64,000 nucleotides of DNA from Octopus vulgaris (Eukaryota). The notes under the pieces are model-generated. The model was not told the DNA's origin. It saw only the letters and a program-made list of their open reading frames with translations, and did no database searches. The stretch covers positions 60,822,001-60,886,000 of the forward strand of contig OX597830.1 in NCBI GenBank assembly GCA_951406725.2, in the 5' to 3' direction. Each line of letters starts with the position of its first letter. The stretch's first letter is position 1. This document shows positions 1-64,000 of this stretch, one piece after another. The translations under genes were made by a program, and so were the position numbers.

Positions 1-1225
1 ATTTGTATATTATTTTACTGTCCAATTTTCTATGTTCTCATGGGTTGGATGGAATTAGTTGAAGCAGATTTTTCTGCAAACAGATGAATTCCTGGCATCA
101 AGCCTGCCTCAGCTGTTTCTAAGGTAATATTTTCCCATGACCAGACATTTCAAATATTGAAAACAGCATCACAGAAACACTTGCTTATAATTATCACAGT
201 CAAGGAAAAGATACAGGAACACTAGCACACGTGCGTACACACACTAACCAATTGTAGTTAGTGTGTACACACGCACGTGGCTGGATTCTTTTAGTTTCTG
301 TCTGCCAAACCTACTCAGGCTTTAGTCAGCCCAGAGCTATAGTAGAAAACATTTGCCCAAGGTGCCATGAAGTGGGACAGAACGCAAAACCAACACAGGC
401 CTGTCTGTGTATACACATATATGCATTAGATGTGTGTTTGCTGTGGAAATATTTCATCAGCATGTAAGAAATTTCTTTCTCTACAGATAAACAGTTAACT
501 ATTTAGGGTATTGTAAAGAAAAAAGAAAAATGAAATGTCTTAAACTATGAACTATTTTTTTTGTTTTTGTATGAAACTTTAACTTTGTCCAACCAAGAAG
601 AGGTTCTCTCCCCTTTAATAGCAAATTCATCAGAGGCAAACCGTGGTTTTTATATACAGTAATCCCCTGTTACGTTTCAAACCCCCACCCCAAGATAGGT
701 GAAAATCCGAAGTAGAAACTGTACTGTATATTATTTTTATTGTCTTGATGATTTGAATACATATATTTTATTATAAATGTAAAACAGCAGAGGAATAGAC
801 GTAAGCTTAAATAATAGGTGAACCGCAATATGGCAAGGGATTACTTTGTGTGTATGTATACACATATTCATATTTAGTGATTCAGGGGCTGAGAGTTTCA
901 TGTGCATTAACTTTTATATGTACCTATTATCCTTAATCTCTCCTGTTCATCTTGTACTTTCTCTCTCTTACCTGGGGGAGTCGTGTATTCAACTCTCCAA
1001 CAAGACAACTCTTCCCATACCTCAATCATATTTTCACTTTCAATACTTATACCACACTCAGTTGAGGGGGACTTGTCTTCGAAGTAATTAATGACCTCGC
1101 TAGTGCCCCCCTCCACTACCCCCCCCCCAAAAAAAAGCATACACTGTCCAACCATGCCACATGGAGAAAGGGATGTCAAATAATAATTATGCATACACTT
1201 GTGTATGAACATATACATATGCATA

Positions 1226-1287
<62 letters not shown>

Positions 1288-1574
1288 GTGTACAATTCAG
1301 TTCAATCAACTGAATAACTCATTCCAAATTCACACGCAAGTGGTCAACCATTCCAGACATACTCAACATAATTCTCAGGAATAATCAGCATGCTAGTGTG
1401 TGAAACAAGGTTGTGCCTTTCAAATTACTGGTACAATCCACACAATTCTGTCAATCCACTTTTACAAGATTCACATTAAACTGAAACTACAGAAAATGAC
1501 CTCTAAGATGCCAAGCACTGAATTAAAGTTAGGATTTTGTCGTTATGAAGGGAACATAACCATTTGGCCTTATG

Positions 1575-1613
<39 letters not shown>

Positions 1614-1614
1614 A

Positions 1615-1903
1615 AAACATTACGTTGTATAATTAGGGTTCAGTAAAAAAAATTTACTTTACCACACACCGAACTTTTAGAAATAGCAGCCAAAAATTTT
1701 TAGCTATTTCCTCTACTATAAGAAAAGTCTCCCAGACAATTTCCCTCTATGCCTACATGAATTATTTTTGAGTATACATTGTCTGGGAGACTTTTCTTAT
1801 AGTAGAGGAAATAGCTAAAATCTTTTGGCTGCTATTTCTAAAAGTTCGGTGTGTGGTAAAGTAAATTTTTTTACTGAACCCTAATTAAACAACGTAAGGT
1901 TTT
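1615..1903. repeat. Fold-back element in (TA)n, arms about 126 bp
   Basis: 1615-1740 is the near-perfect reverse complement of 1778-1903. Confidence 0.93.
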
Positions 1904-3322
1904 AAATATACCGTAAATGGTCTTTTTACATACTGAACACTATTTAGTAAAATTATTAATTAATAATTAATTAATTTTACCCTTTTATTATTGACTATAT
2001 ATATATATATATATACACACACACATACACATTTACATAACTACAGGCACAGCTGCATGGTTACGAAATCCACCCCCCAACTACATTTTCAATTTGGTCA
2101 AGGGTCTTGAGCAGAACAAAATATTAACTGGATTTGGTAGATGTAAACCAGAGAAAGAAGAAACCATCAGGTATGTCTTGACACCATAGAAAAGTTAACA
2201 TAAACCATCATCATCATCATCATACAACCAGTCTCTTACTTCCCAGCCACAGGGAAATAAAATATTACCTTTCTTACAAATGAGGGGGTTGGGTAACATG
2301 AGCATCAGGCTGCAAAGAATTTTGCCTCTGCATTCCGAAACATGGGTGAGTTGAGATTAAAATGACAAATGTTATATTATACATGTATATGAATATAAAT
2401 ATTACCTCCCATAAAAACAAGGGCATCCAGATCTAGAGAATTTCGTGTGATCCAAGCATAAAGAAGAACATTAAAATAATAATCACTACATAAATACATT
2501 ATACAAACATATATATAAGACCAAATATGCACAACCACCTACATACTCAAGAGGTATACTTCAGAAGTAGGATGGCACAAAATGTGACATGGATAGAGCT
2601 GGCAAATAGAATGCACTGAGAAAACCTCTACCCAATTTTTATCCACTTAATTTTATTTACAAGGCTGAGGATGACTTGAAACTTTGGTAAATGAGACATT
2701 CACAACCATCAAATATCATGTCTATGGTGCAAACAACTTTGCCACTTCAAAATGCAAATCTCATACATTATATATATATATATATATATGCTCAGGAGTG
2801 GCTGGTGTGGTATGAAGCTTGCTTCCTAACCACATGGTTTCGGGTTCAATCTCATTGCATGGCACTTTGGGTGTTGACTATAGCCTCGGGCCAACCAAAG
2901 CCTTGAATGGATTTGGTAGACGGAAACAAAGAAGCCTGTAGTGTATGTGTGTCTGTACCCTCACCCCACCATCACTTGTCAACTGATTTTCGAGTGTTTA
3001 CATCCCTTGGCAGTTTGGCAAAAGAGATTGATTGAATGAGTATCAGGCTTACAATAAGTTCTAGGGTTGATTATTTTGACTCAAGGCGGTACATCAGCAT
3101 GACCACAGTCAACTAGCTGAAACAAGTATATATATATGTGTGTGTGAATCCACAACTTTATGCATGTCTGCACAGATTTACAGAAAAATGTATATCACAT
3201 GTATCTATGCACATTCACATCTGCATTCACCTGTGAATGTACAGATGCGAATATGTGTTCACGTGTGTATATATATGCATATGTTCACATGTATGTATAT
3301 ATATGCACATTTTCACGTGTAC

Positions 3323-4768
3323 ATCATCATCATCATCGTTTAACGTCCGTTCTCCATGCTAGCATGGGTTGGACGGTTCGACCGGGGATCTGGGAAGCCA
3401 GAAGGCTGCACCAGGCTCCAGTGTTATCTGGCAATGTTTCTACAGCTGGATGCCTTTCCTAACGCCAACCACTCCGTGAGTGTAGTGGGTGCTTTTTACG
3501 TGCCACCTGCACAGGGGCCAGGCAAGGCTGGCAACGGCCACGTTCGGATTGGTGTATTTTACATGCCACCGGCACGGAAGCCAGTCGAGGCGGTGCTGGC
3601 ATCGGCCACGAGTCGGATAGTGCTTTTTACGTACCACCAGACCAGGGATCCTGGCTGGTTCAATTCGATTTCGATTTCGCTTGCCCCAACATGTCTTCGC
3701 AAGCAAAGGGGTTGGCATGGGTGCCTGTCGTCGGATGAGGTTCTATATCGACTTCGCTTGCCTCAACAGGTCTTTGTGTCCAAGGGAGGAAAGGCATGCA
3801 TAAGTGGGCTGGGCTCACTTGTCCTGCCTGGTCTTCTCACGTACAGCATATTTCCAAAGGTCTCGGTCGCTGGTCATTTCCTCAGTGAGGCCTAAAGTTC
3901 GAAGGTCGTGCTTCACCACCTCGTCCCAGGTTTTCCTGGGTCTACTTCTTCCACGGGTTCCCTCAACTGCTAGGGATTGGCACTTTCTCACACACCTATC
4001 TTCATCCATTCTCGCCACATGACCATACCAGCGCAAACGTCTCTCTTGCACACCACAACTGATGCTTCTTAGGTACAACATTTCTCTCAAGGTACTAACG
4101 CTCTGTCAAGTAAGTACACTGACATTACACATCCATCGGAGCATACTGGCTTCATTCCTCACGAGCTTACGCATGTCCTCAGCAGTCACGGCCCATGTTT
4201 CATTGCCATGTAGCATGGCTGTTCGTACACATGCATCATAGTCTGCCTTTTACTCTGAGCGAGAGGCAGCAGAGTCACCAGCAGAGGTAAGAGCTCCCTA
4301 AACTTTGCCCAGGCTATTCTTATTCTAGCAGTTACACTTTCAGCGCACCCACCCCCACTACTGACTTGGTCACCTAGATAACGGAAGCTATCAACTACTT
4401 CTAGTTTCTCCCCCTGGAAAGTGACGGAAGTTGTGACGGAAGTTGTTTTCTGCAGATTTTCGGAGGTTAATGCTCCCGAGCATCTGCCACATACAAAAAC
4501 TATCTTCCCAGTTAGCCTACCTTTGACATTGCTGCACCTCTTATGTGTCCATAGCTTACACTGGGTACATCTTATAGAGTTTCTACCTACACCTTTTCTA
4601 CAGATCGAGCAGGGCCATCTTCCTGAAGACATTTGTGGATTGTCTACCTTCCTACTTATTAGTACTTTGGTTTTAGCTAGGTTGATTCTAAGGCTCCTCG
4701 ATTCTAAACCCTCCTTCCACACCTGGAACTTCTCCTCCAGGTCTGATAGTGACTCAGCAATTAGAGCA
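3323..4768 (-). mobile_element. RTE-clade LINE, 5'-truncated (RT C-terminus, Cys/His finger, 3'UTR, (ATG)n tail)
   Basis: LRINLAKTKVL, CSICRKGVGRNSIRCTQCKLWTHKRC, FRYLG, RLRWYGHVARM, GRSRPRKTW; frameshifted. Confidence 0.92.
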
Positions 4769-5144
4769 AATAATGATAGTTAAATTTCATTTTACATTGA
4801 AGTAGCTATGTTTAATAACATTTTTAGACTTAATCTGCAGACAATTTAAGATTAACTGTATCTTGGGACTCTTTAGCAGAGTTCACTTTGTTACAAGCAT
4901 TTAGGCCAGGTTTCTAGAGTGATGGTAAATTTTGCTCTTCCAACTAGACCTTAAAAAGCCTGCATTTATGAAAACAACAATTCAATACAAGTGAGAGACA
5001 ATCTCTAGTTTTAAAGTTCATTAAAAAACAGATATATTTACCGAGTTGTCTTTCACAAGTTTCCCCATGGTTTATCTCAATGCTTGTAAGAGCCACTAAA
5101 AAATAGGATGGTCACAGTGGAAATGTTTTTGGTCATAAGTCAGC

Positions 5145-5145
<1 letters not shown>

Positions 5146-5190
<45 letters not shown>

Positions 5191-5303
5191 TGTTCACGTG
5201 TATATATATATGCACATGTTCACATGAGTATATATATATATGCACATGTTCACGTGTATATATGCACATGTTCACATGAGTATATATATATGCACATGTT
5301 CAC

Positions 5304-5346
<43 letters not shown>

Positions 5347-6000
5347 TATATTCAGGTATTTATATATGCACATATTCACGTTTATATATATGCACATTGA
5401 CATGTATATATATATGCCCATTGATGTATATATATTCACACAAGTACATATTCACATATATGCACAGATCCACATGTATAAATGCACTCACATGCACATG
5501 TATATATGCAATTCACATGCACATATTCACATACATTCACACGGACATGCGTGCATATTCACACATACACTCGCATGTATTGACATATGCACATACACGC
5601 ACATTCACATGTACAGACATTTACGCATACCTATATATGCACATATTTACATATAAAAACATACATATATATACACGTATATATTTACACACACAAGTAC
5701 ATTTTTACATGTGTATTTACACACACCAAGTACATATTTACACACCTGCACATTTACACACGTGCATATGCACATATTTACACACACACATACATATGTA
5801 TATTTACATACACATACATACACATGTACATATCTATATCTATATACATATTTATGTTTATATGCACATATTTACATATACATACACATACATGTATATA
5901 TGCACATTTACACATGCATTATATATATATATATATATGCACATTTTACACATATATAGATGTACAATGTAACGTATGCACACATATGTATAAATATACA
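5146..6000. repeat. Degenerate purine-pyrimidine (TA/CA/TG) microsatellite block
   Basis: About 850 nt of alternating RY sequence; source of spurious H/I/Y/T ORFs. Confidence 0.95.
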
Positions 6001-7945
6001 GGCATTAGTTAGTTATGTTAGTTAGTTAATTTGGCTCAAAAGCAAATAGCAAGGCCATGTAGGGGGACATGGAGTTAAGTACAGGGTGGTGTTCATGTAA
6101 AGAGTTCAGGCCACTTGAGGTCCAGGGAGGCTTTGAACACAGACATGCACTCACAAGCATAAATACACTCTTGCATTCACCTCCCATATTATCCATTGCA
6201 TCTCCCCACCACTTTTCTCACTACCCAGAACCAACTCTGTGGCTGTCCCCTCACTAGAACCACTGAATTATTTTTCCTCGTGCATTACGCCCATTTTATC
6301 ACTCCACTCCTGCAACCTACCCAAAGGTCTTCTCTCCCTCTCTTTCTTTCCTGCCACCACCGTCAACAGTGTTACCATATTGGTAGCAACCCAAACTCAG
6401 GCACCCTTCTCCCCTCAATCCCAACAGATGTCGCCAACGTTCCTTCTTCCATTTCTTCCCCTACACGCTTTTGCAAACCTCCATTCTCCCCACCCACTAC
6501 TGAACTTGCTGAGGTGCCACTCATTTTACTCTTTTAAATGTGAACAGCCATGTAGTTCCTCTACAAAAAAACTGCACTACAACCTCTTCCTCTATACCTT
6601 AAACCCTATCTAACAGGGGCAACATCTACTCGCTAAGTTCGTTGATTTGCAAGCTACGTGGTGGCACGTGGCATGAATAAGGCTCCCAAGACACACTGTA
6701 AAGTGGTCAATATAAGAAAGTGTATCCAGCCACAGAAATCATACCAAAGACACTTGTATACGATGCAGTCCTCGTCAAACCATCCAACCAATGTTCCATG
6801 AAGGCATGGAATGTGGGCATTTGATGATAACGATGATGATATAACCTGTGTGAAGACCAGAGTCGCAAGAGACTGATTCTACCAAAATAATATATCATTC
6901 ACCTCTATTATGGTACTGAATACTTCGTTGACAGCCAACACTAAACAGATTATGTATATGTGTGTGTGTAAAACTATACATATATATACACACACAATTA
7001 TATGCACATATACACTTACATAGCAATATAAATGAATATATACATGTGTAATATCACAATACATCTCTGATTATATATATAAAATACACACATACCATCA
7101 TCATTTAACATCCATCTCCATGGTGGCATGGGTTGGACAGTTAAAGTGAAGCTGGCTAACCAGATTGTGCCAGCCTTTGTCTGTTTCGGTATGGCTTCTA
7201 TGACTAGATGCCCTTCCTCTGGATGCTTTTCACATGGCACTAGCATCAATCAGGTCACCAAGTAACTCACAAGACAAAGACACCTTCGAAGGAAAGTAGA
7301 GTAGTATTGGGGGGGGGATGGGTTTGTGTCAATTGATGAGAACAGAGGGATGGGTGTCTTGCTATAGAGACTAAATGGATACTCCAGATGGAGTGAGTAG
7401 GTAGAGAATACAGAGAAAGGTTTCATTAGAATATGGAGCAGAGAGTGTGAGGCAGAATAGGTGACTAGAGCAAGTGATGGTAAAATATAGGAGTGGCTAG
7501 TGGGGGGGGGGAGGGGTTATGACAGACAGCAAGATAAGCAGGACCAGGATGGAGTGTAGCAAAGGGGAGAGAGCAAGGACTGAAGGTATAGAAAGGGAAT
7601 GATTGGTGCAAATAGCGGAGGGGGGGTGGTGAGAAATAGAAGTGGTTCCAGAGGAAGTGGGATCAAAAGAGATGTTACGAGATGGGGCAGTACCCCCAGT
7701 CCTCACACATACAAGAATACTCAAGTATTTTAAGATATCACGTCTACTGTGGTAGGTATCTTCTCCATAAGGATCAGTATACTGAGATCAGCTTTCAACA
7801 ATACTTCATCCAATATCTTCTTGGGTCTCCCTCATCTCTAAGTTCCATTCAGTGAGTGATTAGCACATCTTTATGCAACTATATCCTCGTCCATATGCAT
7901 CACATGAACTAGTGGTCTTCTCTTGCACACATATATAACGCACAC

Positions 7946-7998
<53 letters not shown>

Positions 7999-8184
7999 GC
8001 GCATGCACACAGTCAACAGCTGAGATTCAGAGATGCTCCATATAGAAAACATGTATTAGTGCTCAAATAATTTGAATTTACACTCCAAAACCTTTATTGA
8101 GGACTATGTCCACAGAACAAAGAGTGGCTACAAAAGGATTCCAAATGAGCTGATATGGAGATGATGTAAATAAACAATACTTAC

Positions 8185-8279
8185 ACGGGTGGTATTCTTT
8201 TGATATGACTCCACAAAATCAAAATAATTCAATGTGGCTGTTTCTGTGTCTGTGGCTCGTCAATGGGAGGAGAAGAAAG
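8185..8279 (-). other. Candidate 95-nt cassette (poison) exon in paralog B intron, paired with an upstream complementary arm at 8498-8620
   Basis: Branch-like CTCAC, acceptor CCCCTTAG|, donor CGT|GTAAGT, in-frame TGA; the inverted repeat covers almost exactly this interval. Confidence 0.4.
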
Positions 8280-9040
8280 CTAAGGGGTTGTACTTGTGAG
8301 TGCGTGCTTGTTCTCATGTTTGTGTGTGTCCTGCTCTGTTTTTATGTATTTATGTGTTGTGGAACATAGATATAACGAAATTATGCCAGCAATGTCTCAT
8401 TTTAAACTTGAAGAAAGCCTTGTTATTTTCAACAGAGACAATACTTTTATGAATCTCATAAAATGCGTGAGGCAGTCCCTCTTTTTCTCCATGCATGTAG
8501 CTTTCTTCGCCTCCTCCTCCCATTTCGTCAACTGACAGTTGACAAGACAGACACGTGCTTTCACGGAAACAGCCGAATTAAAGTGTTTTGACTTTGTCGA
8601 GTCATATCGAAAGAATACCATAAATTTTAAATATAGGGTAAAAATTAAATATCAATTTTTTACCAGTGGCCAGCGCGAGTAAAACTGTCCGTAGACTACA
8701 AATATTATATTATATGTGTGTATAAAAGAAATGGAAGTCCAATCCCAATAGCTTTCCGTGGTTTGGGATTCAACTCCCATTCCTAGTGTGATGGAAAACC
8801 ACTTAGTGGCTTTCATCAGTGTATAACTCTTATACACACACATATATGGGGTTATATATATACACACACACACACAGATATATATATATATATATATAAA
8901 TATAATAGGTATAAATATACAAATATTAACACATTTTCAAATATATCTATACATATATACACACACCTGTATATAAATTTAACAGGTATAAATATACAAA
9001 TATATTAATATATATTCACAAATATATCTATACATACACA

Positions 9041-9078
<38 letters not shown>

Positions 9079-10421
9079 CATACTACACTGGTGGCAAACC
9101 ATTACCAAATGCATTTTGATTTCGCAAACTGTCGTGCGATTTCATGTTCGCTTTGGAAGCCAGCTTTTGACAGAAAGATGTCGGTCGCAAAGATTGCATT
9201 TCCAACTCTTAATCTGTCTGATAGATTCACAAAACCTCTTTTTTCAAGTCCGTTTTAACTGTGCTGAACGCTAGAAATACCTTCCTTCACCAAAGACTAC
9301 CGTCCATCTCGACTATCAGACAATCTATCTTCCCAGAACTGAGCATCTTTTCAACACAAATGCACAGCTATACACATACAAATACATCATTTAGACATAT
9401 ATAAATGTATGCACACACTCGTATATACACATATTAATGCATAACCATAAATGTATATATATATATATAAACATGTATACCCATATATAAGCATATACAG
9501 GTGTGTGTGTGTATGTATTATTCATATATACATACATAGGCGAGCGTCCGTATCTATTCCTACATTTTAACGCTACGCAAATGTTGTGATCGCAACCAAT
9601 AGTGAAACTAGATTTCGATACGTTTCTGATGGCATCAAAGACTCACTGATTTCAGCAAGAAATATTTATTTAAAGCATTAATTGCATGTAATATATATGC
9701 CCAGCTTCGCATAGAAGACCTTTTCAGAATTTTCTTCTCAGAACAAAATGCGTTTTATCTGCCATCCAATACGGAAATAATATTATCGATACCCGATTGA
9801 TTTGTTAAACCTACCCACTTACGCTCTCCACTCAGGCCCCTCCCTCCCCGGCTACTTTGTTTCGTCATAACTTTTTTAAAAGTGCGTACTTTAAAATGAA
9901 ATTTTCAAACACATTTTTTGATAGGGGAGATTAGGATTATACAAATATTAATTTTTTTTTTTCCTCATTGAAATTGTTTCGGATCATTCTGTTTCTCATA
10001 AACTCTTATAATTATCTTTAAATTACATTTTTCAGAAATGTATATTCTTCAGGAGTGCAGATTAGATTAGGGTTTAATATTAAACGGTTTTGTTTGCTTT
10101 CACTTTTGTGTAATAGGAAATCAATAAGGATTTGAATTATTTCAAGTTTTGTGTCGTTTTAGGGGGGTTTTTGTTTCTTTTTTTTTATTAGAGTCAGAAT
10201 TTATATAATGCTAATTATATTTTTGTTTTTCTTTTTGTTGGGTTCTTTCTATGCCGGCAGCAAAAAAAAAGGGGCTTGCAACAAAATGAAGAAAATGCAC
10301 CTTTTGAGGAAACTTATAATTAAGGCCCTGAAAGAAGATTCATTTGTAACAATTCTTTCATTTGCACCAAAGTGATGCTGTAAACTCGAAATCGCCATAT
10401 ATCTGTGTGTGTATTTGTGTA

Positions 10422-10460
<39 letters not shown>

Positions 10461-11148
10461 GTGCATGTAATCTACATTTGTTTTAATGTGCAAATTATTC
10501 TTAGATCTTATTTCTATGTTCTCGTGATTTTAATATGATAATTATTTGCCAAATATAAGAAATATAAATCTGCTCAATAATTTTTCTACCTTTAAAATAT
10601 TTGATCAGTTTCGTGTTTAATATATGAAAATATACAAATTACACAGAAGAAAATTTCATCTAGAAAATTAAAACTTTGTCTTGTCTTGTATGAAAATGAG
10701 GAGAAAGGTTGATAAGGTCAAAAGTAGGCAATAATTTGGGAGAAAAGTGTCTTTTTCGATTTATTTTGTCACCCGTTGAATGCGATTACAAGATTAGTCG
10801 TAAGGTGTAAAGGGGTTTATTGTTGTAGCCATGGTAGGTAGGTTGGTCCTTTGGCAGGGGAGAAGGCAAACAAAAGGGTTTCGTGAGCGGAAAAGAGAAA
10901 GAATGGCGGACAAAGACGAAGAAGAAGGAAATAAATTAGGAGGGAAAAAAGAAAAAATGATCAGACACAGAAAAATCTTGTAATTTAACGACGAAAAATG
11001 GTGAAAAAAACTATGTTAGCGAATTAAGAACATATAAGAAGAGGTTTTTTAAGAAAAAACTTGTGGGATTCGTCGAAAAAAGACGTAAAAAAAGGCGAAG
11101 GTGAGAAAATGGTGAGGAGGAAGAAGAATGTATTTAAGGGTTTCATAC

Positions 11149-11386
11149 CTTTAGGGAATACGGAGATATAGACAAGGTTTCCCCATCCCTCATCTGGCGG
11201 GTGAAGACGGCCGTCGGTGAGCCGGACCCCGCGCATGCCACATGTTTCGGGGTTTCGATATTTGAGGCCGCAGGCTCCGGGGAACTGAGCGACCAGAGTG
11301 GTGAGCAGCAATGCCCCATCTTCTTCGGTCGGGACTTCGATCGGTTCGTCGTTCTCATCTTCAGCAACTTGGATGTACTGGCTCAT
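11149..11386 (-). CDS. TARDBP: TDP-43 paralog B, first coding exon (N-terminal domain, 238 nt); RRM exons not seen in the window
   Basis: [24 protein letters not shown]...[13 protein letters not shown], intact; acceptor TTCAG|G directly before the ATG; donor AAG|GTATGA at the conserved phase-1 position. Confidence 0.93.
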
Positions 11387-11480
11387 CCTGAAGAGTTTAA
11401 GCAACACAAATATATATATATATATCAAGTACTGAAGAAATTTAAGTTTAGGGGGTCTTTTTTTTGGCTATTCTTTTTAC

Positions 11481-11560
11481 CTCGGGATGTCGTTAGTTGC
11501 GATCAAAAAAGATAGAGAAACCAACGAAGACGGTCGCACGAGTGGAAATATGGCGGAATG
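11481..11560 (-). other. Non-coding 5'UTR exon of paralog B (5' boundary approximate)
   Basis: Donor GAG|GTAAAA at 11480 plus acceptor at 11388 gives a 93-nt intron; CpG-rich context. Confidence 0.65.
11547..11556 (-). promoter_or_regulatory. YY1-type element near the paralog B TSS
   Basis: CCGCCATATT matches the YY1 consensus CCGCCATNTT. Confidence 0.55.
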
Positions 11561-13078
11561 CTCTTCAACGATTCTCCTGGTCTCGCGCTACGCTGACCTG
11601 ATTTCAAAAGAAAAAATTAAATTTTCATACACATAATTATCTTACGTATACAAAATTACTTTTAAATAATCAAAACTTAACGATTAAATATATTTAAATA
11701 TAAAAACTTGACGTAATAATTATATTTACCGAAGCTGCGAGAGAAACGACGCGTTTTGATTGGTTGATTTTTCGAAATCCCGCTGTTCTTCTTTTATTTC
11801 TTCCTCCTCTCCAACGGTTTCCAGGCTGTTCAAAGGTCAACCGTCTCCCCCCCTCCTTCCTCCTCCAATGTCTCCCTAAAATACTTCGTCATTTTTCTTT
11901 TTCTAATTCCTTGCAATATTCAGATATTAAAAATAAGAATCTTTATATTTAAAATGTAGTTTTATAATAGAATCAACACTGATTTTTTTTCTAAAGATAT
12001 TTTATACTATGCTCAACCCCCTTAAATACCCGCCCTTTTTTTTCTTCCTTTACATGAAGAATTTATAAATTATGCAATTAATTAAAATTTTACTTCACAA
12101 AAATATCAGATTAATTACTCGGTTAAATATTTTATTTCATATTAATATAAGGAAATAAGCCTCAACTTTTCTCAGTTTACGCATTTAAATTTTATTCCAT
12201 AAACGCATCATCTAAAAAATGTTCTCTAAAACCGTTTTCTCTCTCAGATTCTCAAGTGCTGAGGTGAATTTTAAAATTCTAACGTCTACCGAATGACAGT
12301 TTTACCATAATTTTCGTTATGCCATGGAAAATAAAATATATTTCGAGTCTTTATATTGCGTTTAAATTAGAACATTGAGAAATATTTGATAATTTCTTTT
12401 ACACACATTTAGTACAATTTAGTGGGATTTCGTTTTAAGAGTATCTACGGCTGGAAGCAATAAGCCAGGAATTCTTGTCTGCTACTACTGATTAGAATAA
12501 TGTCAGTTGATCAACGAATCTCAACTGGGAACACCACATCAGGCTCACCTTGTCTCTATTTAGAGTGCTTCCCCGAGGTATTTTCCCTCAGCCATATTGT
12601 TGAGTCATCATACTCACCATATTACCTGTTTCAACACACATATATATACGGGAGAGAGGGAAATTATACATATATATACTGTATATTTATATACGCACAT
12701 ACATATCTGTGTGTGCGTGTAAATGTATATATATATATATATATGTATTTGTATTAAATCGTTGGACTGCGGCCATGCTGCAGCACCGGCTTGAAGGGGT
12801 TTAGTCGGCGTCATCGACCCTAGTACTTATTTATTTATTTTTTAAGCCTGCAACTTATTATATTAGTCTTTCGGCCGAAACACTAGATTAAGTTACAGGG
12901 ACGTAAACACACCAACACCTGTTGTTAGGCGGTAAGGTGGGGGACAAACACAGACAAAAAGACATACAAAGACACATGCAGATGTATATATACATATATG
13001 TATATTTATATATGTGTGTGTGCGTTTCTTTATATATATATATATACATACATGTATATATCTGTATATGTATACAGA

Positions 13079-13129
<51 letters not shown>

Positions 13130-13204
13130 TATGGGAGTTTCTTATACATGGATATTATTATAATCCCTTACAAAACTGTTTTTCGAAATTTTAAGCTCAA
13201 AAAT

Positions 13205-13247
<43 letters not shown>

Positions 13248-13465
13248 TCATTACTCTTTTACTTGTTTCACTCTTTTGACTGTGGCCATGCTGGAGCACC
13301 GCCTTTGGTCGAGCAAATTAAACCCCAGGACTTATTCTTTGTAAGCCGAGTACTCATTCTATCGGTATCTTTTGCCGAACCGCTAAGTTACGGGGACGTA
13401 AACACACCAGCTTCGGTTGTCAAGCGATGTTGGGCAGGGGGGAGACAAACACATACATACATATG

Positions 13466-13533
<68 letters not shown>

Positions 13534-13607
13534 CATACATATATACGACGGGCTTCTTTCAGTTTCCGTCTACAAAATCCACTCACAAGGCTTTGGTCGA
13601 CCCGAGG

Positions 13608-13649
<42 letters not shown>

Positions 13650-13667
13650 GTGTGTATTTATGTGTGT

Positions 13668-13708
<41 letters not shown>

Positions 13709-13792
13709 TAAATATAAAGGGTAGCAAAAAAATTCTCCCCTACCAGCGGTCTAGTGAGAAAGAAAAGATAGTCAAAGACTATATAATATACA

Positions 13793-13969
13793 TTCAACAA
13801 TATAAGGAATGGCCTTGATAGGCCATTCGACTCACTAGAAAGAGCAACCAAACTCAAACCGCTAAATAGTTGTAATTCTGAAATTGGAAGAGAAATAAAA
13901 ACATTTGAGTTTGGCTGCTCTTTCTAGTGAGTCGAATGGCCTATCAGGGCCATTTTTTATATTGTTGAA
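13793..13969. repeat. Fold-back element in (TA)n, arms about 65 bp
   Basis: ttcaacaatata...ccaaactcaaa / tttgagtttgg...tatattgttgaa. Confidence 0.9.
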
Positions 13970-14607
13970 CATATATATATATATATATTGTACTTGGGGA
14001 TGGTCATTTTATTTTTTGCTTCCTTGCCAAATAAACACACACACATTTTTTTCCTTTTCTACACTCGTTTATTACTTTTATTTTATTTTTTGAATGCCTG
14101 TCCATTGTCAGGAAATCTTTCATCACACATCTGTGACCTCTTCAGCCACTTTTCGCTTCCATGTGTGTTCTTGCACCCACTCCATTCTGTTCTTCTAAGA
14201 TGTGTATCTTTATGTGTGTATGCGTTTGTGTCCTTGTGTGTGTGCGCGTCCGTGTGTGTTTGCGTGTATGTGTATGGGTGTGTGTGTGTCATAGTTTTTA
14301 GGAGCAGTGTGGCCTACCCCTCAACCCCAACCTCTCACCCCATGGTGCTGCTGCTGTTCTAAGACCCGAGAAAAAAAGGGGAAGATACAGTTCCTGTGTT
14401 CCTCTCTGTATGTGTGTTTGTCCATGGTGTTGCTATCATGGTAGTTGTTGTTGTTATTGCCATCTTTGGTACTGCTACTGCTGCTGACCATGTTAGTTGG
14501 GTTGTTGACAGCATGCAGCTGTCCATGAGGTTTCATGGTCGTGTATGTGGGTTTGCTTTGTGTGTATCCATGCCCTTTATATAGTTTTAATTATTTTACC
14601 TATCTCG

Positions 14608-15021
14608 GATCTTTTTGGTTTGAACGGCAGTTTTTTTCTAGCGGTGTCATATGAAATTGTCACCCATAATTATGACCCTAGTATCGATCTATTGCATTTC
14701 AATATGTTTTAGGGTTAGGCTTAGGGGTTGGGGAAGGGTATCTTTTTCCTTCAGAAATGTAAATAAACCCAATCTGTTTCTTAAACGAGGGACATATTCA
14801 TACGGCAAAGAATGATTTTTACCTCAATGGACATCATCGATTGGTTGAAATTGCAGAAATTGAAGAAAAAAAAACAACAAATATCTTACAAACTATAGAA
14901 TTTTCTCAATAAAGCCAAGAGAAAAGATGCTTTATAAACACATTCTACCAGTATACGAAGTTTAAAATTTTTTAGTTACCTAGAAATTATGTTAAAAACT
15001 GCCATTCAAACCGAAAAGATC
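14608..15021. mobile_element. MITE with terminal inverted repeats
   Basis: gatctttttggtttgaacggcagt ... actgccattcaaaccgaaaagatc. Confidence 0.8.
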
Positions 15022-15149
15022 TGTTTTCTTTATTCTTCCTTCTTTCCTCTCTCTTCAAATCACTACTGTCTTTAGTCATGTGGTGTGATGTGGTGAAGGG
15101 TGTTACTGTTCCATTCATGTTTTCTACTGAGGCTCTGTCTGTCTACTGT

Positions 15150-15450
15150 TATGTGTGTAGCCTCTGTGATCTGTCTAAGTGTCGTGTCAGTTCTATGTGT
15201 GCTTCAACCTCTATGTTATTAATTGAACCGACATGCTCTACCTGAGCATGTTGGTAGAGCACTGACGAGCTTTTCCCTTTTCCGAGCTCTGGCCAATGTT
15301 CACCTGTACACTCCCCTATGCTGTGTGCAGTCTTTCCTATGTAGGTAGTTATGTTTCTGCACCGGCCCCCAGTAAATCGTAAGCTATACACTATATTCCT
15401 AACCTTACACATAACCTGTGGCTTCATCCCGCATGCATCACAATTGTACT
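15150..15450 (-). mobile_element. Penelope-like element GIY-YIG endonuclease fragment (degenerate)
   Basis: CKVRNIVYSLR...TTYIGKT...EH...SVLYQH...EH. Confidence 0.8.
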
Positions 15451-15873
15451 CCATACAGGCAGGGATGACTTATCAAAGAGATAGATTTGACAGATCAGGG
15501 ATTTTAAAGGAGCACCAGGCCTCTCCACTACTTTAATTCATAGATTAGCCTTAATGTTTTTCTAAACAGGTGTGCAAGTTCGCTGCCAAGGGTAGCATCG
15601 ACGAACATGACACTCACGTATTTTTTGCTGTCATACCAAGTGTTGGCCCTATTTATCTTATTACTGGTCCTTTCCATGCTGATCCTGGATTTACTCCTGT
15701 ACAGTGGGCAGATCTCCTAAGCATCACTCTCTATGATGGCTCCTTTGTACTTAGTCCCTGGCTCCTTTGTACACTCTAATCCTGTTCCTTTGCCTGTAGC
15801 CAGACAACTGCATGCGGTGGATGAAGCATTGTATGAGTCTTTCCAATTCCATAGGGTCGCACACATGAGACAC

Positions 15874-15916
<43 letters not shown>

Positions 15917-16668
15917 TATATATATATACATATACATATATATATATCAGAGGCATGTAAAAAGCACCATTCGAGCGTGGTTGATGCCAGTGTCGCCTGA
16001 CTGGCCCCCATGCCAGTGACACATAAAAAGCACCCACTACACTCTCAGAGTGGTTGGCATTAGGAAGGGCATCCAGCTGTAGAAACTCTGCCAGATGAGA
16101 TTGGAGTCTGGTGCAGCCATCTGGTTCGCCAGACCTCAGTCAAATCGTCCAACCCATGCTAGCATGGAAAGTGGACGTTAATCGATGATGATGATGATAG
16201 CAATAATAAATCTCTGAGCGAGATGTAAATAGTAGCAGCACAACCAGTGCCCAATCAGTATTTGTGAAGGGAAATCATGGTTCCCATCTCTAGCCTTACG
16301 TGATACACACGGACTCGAGTTTCACTACTCAGAAATCCAGGTCCATGTGTATCACATAAGACTAGAGATGGGATCGGACACAAACAGTATGTTGTTAGCC
16401 AGCTGGAGAAGATGTCATCCTGGGGCTATAAACTACAGTAGCATTGTCCCATATGGGTCAGCCACATTTAGATGACAAATATACTTCACGATAAATATAT
16501 ATATATAAAATAATCAAGGTGGCCAGCAGCAATTTGAAACCAACAAGGAAATAATTCACAGTCACTAAGAGTGACAAGGGTGCAGTGAGCACAAGCATTG
16601 CTAGAAATAGGAGTCGTAAGCTCCTTAGCCACAAAAGCACATAGTCTCTTTGTATTGATAGGGGAGAT

Positions 16669-16722
16669 GCATTAGATTAACATGTTAATTTTGTATAGGA
16701 AATTAATACTCATCAGTAATGC
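16669..16722 (-). ncRNA. Hammerhead ribozyme of a second family, G12A (probably inactive)
   Basis: GCAUUA-CUGAUGA-GUAU..AUAC-AAAA-UUAACAUGUUAA-UC-UAAUGC; all three helices pair. Confidence 0.75.
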
Positions 16723-17005
16723 TCACTCCATCACAGCTGGTAGAGACCAACTCACCCTGTCAATATTATGGAGGATGCCATTGGAATCAGAGACTGATTT
16801 CACAAAATGTGGAAATTATAAAATAATCAAGGTGACTAGCAGTAATTTAAAACCAAGGAAATAATTCACCGTCACTATATATAAACTGACACAGAGTATG
16901 ATCTAAAAAAAAGAAAAAAAGAAAACAACTAGCCTCTCATCTGCATCTTCACAAAAACTGCAATGGTTTTTTATGAGCATGTGGTTTGTATAATTTTTTG
17001 GGGGT

Positions 17006-17398
17006 AGGAGTGGCTGTGTGGTAAGTAGCTTGCTTACCAACCACATGGTTCCGGGTTCAGTCCCACTGCGTGGCATCTTGGGCAAGTGTCTTCTGCTATA
17101 GCCTCGGGCCGACCAATGCCTTGTGAGTGGATTTGGTAGACGGAAACTGAAAGAAGCCTGTCGTATATATTTATATATATATATATATGTATGTGTGTGT
17201 ATATGTTTGTGTGTATGTGTTTGTCCCTCTAGCATTGCTTGACAACCGATGCTGGTGTGTTTACGTCACCGTCACTTAGCAGTTCGGCAAAAAGAGACCG
17301 ATAGAATGAGTACTGGGGTCGATTTGCTCGACTAAAGGCGGTGCTCCAGCATGGCCACAGTCAAATGACTGAAACAAGTAAAAGAGTAAAAAGAGAGA
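17006..17398 (+). mobile_element. tRNA-headed SINE with internal (TA/TG)n (copies near 2793-3127, 13250-13610, 57135-57500, 61844-62240)
   Basis: Box A-like tggctgtgtggt, box B-like ggttcagtccc, shared body, (agtaaaag)n tail. Confidence 0.88.
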
Positions 17399-17707
17399 GG
17401 AAGGAGGCAGGACATTTGATCACAGAATAACCATATTTTGTTTATAGAAATCTCACAGATTGTAGTTTAACATTTGTTACTAGGCTGTTCTGAATTCATG
17501 GAAATATTGCTTATAATTTAAAGCATTGTTATTAAACTTTTGAAAATAGTGACACTAGCCTGGTAGGAGACATATTGATGGGGGATGAATAACCGAGAGG
17601 AAGGATGGAATGATGGTCGGAATTTGGTAAGTTCAGAACTTAAAGTTCATTTATTCGTTATTTCATTAAAGACTGCTGCTTTGGCTGTGCAGACTTAATC
17701 ATGAGTG

Positions 17708-17743
<36 letters not shown>

Positions 17744-18261
17744 GTAAAAAGCACCCACTACACTCGCGGAGTGGTTGGCGTTAGGAAGGGCATCCAGCCG
17801 TAGAAACTCTGCCAGATCAGACTGGAGCCTGGAGCAGCCCCTGGCTTCCCAGACCCCGGTCGAACCGTCCAACCTGTGCTAGCGCGGAAAACGGACGTTA
17901 AACGATGATGATGATATATATATATATACCGTTATATTATATATTATGACATTTATTTCAATTAGGCTATTATACATTTTATTATGTTTATTTAATAGAT
18001 AATTAAATTAAATTAAGAAAATATGAAGTATGCCATAATGATAATTTAACAATCTTGAATAATTTTAATTTATAAATACCTTGCATGATACTCCTCCGGC
18101 TGTTTATGGCTGGCCAAGATCATCCTGCCCAGAGTGCGGAAGGACATCGACATCTTGTTGGGGTTCAGTGTCTTGATCTGTCTGACCATGCTAATTAGCT
18201 GTTAGCAGATTAGTGAAACTGTGCCCACCACTGTGTATATATGTGTATGTGTGTAAATATT

Positions 18262-18545
18262 AAATGGAAATAGTAGTTGTGATACCTGTGCCGGTGGCAC
18301 GTAAAAAGCACCATCCGAATGTGGCTGATGCCAGCGCCGCCTTGACTGGCTTCTGTGCCGGTGGCACGTAAAAAGCACCCACTACACTCACGGAGTGGTT
18401 GGCGTTAGGAAGGGCATCCAGCTGTAGAAACACTGCCAGATCAGACTGGAGCCTGGTGCAACCTCCTGGCTTCCCAGACCCCGGTCGAACTGTCCAACCC
18501 ATGCTAGCACAGAAAACGGATGTTAAATGATGATGATGATGATGA
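18262..18545 (+). mobile_element. RTE 3'UTR fragment (similar copies near 15950-16198, 17743-17915, 56840-57107, 60350-60727)
   Basis: gtggttggcgttaggaagggcatccagctgtagaaa...ccaacccatgctagca...(atg)n, homologous to 3323-3700. Confidence 0.85.
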
Positions 18546-18879
18546 TACACACACACACGTTTTTATATAATTGTTTTGCAAGATTTTTGATGTGAACAGG
18601 AGGAGACACATGGGATGGAGGGTCACAGGTGTATGATGAAAGATTTCAGACATTGGGAACTACATGCAGTGGTAGCATGTTGTCAACAAATAGGTCTACA
18701 ATCTTTCTGTCCACCATAGACTGATGGATGTCAGTGCCAGAGGTTTGGGCAAACGCTTCGCCAATCCTGGGCTGGCATAATTCCTTTGTTCATGTGATAA
18801 CTAGCTACTGGCACTGCTACCAGAAGATTGCCTGTGTTTCGCATGAGAAGAGCCGGCCTTGATCCTCTTCTCAAACTAG

Positions 18880-19150
18880 ATGGCATGTGCTTGGTGTTTC
18901 CTCGACATGTGACTTCAAGTTGTAGAGGCTCGCTGCTTGTCCCCTAATAGTGGTCACTTTGGGCTGGTACATGATGCACTGGAAGTACAGGATTTTGGCA
19001 TTCCTCTTATCCCTTAATAAGAGGTGGGGCCATGGCTTCTGAGATGCCTGGGTCTCAACCTGAGTGGCTTCTGCCTCACCCACAGCCGTTGCAGACTCCT
19101 CAACAGGCCCTTCATCCTCAGGCCCAACAAAAACGTTTTCCCCTTCCATA
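18880..19150 (-). mobile_element. hAT-like BED-finger remnant
   Basis: KPWPHL...FQC...SLYNLKSHVE. Confidence 0.45.
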
Positions 19151-20270
19151 ATGATAAGTGATAACTTGATGAGTCAATAATGTACACTGCTGTTGCTGAT
19201 ACCGAAAGACTGTCAGCAATGGGACAACGTCGTAAGTGAACACAGCTCAAAACAGCAGAATTACACAATACTGCTCAGCTGACTATCTGTATGCATGACA
19301 AGATGTGATTGGTTGATGCAACAGCAGCCAGCTGAGCAGCATTGTGTAATTCTGCAGTTTTGAGTTATGTTATTCTTCCTACTACCGTCTGCTCATAACA
19401 ATAAAGCTATTTCATTGAACAAGAGGGTTCTCTTTCATTTTGCAAGCTAGAAATTGAGCTTCACACATACTGGTGCTATAGAATAAAGCAGAAATAAAGT
19501 GGAATTTAAGAGAGCTGATAACAAGGCACTTCTTCTATAGTGTTGGTGCTATAAAAAATGCACCTTGTAATCTCTGTAAAGTGGTTGACATTAAGAATGG
19601 CATCCAATCATAGAATGCATGCTTGAACTGAGACACTGGAGCAAAACATTAACCTCTGGTCTGTTGGTTTCTGTTGAACCAGCATGGAAAACAGACATAA
19701 ACTGCTGCTGCTGTATGTATGTATATATATATATATATATATATATACAGATGAGATCCAGAGATTATCCATATATTCCATCTTTTAACTACACTACATT
19801 AAGATCTGCAACATAAGATCTTCTCTACCCTAGTGACGGAGGCTCATCTTATCCAATGTTGATTGTGTCCATTACAGCCACATATTGTGATGAACTAAAT
19901 CTACCATCATTGTTATGGATTGCCGACCTCCCAGAAATGGCTGTCAGAGTTATAACACCTTTCTTCCATTCAATTAATTTTCTCTCTTGTTTGTATTCTG
20001 TGTAAGCTGGACATATTATAAAATATCTATATATTTACATTTAAAAATTCAGCAACTGAAAGTCTCCACCTTTTGCATGTATACATAGATAGGTATATTG
20101 TTGACAGCATAAGAATAAACTTTCAAGACAACACGAAATAATTTTTTTTGAAATAGTATATGCATCTTGAAACACCCAGCGTTTCCATACTATTATTTAT
20201 AGTTTTACATGATCACTTTAAGATATATTATTCCCAAAAGAAAATATATATATACACACACACATATATA

Positions 20271-21137
20271 CAGCGTGCTATGGGTAGATTGTTACCGTTT
20301 TATATTTTCAATTTCACGTATGTGCATTGTTTGTTTTTGATTTTGTTGACTACACAGTATAGTAGGGTCAGTTGGATAACATTTGTGAGAAAAACAGCAC
20401 CATGACACAATTTACTCTGCCAGAAATTTGGAAATGTCATGCTCTACTGCTTGGCATTCACACTGGAATCTCCACTACAAACATTTCAGTTTTTGGGTGT
20501 CAATTTGAGGATATGTACTGAGGATGATACAAATCAAACATCCATTCACCATCATGTTGTTTGTAGTGACCACTAGTGATGGTGGCGTTATGCCTCCATT
20601 CATCTTCCCACATGGCCTCAGACTCAACACGGAGATCTTTATAAAGTTCCCAGTGGAGGTAGTGCTGCTCTAGGTCAAGAGGGTGGCTGCTGGAACACCC
20701 TATGTCTAGCAACGGGACTCTGCACCATGCCACACAAGCAGGAGAACCCAGTCATGGATGTCAAACAATTTCTGCGACCACATCACCCCTAACATGTGGC
20801 AACCTAACTCCCCAGACTGCAACCCCCTTGATAATTATGCATGGGGTGCTGCTGAGCAAGAGACCAACAAAAGTTCTTGTAACACCAAAGATGAAGGCAA
20901 GGATTATGGCAGCATTCATCAACTTAAACAAGGAGACCGTCCAGAAGAGTTGCAGGAGATTCCAAAGTTGTCTGGAAGCTGTGATTGAAGCCAATAGTGA
21001 TTTTATTGAATAGATTTACTCTTTAGTATTTCAAGACATTTTTTTTGTAATTTTGGTAAATATTTCTGTTAAAATGACATGTCAGCATTATTTTCATTTT
21101 CGCATAATTTAGACGACAATTTATTCACTGCACCCTG
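20271..21137 (+). mobile_element. Internally deleted Tc1/mariner element
   Basis: TA|CAGCGTGC...GCACCCTG|TA ends; WQPNSPDCNPLDNYAWG motif. Confidence 0.85.
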
Positions 21138-22136
21138 TACATTAGACACTGGCACCGGTGTAGCAGTGTGGTAAGTAGCTTGCTTCCGGGTTTAGTCCCA
21201 CTACATGGCACCTTGGGCAAGTGTCTTCTACTAACAGCTTTGTGAGTTGACTTGGTTGGCGGAGATTGAAAGAATTCCATTATATATATATATATGTGTG
21301 TATGTGTTTGTCTTTGTGCCAGTGGTTGCCCCTCACCAGCGCTTGATGACAGGTATTGCTTTGTTTACAAGCCCATTAGTTAGCAGTTTGGCAAGAAGAC
21401 CAATGGAATAAGTACTAGGGGTCAATTCATTCAACTGGAAATTTTTCAAGGCAGTACCCCAGCATGGCCACATTCTAATAACTGAATCAGATAAATGATA
21501 AATCTGAGCTATATGTATGTACATATGTGTATATATATATATATACTAGCAGAGATACCTGGCGTTGCCTGTATTATATGTGATTGAAGAATTAGGCTTT
21601 TCTGTAATGAACTGGAATACCTATAATTCAAATTTCGTCAAAATTGCGGATGAGGGTTCTTTCCCTCTGTACACACATTTTTTTTCTCTCCTTATTTTCT
21701 GTGTCCCTTTCTGTAGAAGAGCGTAGGCTCAAAACGTAAAAGACTTCTTCTATTCCTGAGCGTTATACTAATACGTTTCTTTTGTACACCACCTGTCTTC
21801 GTCTTTTGCTGTTTTTTTCGTAAACTCTCCCTATATATATCACACACTCACCTGGTCGCACATGTTGATCCTGTCATTTCTTACCACTACGAACTTCTCC
21901 ACTGGACTCTTTATCTACCCTTTACGGATTCTCGTTTGGATATTTACCCTCCGGCTGCACCTCTCCTACCTACGGATCACTGTGGACTCTACTCGTGATG
22001 AGAAATCCTTGCAACACGCCTCGACGTCAAAAAACCTTTGAACTTTACGTAAAACTGTTATTATTGTCATTACTTTATTTTTATACTTTCTAAACTGCCC
22101 TGTGATCGTTAGCCACTACACACATTTTTTTTCTGT

Positions 22137-22178
22137 GTCCCTTTCTGTAGAAGAGCATAGGCTCGAAACGTAAAAGAC
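22137..22178 (+). ncRNA. Minimal hammerhead-like variant in a dispersed TA-embedded repeat (related copies 21703-21744 +, 40685-40723 -, 50757-50795 -)
   Basis: GUCCCUUU-CUGUAGA-A-GAGC(AUAG)GCUC-GAAA-CG-UA-AAAGAC. Confidence 0.45.
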
Positions 22179-22239
22179 TTTTTCTATTCCTGAGTGTTAT
22201 ACTAATACATCTTTTGTTTTTTCGTAAACTCTCCCTATA

Positions 22240-22270
<31 letters not shown>

Positions 22271-23541
22271 TTATATATATATACATAGACACACACACAA
22301 AATGATAAATTGATAGATACATCTGAATGGACAAACAAAAGTATGAGACACTGCCTAGTGCTTTTTTTTAATTTTGATAAACCTGGTAGTTATTCTATTA
22401 GTTTCTTCTTGTGAAACCACTAAGTTATGGGGATGTAAATAAACCAACAGCAGTTGTGAAGCAGTGATGAGGGAGAAACACAGAGACAAAGACACACGCA
22501 TACACTTACATATATATATATACGGTTGATTTCTTTCAATTTCTGTCTACAAAATCAACTGACAAGGCTCTGCTTGGTCTGAGGCTATAGCAGAAGACAC
22601 ATGCCAAGTCACCACACAGTGGGACTGAATCCAGGACCATGTGTTTTGGAACCAAGTTTGTTACCACATAGCCACATCTGCACCTATGTACATATTACAT
22701 ATACATCTACACACATATATATATATATACACATTTGTGCAGATGTATAATATATATATATATGTATGTATGCCTGTATATAAATGAGATAATAGTTTCA
22801 GTAATAAAGTGAAAGTATCTGACATTACAATAGAGAGATGTTTCTCTTTTGACATGTAATACTGAAATAGTGGAGAAGATATGATATTGCTGTGGGCTCG
22901 CACTAGGCAAAAAGTTGAAAACTTTTTTGGCCTATGACACTACATGGACCCTAAGTAAGCCTTGTGTAAAATTTGAATGAAATCGGTTGAGTAGTTCTGA
23001 AGTTTTAGGGATTCACACAGACATTCTCATCTTTATATATATATATATAGATATACAACAGGCCCATGCATTTGCATACACACACAAATCCCCTTGTTAG
23101 GTTACTGGTATACACACACATAATTTTAAGCTGCCCACACACACGCTTGAGCACCTTAGTTCAGCCAGGTCATCACTATTATCTCCCCTTCACTCAACAT
23201 CTTTCTTCCAGTCATTTCATCATGTTGAACTGTTCATCCTTTTACATTTTTTTCTCTCTTTGCCTTTTTTCGCCCTCAGTCCTTTCTATCAAAACGCATT
23301 GGCTCGCAACGTCACAGACTTTTCCACTTTTATCAAGTATGAAACTAATACATCTGCTTTTGCTGATTTTTCACCCGTTTTCTGTAAATCTGAACTCTAT
23401 ATATAAATATATATTAGTTTGTCCTTCAAATTTAATAATGCCCTAGCAACTCCCAAAACTAAATAGATACATTATAACCTAGTTAGTGACCAGGTCACAA
23501 CTGATGCAATGAAAATTTTGATATCAAATAATAATGTTTAA

Positions 23542-23750
23542 CCCTTTAGTATTTAAACCAGCCAAAATAGCTAATCTGTTTTATGTTCAAACTGACCAGA
23601 TCCAGGCCCTCATACCTACCCTACAATGTTATTCTACATTAAGTAATTACACCATCAAGATCTTGAAGATATGAGATAATGCATGATTAATTCAAATCAA
23701 TGGGAATCAATAGGCATTATGTTTGATTGAATAATCTGAACACTAAAGGG
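23542..23750. mobile_element. piggyBac-type MITE (other copies near 24598-24789 and 31033-31134)
   Basis: TTAA|CCCTTTAG...CTAAAGGG|TTAA. Confidence 0.8.
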
Positions 23751-25831
23751 TTAAGGAAACGTTTTGTATAGTTTTGAATGGTTTATATGCCCTCCATGCT
23801 GTAATTGTTTTACTTTTAATACAAAGATTCAGATGAAATCCCTTGTTGGACAAGTACATCTCTTGAAATTTAAATAAAAAATGTGAAAAAGAAATAAAGA
23901 AGAAAAAACAGAAGCTGCCCAAAGTTATTTTTGTATGTTGGTGATCAGTGAAGTCAATGATTTGGTGCCTCAACAGGTGATCATGTGTCCATGCAAGGAA
24001 TCAAAGAACCACGGCTGCTACACTTACACAACACCTTCAATATACCTCAATGTATAGTGCATTGTTGCAAATGTGATACCCTCCAAACTCACACACTATT
24101 ACAATAACAGTCTTGCTGATTGTTGTACCATATTTAGCCATCCATAATAGAATTATGACCATAACTGACCATACGGTGCTTCAACAAGGGCTGCAGTCAT
24201 TCTGTAGTGAAACAGAAAAGTGCAACTACTCCCATCAACACACCTTCCTTGCACATAAAACAACAGAAATGATGGTATTTCAGAGTCAAAAATGTGTGGA
24301 ATACTCCAGCAACAAGACTAATTAGCCATTAATTGTGGGAGGAGGGTCAGTTATGTAGCCCATAATCTTATTCCTCTGATTAATACAATGTATTAAGAAT
24401 GAGCCATGTGCACGATAAATTCCAGACAACTGAACTTGAACAAGAATTTAGGAGACTGCTCACATCAATGAAGATCTCCAGACCACACAGTACCGGCTAA
24501 TTTGGTGTGTTTACACCATAAACCATCATACCAAATGTCTGCCATAAATCATGGTTTCTAAGTCAGAAGGGAGAATATTGGCTGCTGCCAGCTTTAACCC
24601 TTTAGCATTTAAACTGACCACACCTGGTCAAAATTTTTCTACCTGACCTAAGTCCAAATTGACCAGGTCTGGTTTCTCACACCAACCCTACCATATCATT
24701 CTAAAAACAATTAAGTTACCTCATCAAAATTTGTATCTATGAGAACAATTAAGCATTAATTTTGATAGAATAATGTGAATGCTAAAGTGTTAAAGATGTG
24801 GAGACAAAAGCAATTTTTTTTCATGCTTCGTTTGAATGAAAACATGCTAGTGAGCAGACACACAGATATTCAATATTCATATGTACACATTATTGACATT
24901 GACTCCCTTGGGTTTATTTACCCTTCAACAGGTCTTGTTTTTCATCCCACATGACTTCCAAAATCACCAAACTAGATCTGTGTGGTTGCCATCTTAGTCA
25001 CCATATGCAAAACACAGGTTATGTTACCAACGACACTCAGCTGTAATTAACATTCATGCGTCCCACGGCAGCAAGCTGACAACATCCCTTGCACACCAGG
25101 CAAAATGCTTGGCAATATTTCATCTATCTTTACATTCTAAGTTCAAATTCTGTCAAAGTCAACTTTACTTATCATTGTTTCTAGGTAAATAAAATAATTA
25201 CCAGTTGAGTACAGGTATTGATGTATTCAACTTACCCCATCCCTTGAAATTACTGGCCTAATGCCCAAATTTTAAACTAATATTAATTTGTCCTAAGGTA
25301 GCAAGCTGGCAGAAGCATTAGTACACCGGGCGAAATGCTTAGCAGTATGTCATCTGCTGTTACGTTCTGAGTTCAAATTCTGCCGAGGTTGACTTTGCCT
25401 TTCATCCTTTCAGGGTCAATTAAATAAGTACCAGTTACGCACTGAGGTCAATATAATTGACTTAATCCATTTGTCTGTCCTTGTTTGTCTCCTCTGTGTT
25501 TAGCCCCTTTTGGGTAGTAAAGAAATGGGTATTTCATGTCATTACGCTCAGAGTTCAAATACCACAAGCTCGGCAGTATCTTTCATCATTTAAGATTGAT
25601 AAAATACGTACCAGCTGCGCACTGGGGAAATCAATGCAATTGTCTTAATTCCTTCCCTAAAATTGCTGGGCTTGCACCAAAATTTTAAAGCAATATTAAT
25701 TTGTTTTTTTTTCTTTTCATTTTGCTAATTCTTTATATAAAATAATAACAGGAGCAACACAACACATTTCATTAAGCAATTTTTAACAATATAGCAGGCA
25801 TTTATCTAAATTTAATTGCAGCAAGAATTTG

Positions 25832-26397
25832 GGATCTTTTCCTTTTGAACGGCAGACAATTTCTAGTTAACTAAACACTTTAAAACTCCGTATACTGGTA
25901 GAATGTGTCAAAATAAAACATTTTTCTCTTTTGGCTTTGAGAAAATTGTAATTTGTTTGTTTAACGTAGTTTAATTTTTCAAATTTTAACCAATCCTATG
26001 CTCTCTTTTGAGCTAAAATCATTTGCTGCATCTAAAACTGAGACAACTTCCTGTAACTAACCCTAAATTTTTTTTTCTTAATTGTTACGCGTGTAAAAAA
26101 AAACTAGAGCAATGGAATTAATTTAACAATTAATAAAAAAAAATTTAGGGTTAGTTACAGGATATTGTCTCAGTTTTAGATGCAGTAAATGATTTTAGTT
26201 GAATGGAGGTAATCGATTGGTTAAAATTGCCGAAATGCTCGGATTTTCAGACAAAATACCTTACAAACTATAGAATTTTCTCAATAAAACCAAGAGAAAA
26301 TGATGTTTTATAAACACATTCTACCAGTATACGAAGTTTAAAGTGTTTAGTTAACTAGAAATTGTGTTGACATCTGCCGTTCAAAAGGAAAAGATCC
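25832..26397. mobile_element. Long-TIR MITE related to 14608-15021
   Basis: ggatcttttccttttgaacggcaga ... tctgccgttcaaaaggaaaagatcc; imperfectly palindromic throughout. Confidence 0.85.
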
Positions 26398-29300
26398 GAC
26401 ATTTGCCCACTATCTCTTCTATTTGTAATCTCATCAACAAGTAAGCTAGTCTGGACTCGAGAACAATACAATTGAATAAAAATTTGCCTTTCAACTTCTG
26501 GGCTCCTCGAAGCTTTATTTGCAGTAAATCCATTCTTCTGCTGAGATGAATCAGTATTGTATTGTCATTGCAAACGGACAAAAACGAAAATGTTAAGAAT
26601 ACTGAAGATTGAAGAATTTACTTCAAAGCACACAATGTCTTGTGATCTTATTTCTCATTTCTTCCAAGAAATCTCTTACAACTGAAAATTTCATATTTGT
26701 AGCAAGAGCCACATATCTATCACTATAATGTATGCCTTTTATTTGCTTGTCACCAGCCAACCTTGAAGAATGTTTTGGTCAAACAAATCGACCCAATACT
26801 TATTCCATTGGTCTCTTTTGTCAAACCTCTAAGTTATGGGGATGTAAGCACACTAACACCAGTTATCAAGTGATGGGATTCTTTCAGTTTCTGCCTACCA
26901 AATCCACTTAGAAGCAAGCCTTAACACACCTGTACCCGTGTCCAACATTTTGAAATAAAACCATTAACGATAATTTTCTAGATTTTGTATGTTGCATGGA
27001 AGGTGTAATCGTTCATGTGTGATGTTAGTATGCCAGAAGTACCAACTAAACCAATGACCTACCTAAAGCAAATTAACATTCCTCATTTCATCTATTGCCC
27101 AAAAGATTTCTATCTTGGTTATCGTTATTGATTATAACAGCATGAAAACTCATAGAAGTTAGCATCATTTCTAATTTAGTTCTAGCTGTTCTCTGGGACC
27201 AATGAATCTTAAGGATGTGGGCCTAGTCCAAAGATAGTTTAAAGACTGAATGCTTTAAGAGACAAAACCTCAAGAAAAAGGATGGAAACAATGGTATTCC
27301 ATAAAACAGAGTCATCTAATTCATACTGTATGAGGAAAATTTAATAGCAATTCCTTCTCTTAAAATACCTTTGATCCCCCCCCCCACAAGCATACTGAAA
27401 AATAATTTTAAAAAACCAGTTTTGCTTCAGACATTTATATGCACTTGTAGCAACGATGGTTTGTAATTATAGCAAATTGAAAAATGCACCAAGTATAATT
27501 ATCCAAGGTAGCTGAATATTTTCAGTATGAAATATAAACTAAAACACTCACAATTTTTGTCAATCAAGATTCTGCTAGGAAAAATTTTTTTTTTTTTTTT
27601 TTTTACATATCTTTATAACTTTGTGCTTTTATGATAACATTGCTCATTTTGAATATATATTGCTTTACATCATTCAATTTCTAAAGTATAAAAGGGTATC
27701 CAACTGTAGAAACCCTTGCAAAAGCAGATGTCAGAGCATGACCTTACACCTATCATATCAGATCAAAGCCAGCCAACCCATGCCAGCATGGAACATGGAT
27801 GTTAAATGATGATGAGATGTTCAGGTAACATATTTGTGGTGTTTATGGATTACAGAATGTTTACAATCAGAGCTGGTGAGCAAACATTACTCTCACCAAC
27901 ATCACATGCAGATTGAGTCACCAAATATCAGGAAATATTTATCAAAGTAGTAGAGAATCAGGTTTTGGTGAGTCGGCAAGTTCCCAAATATATTCATAAA
28001 ATGCTTTTACAAGAGACCTGAATGACATTCCATCAAACAATAGCTTAGATGGGTATGGACTCCTCACCACTGAGTTACAATAGTTCAACCTGGCTAATAA
28101 CAGTTCAGTGTCCTAACATTGTTTTAGAAAATGTCCATGCAAAAATCCATCATTCATATCTCTAGTGATTCTCTATTTCAAACCTGTGAAGAACATCCTA
28201 CAAAACTTTCCTTGCAATATCTCAGAACTTTTCTGCCCAAGCTTTTTCTACATTAACTTAAATTAACCCTACATCAATGTCATCAGTATTGGAAGGCCTT
28301 CAATGGGTTATGGATACAGATCATCTCCTTGGAGTAGATCTAATAACATAACTGATAAAATCCATTTCTATAGTTAGATGCTTTTGTTGGCAGGCTATCA
28401 CCAAATGATTTCTGCTTTACATTTCAATTTACTAGTGAGTTAAACATCTCTTATTAGAATATCTTCCTATAAAGTTGACAGGATGAATGCAATATACTAA
28501 GAAGCTTACATTTGCAACTCATACAAAATTCTTTTCAGAGTTGAAGATATCAGGAATTTTCGAAGAACCTGTCACTAAGCCAAGTCTTGCAAGAATAAAT
28601 ACTGTTCTTCACACCTAGCCTTTACGTTAACAATCAAGTTTTGATATCAGTCACAAATTTTTGAATCTCTTAAATCTAAATTGAGGTAAAAAGAAATGAA
28701 ATAGAACAAGTTTAAAAGCTTAATTCATAATTGCTAAAGAAATAGAAAACCAAAAGGTCTTCTGGTATATGTATATGAAGAATGTGTGAAGTAGTAGAGA
28801 TTGACTGTAGATCTACAAAAGGCTGAGAAAATTAGAGAATGAACTATGTCTAGGAGAAATAACTATACTGATAAAGACATGTGATACCTTACACGAGCTG
28901 TGTATCAAATAAAAGTGCCATGGGTTGTCAATGGAGGATATCCTTAATATAAGTGAAGACAAGCTATGTTGAACAACAGAACTGTTCGAGCCATACCAGT
29001 ATAAAGGTATTTAAAACACTTTATATCACCAATATTAATATTTGTTACAATATATCACTATAAATTCATAAAAATTTTGCAAAATTCAGAGAAAAAAAGA
29101 ATTAACATATCTTCTTTTGCTAAATATCTATCTGTTCACTGATATGAATTAAGACAAAATATACATAACCAGTTATAACCTGAGGGTAAAACAGTTGAGT
29201 TTGAACCATCTTCAATGTGGTTTGTATCTGCAGCAACAAACTAGATCAATGTTTATCAACCACTTTTACATGGACCCCCTCTAGACATTTGAGGCTAAAA

Positions 29301-32300
29301 AAAAAACTTTAAACACTTTGTATATTGTAGAAGTATAACCAATTGATTGTACACATTTTTTAACTGCAAAATCTTATATGGACTGGTTGAGAATCACAAC
29401 TAGATCTGTAAGTAACAGGACATGGCTAAGACAGTGTTGAAATGAAGAGGATCTTGAGAGAAAGTCTAACAGATAGAAGCAAATTAGATCCAGTGAGGAA
29501 GTAACCTTAGCTGAAGTACTTGAATTGTATCAACCTTGTACTTTAATAGACCTTGAAAAGATTAAAAGCAAAGTTGTCCTCGGAATGTAGAGCTGGAAGA
29601 AATACAAGGTAATTTCTGTCCAATCCTAATAATTCTACCAATTATTGCCTTTTAAAAATAGATAAAATTCCTAAACTCGCTAATACAGGAATTTCTCTCA
29701 CAGCTAAATCACTTCACAGAAACAATAGGGATGAAATTGTGCAAGAGATGCTGAAGAATCCAATAGTAGCAATTCTACAAAATACTCAAATTTTCTCATA
29801 TAAAGACATTACTTCAGCAAAGTTAGGACCACAAGGGAGGGGATTTTTACTAGAGTACCAATTTCCTAACTCCTTATCAATTGTTAAAGGCAAATATCTT
29901 TAATCTATCATTCATACCTCAGTATTCTTTGCATTATACTGCACCAACCAACACCCAACTCTTTCATGCCAACTTCTGCATCACCACTTACACGGCCAGA
30001 AACTGGTATAAAAGGGGGCAGCAATAGAAATTCAGAGACAATTTGAGAAAGGCCAAAAGGCATGCAATTCCAAACCTGTAAAATTTAGATATCATTAATC
30101 TTAGCCTCTGTGAGGAATATCTGTAATATATGATAAGACCAGTATTCAAATTTGGTGAGTACACAACTGAGAAGACTACCGCTTAGAACTACTTGAATTC
30201 ACATATTCCACAGTAAAAGCAATATGTCCATTTTTCACCTATCCAAATAAAAGTATTTACAGAAAACTGGTTTTTGTAGATGCCTCAGCAGACATGGAGA
30301 AAGATTAGATGCTCACCCAATCAACTCAGTACTAGTACATTAATCTTGAAGTACCCATAACATAGGATTTCTAGAATTTTAGTTACTATGCAACCTCTGC
30401 ATGATGAACTGCTTGGTTTTGGGTTCAGTTTTATTGTAGAGTACATAAGGACAAGGTCTTTAGTTAATCGAAGATTGGAGAGTGAGATTTGCAACTGGAA
30501 ACTGGTAGCTTCTGTTTTGGTGCTGAGTAGTGGTCTTAATCCATTGCTTGGTCCTTGGTTTTTCTTTAGCAAAGTTCAATGTTGCAAGTATCTGTATTGG
30601 TACTATTTCAGATGAACAACCTCCTCAGAGCCTGAAAAGAATCCAACAGACCCAACGAAAATCTCCCACCATTTCGTCATATTCAAGCATCAACTTAAGA
30701 GAGAACCAAAGTTGATGCATTGCCTGTTTCTCAACCTATTTCACTAACATAGCACTTAAAAGGAAAAAAAAAAAAAAAAAACTAAATAGAACTTTACTGC
30801 AAAATTTATTTACTTGTTAGCTACACCTGAACTTAGAAAAACAGTTTTCAAAGACTACTTGCTGAAAGGATTCTGCTGGGATGGATATGTATTCCTTATT
30901 CATCCAAGCTTTTAGAAACATCTTCAGATTCAATTCTTAAAAATTTGGGACGAAAGTTGTTTTTTTTTTTTTACTAAATCACAAGTTTTTGTAGAATGCC
31001 TACATTAAATATGAGAACATTTGAATGTGCAGACCCTTTACCATTCAAACTGGCCATATCAGACCAATATCTCTCACAATGTCATTCTAAAAATAAGCAA
31101 TTACATTTGACAAAGTAATCCAAATTCGAAAGGGTTAAAATTGTTTTAGTGCTATTTTACACCAGGCTCACTTTCAGCTATGTACCATAGAGCTATCATC
31201 TCCATTTGAAAACCATACAATTTCAATGTCTTTTCAAAATCACTTTGGTAGAGACTATGGGACTCTCAGCTCACCTAATGATTAGTATAGATTATACTAA
31301 TCAACAAATGCTATACTCATTTTTTTCACATACAACCAAGATTTATCTTTTGATGTTACAGACCTACTTCAGGTATTTAAAGCCGTACATGTGAAGAGAT
31401 CTTTGCTTAAACCCTCAGTAAGAATGCTTGAAACTTCAAAGTATTTCAACATATTTTGTAAATGCTTACTCTAACATACAATAAAATGTCACCTTTTCAG
31501 AACGACAAGCCATTTACACTCAATCTGAAATAAATTGTAACTTAATGTTTAACAAATGTCGATCTATATTTTAAAAACTTAATCAGAATTTGGCCAATAC
31601 CACACTATCCTGCATCCTAGTTACAGACATTTAGGATTTGAGATTCTATCTGGTAGGCAAAGTCAATGAAACCTCTGTAGTTTATAAAACAGTTTGTGTA
31701 TAGAGTTCCAATGAACAGGCTATGCTTTGAAACCTAACCCTTCCATTACCAACCCACCCAAAACTGATTTTGCTCATGTTGCAAAAACATTTCAACACAT
31801 CTCACAAGTATGCTTGTGAAATGGGTTTTCACTCTAAACAACTAAATTACACTATCCAACATTATTTTATGTGATGTCTGACGGAAGTCTAGAGATCTTT
31901 CCACTTTGAAAAAAAATTTTTTTCTTTAGACAGAAAATACCAGTATCGTATCAAGCATTGAGTTTGAAGCCAAAGGATTTTCAAAAGATGGCCTCCAGCA
32001 AAATAAACAGTGGCCATAAACCACGTGCATGATTATGAATCAGATATTTCAATTTCTGAAAGTAAAACAATTCTGACAAGTTAGGATAGCAATGAATAAA
32101 AAAAAAATTGCACCTGAATGTAGCAAGAATATGAAAACTGCTTTCCTTAGCTTTTAGTAAGAGACTAAACCTAGCCATGGTCTAGGCAAATGAAAGCATT
32201 AGATCTCTCTGCTTGCAGGAACTACTGCAGAAGCAAAATTATAATGCAGAACAGAGGGAAAAAGATTTTTGCTCTCCCACACTTTACATTTTTTTAATCT

Positions 32301-33009
32301 ACTTGTTAGGTGTGCAACAGTTTGATAATTCACACTGAATCCTGTAGCTGATGACATTTCATTGTCTAGCTTTCTTGAAAAATTCCAACACTTCTATATT
32401 AAAATTTTGTGGTATACTCAAATGTTAGCTAGTAACTCCTTTTCTATGGTGGATGTTTAAAAAAAACCCATTTAACTTTATATTCTGTTTAATGTACTAT
32501 TTATCTGTAATCAGATTTTCAATAGATTTGGATAAGAACCTTTGTTAAATTGTGATCTGAGTATCACAAAATGTTAATCGGTAAGAGTTTAATGAAACCA
32601 GCCTAAATTCACAATTTTACAGCTTATAAGACTAAAGGGGTGTATTTTGGTTAGAAATATAGGTTGATGCTAACCATTAAGTTAAAATTGGATACTGCAG
32701 CTGTCATAACCTATGCAACACTGCCATCCATATGTCAGATCGACAGCAATTCAATGCAAAGCACAAATTGAATTCAGGGAGACAGGTTTCTCTTGTGTGC
32801 AAAAGATATTTGATAATGCACAGAATTGTTATTTAATAGTAGTGGCAATTTTAATATAAATGCAAGTGCAAAAAGCAAACCTAACTATATTAAGCAATGA
32901 GAACACCATTACTATATAATTGTACAAGTATAAAAAACTGCTACTATTGACCCCATATATGGCATAGCTAATATGGTTTGAAATAACCAAACCGGATTTG
33001 ATTACTTAC

Positions 33010-33031
33010 CTTTTCCAAGAGTGTGATATAT
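33010..33031 (-). other. Candidate 22-nt micro-exon downstream of the paralog A stop
   Basis: CTTGTTTCTCTTTCAG|ATATATCACACTCTTGGAAAAG|GTAAGT: strong pyrimidine tract and acceptor, and a consensus donor 22 nt later. Confidence 0.55.
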
Positions 33032-34084
33032 CTGAAAGAGAAACAAGCACTAACAAGAAGTTTCTCACTGTGTGGCTTCCAAAAGGCATAGGGGAAGGAG
33101 AAAATTGCAGAAATATGTAAAGTAAATTTCAACACCTTAAAAAATGCTATTTAAAATTTAAAAAAAAATAAAAAAATATGAAAGGCCAACATCTAAATTT
33201 ATCCCTGAGATACAGTCAATGGCACTGTATTAAATGTCAGTTTTTTTGTTTTTTTTTTCATAAAAATAAAAAAAGGTGTTTACAAATAGCCAACTATGTT
33301 ATCACAGACAGGTTGCAGACAGCAGCAGCTGTTTTAGGGCAGCAGTGCACGCAGCTGAAGAAACAGGCACCGTAATGGAGGAAATTGTTGAATTTCGCTG
33401 TGAAGAAAAACAGTTTCGTCATCATTACGTCGAAATAGGTATCACTTGATACGTCCCTCTCCACCAGTTGAAATGCTGATGAACCATGGCAATCAGGGTT
33501 CTGTTGCTGGGTGAAGAACCCATGTCGAGTCATTTGAAATATTTAAAAAAAAATGCAATATGAAAATTACTCAGTTGGAATGACAAAGTATATTGGGAGG
33601 GTAAATCAATTGGAATTCTAAAAGTATGAAAGTCAGTAATTTTCCACTATTATTGGTATAATGCAGCATCACTAGTGTTCATACCCATTTCTCATTACTT
33701 GAAAATGAAACTTTTTTTTTTTTTAAATGCTACAATCGAAATGGGATCTGAAATCTCCCAACAGGGTATCTTTAAACTCATCTGAACAATTTGCCAAATT
33801 GATTTTAATATGAACATTACCCTAAACACTATAAATTTTCACAAAACAATTGTAACAATCATCTCTTATAATCATTATGATGCCAAGCATAAAGGGCAGT
33901 TTGCTGTGGAGTGGGACGAAAAAAAAAAATGCAATTTTACCGATACTTGAACCTGTTTCATTTTTAAACAAGTCCCAGACATTCAACTAAATACACAATT
34001 TTCTTTGTATTCTTGCCCAGCCCCTGCAACAAAGAGCAAACTCTCTCAACTGCCACAAAACACAAGACCTTCATGCATTTTATA

Positions 34085-34090
34085 TTTATT
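34085..34090 (-). terminator. Candidate proximal poly(A) signal of paralog A
   Basis: AATAAA on the minus strand about 1.05 kb after the stop, followed by a GU/U-rich downstream element (GUCUUGUGUUUUGUG). Confidence 0.5.
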
Positions 34091-35143
34091 TACTTTCTCT
34101 ACAGATCAGCTCCCATTCAACACGCAAAAAAAGGAGACATCCGTCACCCATTCAACAAAGTTGATTCAGTTCGTTCACATCTGTCATGCGTGCATCAGTC
34201 CGTGCGTGCAATCCAAACGACTGGCAACTATTTACATATTACCAATGGTCACCCACCACACAACTAAAATGATCTTCACTGACCCAGACCAAAGCTAACA
34301 CTCATTCAAAAGAAAGAAAAAAAAAATAAAGGGAAATGTTTACAAATAGGAGATATGGAAAAGAAAAGTCAGTAAGGGATTCTTTTCAGGCAATACAGCA
34401 GCAGAAAAATCAAACGATGAGGGGGGGAGGGAGATGAAAGTATATTTTAGTGGAATTTCTAGGAGAGTCACATTACTGAGCAGAAAAGAAAAAAAAAGAA
34501 TGAGTAGATGAAATGATAGAAAGCAGCTCATCCAAGAGCGAAATGAAGGAAACGAAGAAGGAATGTATAGGGTAAGGGGAGACAATTTAGACAGTTCACA
34601 ATGTCTCTCTTCAAAGTAAAGCTGCACAAAATTTTCACTCAACAATACAAAATTGCACTGAATCAAGTGAAAATGCATGATATAATATAGATGTCTATAG
34701 AGGGACTGTTCTAAAAGTGCTGCTGTCTAAAGTTGGTCGGCAGTTATGGGAAAGTGAAGTATGACAGATCACTCACAACATTCAACAAACGTGTATAACA
34801 AAAGTATGAAGAGGGGAAAGAAAGGAGAGGGGAGGGGGGAAAATATCAAAATAAGATGACAGTCCAGGTAATAAATTTTCAGTGTGTATACATCATATAT
34901 AAATATACATATATAATACATATATGAACATATATACACTTGCATACACACTGAAAATTAGGAAACTGGACCGAGAGTGATTAAATGAAAAGACCTTGAC
35001 TTATGGCAAATTTGACAAGATCAAAAAGGAACGTGACAACTGCTAAAGAACAGTGAATCAGGTATGAATGGGACTGAGTGAAGAAAAGACAAAAAGATGG
35101 AGGAAAAAATATATTAAAATGCATTGCAAACAATGATCAGCCG

Positions 35144-35788
35144 TTAATTCCATCCACCAGATTTTGATAGTGAACCCCCCCAATTTGCTGAATGCCCTTG
35201 ACCATTTTCTGCTGGGCCACCCCAACCCAAATAATTGTTATTGGGACCACTACCAATACTACCAAAGCTTTGGTTGCTATTTTGACTGTTAGACTCTCCC
35301 CCTCCACCTTGTCCCATTCCTAATGGCCCCCACCCCCCAGGCCCACTAAGCATGGCCTGAGCAGCTGCCAACATTGCTGGATTTATCTGAAAGTTGCCAA
35401 AATTCATCGGGGGTCCATTCATGTTGCCATTACTATTGCGGTTTCCCTGATTCCACCCACCCTGTCCATAACCTTGATTATAGTTGCCTTGAGGACCACG
35501 CCTATCCCAGTTGCCAGAGTTGCCGCTATTGTGTTTATCTGCAGGTTTCGGCAGTGCACTGCTCACATGAACGCTGACATTCTTCACAATGTGGTCTTCG
35601 CCACACAAAGCTTGAGCAATATCAGGATCAGTGAATGTAACAAATGCGAACGCCCGGAATGGTTTGGGGATAAAGACATCAATGACTTCACCATATTTAG
35701 AGAAGTAAGTGAGAAGGTCATCTTCGGTCATGTCTTCTGTACACCGGCCAACAAACACTTTACTGTTTACTTGCTGTTGACTACCATC
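35144..35788 (-). CDS. TARDBP: TDP-43 paralog A, coding exon 4 (RRM2 + G/N/Q-rich low-complexity domain); full protein 395 aa
   Basis: Acceptor TTTCTAG|GAT; [18 protein letters not shown], conserved helix [13 protein letters not shown], ends SKSGGWN-TAA; exon sum 238+164+141+645=1188 nt, in frame. Confidence 0.96.
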
Positions 35789-36160
35789 CTAGAAACAGAA
35801 AACGAAATGATGCACATAAATACAAGTGAACACAACAGTAGAAATAGTAGAAATATACGAAAGACAAGATCAAAGTTTTAAGGAAGAATATCTCGTGTCT
35901 AGGTACGGAGAAGTTTACAAGTTTTAATGCTCTTGTTGGCAGAAATTAATAGTCGAGACTTTCTTTCCATTATAAACATGGTTTGCCATTACAATATTTT
36001 AAAAGAAATACTTTCACACCAAAACCAAGTCCTATCGTTAATAAAATATGGAGTGGTGCTATTGGCTCACAAACTAGAGAGAGAGAGAGAGAGCTAGCTG
36101 ACAAAATGGAAGTACAAAGAAATGTATAACAAAGGTTTTTAGTGAGAAAGAACATTTTAC

Positions 36161-36301
36161 CCTGGAGTTTGGAATCCTCACATCACACCAACGCCCGTCA
36201 ATCATGTGTCTTTGGTTGATACATTTTAATTGCGATTCATAATCTTGGAATCGAACAAAACCAAAGCCCTTTGACTGCCCAGTTTTCAAGTCTTTTTTAA
36301 C
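36161..36301 (-). CDS. TARDBP: TDP-43 paralog A, coding exon 3 (RRM1, 141 nt)
   Basis: Acceptor TTTACAG|GTT; [18 protein letters not shown] (RNP1)...[16 protein letters not shown]; donor AGG|GTAAAA. Confidence 0.96.
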
Positions 36302-37128
36302 CTGTAAATTATACGACGAGAAAATAGAAAAATCTAATATATTAAAAAATATAACATTTGAAACAACTTAATTATTTCTTAACCTCAAAACTATTCTCTT
36401 TCACAGCAAAGCATTACCACTTAGCCCATTTATTTATTTGCCACTATTGGCAGAGTGGGAAGGAAGGTGGACTCCACTAGCAGGAGTTTTAAAAACTGGA
36501 TTTGCAACAGGAAATCATTTCCATGATTGAATTCGCCTACTTTCTGAAAGACGTAATGTCTTAGATAAACATTTAGACATACCACTCGTCATCCCAGCCC
36601 GTATGAATAAAAATAGTGGAATAGTTACAGCCGACAGTACTCCATAAGTCTCTGAATGTTCATGTCGACAACACTCATTAAAATGAGAGCATCAACAAAA
36701 CAGCTAACTCGTGTCCGAGTCCCATTCTGGAAGAAGAGAGCAAGAAATAAGACTTCACAATCATTTTCACTGGTCAAACAATTTCTTACGGCGTTCTCGA
36801 GACTAAGCAGTTCAAAATACCGGTCTTCCGAATACGAGTCGAGGATCACCACTGGTCAGTAAGAGAGTTAGGTCAAATCCTCGAGGTGACAAACACTGTA
36901 TATCCCGTTTAAAAAAAAAAAACCTCACTATTGTTCCAAAATAGAACGCCACACCTTTGCAAGGTGTGAAACAAAGAAAAAAAAGAGTTAAAATCCTGGT
37001 ATTTCTATTTTATCATATACACACATTTTCCCTCCCAGGATCAATAATTAAGCAAAGTATTAAAATTCATTTATAGCCCGACACCATTACGGAGATTAAA
37101 TATGTAGAAGAAGAGATATAAACTTTAC

Positions 37129-37292
37129 CTGCACCATTAACAGTTCACCAAACTGTGAAAAATATTGTCTCAGATCTTCTTCAGTACTTTTCCAAGGTAG
37201 GCCCAACACAATAAGGTCGCTACACTTTTTGTTGACTCTCTTGGCTTTGATGGCTCCGCTGTCCATGCCATCATCACTCTTCCTCTTGTTAT
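37129..37292 (-). CDS. TARDBP: TDP-43 paralog A, coding exon 2 (bipartite NLS + start of RRM1, 164 nt)
   Basis: Acceptor TTGTGCAG|AT, branch-like GCTGAC near 37329-37334; DNKRKSDD...[26 protein letters not shown]...LMVQ; donor CAG|GTAAAG. Confidence 0.96.
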
Positions 37293-38517
37293 CTGCACAA
37301 TAACACAACATAATAATAATTAATACTCGTCAGCCTTGAAAGGGAAAATACTACTCCATGGCAACACAACAACACCAAACAACAACAATACCGTACACAG
37401 AAACGGAGCAGGGGGGGGGAGCAATTATCTGGAAGCTGTATTTGCTGCTGATATGTGTGCGCGCGCATGTGTCGTGGGGGGGGTGGGGGCATCGCCGACT
37501 GCAATTAGCAACACAGGTCAATTGCCAGGGGATTATTTCTATTGCAAAGTGAATTTCACAAGCGTACACCACTCCTTATTATATACACGTGTAATAAAGG
37601 AATGGATTAGGATACGGACGAACCGATTAAACTTAGATATAAAAGATACTAGGATGAATGGTAAGGCAGGAAAAAGAAAAAAAATCCTGTTTAGTGCCAA
37701 ACATGTAGCAATATGGCGGATATATTGTTTCCCTTTGTGGCGAAGTGACTGTGTCTTGCCTTTCGATAATCTCACACACAGCGACCCAATTTCCAGTTTC
37801 AAGTGAATACTTTTCATCATCTTTAAGAAGAAACACGATACCCTTTTAAGGGCATAAACACTAATCCTGGTCCTCCCCTCTCGCAAAGTACCAAAGGATT
37901 TACACACTTTCATTATTTATAAGATGGTGATTTCGAGAAAAGCGTTTTCAGCTGAAAATTTATTCTCCTCGCCTCCCTCCTTTTTTTTTTTTTTTTTACA
38001 AACAAAAATTTTCATTACATCCAGTGTAATATGGAAACAGAAGGCTGGTTTACTCTTTATGTAATAAACCAATATATATATATATATATATAAAAAACTA
38101 TTTCATGGTTATCAACGGACTAGCAACAGGTTTTGTTTTTTCTTTTAGGTTTCCAGGTGATAAGAGAAATAAAAAAAGGCTGCAGTTTTATAAAGTCAGA
38201 GGTTAAAAGTAAAAATGCGGCAATTCACAGAATCAGGAACAGTATATAATATATTATAGTATATATTATATTGATATATACTATATATCAAAATAAGAGC
38301 AGAGAATACTTTGAAAAGGGGCGAATATTAATTAAGTACATGAATATTTACAATAGTAAATTGCAACTATTTTTAGGCAAATATCAATTTGAATACTTTA
38401 AAACAAAATTACAATTAACTTAGGTACAAGATTATTTCCTAATTTTTACCTATTTGACATTTGAGTCCTCAGAACACACACACCTCTTAGTTTGAGTCAC
38501 CCCAGAGGAAAACGCTT

Positions 38518-38827
38518 CATATATATATATATATATATACGAAAAAGGAGCAATATAATATATATATATATAGGCATATATGTGTGTATATATATATATA
38601 TATATAGGGTGGTTTCTAATATATATACGAAAAAAGAGCAATATAATATATATATATATAGGTATGTATATATATATATATATAGGGTTGTTTCTGGTAT
38701 ATATATATATATATATATATATACCTATATATATATATACGAAAAAGGAGCAATATAATATATATATAGGCATATATATATATATAGGTTGGTTTCTGAT
38801 ATATACGAAAAAAGAGCAATATAATAT

Positions 38828-38870
<43 letters not shown>

Positions 38871-38911
38871 TTTCTGGTATATATATATATATATATATAC
38901 GAAAAAGGAGC
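38518..38911. repeat. Compound minisatellite in paralog A intron 1
   Basis: atatacgaaaaa(g/a)gagca at about 38535, 38623, 38735, 38801, 38895, interleaved with (TA)n and taggg..gtttct. Confidence 0.85.
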
Positions 38912-39078
38912 ATCTTTATCATTTTACTATAAAAATGATCCATTAAAGCGCATAGGAAATATAAGGAAATATCCGAGTGTGGTGTTTCCAAGGATTTGCA
39001 GCATTTAAAATTGTATAGAATGAGTTTTAAAGATGATAAAATGGTTTTTCAGAGATGAGGTTGGTTAAGTTAACTTAC

Positions 39079-39316
39079 CTTTTGGAAAGACACTGAAGTA
39101 AACACGATCTTCCCATCCGTCTTCGGGAGGATACAACTGTCCGAGGCTGAGTCGAATCCCGCGCACTGCACATGTGTTGGGGTTGCGGTACTTGAGACCA
39201 CAAGCGCCGGGGAACTGGGCAGAGAGGGTGCTCAGCAAGAGAGTACCATCCAGCTCGATGGGGATCTCGATCAGCTCCGAATTCTCGTCCTCGGCAACTT
39301 GGATGTATTGACTCAT
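39079..39316 (-). CDS. TARDBP: TDP-43 paralog A, coding exon 1 (N-terminal domain, 238 nt)
   Basis: [19 protein letters not shown]...[14 protein letters not shown]...VFPK matches the TDP-43 NTD; ends at donor AAG|GTAAGT (phase 1), the same position as in vertebrate TARDBP. Confidence 0.96.
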
Positions 39317-39654
39317 TGCAGAAATAATTGTTGTTGTAGTGTAGTGTGTCGGGGGGTAGGAATAAAACGGGGGAAAAGAATAATAAAAAGAGAGAAGATA
39401 TACAGAGTTTTGTATCTCGGGGAGAGAAGCGGAGAAGAGGAGAAAATGCTAGAAATAGGTGTTAAATACTGAGCGATAAAGTCTACAGGGAAATAAACGA
39501 AGGATAACGAGAAATCGTTGTTGTTGTTTTTTGAAAGGAGGTTGTTTCAACAAAAAAGGGTCCCGAGAATGAAATAAATGTATCAGAGCAAAGCACACTC
39601 TCACTCCCTTCCGATTTCCTCGTTCACTCTAGCACACAACCGCACAACAGGAAA

Positions 39655-39800
39655 GCACTATGGCGTCTCTTCCCCAATGGCCTTCTGGGAAGAAGTGGAG
39701 GAGGAGGAGGAGACACGAAATAACGGGCCAACGAGACTTCGTTGAAAATAAAGCGAGAGGAGAAGGCGGCGGCGGAGGGGGGGGCGAGGACGAGGGATAT
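39655..39800 (-). promoter_or_regulatory. Probable promoter/TSS region of TDP-43 paralog A
   Basis: Local CpG/GC-rich patch about 350-480 nt upstream of the ATG, with YY1-like core CGCCAT (plus strand atggcg, 39660-39665). Confidence 0.5.
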
Positions 39801-39927
39801 TATACATATGTATATATGTGTATATGTGTGTGTGTGTAAATGTCAGTACGACGAATATACATGTATATACATTTGTGTGTGTGTGTGTCTCTCTCTCTCT
39901 CTCTCTATCTATATATATATATATACA

Positions 39928-40021
39928 TACTAGCAGTATCGCCCGGCGTTGCTCGGATTTGTAAGGGAAATAACTGTATAAGCATTTCTAGAGAGTTATA
40001 GCCATGTATATACATTTGTCC

Positions 40022-40061
<40 letters not shown>

Positions 40062-40140
40062 CGCCCGGCGTTGCTCGGGTTTGTAAGGGAAATAACTATA
40101 TAAGCATTTCTAGAGACTTATAGCCATGTATATACATTTG

Positions 40141-40177
<37 letters not shown>

Positions 40178-40573
40178 CTAGCAGTATCGCCCGGCGTTCC
40201 TCGGGTTTGTAAGGGAAATAACTATATGAGCATTTCTAGAGAGTTATAGCCAAAAAATAGCAAAAAAATGCATTAAAAATGGAAAAAAAATGATGGTAAA
40301 TTTTTTTTAAATCGTTGACTCATCGTAGACATTTTTAGAGAGTTACTTCCCTTATATAATAGCGAAAAATGCATTAAAATGGAAAAAATGATGGTAAATT
40401 TTTTTTTAAATTGTAGACTCATCGTAGATGCGCGCTAATACCCAGAAGGGCTCGATATGAATCACGACTATAAGATACCCGGTTTTGGTTAAACTGCACC
40501 GCAAAATGTGGGAGTAGTTAGGAATCTAAATCGTAGGAGACAGACACACAGCTTCACTTTTATATATAAAGAT
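39928..40573. mobile_element. Helentron/DINE-like non-autonomous element with triplicated end
   Basis: tactagcagtatcgcccggcgttgctcggg hairpin end repeated near 39928, 40060, 40176; other end cttttatatataaagat. Confidence 0.65.
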
Positions 40574-40816
40574 TTATATATATATATATATAAAGTTAAT
40601 CCAAACAAGAAAACACCAAAAAAACACAGCAACGCGAGGACGTGGAACAAATATAGTATTATTGGACGCTCAGGGAAGAAGGAGTATTTAACATTTCGAG
40701 CGGAGCTCTTCGTCGGAAGCATAAGAGAAGGAAAGATCCCGAGAAGGGAAGACAGAGGGAAAAAAATCGCCAGTGGTACTCGTGTGTGCGTGTATGTAAA
40801 CATACATCTGGATACA

Positions 40817-41020
40817 TACTCTTTTTACTCGTTTCAGTCATTTGACTGAGGTCCATGCTGGAGCACCGCCTTTAATCGAGCAACTCGACCCCGGGACTTA
40901 TTCTTTTGTAAGCCCAGTACTTATTCTATCGGTCTCTTTTGCCGAACCGCTAAGTTACGGGGACATAAACACACCAGCGTCGGTTGTCAAGCAATGCTAG
41001 GGGGACAAACACACACACGC
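40817..41020 (-). mobile_element. 3' half of the SINE interrupted by the hammerhead array
   Basis: Reverse complement of SINE positions about 17220-17395. Confidence 0.88.
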
Positions 41021-41045
<25 letters not shown>

Positions 41046-41052
<7 letters not shown>

Positions 41053-44000
41053 TTAATAAGGGTGAGAGAATTAGATACTAATTTAATAGTATATTTATTC
41101 AACACCAAGTGGCCTAGTGCTCCGAGAAACCTGGATTATTATAATATTTTATAACATATTATAATATTTTTACAAAATAAATATAAGAGAGTGGTCACTA
41201 TATTGCTCACTCTAGCACCAGTTAATCCAAAAGGTTTCAACCACGAAAATACATGTTTCCCATGAAAGTCAGTACGATTGTTAGCTCACACGGACAGGGC
41301 AAATAAAAAATAACAAAAATACAGATTATTTTGGGACAATTGTTTCGCTATTAATGAATTAAATGTAATTTTACTTACAAAAAAAATCCATTTGTAGCTC
41401 GTCAGCCAAAACTATCTGGATGAAATCCACTCAATCACACGCCAGATTTTACCATAACGATAAATACGCGTGTGGTTCAATTGATTACATCCGACGTTAT
41501 AATTCAAATGCCCCAACCAACAGCGCGCCAAACTTTCACGGAAAACAAATACAGCATTTAGAAATAAATGCAGCATAATTATAATTAATTAATAAGGGTG
41601 AGAGAATTAGATACTAATTTAATAGTATATTTATTCAACACCAAGTGGCCTAGTGCTCCGAGAAACCTGGATTATTATAATATTTTATAACATATTATAA
41701 TATTTTTACAAAATAAATATAAGAGAGTGGTCACTATATTGCTCACTCTAGCACCAGTTAATCCAAAAGGTTTCAACCACGAAAATACATGTTTCCCATG
41801 AAAGTCAGTACGATTGTTAGCTCACACGGACAGGGCAAATAAAAAATAACAAAAATACAGATTATTTTGGGACAATTGTTTCGCTATTAATGAATTAAAT
41901 GTAATTTTACTTACAAAAAAAATCCATTTGTAGCTCGTCAGCCAAAACTATCTGGATGAAATCCACTCAATCACACGCCAGATTTTACCATAACGATAAA
42001 TACGCGTGTGGTTCAATTGATTACATCCGACGTTATAATTCAAATGCCCCAACCAACAGCGCGCCAAACTTTCACGGAAAACAAATACAGCATTTAGAAA
42101 TAAATGCAGCATAATTATAATTAATTAATAAGGGTGAGAGAATTAGATACTAATTTAATAGTATATTTATTCAACACCAAGTGGCCTAGTGCTCCGAGAA
42201 ACCTGGATTATTATAATATTTTATAACATATTATAATATTTTTACAAAATAAATATAAGAGAGTGGTCACTATATTGCTCACTCTAGCACCAGTTAATCC
42301 AAAAGGTTTCAACCACGAAAATACATGTTTCCCATGAAAGTCAGTACGATTGTTAGCTCACACGGACAGGGCAAATAAAAAATAACAAAAATACAGATTA
42401 TTTTGGGACAATTGTTTCGCTATTAATGAATTAAATGTAATTTTACTTACAAAAAAAATCCATTTGTAGCTCGTCAGCCAAAACTATCTGGATGAAATCC
42501 ACTCAATCACACGCCAGATTTTACCATAACGATAAATACGCGTGTGGTTCAATTGATTACATCCGACGTTATAATTCAAATGCCCCAACCAACAGCGCGC
42601 CAAACTTTCACGGAAAACAAATACAGCATTTAGAAATAAATGCAGCATAATTATAATTAATTAATAAGGGTGAGAGAATTAGATACTAATTTAATAGTAT
42701 ATTTATTCAACACCAAGTGGCCTAGTGCTCCGAGAAACCTGGATTATTATAATATTTTATAACATATTATAATATTTTTACAAAATAAATATAAGAGAGT
42801 GGTCACTATATTGCTCACTCTAGCACCAGTTAATCCAAAAGGTTTCAACCACGAAAATACATGTTTCCCATGAAAGTCAGTACGATTGTTAGCTCACACG
42901 GACAGGGCAAATAAAAAATAACAAAAATACAGATTATTTTGGGACAATTGTTTCGCTATTAATGAATTAAATGTAATTTTACTTACAAAAAAAATCCATT
43001 TGTAGCTCGTCAGCCAAAACTATCTGGATGAAATCCACTCAATCACACGCCAGATTTTACCATAACGATAAATACGCGTGTGGTTCAATTGATTACATCC
43101 GACGTTATAATTCAAATGCCCCAACCAACAGCGCGCCAAACTTTCACGGAAAACAAATACAGCATTTAGAAATAAATGCAGCATAATTATAATTAATTAA
43201 TAAGGGTGAGAGAATTAGATACTAATTTAATAGTATATTTATTCAACACCAAGTGGCCTAGTGCTCCGAGAAACCTGGATTATTATAATATTTTATAACA
43301 TATTATAATATTTTTACAAAATAAATATAAGAGAGTGGTCACTATATTGCTCACTCTAGCACCAGTTAATCCAAAAGGTTTCAACCACGAAAATACATGT
43401 TTCCCATGAAAGTCAGTACGATTGTTAGCTCACACGGACAGGGCAAATAAAAAATAACAAAAATACAGATTATTTTGGGACAATTGTTTCGCTATTAATG
43501 AATTAAATGTAATTTTACTTACAAAAAAATCCATTTGTAGCTCGTCAGCCAAAACTATCTGGATGAAATCCACTCAATCACACGCCAGATTTTACCATAA
43601 CGATAAATACGCGTGTGGTTCAATTGATTACATCCGACGTTATAATTCAAATGCCCCAACCAACAGCGCGCCAAACTTTCACGGAAAACAAATACAGCAT
43701 TTAGAAATAAATGCAGCATAATTATAATTAATTAATAAGGGTGAGAGAATTAGATACTAATTTAATAGTATATTTATTCAACACCAAGTGGCCTAGTGCT
43801 CCGAGAAACCTGGATTATTATAATATTTTATAACATATTATAATATTTTTACAAAATAAATATAAGAGAGTGGTCACTATATTGCTCACTCTAGCACCAG
43901 TTAATCCAAAAGGTTTCAACCACGAAAATACATGTTTCCCATGAAAGTCAGTACGATTGTTAGCTCACACGGACAGGGCAAATAAAAAATAACAAAAATA

Positions 44001-47000
44001 CAGATTATTTTGGGACAATTGTTTCGCTATTAATGAATTAAATGTAATTTTACTTACAAAAAAAATCCATTTGTAGCTCGTCAGCCAAAACTATCTGGAT
44101 GAAATCCACTCAATCACACGCCAGATTTTACCATAACGATAAATACGCGTGTGGTTCAATTGATTACATCCGACGTTATAATTCAAATGCCCCAACCAAC
44201 AGCGCGCCAAACTTTCACGGAAAACAAATACAGCATTTAGAAATAAATGCAGCATAATTATAATTAATTAATAAGGGTGAGAGAATTAGATACTAATTTA
44301 ATAGTATATTTATTCAACACCAAGTGGCCTAGTGCTCCGAGAAACCTGGATTATTATAATATTTTATAACATATTATAATATTTTTACAAAATAAATATA
44401 AGAGAGTGGTCACTATATTGCTCACTCTAGCACCAGTTAATCCAAAAGGTTTCAACCACGAAAATACATGTTTCCCATGAAAGTCAGTACGATTGTTAGC
44501 TCACACGGACAGGGCAAATAAAAAATAACAAAAATACAGATTATTTTGGGACAATTGTTTCGCTATTAATGAATTAAATGTAATTTTACTTACAAAAAAA
44601 TCCATTTGTAGCTCGTCAGCCAAAACTATCTGGATGAAATCCACTCAATCACACGCCAGATTTTACCATAACGATAAATACGCGTGTGGTTCAATTGATT
44701 ACATCCGACGTTATAATTCAAATGCCCCAACCAACAGCGCGCCAAACTTTCACGGAAAACAAATACAGCATTTAGAAATAAATGCAGCATAATTATAATT
44801 AATTAATAAGGGTGAGAGAATTAGATACTAATTTAATAGTATATTTATTCAACACCAAGTGGCCTAGTGCTCCGAGAAACCTGGATTATTATAATATTTT
44901 ATAACATATTATAATATTTTTACAAAATAAATATAAGAGAGTGGTCACTATATTGCTCACTCTAGCACCAGTTAATCCAAAAGGTTTCAACCACGAAAAT
45001 ACATGTTTCCCATGAAAGTCAGTACGATTGTTAGCTCACACGGACAGGGCAAATAAAAAATAACAAAAATACAGATTATTTTGGGACAATTGTTTCGCTA
45101 TTAATGAATTAAATGTAATTTTACTTACAAAAAAATCCATTTGTAGCTCGTCAGCCAAAACTATCTGGATGAAATCCACTCAATCACACGCCAGATTTTA
45201 CCATAACGATAAATACGCGTGTGGTTCAATTGATTACATCCGACGTTATAATTCAAATGCCCCAACCAACAGCGCGCCAAACTTTCACGGAAAACAAATA
45301 CAGCATTTAGAAATAAATGCAGCATAATTATAATTAATTAATAAGGGTGAGAGAATTAGATACTAATTTAATAGTATATTTATTCAACACCAAGTGGCCT
45401 AGTGCTCCGAGAAACCTGGATTATTATAATATTTTATAACATATTATAATATTTTTACAAAATAAATATAAGAGAGTGGTCACTATATTGCTCACTCTAG
45501 CACCAGTTAATCCAAAAGGTTTCAACCACGAAAATACATGTTTCCCATGAAAGTCAGTACGATTGTTAGCTCACACGGACAGGGCAAATAAAAAATAACA
45601 AAAATACAGATTATTTTGGGACAATTGTTTCGCTATTAATGAATTAAATGTAATTTTACTTACAAAAAAATCCATTTGTAGCTCGTCAGCCAAAACTATC
45701 TGGATGAAATCCACTCAATCACACGCCAGATTTTACCATAACGATAAATACGCGTGTGGTTCAATTGATTACATCCGACGTTATAATTCAAATGCCCCAA
45801 CCAACAGCGCGCCAAACTTTCACGGAAAACAAATACAGCATTTAGAAATAAATGCAGCATAATTATAATTAATTAATAAGGGTGAGAGAATTAGATACTA
45901 ATTTAATAGTATATTTATTCAACACCAAGTGGCCTAGTGCTCCGAGAAACCTGGATTATTATAATATTTTATAACATATTATAATATTTTTACAAAATAA
46001 ATATAAGAGAGTGGTCACTATATTGCTCACTCTAGCACCAGTTAATCCAAAAGGTTTCAACCACGAAAATACATGTTTCCCATGAAAGTCAGTACGATTG
46101 TTAGCTCACACGGACAGGGCAAATAAAAAATAACAAAAATACAGATTATTTTGGGACAATTGTTTCGCTATTAATGAATTAAATGTAATTTTACTTACAA
46201 AAAAAATCCATTTGTAGCTCGTCAGCCAAAACTATCTGGATGAAATCCACTCAATCACACGCCAGATTTTACCATAACGATAAATACGCGTGTGGTTCAA
46301 TTGATTACATCCGACGTTATAATTCAAATGCCCCAACCAACAGCGCGCCAAACTTTCACGGAAAACAAATACAGCATTTAGAAATAAATGCAGCATAATT
46401 ATAATTAATTAATAAGGGTGAGAGAATTAGATACTAATTTAATAGTATATTTATTCAACACCAAGTGGCCTAGTGCTCCGAGAAACCTGGATTATTATAA
46501 TATTTTATAACATATTATAATATTTTTACAAAATAAATATAAGAGAGTGGTCACTATATTGCTCACTCTAGCACCAGTTAATCCAAAAGGTTTCAACCAC
46601 GAAAATACATGTTTCCCATGAAAGTCAGTACGATTGTTAGCTCACACGGACAGGGCAAATAAAAAATAACAAAAATACAGATTATTTTGGGACAATTGTT
46701 TCGCTATTAATGAATTAAATGTAATTTTACTTACAAAAAAAATCCATTTGTAGCTCGTCAGCCAAAACTATCTGGATGAAATCCACTCAATCACACGCCA
46801 GATTTTACCATAACGATAAATACGCGTGTGGTTCAATTGATTACATCCGACGTTATAATTCAAATGCCCCAACCAACAGCGCGCCAAACTTTCACGGAAA
46901 ACAAATACAGCATTTAGAAATAAATGCAGCATAATTATAATTAATTAATAAGGGTGAGAGAATTAGATACTAATTTAATAGTATATTTATTCAACACCAA

Positions 47001-47042
47001 GTGGCCTAGTGCTCCGAGAAACCTGGATTATTATAATATTTT
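41046..47042 (-). repeat. Tandem array, 11 full 535-536 nt units plus a partial unit, hammerhead on the minus strand
   Basis: Unit marker gggtgagag at 41060, 41596, 42132, 42668, 43204, 43739, 44275, 44810, 45345, 45880, 46416, 46952; by eye units differ only in an A7/A8 run. Confidence 0.98.
41322..41418 (-). ncRNA. Type I hammerhead ribozyme, first of 11 minus-strand copies (others start near 41858, 42394, 42930, 43466, 44001, 44537, 45072, 45607, 46142, 46678)
   Basis: CAGAUAGUUUUGG-CUGACGA-GCUA(long hairpin)UAGC-GAAA-CAAUUG-UC^CCAAAAUAAUCUG: full core, helix I UUUUGG/CCAAAA plus CAGAU/AUCUG, palindromic helix III. Confidence 0.92.
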
Positions 47043-47388
47043 GGATTAACTGGTGCTAGAGTGAGCAATATAGTGACCACTCTCTTATATTTATTTTGTA
47101 AAAATATTATAATATGTTATAAAATATTATAATAATCCAGGTTTCTCGGAGCACTAGGCCACTTGGTGTTGAATAAATATACTATTAAATTAGTATCTAA
47201 TTCTCTCACCCTTATTAATTAATTATAATTATGCTGCATTTATTTCTAAATGCTGTATTTGTTTTCCGTGAAAGTTTGGCGCGCTGTTGGTTGGGGCATT
47301 TGAATTATAACGTCGGATGTAATCAATTGAACCACACGCGTATTTATCGTTATGGTAAAATCTGGCGTGTGATTGAGTGGATTTCATC

Positions 47389-47484
47389 CAGATAGTTTTG
47401 GCTGACGAGCTACAAATGGATTTTTTTGTAAGTAAAATTACATTTAATTCATTAATAGCGAAACAATTGTCCCAAAATAATCTG
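47389..47484 (+). ncRNA. Type I hammerhead ribozyme; predicted cleavage after C47471
   Basis: CTGACGA 47402-47408, GAAA 47460-47463, CAATTGTC 47464-47471, helix I arms flanking. Confidence 0.92.
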
Positions 47485-47923
47485 TATTTTTGTTATTTTT
47501 TATTTGCCCTGTCCGTGTGAGCTAACAATCGTACTGACTTTCATGGGAAACATGTATTTTCGTGGTTGAAACCTTTTGGATTAACTGGTGCTAGAGTGAG
47601 CAATATAGTGACCACTCTCTTATATTTATTTTGTAAAAATATTATAATATGTTATAAAATATTATAATAATCCAGGTTTCTCGGAGCACTAGGCCACTTG
47701 GTGTTGAATAAATATACTATTAAATTAGTATCTAATTCTCTCACCCTTATTAATTAATTATAATTATGCTGCATTTATTTCTAAATGCTGTATTTGTTTT
47801 CCGTGAAAGTTTGGCGCGCTGTTGGTTGGGGCATTTGAATTATAACGTCGGATGTAATCAATTGAACCACACGCGTATTTATCGTTATGGTAAAATCTGG
47901 CGTGTGATTGAGTGGATTTCATC

Positions 47924-48020
47924 CAGATAGTTTTGGCTGACGAGCTACAAATGGATTTTTTTTGTAAGTAAAATTACATTTAATTCATTAATAGCGAAAC
48001 AATTGTCCCAAAATAATCTG
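47924..48020 (+). ncRNA. Type I hammerhead ribozyme
   Basis: Same motif as 47389-47484. Confidence 0.9.
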
Positions 48021-48459
48021 TATTTTTGTTATTTTTTATTTGCCCTGTCCGTGTGAGCTAACAATCGTACTGACTTTCATGGGAAACATGTATTTTCGTG
48101 GTTGAAACCTTTTGGATTAACTGGTGCTAGAGTGAGCAATATAGTGACCACTCTCTTATATTTATTTTGTAAAAATATTATAATATGTTATAAAATATTA
48201 TAATAATCCAGGTTTCTCGGAGCACTAGGCCACTTGGTGTTGAATAAATATACTATTAAATTAGTATCTAATTCTCTCACCCTTATTAATTAATTATAAT
48301 TATGCTGCATTTATTTCTAAATGCTGTATTTGTTTTCCGTGAAAGTTTGGCGCGCTGTTGGTTGGGGCATTTGAATTATAACGTCGGATGTAATCAATTG
48401 AACCACACGCGTATTTATCGTTATGGTAAAATCTGGCGTGTGATTGAGTGGATTTCATC

Positions 48460-48557
48460 CAGATAGTTTTGGCTGACGAGCTACAAATGGATTTTTTTTT
48501 GTAAGTAAAATTACATTTAATTCATTAATAGCGAAACAATTGTCCCAAAATAATCTG
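48460..48557 (+). ncRNA. Type I hammerhead ribozyme
   Basis: Same motif, with a longer U-run in helix II. Confidence 0.9.
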
Positions 48558-48996
48558 TATTTTTGTTATTTTTTATTTGCCCTGTCCGTGTGAGCTAACA
48601 ATCGTTCTGACTTTCATGGGAAACATGTATTTTCGTGGTAGAAACCTTTTGGATTAACTGGTGCTAGAGTGAGCAATATAGTGACCACTCTCTTATATTT
48701 ATTTTGTAAAAATATTATAATATGTTATAAAATATTATAATAATCCAGGTTTCTCGGAGCACTAGGCCACTTGGTGTTGAATAAATATACTATTAAATTA
48801 GTATCTAATTCTCTCACCCTTATTAATTAATTATAATTATGCTGCATTTATTTCTAAATGCTGTATTTGTTTTCCGTGAAAGTTTGGCGCGCTGTTGGTT
48901 GGGGCATTTGAATTATAACGTCGGATGTAATCAATTGAACCACACGCGTATTTATCGTTATGGTAAAATCTGGCGTGTGATTGAGTGGATTTCATC

Positions 48997-49092
48997 CAGA
49001 TAGTTTTGGCTGACGAGCTACAAATGGATTTTTTTGTAAGTAAAATTACATTTAATTCATTAATAGCGAAACAATTGTCCCAAAATAATCTG
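48997..49092 (+). ncRNA. Type I hammerhead ribozyme
   Basis: Same motif as 47389-47484. Confidence 0.9.
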
Positions 49093-49239
49093 TATTTTTG
49101 TTATTTTTTATTTGCCCTGTCCGTGTGAGCTAACAATCGTACTGACTTTCATGGGAAACATGTATTTTCGTGGTTGAAACCTTTTGGATTAACTGGTGCT
49201 AGAGTGAGCAATATAGTGACCACTCTCTTATATTTATAT

Positions 49240-49302
<63 letters not shown>

Positions 49303-49304
<2 letters not shown>

Positions 49305-49425
49305 TACGACGGGCTTCTTTTCAGTTTCCGTCTACCAAATCCACTCACAAGGCTTTGGTCGGCCCGAGGCTATAGTAGAAGATACTTGCCCAAGGCGTCA
49401 CGCAGTGGGACTGAACCCGGAACCA
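49303..49425 (-). mobile_element. 5' half of the SINE interrupted by the hammerhead array
   Basis: Reverse complement of SINE positions about 17045-17168. Confidence 0.88.
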
Positions 49426-49987
49426 TACAAATGTTTATCTATATATATATATTTACATCAATTATGTGAATTTATGTGTATGTTTATAAACACATGCATA
49501 TATACATATGTATATACTTTTGTAAATATATGACACACACACACATATAGATAAATAAGTAAGGGTAAGATCTAAGGATCAAGGTGTAGGAAGTTAGTAA
49601 GCTTTAAGCAATCCGTCGAAGATATAAAAAACAACTTTCGTGAACAACAGTGGTTTATTGGTGCAGAAGGTTGTGAATTGTTTCTACATTTCGATCAAAT
49701 CTCCAACAAGTTAACATGGGATCTCCTAACGACAATGTAAACTTCATATAATCAAGGTATCCTTGGCCTGAAGTATGCTGTCTACTCTTTACTGAGGTTC
49801 CACTAGCTGTGAAATATATGTAACCTGAACTCTTTATCTACGCTATTTCCTAATTTTTACCTATTTGACATTTGAGTACTCAGAACACACACCTATTAGT
49901 TTGAGCCACCCGAGTGAAAACACTTCATATATAATATATATATATATACAAAAGAAGGTTTGAAAATGCAATTTAAAAGATGTTTAT

Positions 49988-50032
49988 TTACTTTACCGGT
50001 TTCACTCTTTAGAAAAAGATTGTCAAAAGTAA
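49988..50032 (-). ncRNA. Hammerhead-like motif with U3-A8 core
   Basis: UUACUU-UUGACAA-UCUUU(UUCU)AAAGA-GU-GAAA-CCGG-UA-AAGUAA. Confidence 0.55.
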
Positions 50033-50294
50033 CATGTAAAAGTTTGGTTGTGTTAATTATTGGCTGTCACAAAATGCTACAATACACATATACAGTCTTT
50101 GGTAACAAAGGCATGTTAAGGACATAAAATAGTTTAACAAGTTCATGAAAATATTGGGCACAAAAGATTCCAACATCAATACACATTCTCAAGAAAATGT
50201 TAAAGATAGTTTCCAGAACGAATTATTAAAAAGTTCAGTGGAATATTGGTATTGTATCTGTATATTCATACACGCACATATATATATGTATATA

Positions 50295-50354
<60 letters not shown>

Positions 50355-50545
50355 TGTATGTATATATACATATATTAATAGTTATCGCCAAGCTAATATG
50401 GCAGTCCAGAAAAATAGGACGAATGCTGCAGTTGATTAGCTCCAAGAGGCCATCGCCTCTAGCTTGCTAAGTGACACACAAACCTGTGTCTATTATAACC
50501 TTTGAACAGAGGAGAGGTCAGCAGCTTCCCCTTGCTGGTCTGGCA

Positions 50546-50588
50546 TCCACAGACTAGTTTCAACGTGTTTGCCTCTTATCAATGTGGA
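50546..50588 (-). ncRNA. Hammerhead-like motif with U3-A8 core and weak helix II
   Basis: UCCACA-UUGAUAA-GAGGCAAACACGUU-GAAA-CUAG-UC-UGUGGA. Confidence 0.55.
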
Positions 50589-51429
50589 GTAGCTGAACCC
50601 AGCAGGCGTCGCATATATATATATATATATATACGTGTGTGTGTGTGTGTGTGTGTGCATGTATGTATAGTCAAAATTTAGAGAAAACAAAAGACGAAGA
50701 CAGGTATTGGAACAACAAATAGGTGTTTTAGTTAAACACTCAGGAAGATGGGAAAAGTCTTTTACGCTTCGAGCCTATGCTCTTTGACAGAAAGGATTAA
50801 GAGGGCAAAAAAACAAAGAGAGAAAAAAATGTGCAGAGTTCTACAGATGAGCATATATATATATATATTGAATCTAGTGTAGTCTGCTTTTGAGCAGGTC
50901 CTGTGCATGGAACCTTCTCCAGCACTCTCTACATGACCTGGGTAGGTCTACACCCTCCTCTGCTGCCATTAAGTAAATTACTGGAACCTAGGCTACTGTG
51001 ACTAAACTAGGGGTGAATACTGGAGTGGTTTCCCATTGCCATTTCCTGGCAGGTGGGATTTGAACCTGGAATATTAGATAGCTAGAGGATATACTATAAA
51101 GCATTTCTGCTGAGAAGGGAAATAAAGAAAGCTTCTAACACTGCAAAAGTTTTTCACAAAACCTTTATATTTCGGGTACAAAAGCCTATCTTCTGAAGGA
51201 AGCAATCCAAGAAATGTGTTCTTACATCAAGCTTGTAATTTAATTTTAAACTGCTTGACACTTGCATTAGCTGCAGCAACTCTCCAGCTGTTGGTGCAAG
51301 CAATACATCACAGTGATTATATTTGCCACCAACAAAGTCCCACCACCATCACCACATAAAAATACAACACACCTACCACGATAAAGAGTTGAAGAGTTAT
51401 TTGCACCAACAATTAGTGAGTTGCTGCTG

Positions 51430-52390
51430 TTGTTGTTGTTTAACAACTACTGGCTGGATAGTTGGTTAGTGCAGCTCCTCAATCACCACCTGCTTCTCCA
51501 CCATCCTCAGCCATTTCTCCCACACCTTGAGTGCCAGTCTGGGTTCTTTCGCAATCGCCTCGGGGTCCGTCAGCTGACTGCAGATCGACGGATGGATAGC
51601 TGGGCACACCAACATCATGTGTTCTCCCGTTTCTTCGCCCATTTTGCAATTGCAGCAAATAGGGTCCTCAATTCTTTCAATCTTGTGCTGCCAGCTTCTC
51701 AAATCCGGATGGTGGTCGCTTCGCAATCTGCTAAGCGTGACTTGTTCTTGGCGAGTCAACTGTCGTTCCTCAATGCGATTGAGCTTTTCTTCTCTTTCAC
51801 CATAAATGTTTCGCAACTGTTCATGCTGCATTGGAGGGCTTCTTATCGATCGTCTGATAGCCGCCTTTGCTGCTGCATAATGCCAATCTGTCCCCTCTTG
51901 ATCTTCTTCAGATCCTTCCGCCAGCTAATTCCCTACGATCCCACGATGACTGGGGCACCACGTGAACATCAGGTCGCATTCTTGTTGATGAAGAGAGTGG
52001 AGTAACTCAACAACTTCTCTTTGATCACCATCTTGTAAGGGACTGGAGGGGTTCAAGCTCTTCAGCCTTAGGAGCACTGCCTTGTTGTCGCTAACAATTC
52101 GGACCTTCTTTCCACTGCAACCATTGATTAAGAGGTTCAGGGCTTGCTTCATGGCTTTCATCTCCGATTGGTATGAAGAGCACCATTTTCCCCCCGGCAG
52201 TGTCATTGCTGAAACTATTCTCAGCTCTGACGGTCAACCCGTTGTGGTGATGACACCGGCTCCTCCGTTTTGATTTTCTGATGACGTTGACCTGTCCATG
52301 TAGATTGTCAAGTCAAACTCCTCCCAGTCTTTGTTCAATCTAGTGATGGTGTTCCACTGATCTTTCTCACTATCGGTTGACTTCTCCCCT
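51430..52390 (-). mobile_element. Non-LTR retrotransposon 3' part with RNase H and CCHC finger (I-group-like), disrupted
   Basis: SSYQSEMKAM...IVSDNKAVL...WCPSHRGIVGN; LSRLRSDH...CCNCKMGEETGEHMMLVCP; (CAA)n tail. Confidence 0.85.
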
Positions 52391-54716
52391 TCTATTTCAG
52401 TTTCCTTTTCCTGTCTACAGCATGAAGAACACCAACATCAACCCTAAATACTGGGAGTAAGATGCAGATGACAGAGCAGCATAGCATCACCTCATCAAGA
52501 TTGTTGCAGAAAAACATTGTTGAAGAAAGGAAGATAAATGGATATGACAAAAGACCTGCCAAAGTCTCAAACAAATCATCAAATGTGACCACTATGGACA
52601 ACTGTTCCACAGAAAAAATTAGAGGAACTGATATATATATGAAGAAGCACAAATGAAAAAACAAATACTCAGAAACAAGCCTGCTGCTAATATATTTCTG
52701 TGTTTATTTTTAACACTATATATCTATAAGCGATGTTATTCTCAGAATGAATACTGCAGTTTAGAAGGCTTTTAACAGCATATATGCTTTAAGTATGATA
52801 TACAGATCACTAGTTTGAACTAATGCCTTTTCTGTGATTGATAACAAATTTTATTCAGCCTACCAGCTAAATATGACATCAGTGACCTTTCAGTCACTGT
52901 ATTATTGCATCACATGGCAATTAATACTTGTAGACACATAAATTTCAATATTTTGATGTTTGTTCTTCTACTCCTCTACATATTTATACATACAGATTCA
53001 TACATACATACCTACATATATACGTGTGCATGTGCATGTGTACACACACAGACACACACACACATACTTGTGTGCAGATAAGAATCTGTTCATGTATTTA
53101 GGGTTGTAAATATGTGACTATGTATGTATAATTAAATGTGAGAGCATGTAAAGAAAATAGCACAAGTGTCTGTGTATACATAAAATACTTATCACAATAT
53201 ATGTGTGCTTGTGTAAGAATATATGTGCATGAAAATGGATGTAATTAATTATTTTCTCGGATACTTTCATCAAGGTTATCGGAAATATTGAAAATTTGCC
53301 CTTTGATATTCAGACAATAAGTTTGCTGATCAAGTGACAATTTATATCTGTGATGACTGGAAAATGCTTGATTGTCACAGTCAGCTGTCAAGCATCTTTA
53401 CAAATGGTTACACAATGTGATACATACTTGTACTGATAAACCAAATGGTCAAGCCAAATGGTCAAGCCAGAATGAAGCTAATTACCTTATCAAATCCTAC
53501 TATTCCTCCTCCATCAATTTTCTTCTCTCTCTCTCTTCCTATATTTGCCTTGAATGTATATGTTTAGTAGGAACTGTCCACTTCAGAATGGTATGAGAGT
53601 ACTTACTAGCGAGATTGGCTAATCAGTCAGCATGTTAGTTTTTGTGAAGTTCTGAGGAATCACTTCCAATGAGTGCAGTGAAAGAAGATTTACAAAGTGA
53701 CAGAGAATAGATCAATAATTGGTGACATGTTAACAAAATGACACAAGATTGGTTAAAAAGTAAGTTGATGAAACAATTGTTAGCAATGTATGAAAAGGAA
53801 TATTATGAACTCCATTCTTAGATGTTTTACAGGATTGTCCCCTCCATCCCTCTCCAGCTGAGCATTGCCAATCTTGTAGGCTAATAGGTGCTGGTGCCAC
53901 ATAAAAAGCACCCATACCCATATAAATGCACCAGTGCTAGTGCTGCATAGAAGCACTCTGTAATATGGGCAGTGGTAGGAAGGGCATCCAGCCATAGAAA
54001 CCATGCCAAACACACAAGGAGTCTGGGCCACTCCTCAGCTGGTCTGCTCCTGTCAAACCTTCCAACTCATGCTAGCATAGAAAACAGATGTTAAATGATG
54101 ATGATGATGATATATATATGAGACCAAAGTGTACATAAGCCGCTATATATATACATATATATATAAAAAATACAAAATGGGACAAGAACACACAACAAGT
54201 TTTCTTTCTTCAGTTGAGTTCCAGATTATCTTTGCAATTTGGGCTGGTTATACTTGAGATTGCTCCAATCTGGCCCGTCCCAAGAAAAAACTAAGCTAAG
54301 AGCATAGATTCCTTGGAAGAAAGCAGTGAATGTATACAAAAACTAGGACGGGAAAAAAATGGAGAATGTTACACAAATACAAATAACAGGACATAACAAC
54401 AGGTGTCTTTCGACTAAGGACAAATTAAATTAAGCTGGCATGTGTAGAAATAAAGCCTACGGCAGAGATATAAGATTTCGCAGGCACAGGGAGGAATATA
54501 GATGTTGCACAGACGATGGCTGAACCAAGAAAGAACAGCCAAAATTGCAAAGATAATCTGGAACTCGACTGAGGAAAGAAAACTCCGAATGACCCGTCCT
54601 TGTTTTCTTTGTATCATCTATCTGGATGTTTTGTTGTCCCTTCTTTGTATCACCTAACTGTCTAGATGTTTTGCGTTCTTGTCCTATTTTGTATTTGATA
54701 TATATATATATAATAA

Positions 54717-55358
54717 TAATTAATTAATAAGGGTGCATGGGAAACATGTATTTTTGTGGTTGAAACCTTTTGGATTAACTGGTGCTAGAGTGAGCCATAT
54801 AGTGACCACTCTCTTATATTTATTTTGTAAAAATATTATAATATATTATAAAATATTATAATAATCCAGGTTTCTCGGAGCACTAGGCCACTTGGTGTAG
54901 AATAGATATACTATTAAATTAGTATCTAATTCTCTCACCCTTATTAATTAATTATAATTATGCTGCATTTATTTCTAAATGCTGTATTTGTTTTCCGTGA
55001 AAGTTTGGCGCGCTGTTAGTTGGGGCATTTGAATTATAACGTCGGATGTAATCAATTGAACCACACGCGTATTTATCGTTATGGTAAAATCTGGCGTGTG
55101 ATTGAGTGGATTTCATCCAGATAGTTTTGGCTGAAGAGCTACAAGTGGATTTTATTGTAAGTAAAATTACATTTAATTCATTAATAGCGAAACAATTGTC
55201 CCAAAATAATCTGTATTTGTTATTTTTTATTTGCCCTGTCCGTGTGAGCTAACAATCGTACTGACTTTCATGGGAAACATGTATTTTTGTGGTTGAAACC
55301 TTTTGGATTAACTGGTGCTAGAGTGAGCCATATAGTGACCACTCTCTTATATTTATTT
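54717..55358 (+). mobile_element. Solo (about 1.15 unit) copy of the hammerhead repeat with a short inverted 5' piece, in (TA)n
   Basis: Same unit with about 10 differences; terminal redundancy catgggaaac...ctctcttatatttattt; inverted taattaattaataagggtg at the left end. Confidence 0.93.
55118..55213 (+). ncRNA. Type I hammerhead ribozyme (CUGAAGA variant)
   Basis: ttttgg-CTGAAGA-gcta...tagc-GAAA-caattg-TC-ccaaaa; only the free N7 position of the core differs. Confidence 0.9.
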
Positions 55359-55447
55359 TATATATAATAATAAATATTAGGGAATAAATCCAAATTTACA
55401 GGGAAAAATCAGATTTAGGATTGAATCCAATTTTATAGTAAAATATA

Positions 55448-55649
55448 ATATAATATTAATTAGAGACAAAACCACTATTATGCAAATCAAACAAAGAAAG
55501 ACTTAATCCAATACATAAAAAATTTTATATAAATTAAATATAATTAAGATTAATTATATTTAATTTATATAAAATTTTTTATGTATTGGATTAAGTCTTT
55601 CTTTGTTTGATTTGCATAATAGTGGTTTTGTCTCTAATTAATATTATAT
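55448..55649. repeat. Perfect palindrome, 100-bp arms, 2-nt centre
   Basis: 55448-55547 mirrors 55550-55649. Confidence 0.93.
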
Positions 55650-56620
55650 ATATATATATAAGAGACCAAAGTGTACATACACTGCTATATGTATATAAAA
55701 AAAATACAAAAACTGGGACAAGAATGCAACAGGTGACAACAAGACATCCAGGGCAGTTAGATGATACAAAAAGGGATAAGGAAAATGTAAGCTAAGAGCA
55801 CTAGATTCCTTGGAAGAAAGCAGTGAATGCATACGAAAACAAGGACAAAAAAACAGAGAAATGGTACACAAATACAAATGCAAACAGCAGGACATTAACA
55901 ACAGGTGTCTTTCAACTAAGGACAAATTAAATTAAGCTGGCGTGTGTGGAAGTGAAGCCTTACTGCAGGGACATAAGAGATAACAGGCATGGGAAGGAAT
56001 ATAAATATTGCACGGATGGTAGTCAAACCAGGAAAGGTCAAGCTTAGCCAAACACTGGTCACGTGGAAGGAGAGGAGAGCGGTAGAGGCAGAGGGATAGA
56101 AAAATTAGAGAGGGATGAGAAAAAAGAAAAGGGACAGACCGAAGTGAAAGAGGAGGGAAGGTGAGAATGAAGGGAAGGCCAGGTAATGTGAGAGAGGAGG
56201 AATGAAAGAAAGAAGAGTAGAAAGAATGAAGTGTGAAGGGGCTGAAAGAAAGAAAGAATGAAAGAATAAGAGATTCATACAAAATTTATATATATATATG
56301 TACTTACATATAAGAGACCAAAATGTGCATACGCCGTTATATGTATAGAAAAGGGAATACAAAAATGGGACAAGAATGCAACAGGCTACAACAAGACATC
56401 CACACAGATGATACAAAAAAGGACGAGAAAAAACAGGGACGGGTCATTTGGAATTTTCTTTCGTCAGTCGAGTTCCTGCAAAGATAATCTGGAACACGAC
56501 TGATGAAAGAAAACTCCAACTGACCTATCCCTATTTTTCTTTGTCCCTTTTTGTGTCATCTAACTGTCTGGATGTCCCAATTTTTGTATTCTTTTTTATA
56601 TACATATATATATATATATG

Positions 56621-56838
56621 AAGGCGATGAGCTGGCAGAAACGTTAGCACGCCAGGCGAAATGCGTTGCCCTATTTCGTCTGACGTTATGTTCTGTGTTC
56701 AAATTCCGCCGAGGTCGACTTTGCCTTTCATCCTTTCGGGGTCGATAAATTAAGTACCAGTTACGCACTGGGGTCGATGTAATCGACTTAATCCGTTTGT
56801 CTCCTCTGTGTTTAGCCCCTTGTGGGTAGTAAAGAAAT
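56621..56838 (+). mobile_element. Second SINE family (Nin/Deu-domain-like; copy near 25296-25525)
   Basis: gttcaaattccgccgaggtcgactttgcctttcatcctttcggggtcgataaattaagtaccag. Confidence 0.8.
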
Positions 56839-57300
56839 CATCATTATCATCATCGTTTAGCATCCGTTTTCCATGCTAGCATGGGTTGGACGGTTCTACT
56901 GGGGTCTGTGAAGCCAGAAGGCTTCATCAGGCCCAGTCAAATCTGGCAGTGTTTCTACGGCTGGATGCCCTTCCTAATGCCAACCACTCCGTGAGTGTAG
57001 TGGGTGCATTTTACGTGCCACCCGCACAGGTGCCAGACAGAGCTGGCAAACGGCCATGAACGGATGGTGCTTTTTCATGTGCCACCGGCACGAGGGCCAG
57101 GCGAGGCATATATATTATATCATGTATAATAAGCACAGGCATGGTTGTGTGATAAGAAGCCAGCTTCCCAATCACATGATTCCTGGTTCACTCCCACTGC
57201 ATAGCACCTTGGGCAAGTGTTTTCTACTATAGCCTCAGGCCAACTAAAGCCTTGTGAGTGGATTTGGTAGACGGAAACTAAAAGAAGCCCGTTGTGTGTG

Positions 57301-57334
<34 letters not shown>

Positions 57335-58190
57335 CGTGCGTGTGTTTGAGTCTGTGTTTATCCCTCAACCACTGCTTGACAACTAGTGTTGGTGTGTTTG
57401 CATCCTCATAACTTAGGCTCAGCAGAAGAGACTAATAGAATAAAATTCTTCAAGGCAGTGCCCCAGCATGGCCGCAGTCTAATGACTGAAGCAATTAAAA
57501 GACAAAAACAAATAAAAGATTATATATTACATATTATATATATTATATATGTTGTATATATACACTTAATATGTATTTGTTTGGTATTTTGTCTTGTACT
57601 TATCTCTCGTGTGTTTGTGTATTTTTCATTCACTGGTGATGTCCTGTACTTTATGTGTACTTTACATATATATTTATGGATCTAGGACTTTCCATCTAAA
57701 ACACTTCGATCTAATGCACTGTGGTCTAAAGTGACTTTTGTATCAATACACTATAGTTTAAAAGCATTTTTGTCTAAATGCCCTTTAGTATTTAAATACG
57801 TTTTTGTCTAAACTCACTTTGGTCTAATAACTATTTTGCCTATAGAATCTCAAAAAAAAAAATGTAAAAAGCTCTAAATAATTATATTCTAATAATCCTT
57901 TTTCTACAAAGAACTATTGCCTAACGATTATTTTGGTATAATGACTTGTTTGTTTTATGATACTAACTGGATAAATTTTAGATTCCTAAAAATCCTTTTT
58001 GTACAAAGAACTATCACCTGATGATTATTTTGGCATAATGACTACTTTGTTTTATGACACTAACTACATAAATTTCAGTTTCCTCGTTAAGTTGTGAGAC
58101 ATGTCCCCCTCTCCACCATGTTTTATTGTTTTTGAGTTGTAAAGCGTATTATTCATTCTTCATATTTTAGTTACAGATTAAAACCCCAAC

Positions 58191-58520
58191 ATGGAAAGTA
58201 CTATACACTTCATGAAAACAACTCTTTGCTATAATGGCTACTATTATACGAAGTATAACTCAGCTAAAAGTGCTGAAGATCAAAAGTGTTCCACCCATTT
58301 TATCTTAAGCAGAAATCATAAAGTTATGAAAACTTCAGAACACAACCAAACAGGTGATGGTGAAAAAGTGCATGTGTTCCAAGCATTAAACAAAATCAAA
58401 GAAAAAGCTCTTACAACATCAGAAAAACCTGCAGGAATAATTTCTGATGCAACTAGTGAGGTCCCAAAAGGTTCCCAACCATTGCTTCCTACCAATGCTT
58501 GCATCACTCAAAATATTTGA
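58191..58520 (+). mobile_element. MULE/FLYWCH-type transposase N-terminal remnant
   Basis: LCYNGYYY...C...EHN...KIKEKALTTSEKPAGII. Confidence 0.6.
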
Positions 58521-58599
58521 AAAGTAAGAAATAAACAGCTGTTTACTTGGATGCTGCCATTCATATTTGAATACCGCTCTATGTGGCATAGACTCTTTG

Positions 58600-60282
58600 G
58601 CCTGTCTTGATCGAGGCGACATGTTGTACCAGAACACCACTTCCAGCAGTGAGACATGTCCCCCTCTCCACCATGGCCTTGATCATTCAATGGTGTCTCT
58701 CCATGATCCCGTTTCTGCTTGGCCTGTATGCGCTCTGAAAAAGTGGTGCACTTTCCCCCTGTCAAGCATCTCCTTCAGTGCCTCTGAATGAAATGCTGTG
58801 CTGTTGTCCATCAGCAATTCGTCCACAGAGCCATTCATCTCCCGAAATTCCAGGACTGGTCTAACTTCGCCCTTTGTTGGCTGCACCACTGCCATTAGAG
58901 GTAGCATTCTGCTCATCACCTCCTGCTTCCGCGGGATAAGGACACCTTCCTTAATCCACTTTTCTACCTCTTCTTCAAACTTGCTCCTGGAGTGTCCTTT
59001 CAGGGTATGCTGGTAGCAGTTCACCCTGTTCTTCAGCACCAGGGGTCCCTCTTTCCAGTGCCACTCAATCATCCATTGCTGACCGTCAAATGCCACCCAA
59101 AAATCTTTGTCTTCAATGGCGTAGGCAGTGCAGCTCCTTGCGGAGCTCTGCTCCTGCTCACATTCCTGACCCAGGGTGCATGACGCCTCCATAGCACTGA
59201 TTGAAACCATGTCTCCCCCAACACTGACACCTTCAAGGTAGTTGATCGCATCCATCTCCATTACCACGTCAATCACGTCTACCATGTGGTCAATCATGAT
59301 CGCTCACAGCCTTAGCATTGTGCCTCGCACCACTATATCCACATCACTGCTACCCTTGCATTTGATTTTGTTGCTGTTGACTGCCCAAACGCTACTTGTC
59401 CCCTTCCATTTCTTTGTCTCCTTCAGGGTCATGAGAGTTGCCATGCTGCCCATGTCCACAAGGGCCTTGAACATGTTTCCCCTGACCACAGCCTCAACTA
59501 CGAGAAGTGACTTCACCAACACCTCTACTCGTTCACAGGGGAAGTTTGAGAGGCAACATCTTCCCCATGGCCTTTTCCCTGGCTACAATTTCGGGCAATA
59601 TGCCCAGTCTGTTTGCACTGGTAGCAAACCAGTCCAGACTCTGAGCAGTCCCTCACCATGAGCGGTCCTTGGCACTTAAAACACCAGCCTGTGAATGGCA
59701 GGCCTCTTTTCATCCTTTACCAGCCATCGTGCAGTTTCATGGGCTTCTGCAGCTGCCATCACCACTGCCTTCTGCTCAGTGTTTTGTGTCAACACATGGG
59801 CTTGAACAATGAGTGAGCTCATCGCCATTTTGTTGCCACCTGGCAACTGTTGTAGTTGCACCAATGTGTCTTCGGGAAAGCCATTCACAAAGGCCAGTCG
59901 TGCTACTTTCTCAAGTCCCTCACTGGTGAGACCAGACAACACAACCAGCCTCTGTACCTCTGCAGTGTATTCATCAACCTGTTCCCCTCTCCATCTGATC
60001 GTTCCCAGCTTAGCAAAAGTGGCTTACTCTCCATCTGTGTAAGCCTCTCTCAAGCGCTGCTCGACCTTCACCATGCTTCTTCGTCATGCTTCTTCGTCCA
60101 TTTTGAGGTACAGTGCCAGTGCACTCCTCTCCAAATACAGCACCATCCAAATACATCGCTACATCTTTGATGCTTTGTAGCCCGGCCACAACTTTGACCT
60201 TTCGAATCCAGGCTACTATGTCACCTTCGCCATAGAAAGGTCTGATGACATTACTGCCGATCCTTATCTTCACTGCCATCAT
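58600..60282 (-). mobile_element. Decayed Ty3/gypsy-like LTR retrotransposon (gag, Zn knuckles, protease, RT start joined to integrase)
   Basis: PFYGEGDIVAWIRKV; CYQCKQTGHIARNC; ALVDMGS; PLMAVVQPTKGEVRPVLEFREMN followed directly by LLMDNSTAFHS. Confidence 0.85.
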
Positions 60283-60726
60283 ATCAATTCAGCATTTAGT
60301 CTCCTTTGAAATAGTCCCCTTCTGAAGCCCATATTATTTCCATTGTGAAAATCAAAAATCAAAATCAAAATCGATCAACATCAATGGAAATTGTAGCTGT
60401 GATACCAGTGCCGGTGGCACATAAGAGAACCATCCAAACATGGCCATTGCCAGCGCCGCCCTGACTGGCCTCCGTGCTGGTGGCACATAAAAAGCACCAT
60501 CCGATTGTGGCTGTTGCCAGCCTCGTCTGTCCCCCGTGCAGGTGGCACGTAAAAAGCACCCACTACACTCATGGAGTGGTTGGCGTTAGGAAGGGCATCC
60601 AGCTGTAGAAACACTGCCAGATTAGACTGGGCCTGGTGCAGCCTTCTGGCTTCCCAGACCCCAGTTGAACCGTCCAACCCATGCTAGCATGGAAAGCGGA
60701 TGTTAAACGATGATGATGATGATGAT

Positions 60727-60870
60727 GGAAGCATTCATGGAGTTCCTTTTTTGGGATAGCAAGCAGTTGCTTCATTACATTCTCATAAATTTCCTTGACA
60801 TCTTGAAATCTTGTTCCTTTCAAGTATTGATTTTTGGAAAGAGGAAAAAGTTGTAAGAGGCAAAATCTTG
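60727..60870 (-). mobile_element. Mariner transposase C-terminal remnant
   Basis: LFP...LKGTRFQDVKEIYENVMKQLLAIPKKELHECF. Confidence 0.65.
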
Positions 60871-62279
60871 GTAACACAGTGGTTGTTGGGCCTAGGGAAT
60901 GTTGTGCTTGACCAAAAACTGTTGCACCAACAGTTGTGGGGTATGATACCTTCCTGTCCTACATGATTAACCATAAGACTTATAGCCCAGACCCTTGTAA
61001 CTGCTAGATATTTTAGACATCTCGCTAGTAATTCCTAATGGACAAGGGTCTTTCTTTCCTGCACCAGACTTCTGTGTCTGTTTTGGCATAGTTTTAATGG
61101 CTGGATGCCCTTCCTGACGACAACCACCATGAACTGAGTGCTTTTTACATGGTACAAGCATAGGCAAGGTCAGTTTCGGCATGGTTTTTACAGCTGGATG
61201 CCCTCCCAAATGCCAAACACTTTACAGTGTGGAATGGATGCTTTTTATGTAGCACCAGCACTGGTAGGGTCACCAAGTAACTTGCAAGACAAAGATCCTT
61301 TGAGAGGGGAGGGGGACATTGGAGGAGGTGATCTTGTGTCAGATGATAAAAGGTTATAGTGAGACAGCAAGACAGAAACAGGTGTCTTGCTGTAGGGGAG
61401 GTACATGGTTACCTGGCCATGGAAGAGAGAGAGAGAGGGGACAAAAACAGGTGTGCTGTTGTAAAGGAGATATGTGATTACCCAGCCTGAGGGAAAGAAT
61501 GAGGAATGAGAGATTGGGAATAGGTAAGAGTGCGGGAGAGAGATGGTGGCAAGGGTGCTGGGCATACTCACAAGGTATGGGGATGAGAATATAAATGGGA
61601 TGGTTGAGTAAAGGATGAGAAAGATAGATGGTGACAACGCCCTTGCGGTATGGTGGTCATAATATAAATGGCAGGGCATTGCCAAAGAAGTATGAGTAGA
61701 GAGTGGGGGTGGGGGAATGCAGTGAGTGGTGAAAACCTGGGTATATAGATGGGGTGGAAGGCTACTTGATAACAATGATACAGTGAGCAGAGCTGTGAGG
61801 ACAGGACTGGGGAGTGAGAAATAAGAATAGTGCTTTTACACACAGGAGTGGCTGTGTGGTAAGTAGCTTGTTTACCAACCACATGGTTCCGGGTTCAGTC
61901 CCACTGCGTGGCACCTTGGGCAAGTGTCTTCTACTATAGCCTTGGGCCGACCAAAGCCTTGTGAGTGGATTTGGTAGACGGAAACTGAAAGAAGCCCATC
62001 GTATATATGTATATATAGATATATATATGCGTGTGTGTGTTTGTCCCCCTAGCATTGCTTGACAACTGATGCTGGTGTGTTTATGTCCCCGTTACTTAGC
62101 GGTTTGGCAAAAGAGACTGATAGAATAAGTACTGGGCTTACAAAAGAATAAGTCCTGGGGTCAAGTTGCTCGATTAAAGGCGTTGCTCCAGCAAGGCCAC
62201 TGTCAAATGACTGAAACAAGTAAAAGAGTAAAAGAGTAAAGAGTACAGTACTTCTAGAACTCAGTTTCACTCACAGGGG

Positions 62280-62620
62280 TGGGTCTTGATGTCTCAGTCC
62301 TCTGTGAAGCCCAACATCATGAAATATCTTCCTGGGTCTCCCTCTTCCGTGAGTACCATCCACTTTCAGTGACCAGTATATCTTTATACACCTGTCTTCA
62401 TTCATACACATCACATATCCAAACCAATGTAGTCTTCTCTCTTGCATGCTGCATTTGATTCCTCGTATGCCCAACTTTTTTATGAACATGTTTGCACTTT
62501 GTCATACATGTACACTGATGTTGCACATCCAATGGAGCATACTGCCTTCATTTCTCTCTAGTTTATGCATGCCTTCTGCTAATTTGGTCACCTAGGCAGC
62601 AGAAGCTATCTACAGCCTCA
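62280..62620 (-). mobile_element. RTE LINE C-terminal fragment
   Basis: QERRLHWFGYVMCM...GRGRPRK. Confidence 0.8.
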
Positions 62621-62957
62621 AGATGGTCTCCTGGGCATTATATATATTAGGTCATCTCATAAATAATGCAGTTTTTTCAATTGCATGGACTAAAAGTCGG
62701 AGGAGGACAGGATAAACTACTTGCATCAACTTGCTATAAAAGCAGGTAGAAAATTTACTTTTGCACTTATTCTTAGTTCAAGTTTTGAAGAGTGCTGTTC
62801 GATTTTAACAGCTATTTTTTCAAAGCTATCATGGAAGTAACAAGGGAATGAATATATCCAGCATATTTTGCTTTAGGAGTTCAATAAAGTCAATGATGCA
62901 ATGGAAAGTGCAAGGAATATTAATCCATATATGGGGATTGGACAATAAGCATAAGCA

Positions 62958-63163
62958 TAAGATGTGGTGTGCAAGAGAGACAACTGCACTGGTATGGTCA
63001 TGTGGTGAGAATAGATGAGAATAGCTGTGTGAAAAAGTGCCACTCCTTTGTGGTTGAGGGAACCTGTGGAAGAGGTAGACCCAGGAAGACCTTGGATGAG
63101 GTGGTGAAGCATGACCTTCGAACATTAGGCCTCACTGAGGCAATGACTAGTGACCGGGACCTT
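62958..63163 (+). mobile_element. RTE LINE C-terminal fragment
   Basis: QERQLHWYGHVVRI...GRGRPRKTLDEVVKHDLR. Confidence 0.85.
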
Positions 63164-63164
63164 T

Positions 63165-63710
63165 GTTTGTTTGTGCACATGTTTGGATAGTGGGGACATG
63201 TTGTTCATTATCCTAACTAAGTCTGCTATCAGTATATTAATTTTCATGTTGTGTAACAAAGCTGAGTTCTTGTGAACAACATATTTTGAAGTTATGGGTT
63301 TCTTGTAATAGGAGTGGAGGAGCTGCACGCTATTGTTCACAGTCTATAACCAAAGTTCACTATCAAGGACAGGAAATCTATTATTAGGGTGCCTGGTGGA
63401 GTAATCTATAGTTATCTTGATACTTTGGTAGATGGAGTTAGCTACTTGCCGGAAGTTCTCCATTGTGTTCCTCTCAGTTCCTGTACTACTGTTACTGGAG
63501 TTGGTTCTAACTATGATATTAATGTCATCTACATACCTACTGTAAAGTAGAAGAGTTGTGGCCTGTTCTGCTAACATTTGCTTAAGTTTTCTGTCCCACT
63601 AGGTCATGAAGAGGCCGGCTACATCTCCAGCTACACCGACACTGATGGTGACACCTTGAACCTGCATGTGTAGTTTTTGTTAAACTTTACTATGTGGTTC
63701 TTCAATGTGG
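63165..63710 (-). mobile_element. Penelope-like element reverse transcriptase fragment (with stops)
   Basis: YSRYVDDINIIV...FPVLD...YKKP...HKNSA...KINIL, matching PLE RT motifs 5-7 and thumb. Confidence 0.8.
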
Positions 63711-64000
63711 TTTAACACTGGCCTCTATTCTACTCTACAAGTAGAGTAGAATAGTTAGTGGGCTGTTATGTAGATAGATGTATGTATATGTGTGTGTGTG
63801 GGTGTATGTATATATGTATATATGCATATGCACATGTATATAAGCATATGCATATAAAAGTAAATAGATCAACATACAGATGGTCGGGTACATAGGTTAT
63901 ATGAACAGACAAGCACACATACACACATACACAAATGGAGACTGAAACACATGACCATATATACACACACACTATACTTCACATATGGAAACACACGTCC

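What the first reader, a model, noticed from the sequence alone, without database searches (positions are those of the whole stretch)
41046..49235. 8.2-kb array of 15 hammerhead ribozymes: retrozyme / Penelope pLTR-like concatemer
Seen: non-coding 535-537 nt units, each with a complete type I hammerhead core (CUGACGA...GAAA...GUC), helix I, and a palindromic ACAAUUGU helix III. The units are almost identical, so the array is very young or was made in one event. Established: tandem type I hammerheads with palindromic helix III mark PLE pseudo-LTRs and animal non-LTR retrozymes, which self-process into monomers and circular RNAs. Inference: a transcript would be cut into about 536-nt monomers that circularise, and the array may be a rolling-circle reverse-transcription product. 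I cannot tell whether this family has been described.
Basis: partly seen in the sequence, partly recalled or inferred. Interest (0 to 1): 0.92.

Follow-up and report, generated by a model that had tools for sequence, protein, structure and literature searches.

The report
Two-armed hammerhead retrozyme insertion
This is one very young copy of a ribozyme-carrying mobile element of a known kind, and its two-armed shape, repeated across the genome, suggests how a Penelope-type reverse transcriptase pastes a small RNA circle into DNA from both cut strands at once.

Summary
The 15 type I hammerheads in 535-537 nt non-coding units are real.

It is one insertion of a young non-LTR retrozyme family (886 exact A ends and 2153 intact cleavage junctions genome-wide). 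Insertions end at two RNA positions, A (291) and B (about 160). Of 77 inverted insertions, 75 have one end of each kind; none is A/A or B/B. An intact Neptune-type Penelope element in the same genome shows the same pairing (7 of 7).

Arms cross the cleavage site precisely, haplotypes are mostly shared by both arms, and some arm pairs share no sequence. Best reading: both nicked target strands prime separate cDNAs, one at A and one at B, which roll around a monomeric RNA circle and are end-joined.

Cleavage, circles and the partner enzyme are not shown. Twelve partly shared variants do not fit one clean circle. The class is known; the paired-priming evidence is the new part.

The parts
41044..47042 (-). 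Arm A: 5999 nt, 11.2 units, 11 hammerheads; 3' end at monomer position 291, 5' end at position 185
47039..49237 (+). Arm B: 2199 nt, 4.1 units, 4 hammerheads; 5' end at monomer position 103, 3' end at about position 158
47039..47042 (.). Inversion junction: the two 5' ends overlap by 4 nt
   Evidence: WIN: plus5 103, minus5 185, overlap 4
41021..41066 (-). A end running into the left (TA)n target; the last 4 nt of the unit are shared with the target
   Evidence: 886 exact copies of this end in the genome
49219..49290 (+). B end, short slipped T/A-rich letters, then the right (TA)n target
   Evidence: 552 copies for the spellings searched
47472..48007 (+). Reference monomer, cleavage site to cleavage site (536 nt); all monomer numbering refers to it
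47924..48020 (+). Representative type I hammerhead: helix I (13 positions, one mismatch), core 47937-47943, helix II extended by a 43-nt structured loop, GAAA at 47996, palindromic 8-nt helix III, predicted cut after 48007
40817..41020 (.). Left half of the dispersed host repeat whose internal microsatellite was the target
   Evidence: both flanks match in register to uninterrupted copies, e.g. 62230-61883 at 93-95%
49280..49426 (.). Right half of the same host repeat
54715..55359 (.). Second, independent insertion of the family in this window (other haplotype): about 21-nt A arm on minus, 1.2-unit B arm on plus, one hammerhead, (TA)n on both sides

Best explanation
A non-autonomous, Penelope-mobilised retrozyme.

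1. A tandem copy is transcribed, and two neighbouring hammerheads pair through their palindromic helix III and cut out 536-nt monomers (inferred; known for this class).
2. A host ligase closes the monomer. With one ribozyme, the circle cannot form helix III and stays intact (inferred).
3. A Neptune-type Penelope RT/GIY-YIG protein binds the circle and nicks both strands of a (TA)n tract (inferred; target preference shown).
4. One nicked strand primes at RNA site A (291, 4-nt match to the target). The other primes at site B (158-161, little match, often slipped). One of each per insertion is shown as a pattern; the priming itself is inferred.
5. Each cDNA runs 5'-ward across the ligated site for a variable number of laps, about 0.55 survival per lap (lengths shown; circle inferred).
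6. The two cDNA ends are joined by 0-4 nt microhomology or a short insert, and the gaps are filled (junctions shown).

The window's array is one such event with unusually long arms (11.2 and 4.1 laps).
For: End rule: of 77 inverted insertions, 75 are A/B, none A/A or B/B, and 2 have one atypical end (unclear rows resolved). Among 48 chosen by an A end, 47 partners end at B. Among 26 chosen without regard to ends, 25 are A/B.

Same rule in an intact Neptune-type element (781-aa RT + GIY-YIG frame, four copies 99.0-99.8% identical): its two 3' ends lie about 37 nt apart, and 7 of 7 divergent pairs within 20 kb are short/long (P about 0.001).

Independent cDNAs: in 7 of 48 A-anchored inverted loci neither arm contains the other's end site (L087, L143, L147, L148, L153, L165, L185). 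52 of 70 junctions are offset by more than 30 nt. Microhomology of 3 nt or more occurs in 15 of 45 flush junctions against 7% expected.

Template continuous across the cut: 49 of 73 A arms cross it and 0 of 73 stop within 4 nt of it. 357 of 361 passages are exact and none is altered at the scissile bond. 1 of 388 downstream halves begins exactly there.

Monomer bottleneck: 30 haplotypes among 53 multi-unit loci, up to 20 fixed differences from the reference, about 0.1% differences within a locus; both arms agree at 238 of 270 non-reference sites; 5 private variants are fixed across both arms.

Ribozyme conserved while position 7 varies: 60 of 337 cores differ only at N7, and one haplotype carries a compensated C-G pair in helix I. 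Single-unit errors lean to wobble types expected on an RNA template (34 v 16, P 0.045; weak).
Against: No cleavage or circular RNA was observed. The public runs are contigs, and their RNA status is a guess.

Twelve variants are shared by some but not all units of a locus (0.14-0.4 expected from independent errors), and 32 of 270 non-reference sites differ between arms. One clean circle does not predict this. It needs a damaged template base, two template molecules, multimers, later gene conversion or assembly mixing.

Junctions within 30 nt of a palindrome are in excess (18 of 70 v 8 expected), so some fold-back may occur. Arms of 11-18 laps look more frequent than 0.55 per lap predicts.

No homology was found between the monomer and the Penelope loci examined (20 loci around the endonuclease, 6 longer stretches). 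The resemblance at the A end (hairpin, CTAAT, then C[CT]TATTA) was noticed afterwards and not tested. 6136 GIY-YIG candidates exist and 150 were scored, so the partner is not identified. In vitro, the Anolis protein used the same start sites on both strands and did not need ribozyme cleavage (PMC11167929).
Confidence: 0.6

Rival explanations
1. Same double priming at A and B, but the template is an uncleaved linear multimer or a multimeric circle (a read-through transcript of an older array, or made by RNA-to-RNA rolling replication).
For: Explains variants shared by some units, also across arms (L066, L149, L150, L154) and at 12-unit spacing in L056. Unprocessed RNA was the main substrate for the Anolis element in vitro (PMC11167929). 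Exact junctions fit equally well.
Against: A new mutation would stay in one unit, yet 30 haplotypes are fixed across whole loci and 5 private variants across both arms. The 12-unit period holds for only 2 of 5 informative variants. Arrays could only shrink each generation. The core is conserved as if cleavage mattered.
Confidence: 0.22
2. Insertions are born short by Penelope-type priming, and the long arrays grow afterwards by unequal crossing-over and gene conversion (the satellite route discussed in bioRxiv 10.64898/2026.07.22.740005).
For: Arm-specific shared variants (L042, L053), the heavy tail of long arms, and the 12 partly shared variants.
Against: Both arms are often multimeric. A-arm lengths fall off geometrically from the first lap (49, 26, 16, 9, 4 of 73). 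Singletons outnumber shared variants 94 to 12, far from a conversion equilibrium, and most shared variants lie in non-adjacent units. Crossing-over within an arm cannot fix a variant across an inversion.
Confidence: 0.1
3. The inversion arises by self-priming (fold-back) of one cDNA, as proposed for Penelope elements of a rotifer (PMC3846280).
For: Near-palindromic junctions are in excess (18 of 70 within 30 nt v 8 expected; offset 0 in L097 and L170).
Against: 52 of 70 junctions are not palindromic. In 7 loci neither arm contains the other's end site, which fold-back cannot make. In this window the offset is 82 nt.
Confidence: 0.05
4. Assembly artefact: one or two units expanded, or two loci joined in error.
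For: The units are nearly identical and long reads were not examined. Polishing could explain some partly shared variants.
Against: The flanks are the two halves, in register, of one dispersed repeat. The same anatomy recurs at 76 other inverted loci on many contigs, with arrays up to 18 units. Units differ in T-run length and one has private substitutions.
Confidence: 0.03

Closest known systems
Metazoan non-LTR retrozymes (coral, mussel, axolotl: PMC7229834; vertebrates: bioRxiv 10.64898/2026.07.22.740005)
   Same: Non-coding, low-GC tandem units, each with a type I hammerhead; dispersed multimers; proposed circRNA template and Penelope partner.
   Different: Described as head-to-tail repeats. 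In the text I read or searched there is no inverted two-arm anatomy, fixed 3' ends or microsatellite target ('inverted' occurs 0 times in PMC7229834 and once, in a reference, in the preprint). The unit is 536 nt against a typical 300, with a long structured loop II. The preprint discusses later satellite expansion; here arrays look born long.
Penelope-like element insertions (Neptune, Naiad, Penelope/Poseidon; PMC8557442, PMC3846280)
   Same: Inverted 5'-truncated copy at the 5' end, a 'tail' at only one end, (TA)n targeting, no visible target-site duplication.
   Different: No ORF; the tail is about 130 nt, not 30-40; arms are multi-lap copies of one unit. The papers call the tail optional, explain it by endonuclease resolution and explain the inversion by self-priming; the data here point to two independent cDNAs, one per site.
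Poseidon of Anolis carolinensis in vitro (PMC11167929)
   Same: Two internal RT start sites that define the tail; nicks and extends both strands of AT-rich DNA; predicted dimer.
   Different: No strand difference in start site was seen, and no pairing rule or circular template was tested; ribozyme cleavage was dispensable there.
L1 twin priming
   Same: Both target strands prime cDNA, giving a 5' inversion with two outward-facing 3' ends.
   Different: In L1 the second primer lands at variable internal sites and the two segments roughly abut. Here both sites are fixed, and the arms overlap in sequence and exceed unit length.
Neptune-type element of this genome (L213-L216)
   Same: (TA)n target, two 3' ends, one of each per inverted copy (7 of 7), young and intact.
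   Different: Autonomous; ends about 37 nt apart; no canonical hammerhead core found by pattern in its full-length copies; no detectable homology to the monomer.

Membership tests
Type I hammerhead ribozyme | Core CUGAnGA, GAAA, NUH in type I order | tested here: met
   all 15 window copies carry the CUGACGA core and the GAAA-to-GUC stretch
Type I hammerhead ribozyme | Helices I and II form | tested here: met
   pair probabilities 0.96-1.0 in the circular monomer; compensated pair in one haplotype
Type I hammerhead ribozyme | Helix III stable in the monomer | tested here: not met
   pair probability 0; the 8-nt palindrome pairs as a dimer at -6.4 kcal/mol. This is the usual metazoan dimer-dependent form (PMC4209133) and does not exclude membership.
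Type I hammerhead ribozyme | Rfam RF00163 gathering score (34 bits) | tested here: inconclusive
   30.1 bits, E 5.1e-6, full model matched with a 40-nt insertion in loop II
Type I hammerhead ribozyme | Self-cleavage | not testable with these tools
   needs in vitro transcription
Non-LTR retrozyme | Two or more consecutive tandem units, each with a type I hammerhead | tested here: met
   11 + 4 here; 53 loci with two or more full units among 117
Non-LTR retrozyme | Non-coding, no LTR structure, GC under 45% | tested here: met
   longest frames 58 and 69 codons; GC 31-33%
Non-LTR retrozyme | Dispersed and mobile | tested here: met
   886 exact A ends, 2153 junctions, control pattern 0; uninterrupted copies of the host repeat exist
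Non-LTR retrozyme | Expressed as monomeric linear and circular RNA | tested here: inconclusive
   three runs guessed to be RNA cover all 30 bins and show A>G changes absent from the DNA-like run, but contigs cannot show ends or circles
Penelope-type insertion (works like) | Inverted 5'-truncated copy with a tail at one end only | tested here: met
   75 of 77 inverted insertions A/B; tail about 130 nt
Penelope-type insertion (works like) | (TA)n microsatellite target | tested here: met
Autonomous Penelope-like element | RT plus GIY-YIG ORF | tested here: not met
   no ORF in the unit; the only coding flank I translated, shared by three loci, is a broken non-LTR LINE
pLTR derivative of a specific Penelope family | Sequence homology to that family's pLTR | tested here: inconclusive
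   none in 20 + 6 loci; only 150 of 6136 GIY-YIG candidates scored
Neptune/Nematis clade (candidate partner L213) | C-terminal GIY-YIG preceded by CX2-5CxxC | tested here: met
   RVT_1 at 259-442 (just under its cut-off), GIY-YIG at 685-772; CX4CxxC linker; definition from PMC8557442
Neptune/Nematis clade (candidate partner L213) | RT phylogeny | not tested
   no reference Penelope RTs were fetched

The most novel reading that the evidence does not exclude
Penelope-type integration is an asymmetric double target-primed reaction. One RNP primes the two nicked strands at two different fixed RNA sites, always one of each. On a ribozyme-made circle both RTs roll for many laps on the same molecule, so retrozyme 'satellites' are born as finished inverted arrays. 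The optional tail and inverted pLTR of Penelope elements would then be one phenomenon. Scattered locus-specific repeat errors would be one damaged base of one circle read many times, a natural single-molecule record in the genome.
Probability: 0.45. Interest if true: 0.78.

Novelty: new member of a known kind. Interest (0 to 1): 0.57.

Why it matters
How Penelope-like elements make their inverted, one-tailed insertions is called undefined in PMC8557442. That retrozymes move by rolling-circle reverse transcription has been a proposal since PMC4209133 and PMC7229834. This family offers roughly a thousand very young insertions with two well-separated priming sites, haplotype markers, and a young intact candidate enzyme in the same genome. 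That makes both questions testable by counting and in vitro. An RT that rolls up to 18 times round a 536-nt circle and writes into both strands of a microsatellite is also of biochemical interest. The element class itself is known.

Tried and rejected
- Rfam at gathering score over the window: no match. The evalue scan of 47000-48100 gave only sub-threshold hits, nearly all microRNA families on the inversion hairpin; rejected as chance.
- Tandem Repeats Finder missed the array because its period limit is 500.
- L075, L164 and L166 share a flank and looked like an autonomous carrier. The flank is a broken non-LTR LINE (R4-like label recalled), and the three loci are one duplicated event, counted once.
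- No homology of the monomer to Penelope loci. The candidate RT has no relative in viral contigs.
- Linear cleaved monomer as template, with or without end-to-end jumps: rejected, because there is no pile-up or scar at the cut. only sees junctions whose anchors lie 10-40 nt apart.
- Fixed trimer or 12-mer circle: the periodicity fails at the next expected unit.
- Sequencing runs: no listed holder is on record as RNA; this is no evidence either way.
- A-to-I edited RNA as the template: not supported. The A100 change is common in the RNA-like runs, absent from the DNA-like run, and seen once among arm comparisons.
- A third family for the pairing rule gave only one scorable pair, long/short.
- Earlier findings of this scan: none.
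- No structure or complex prediction was run.
- Dropped before counts: L075 and L166 (duplicates); L072 (left out; its partner L102 gave no junction there); L060 (A/B by eye, missed by the script); monomer positions 13-35, 157-199, 276-299, 478-499 and all gaps.
Full report
1. Observation. The window holds 15 hammerhead cores in 535-537 nt units. Eleven lie on the minus strand and four on the plus strand. Numbering below refers to the monomer 47472-48007, cleavage site to cleavage site. Arm A runs 47042 to 41044 (monomer 185 through 11.2 laps to 291). Arm B runs 47039 to 49237 (103 through 4.1 laps to about 158). The 5' ends overlap by 4 nt. Both 3' ends run into (TA)n. The flanks are the two halves of one dispersed repeat that occurs uninterrupted elsewhere in the window at 93-95% identity, so this is one clean insertion. 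A transcript across the junction would carry 11 or 4 ribozymes, not 15, and would fold into a hairpin of about 2.2 kb.

2. The ribozyme. Rfam Hammerhead_1 aligns over its whole model at 30.1 bits (gathering score 34), with a 40-nt insertion in loop II. Helices I and II form with probability 0.96-1.0 in the circular monomer. Helix III does not form in the monomer, but its 8-nt palindrome pairs between two copies. That is the dimer-dependent form described for metazoan hammerheads, active in multimers and silent in monomeric circles (PMC4209133, passages). Of 337 cores in my loci, 254 match the window, 60 differ only at the free position 7, 14 also carry U4C (two loci), and 9 have other changes. 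One haplotype has a compensated C-G pair in helix I. Activity is inferred, not shown.

3. The family. The genome has 2.8 Gb in 227 contigs. It is probably an octopod; that is my inference from size and repeat content, and no call names it. A search with the unit gave 234 matches in 40 scored of 1031 candidates, the full-length ones 96-100% identical. Exact patterns give 886 A ends, 2153 intact cleavage junctions and 552 B ends for the spellings searched, with reversed controls at 0. I examined three sets: 39 loci from the similarity list plus the two in the window; all 75 exact A ends on contig 1, which are 73 independent events; and the first 30 B ends.

4. Two fixed ends, one of each. The A end is precise and shares 4 nt with the target. 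The B end varies over 158-161, often with short slipped T/A-rich repeats. The script found 77 inverted insertions and labelled 70 A/B, 6 unclear and 1 B/B. By eye, the B/B row and the unclear rows are A/B with variant spellings. Two rows labelled A/B have one atypical end: L051 ends at 317 without (TA)n, and L164 ends near 179 against a LINE. The count is therefore 75 of 77, with no A/A and no B/B. Allowing for how loci were chosen: 47 of 48 A-anchored loci have a B partner (chance 0.5^47 if sites were independent and equally used), and 25 of 26 loci chosen without regard to ends are A/B. About a third of A-anchored loci show no second arm long enough to detect; several have (TA)n on both sides and a few letters of a B end.

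5. The arms are separate cDNAs. In 7 of 48 A-anchored inverted loci neither arm reaches the other's end site; in L087 the arms are 228-291 and 140-158. Fold-back self-priming, proposed for rotifer Penelope elements (PMC3846280, passages), cannot make these. Of 70 junctions, 45 are flush or overlapping (15 with 3 nt or more, 7% expected) and 25 have unmatched letters, some of them haplotype differences. 52 are offset by more than 30 nt. The 18 within 30 nt (8 expected) may include true fold-backs.

6. The template. 49 of 73 A arms cross the cleavage site, and 26, 16, 9 and 4 go on to further laps; none stops within 4 nt of the site. 357 of 361 passages are exact and none is changed at the scissile bond; 1 of 388 downstream halves begins exactly there. 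So the template is not a cut linear monomer. Between circle and uncleaved multimer: 53 multi-unit loci show 30 haplotypes with up to 20 fixed differences from the reference, while units within a locus differ at about 0.1%. Both arms agree at 238 of 270 non-reference sites, and 5 private variants are fixed across both arms. That points to a single-unit bottleneck in each cycle, which a circle provides. Against this, 12 variants occur in some but not all units of a locus, far above the 0.14-0.4 expected, mostly in non-adjacent units and five times in both arms. A damaged base re-read on one circle would give this, but so would two template molecules, multimers, gene conversion or assembly mixing; I cannot separate these. 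Single-unit errors lean to the wobble types expected on an RNA template (34 v 16, P 0.045), which is weak support.

7. The enzyme. A GIY-YIG search gave 148 matches in 150 scored of 6136 candidates, many with the same 781-codon open frame. [quoted passage not shown] By the definition in PMC8557442 (passages) this is Neptune- or Nematis-type. It inserts into (TA)n and has two 3' ends about 37 nt apart, with 541 and 183 exact copies. Among 100 short and 33 long ends in the shared range, all 7 divergent pairs are short/long (P about 0.001). It shares no detectable homology with the monomer, has no canonical hammerhead core by pattern, and is one of several such families, so it is a candidate only.

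8. Expression. Twenty listed runs hold the unit, none on record as RNA. Three runs guessed to be RNA cover all 30 bins. They show A>G at monomer A100 (39%, 47% and 32% of summed contig depth, against none in the DNA-like run), at A62, and in two runs at A15; one run also shows T>C changes. This looks like A-to-I editing of both strands, as the inverted arms would invite, but no DNA run of the same individuals was available. It does not show circles.

9. What is known. Non-LTR retrozymes and the proposal of circular templates for Penelope RTs: PMC7229834 (passages and Discussion), PMC4209133 (passages), PMC7761336 (passages), and bioRxiv 10.64898/2026.07.22.740005 (parts 1-3 of 5, abstract through discussion; supplements closed, and its species table could bear on prior description). 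Inverted copies and a tail at one end: PMC8557442 and PMC3846280 (passages). Two internal start sites, extension of both strands and a predicted dimer: PMC11167929 (parts 1-2 of 4; supplements not read). L1 twin priming is recalled. Searches returned no paper on a cephalopod retrozyme family, on inverted retrozyme arrays or on a one-of-each rule. Subscription journals and repeat databases were not searched, and the tail-at-one-end observation already states the rule qualitatively.

10. Verdict. A new member of a known kind (non-LTR retrozyme; about 0.93 that this label is right). That the array is one insertion made from two independently primed cDNAs: about 0.85. That the template is a monomeric circle: about 0.65. 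Whole mechanism 0.6. Interest 0.57: the element class is not a surprise, but the counted pairing rule, the evidence against fold-back and an intact candidate enzyme make an open mechanism directly testable.

Noticed in passing
window 39316-35144 (-) and 11386 (-): Two tandem TDP-43 (TARDBP) paralogues: one with coding exons from the start codon at 39316 to the RRM2/C-terminal exon at 35144, and the first coding exon of a second at 11386. The array ends about 1.7 kb upstream of the first start codon, so it may sit in the promoter or a 5' UTR intron.
   Followed up: partly
window 54120-54700, 55655-56040, 56300-56590: A different repeat family with minimal hammerhead-like cores on both strands (54225, 54557, 56479, 56488), internal inversions and (TA)n flanks, probably pLTR fragments of another Penelope family. 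The first copy has one long and one short end; the third looks the same by eye. The second retrozyme insertion is nested in the (TA)n tail of the first copy.
   Followed up: partly
L199 (reverse strand 2691-3175): Inverted insertion of a related retrozyme-like family in the (TA)n tail of a Neptune-type copy: hammerhead with the same long structured loop II and another palindromic helix III, about 64% alike over 118 nt. Further hammerheads with palindromic helix III occur in L002/L032, L128 and L146.
   Followed up: partly
L213 1381-5084, L215 1318-5021: The Neptune-type element has an intact upstream frame (479 codons stop to stop) overlapping the RT-endonuclease frame in another phase, which suggests a frameshift or an intron; no convincing Pfam match.
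   Followed up: no
L075, L164, L166: One retrozyme insertion joined to the 5' part of a broken non-LTR LINE is present at three places on contig 1 at 98.6-99.9% identity, by segmental duplication or LINE-mediated copying.
   Followed up: partly
window 47871-48406 laid on runs X1, X2, X5: A>G changes at monomer positions 3-6 (one contig), 15, 62 and 100, and T>C changes in one run, absent or nearly absent in the DNA-like run; possible A-to-I editing of both strands.
   Followed up: partly
L033, L042, L064, L108, L112, L114, L171: Several B arms have their 5' end at 275-284, inside the palindromic A site. This could be a B-primed RT stopping where the A primer sits on the same RNA, or simply microhomology; not tested statistically.
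   Followed up: no
window 39897-40252: Three tandem copies of a 122-nt unit at the start of another dispersed repeat, just upstream of the TDP-43 start codon.
   Followed up: no
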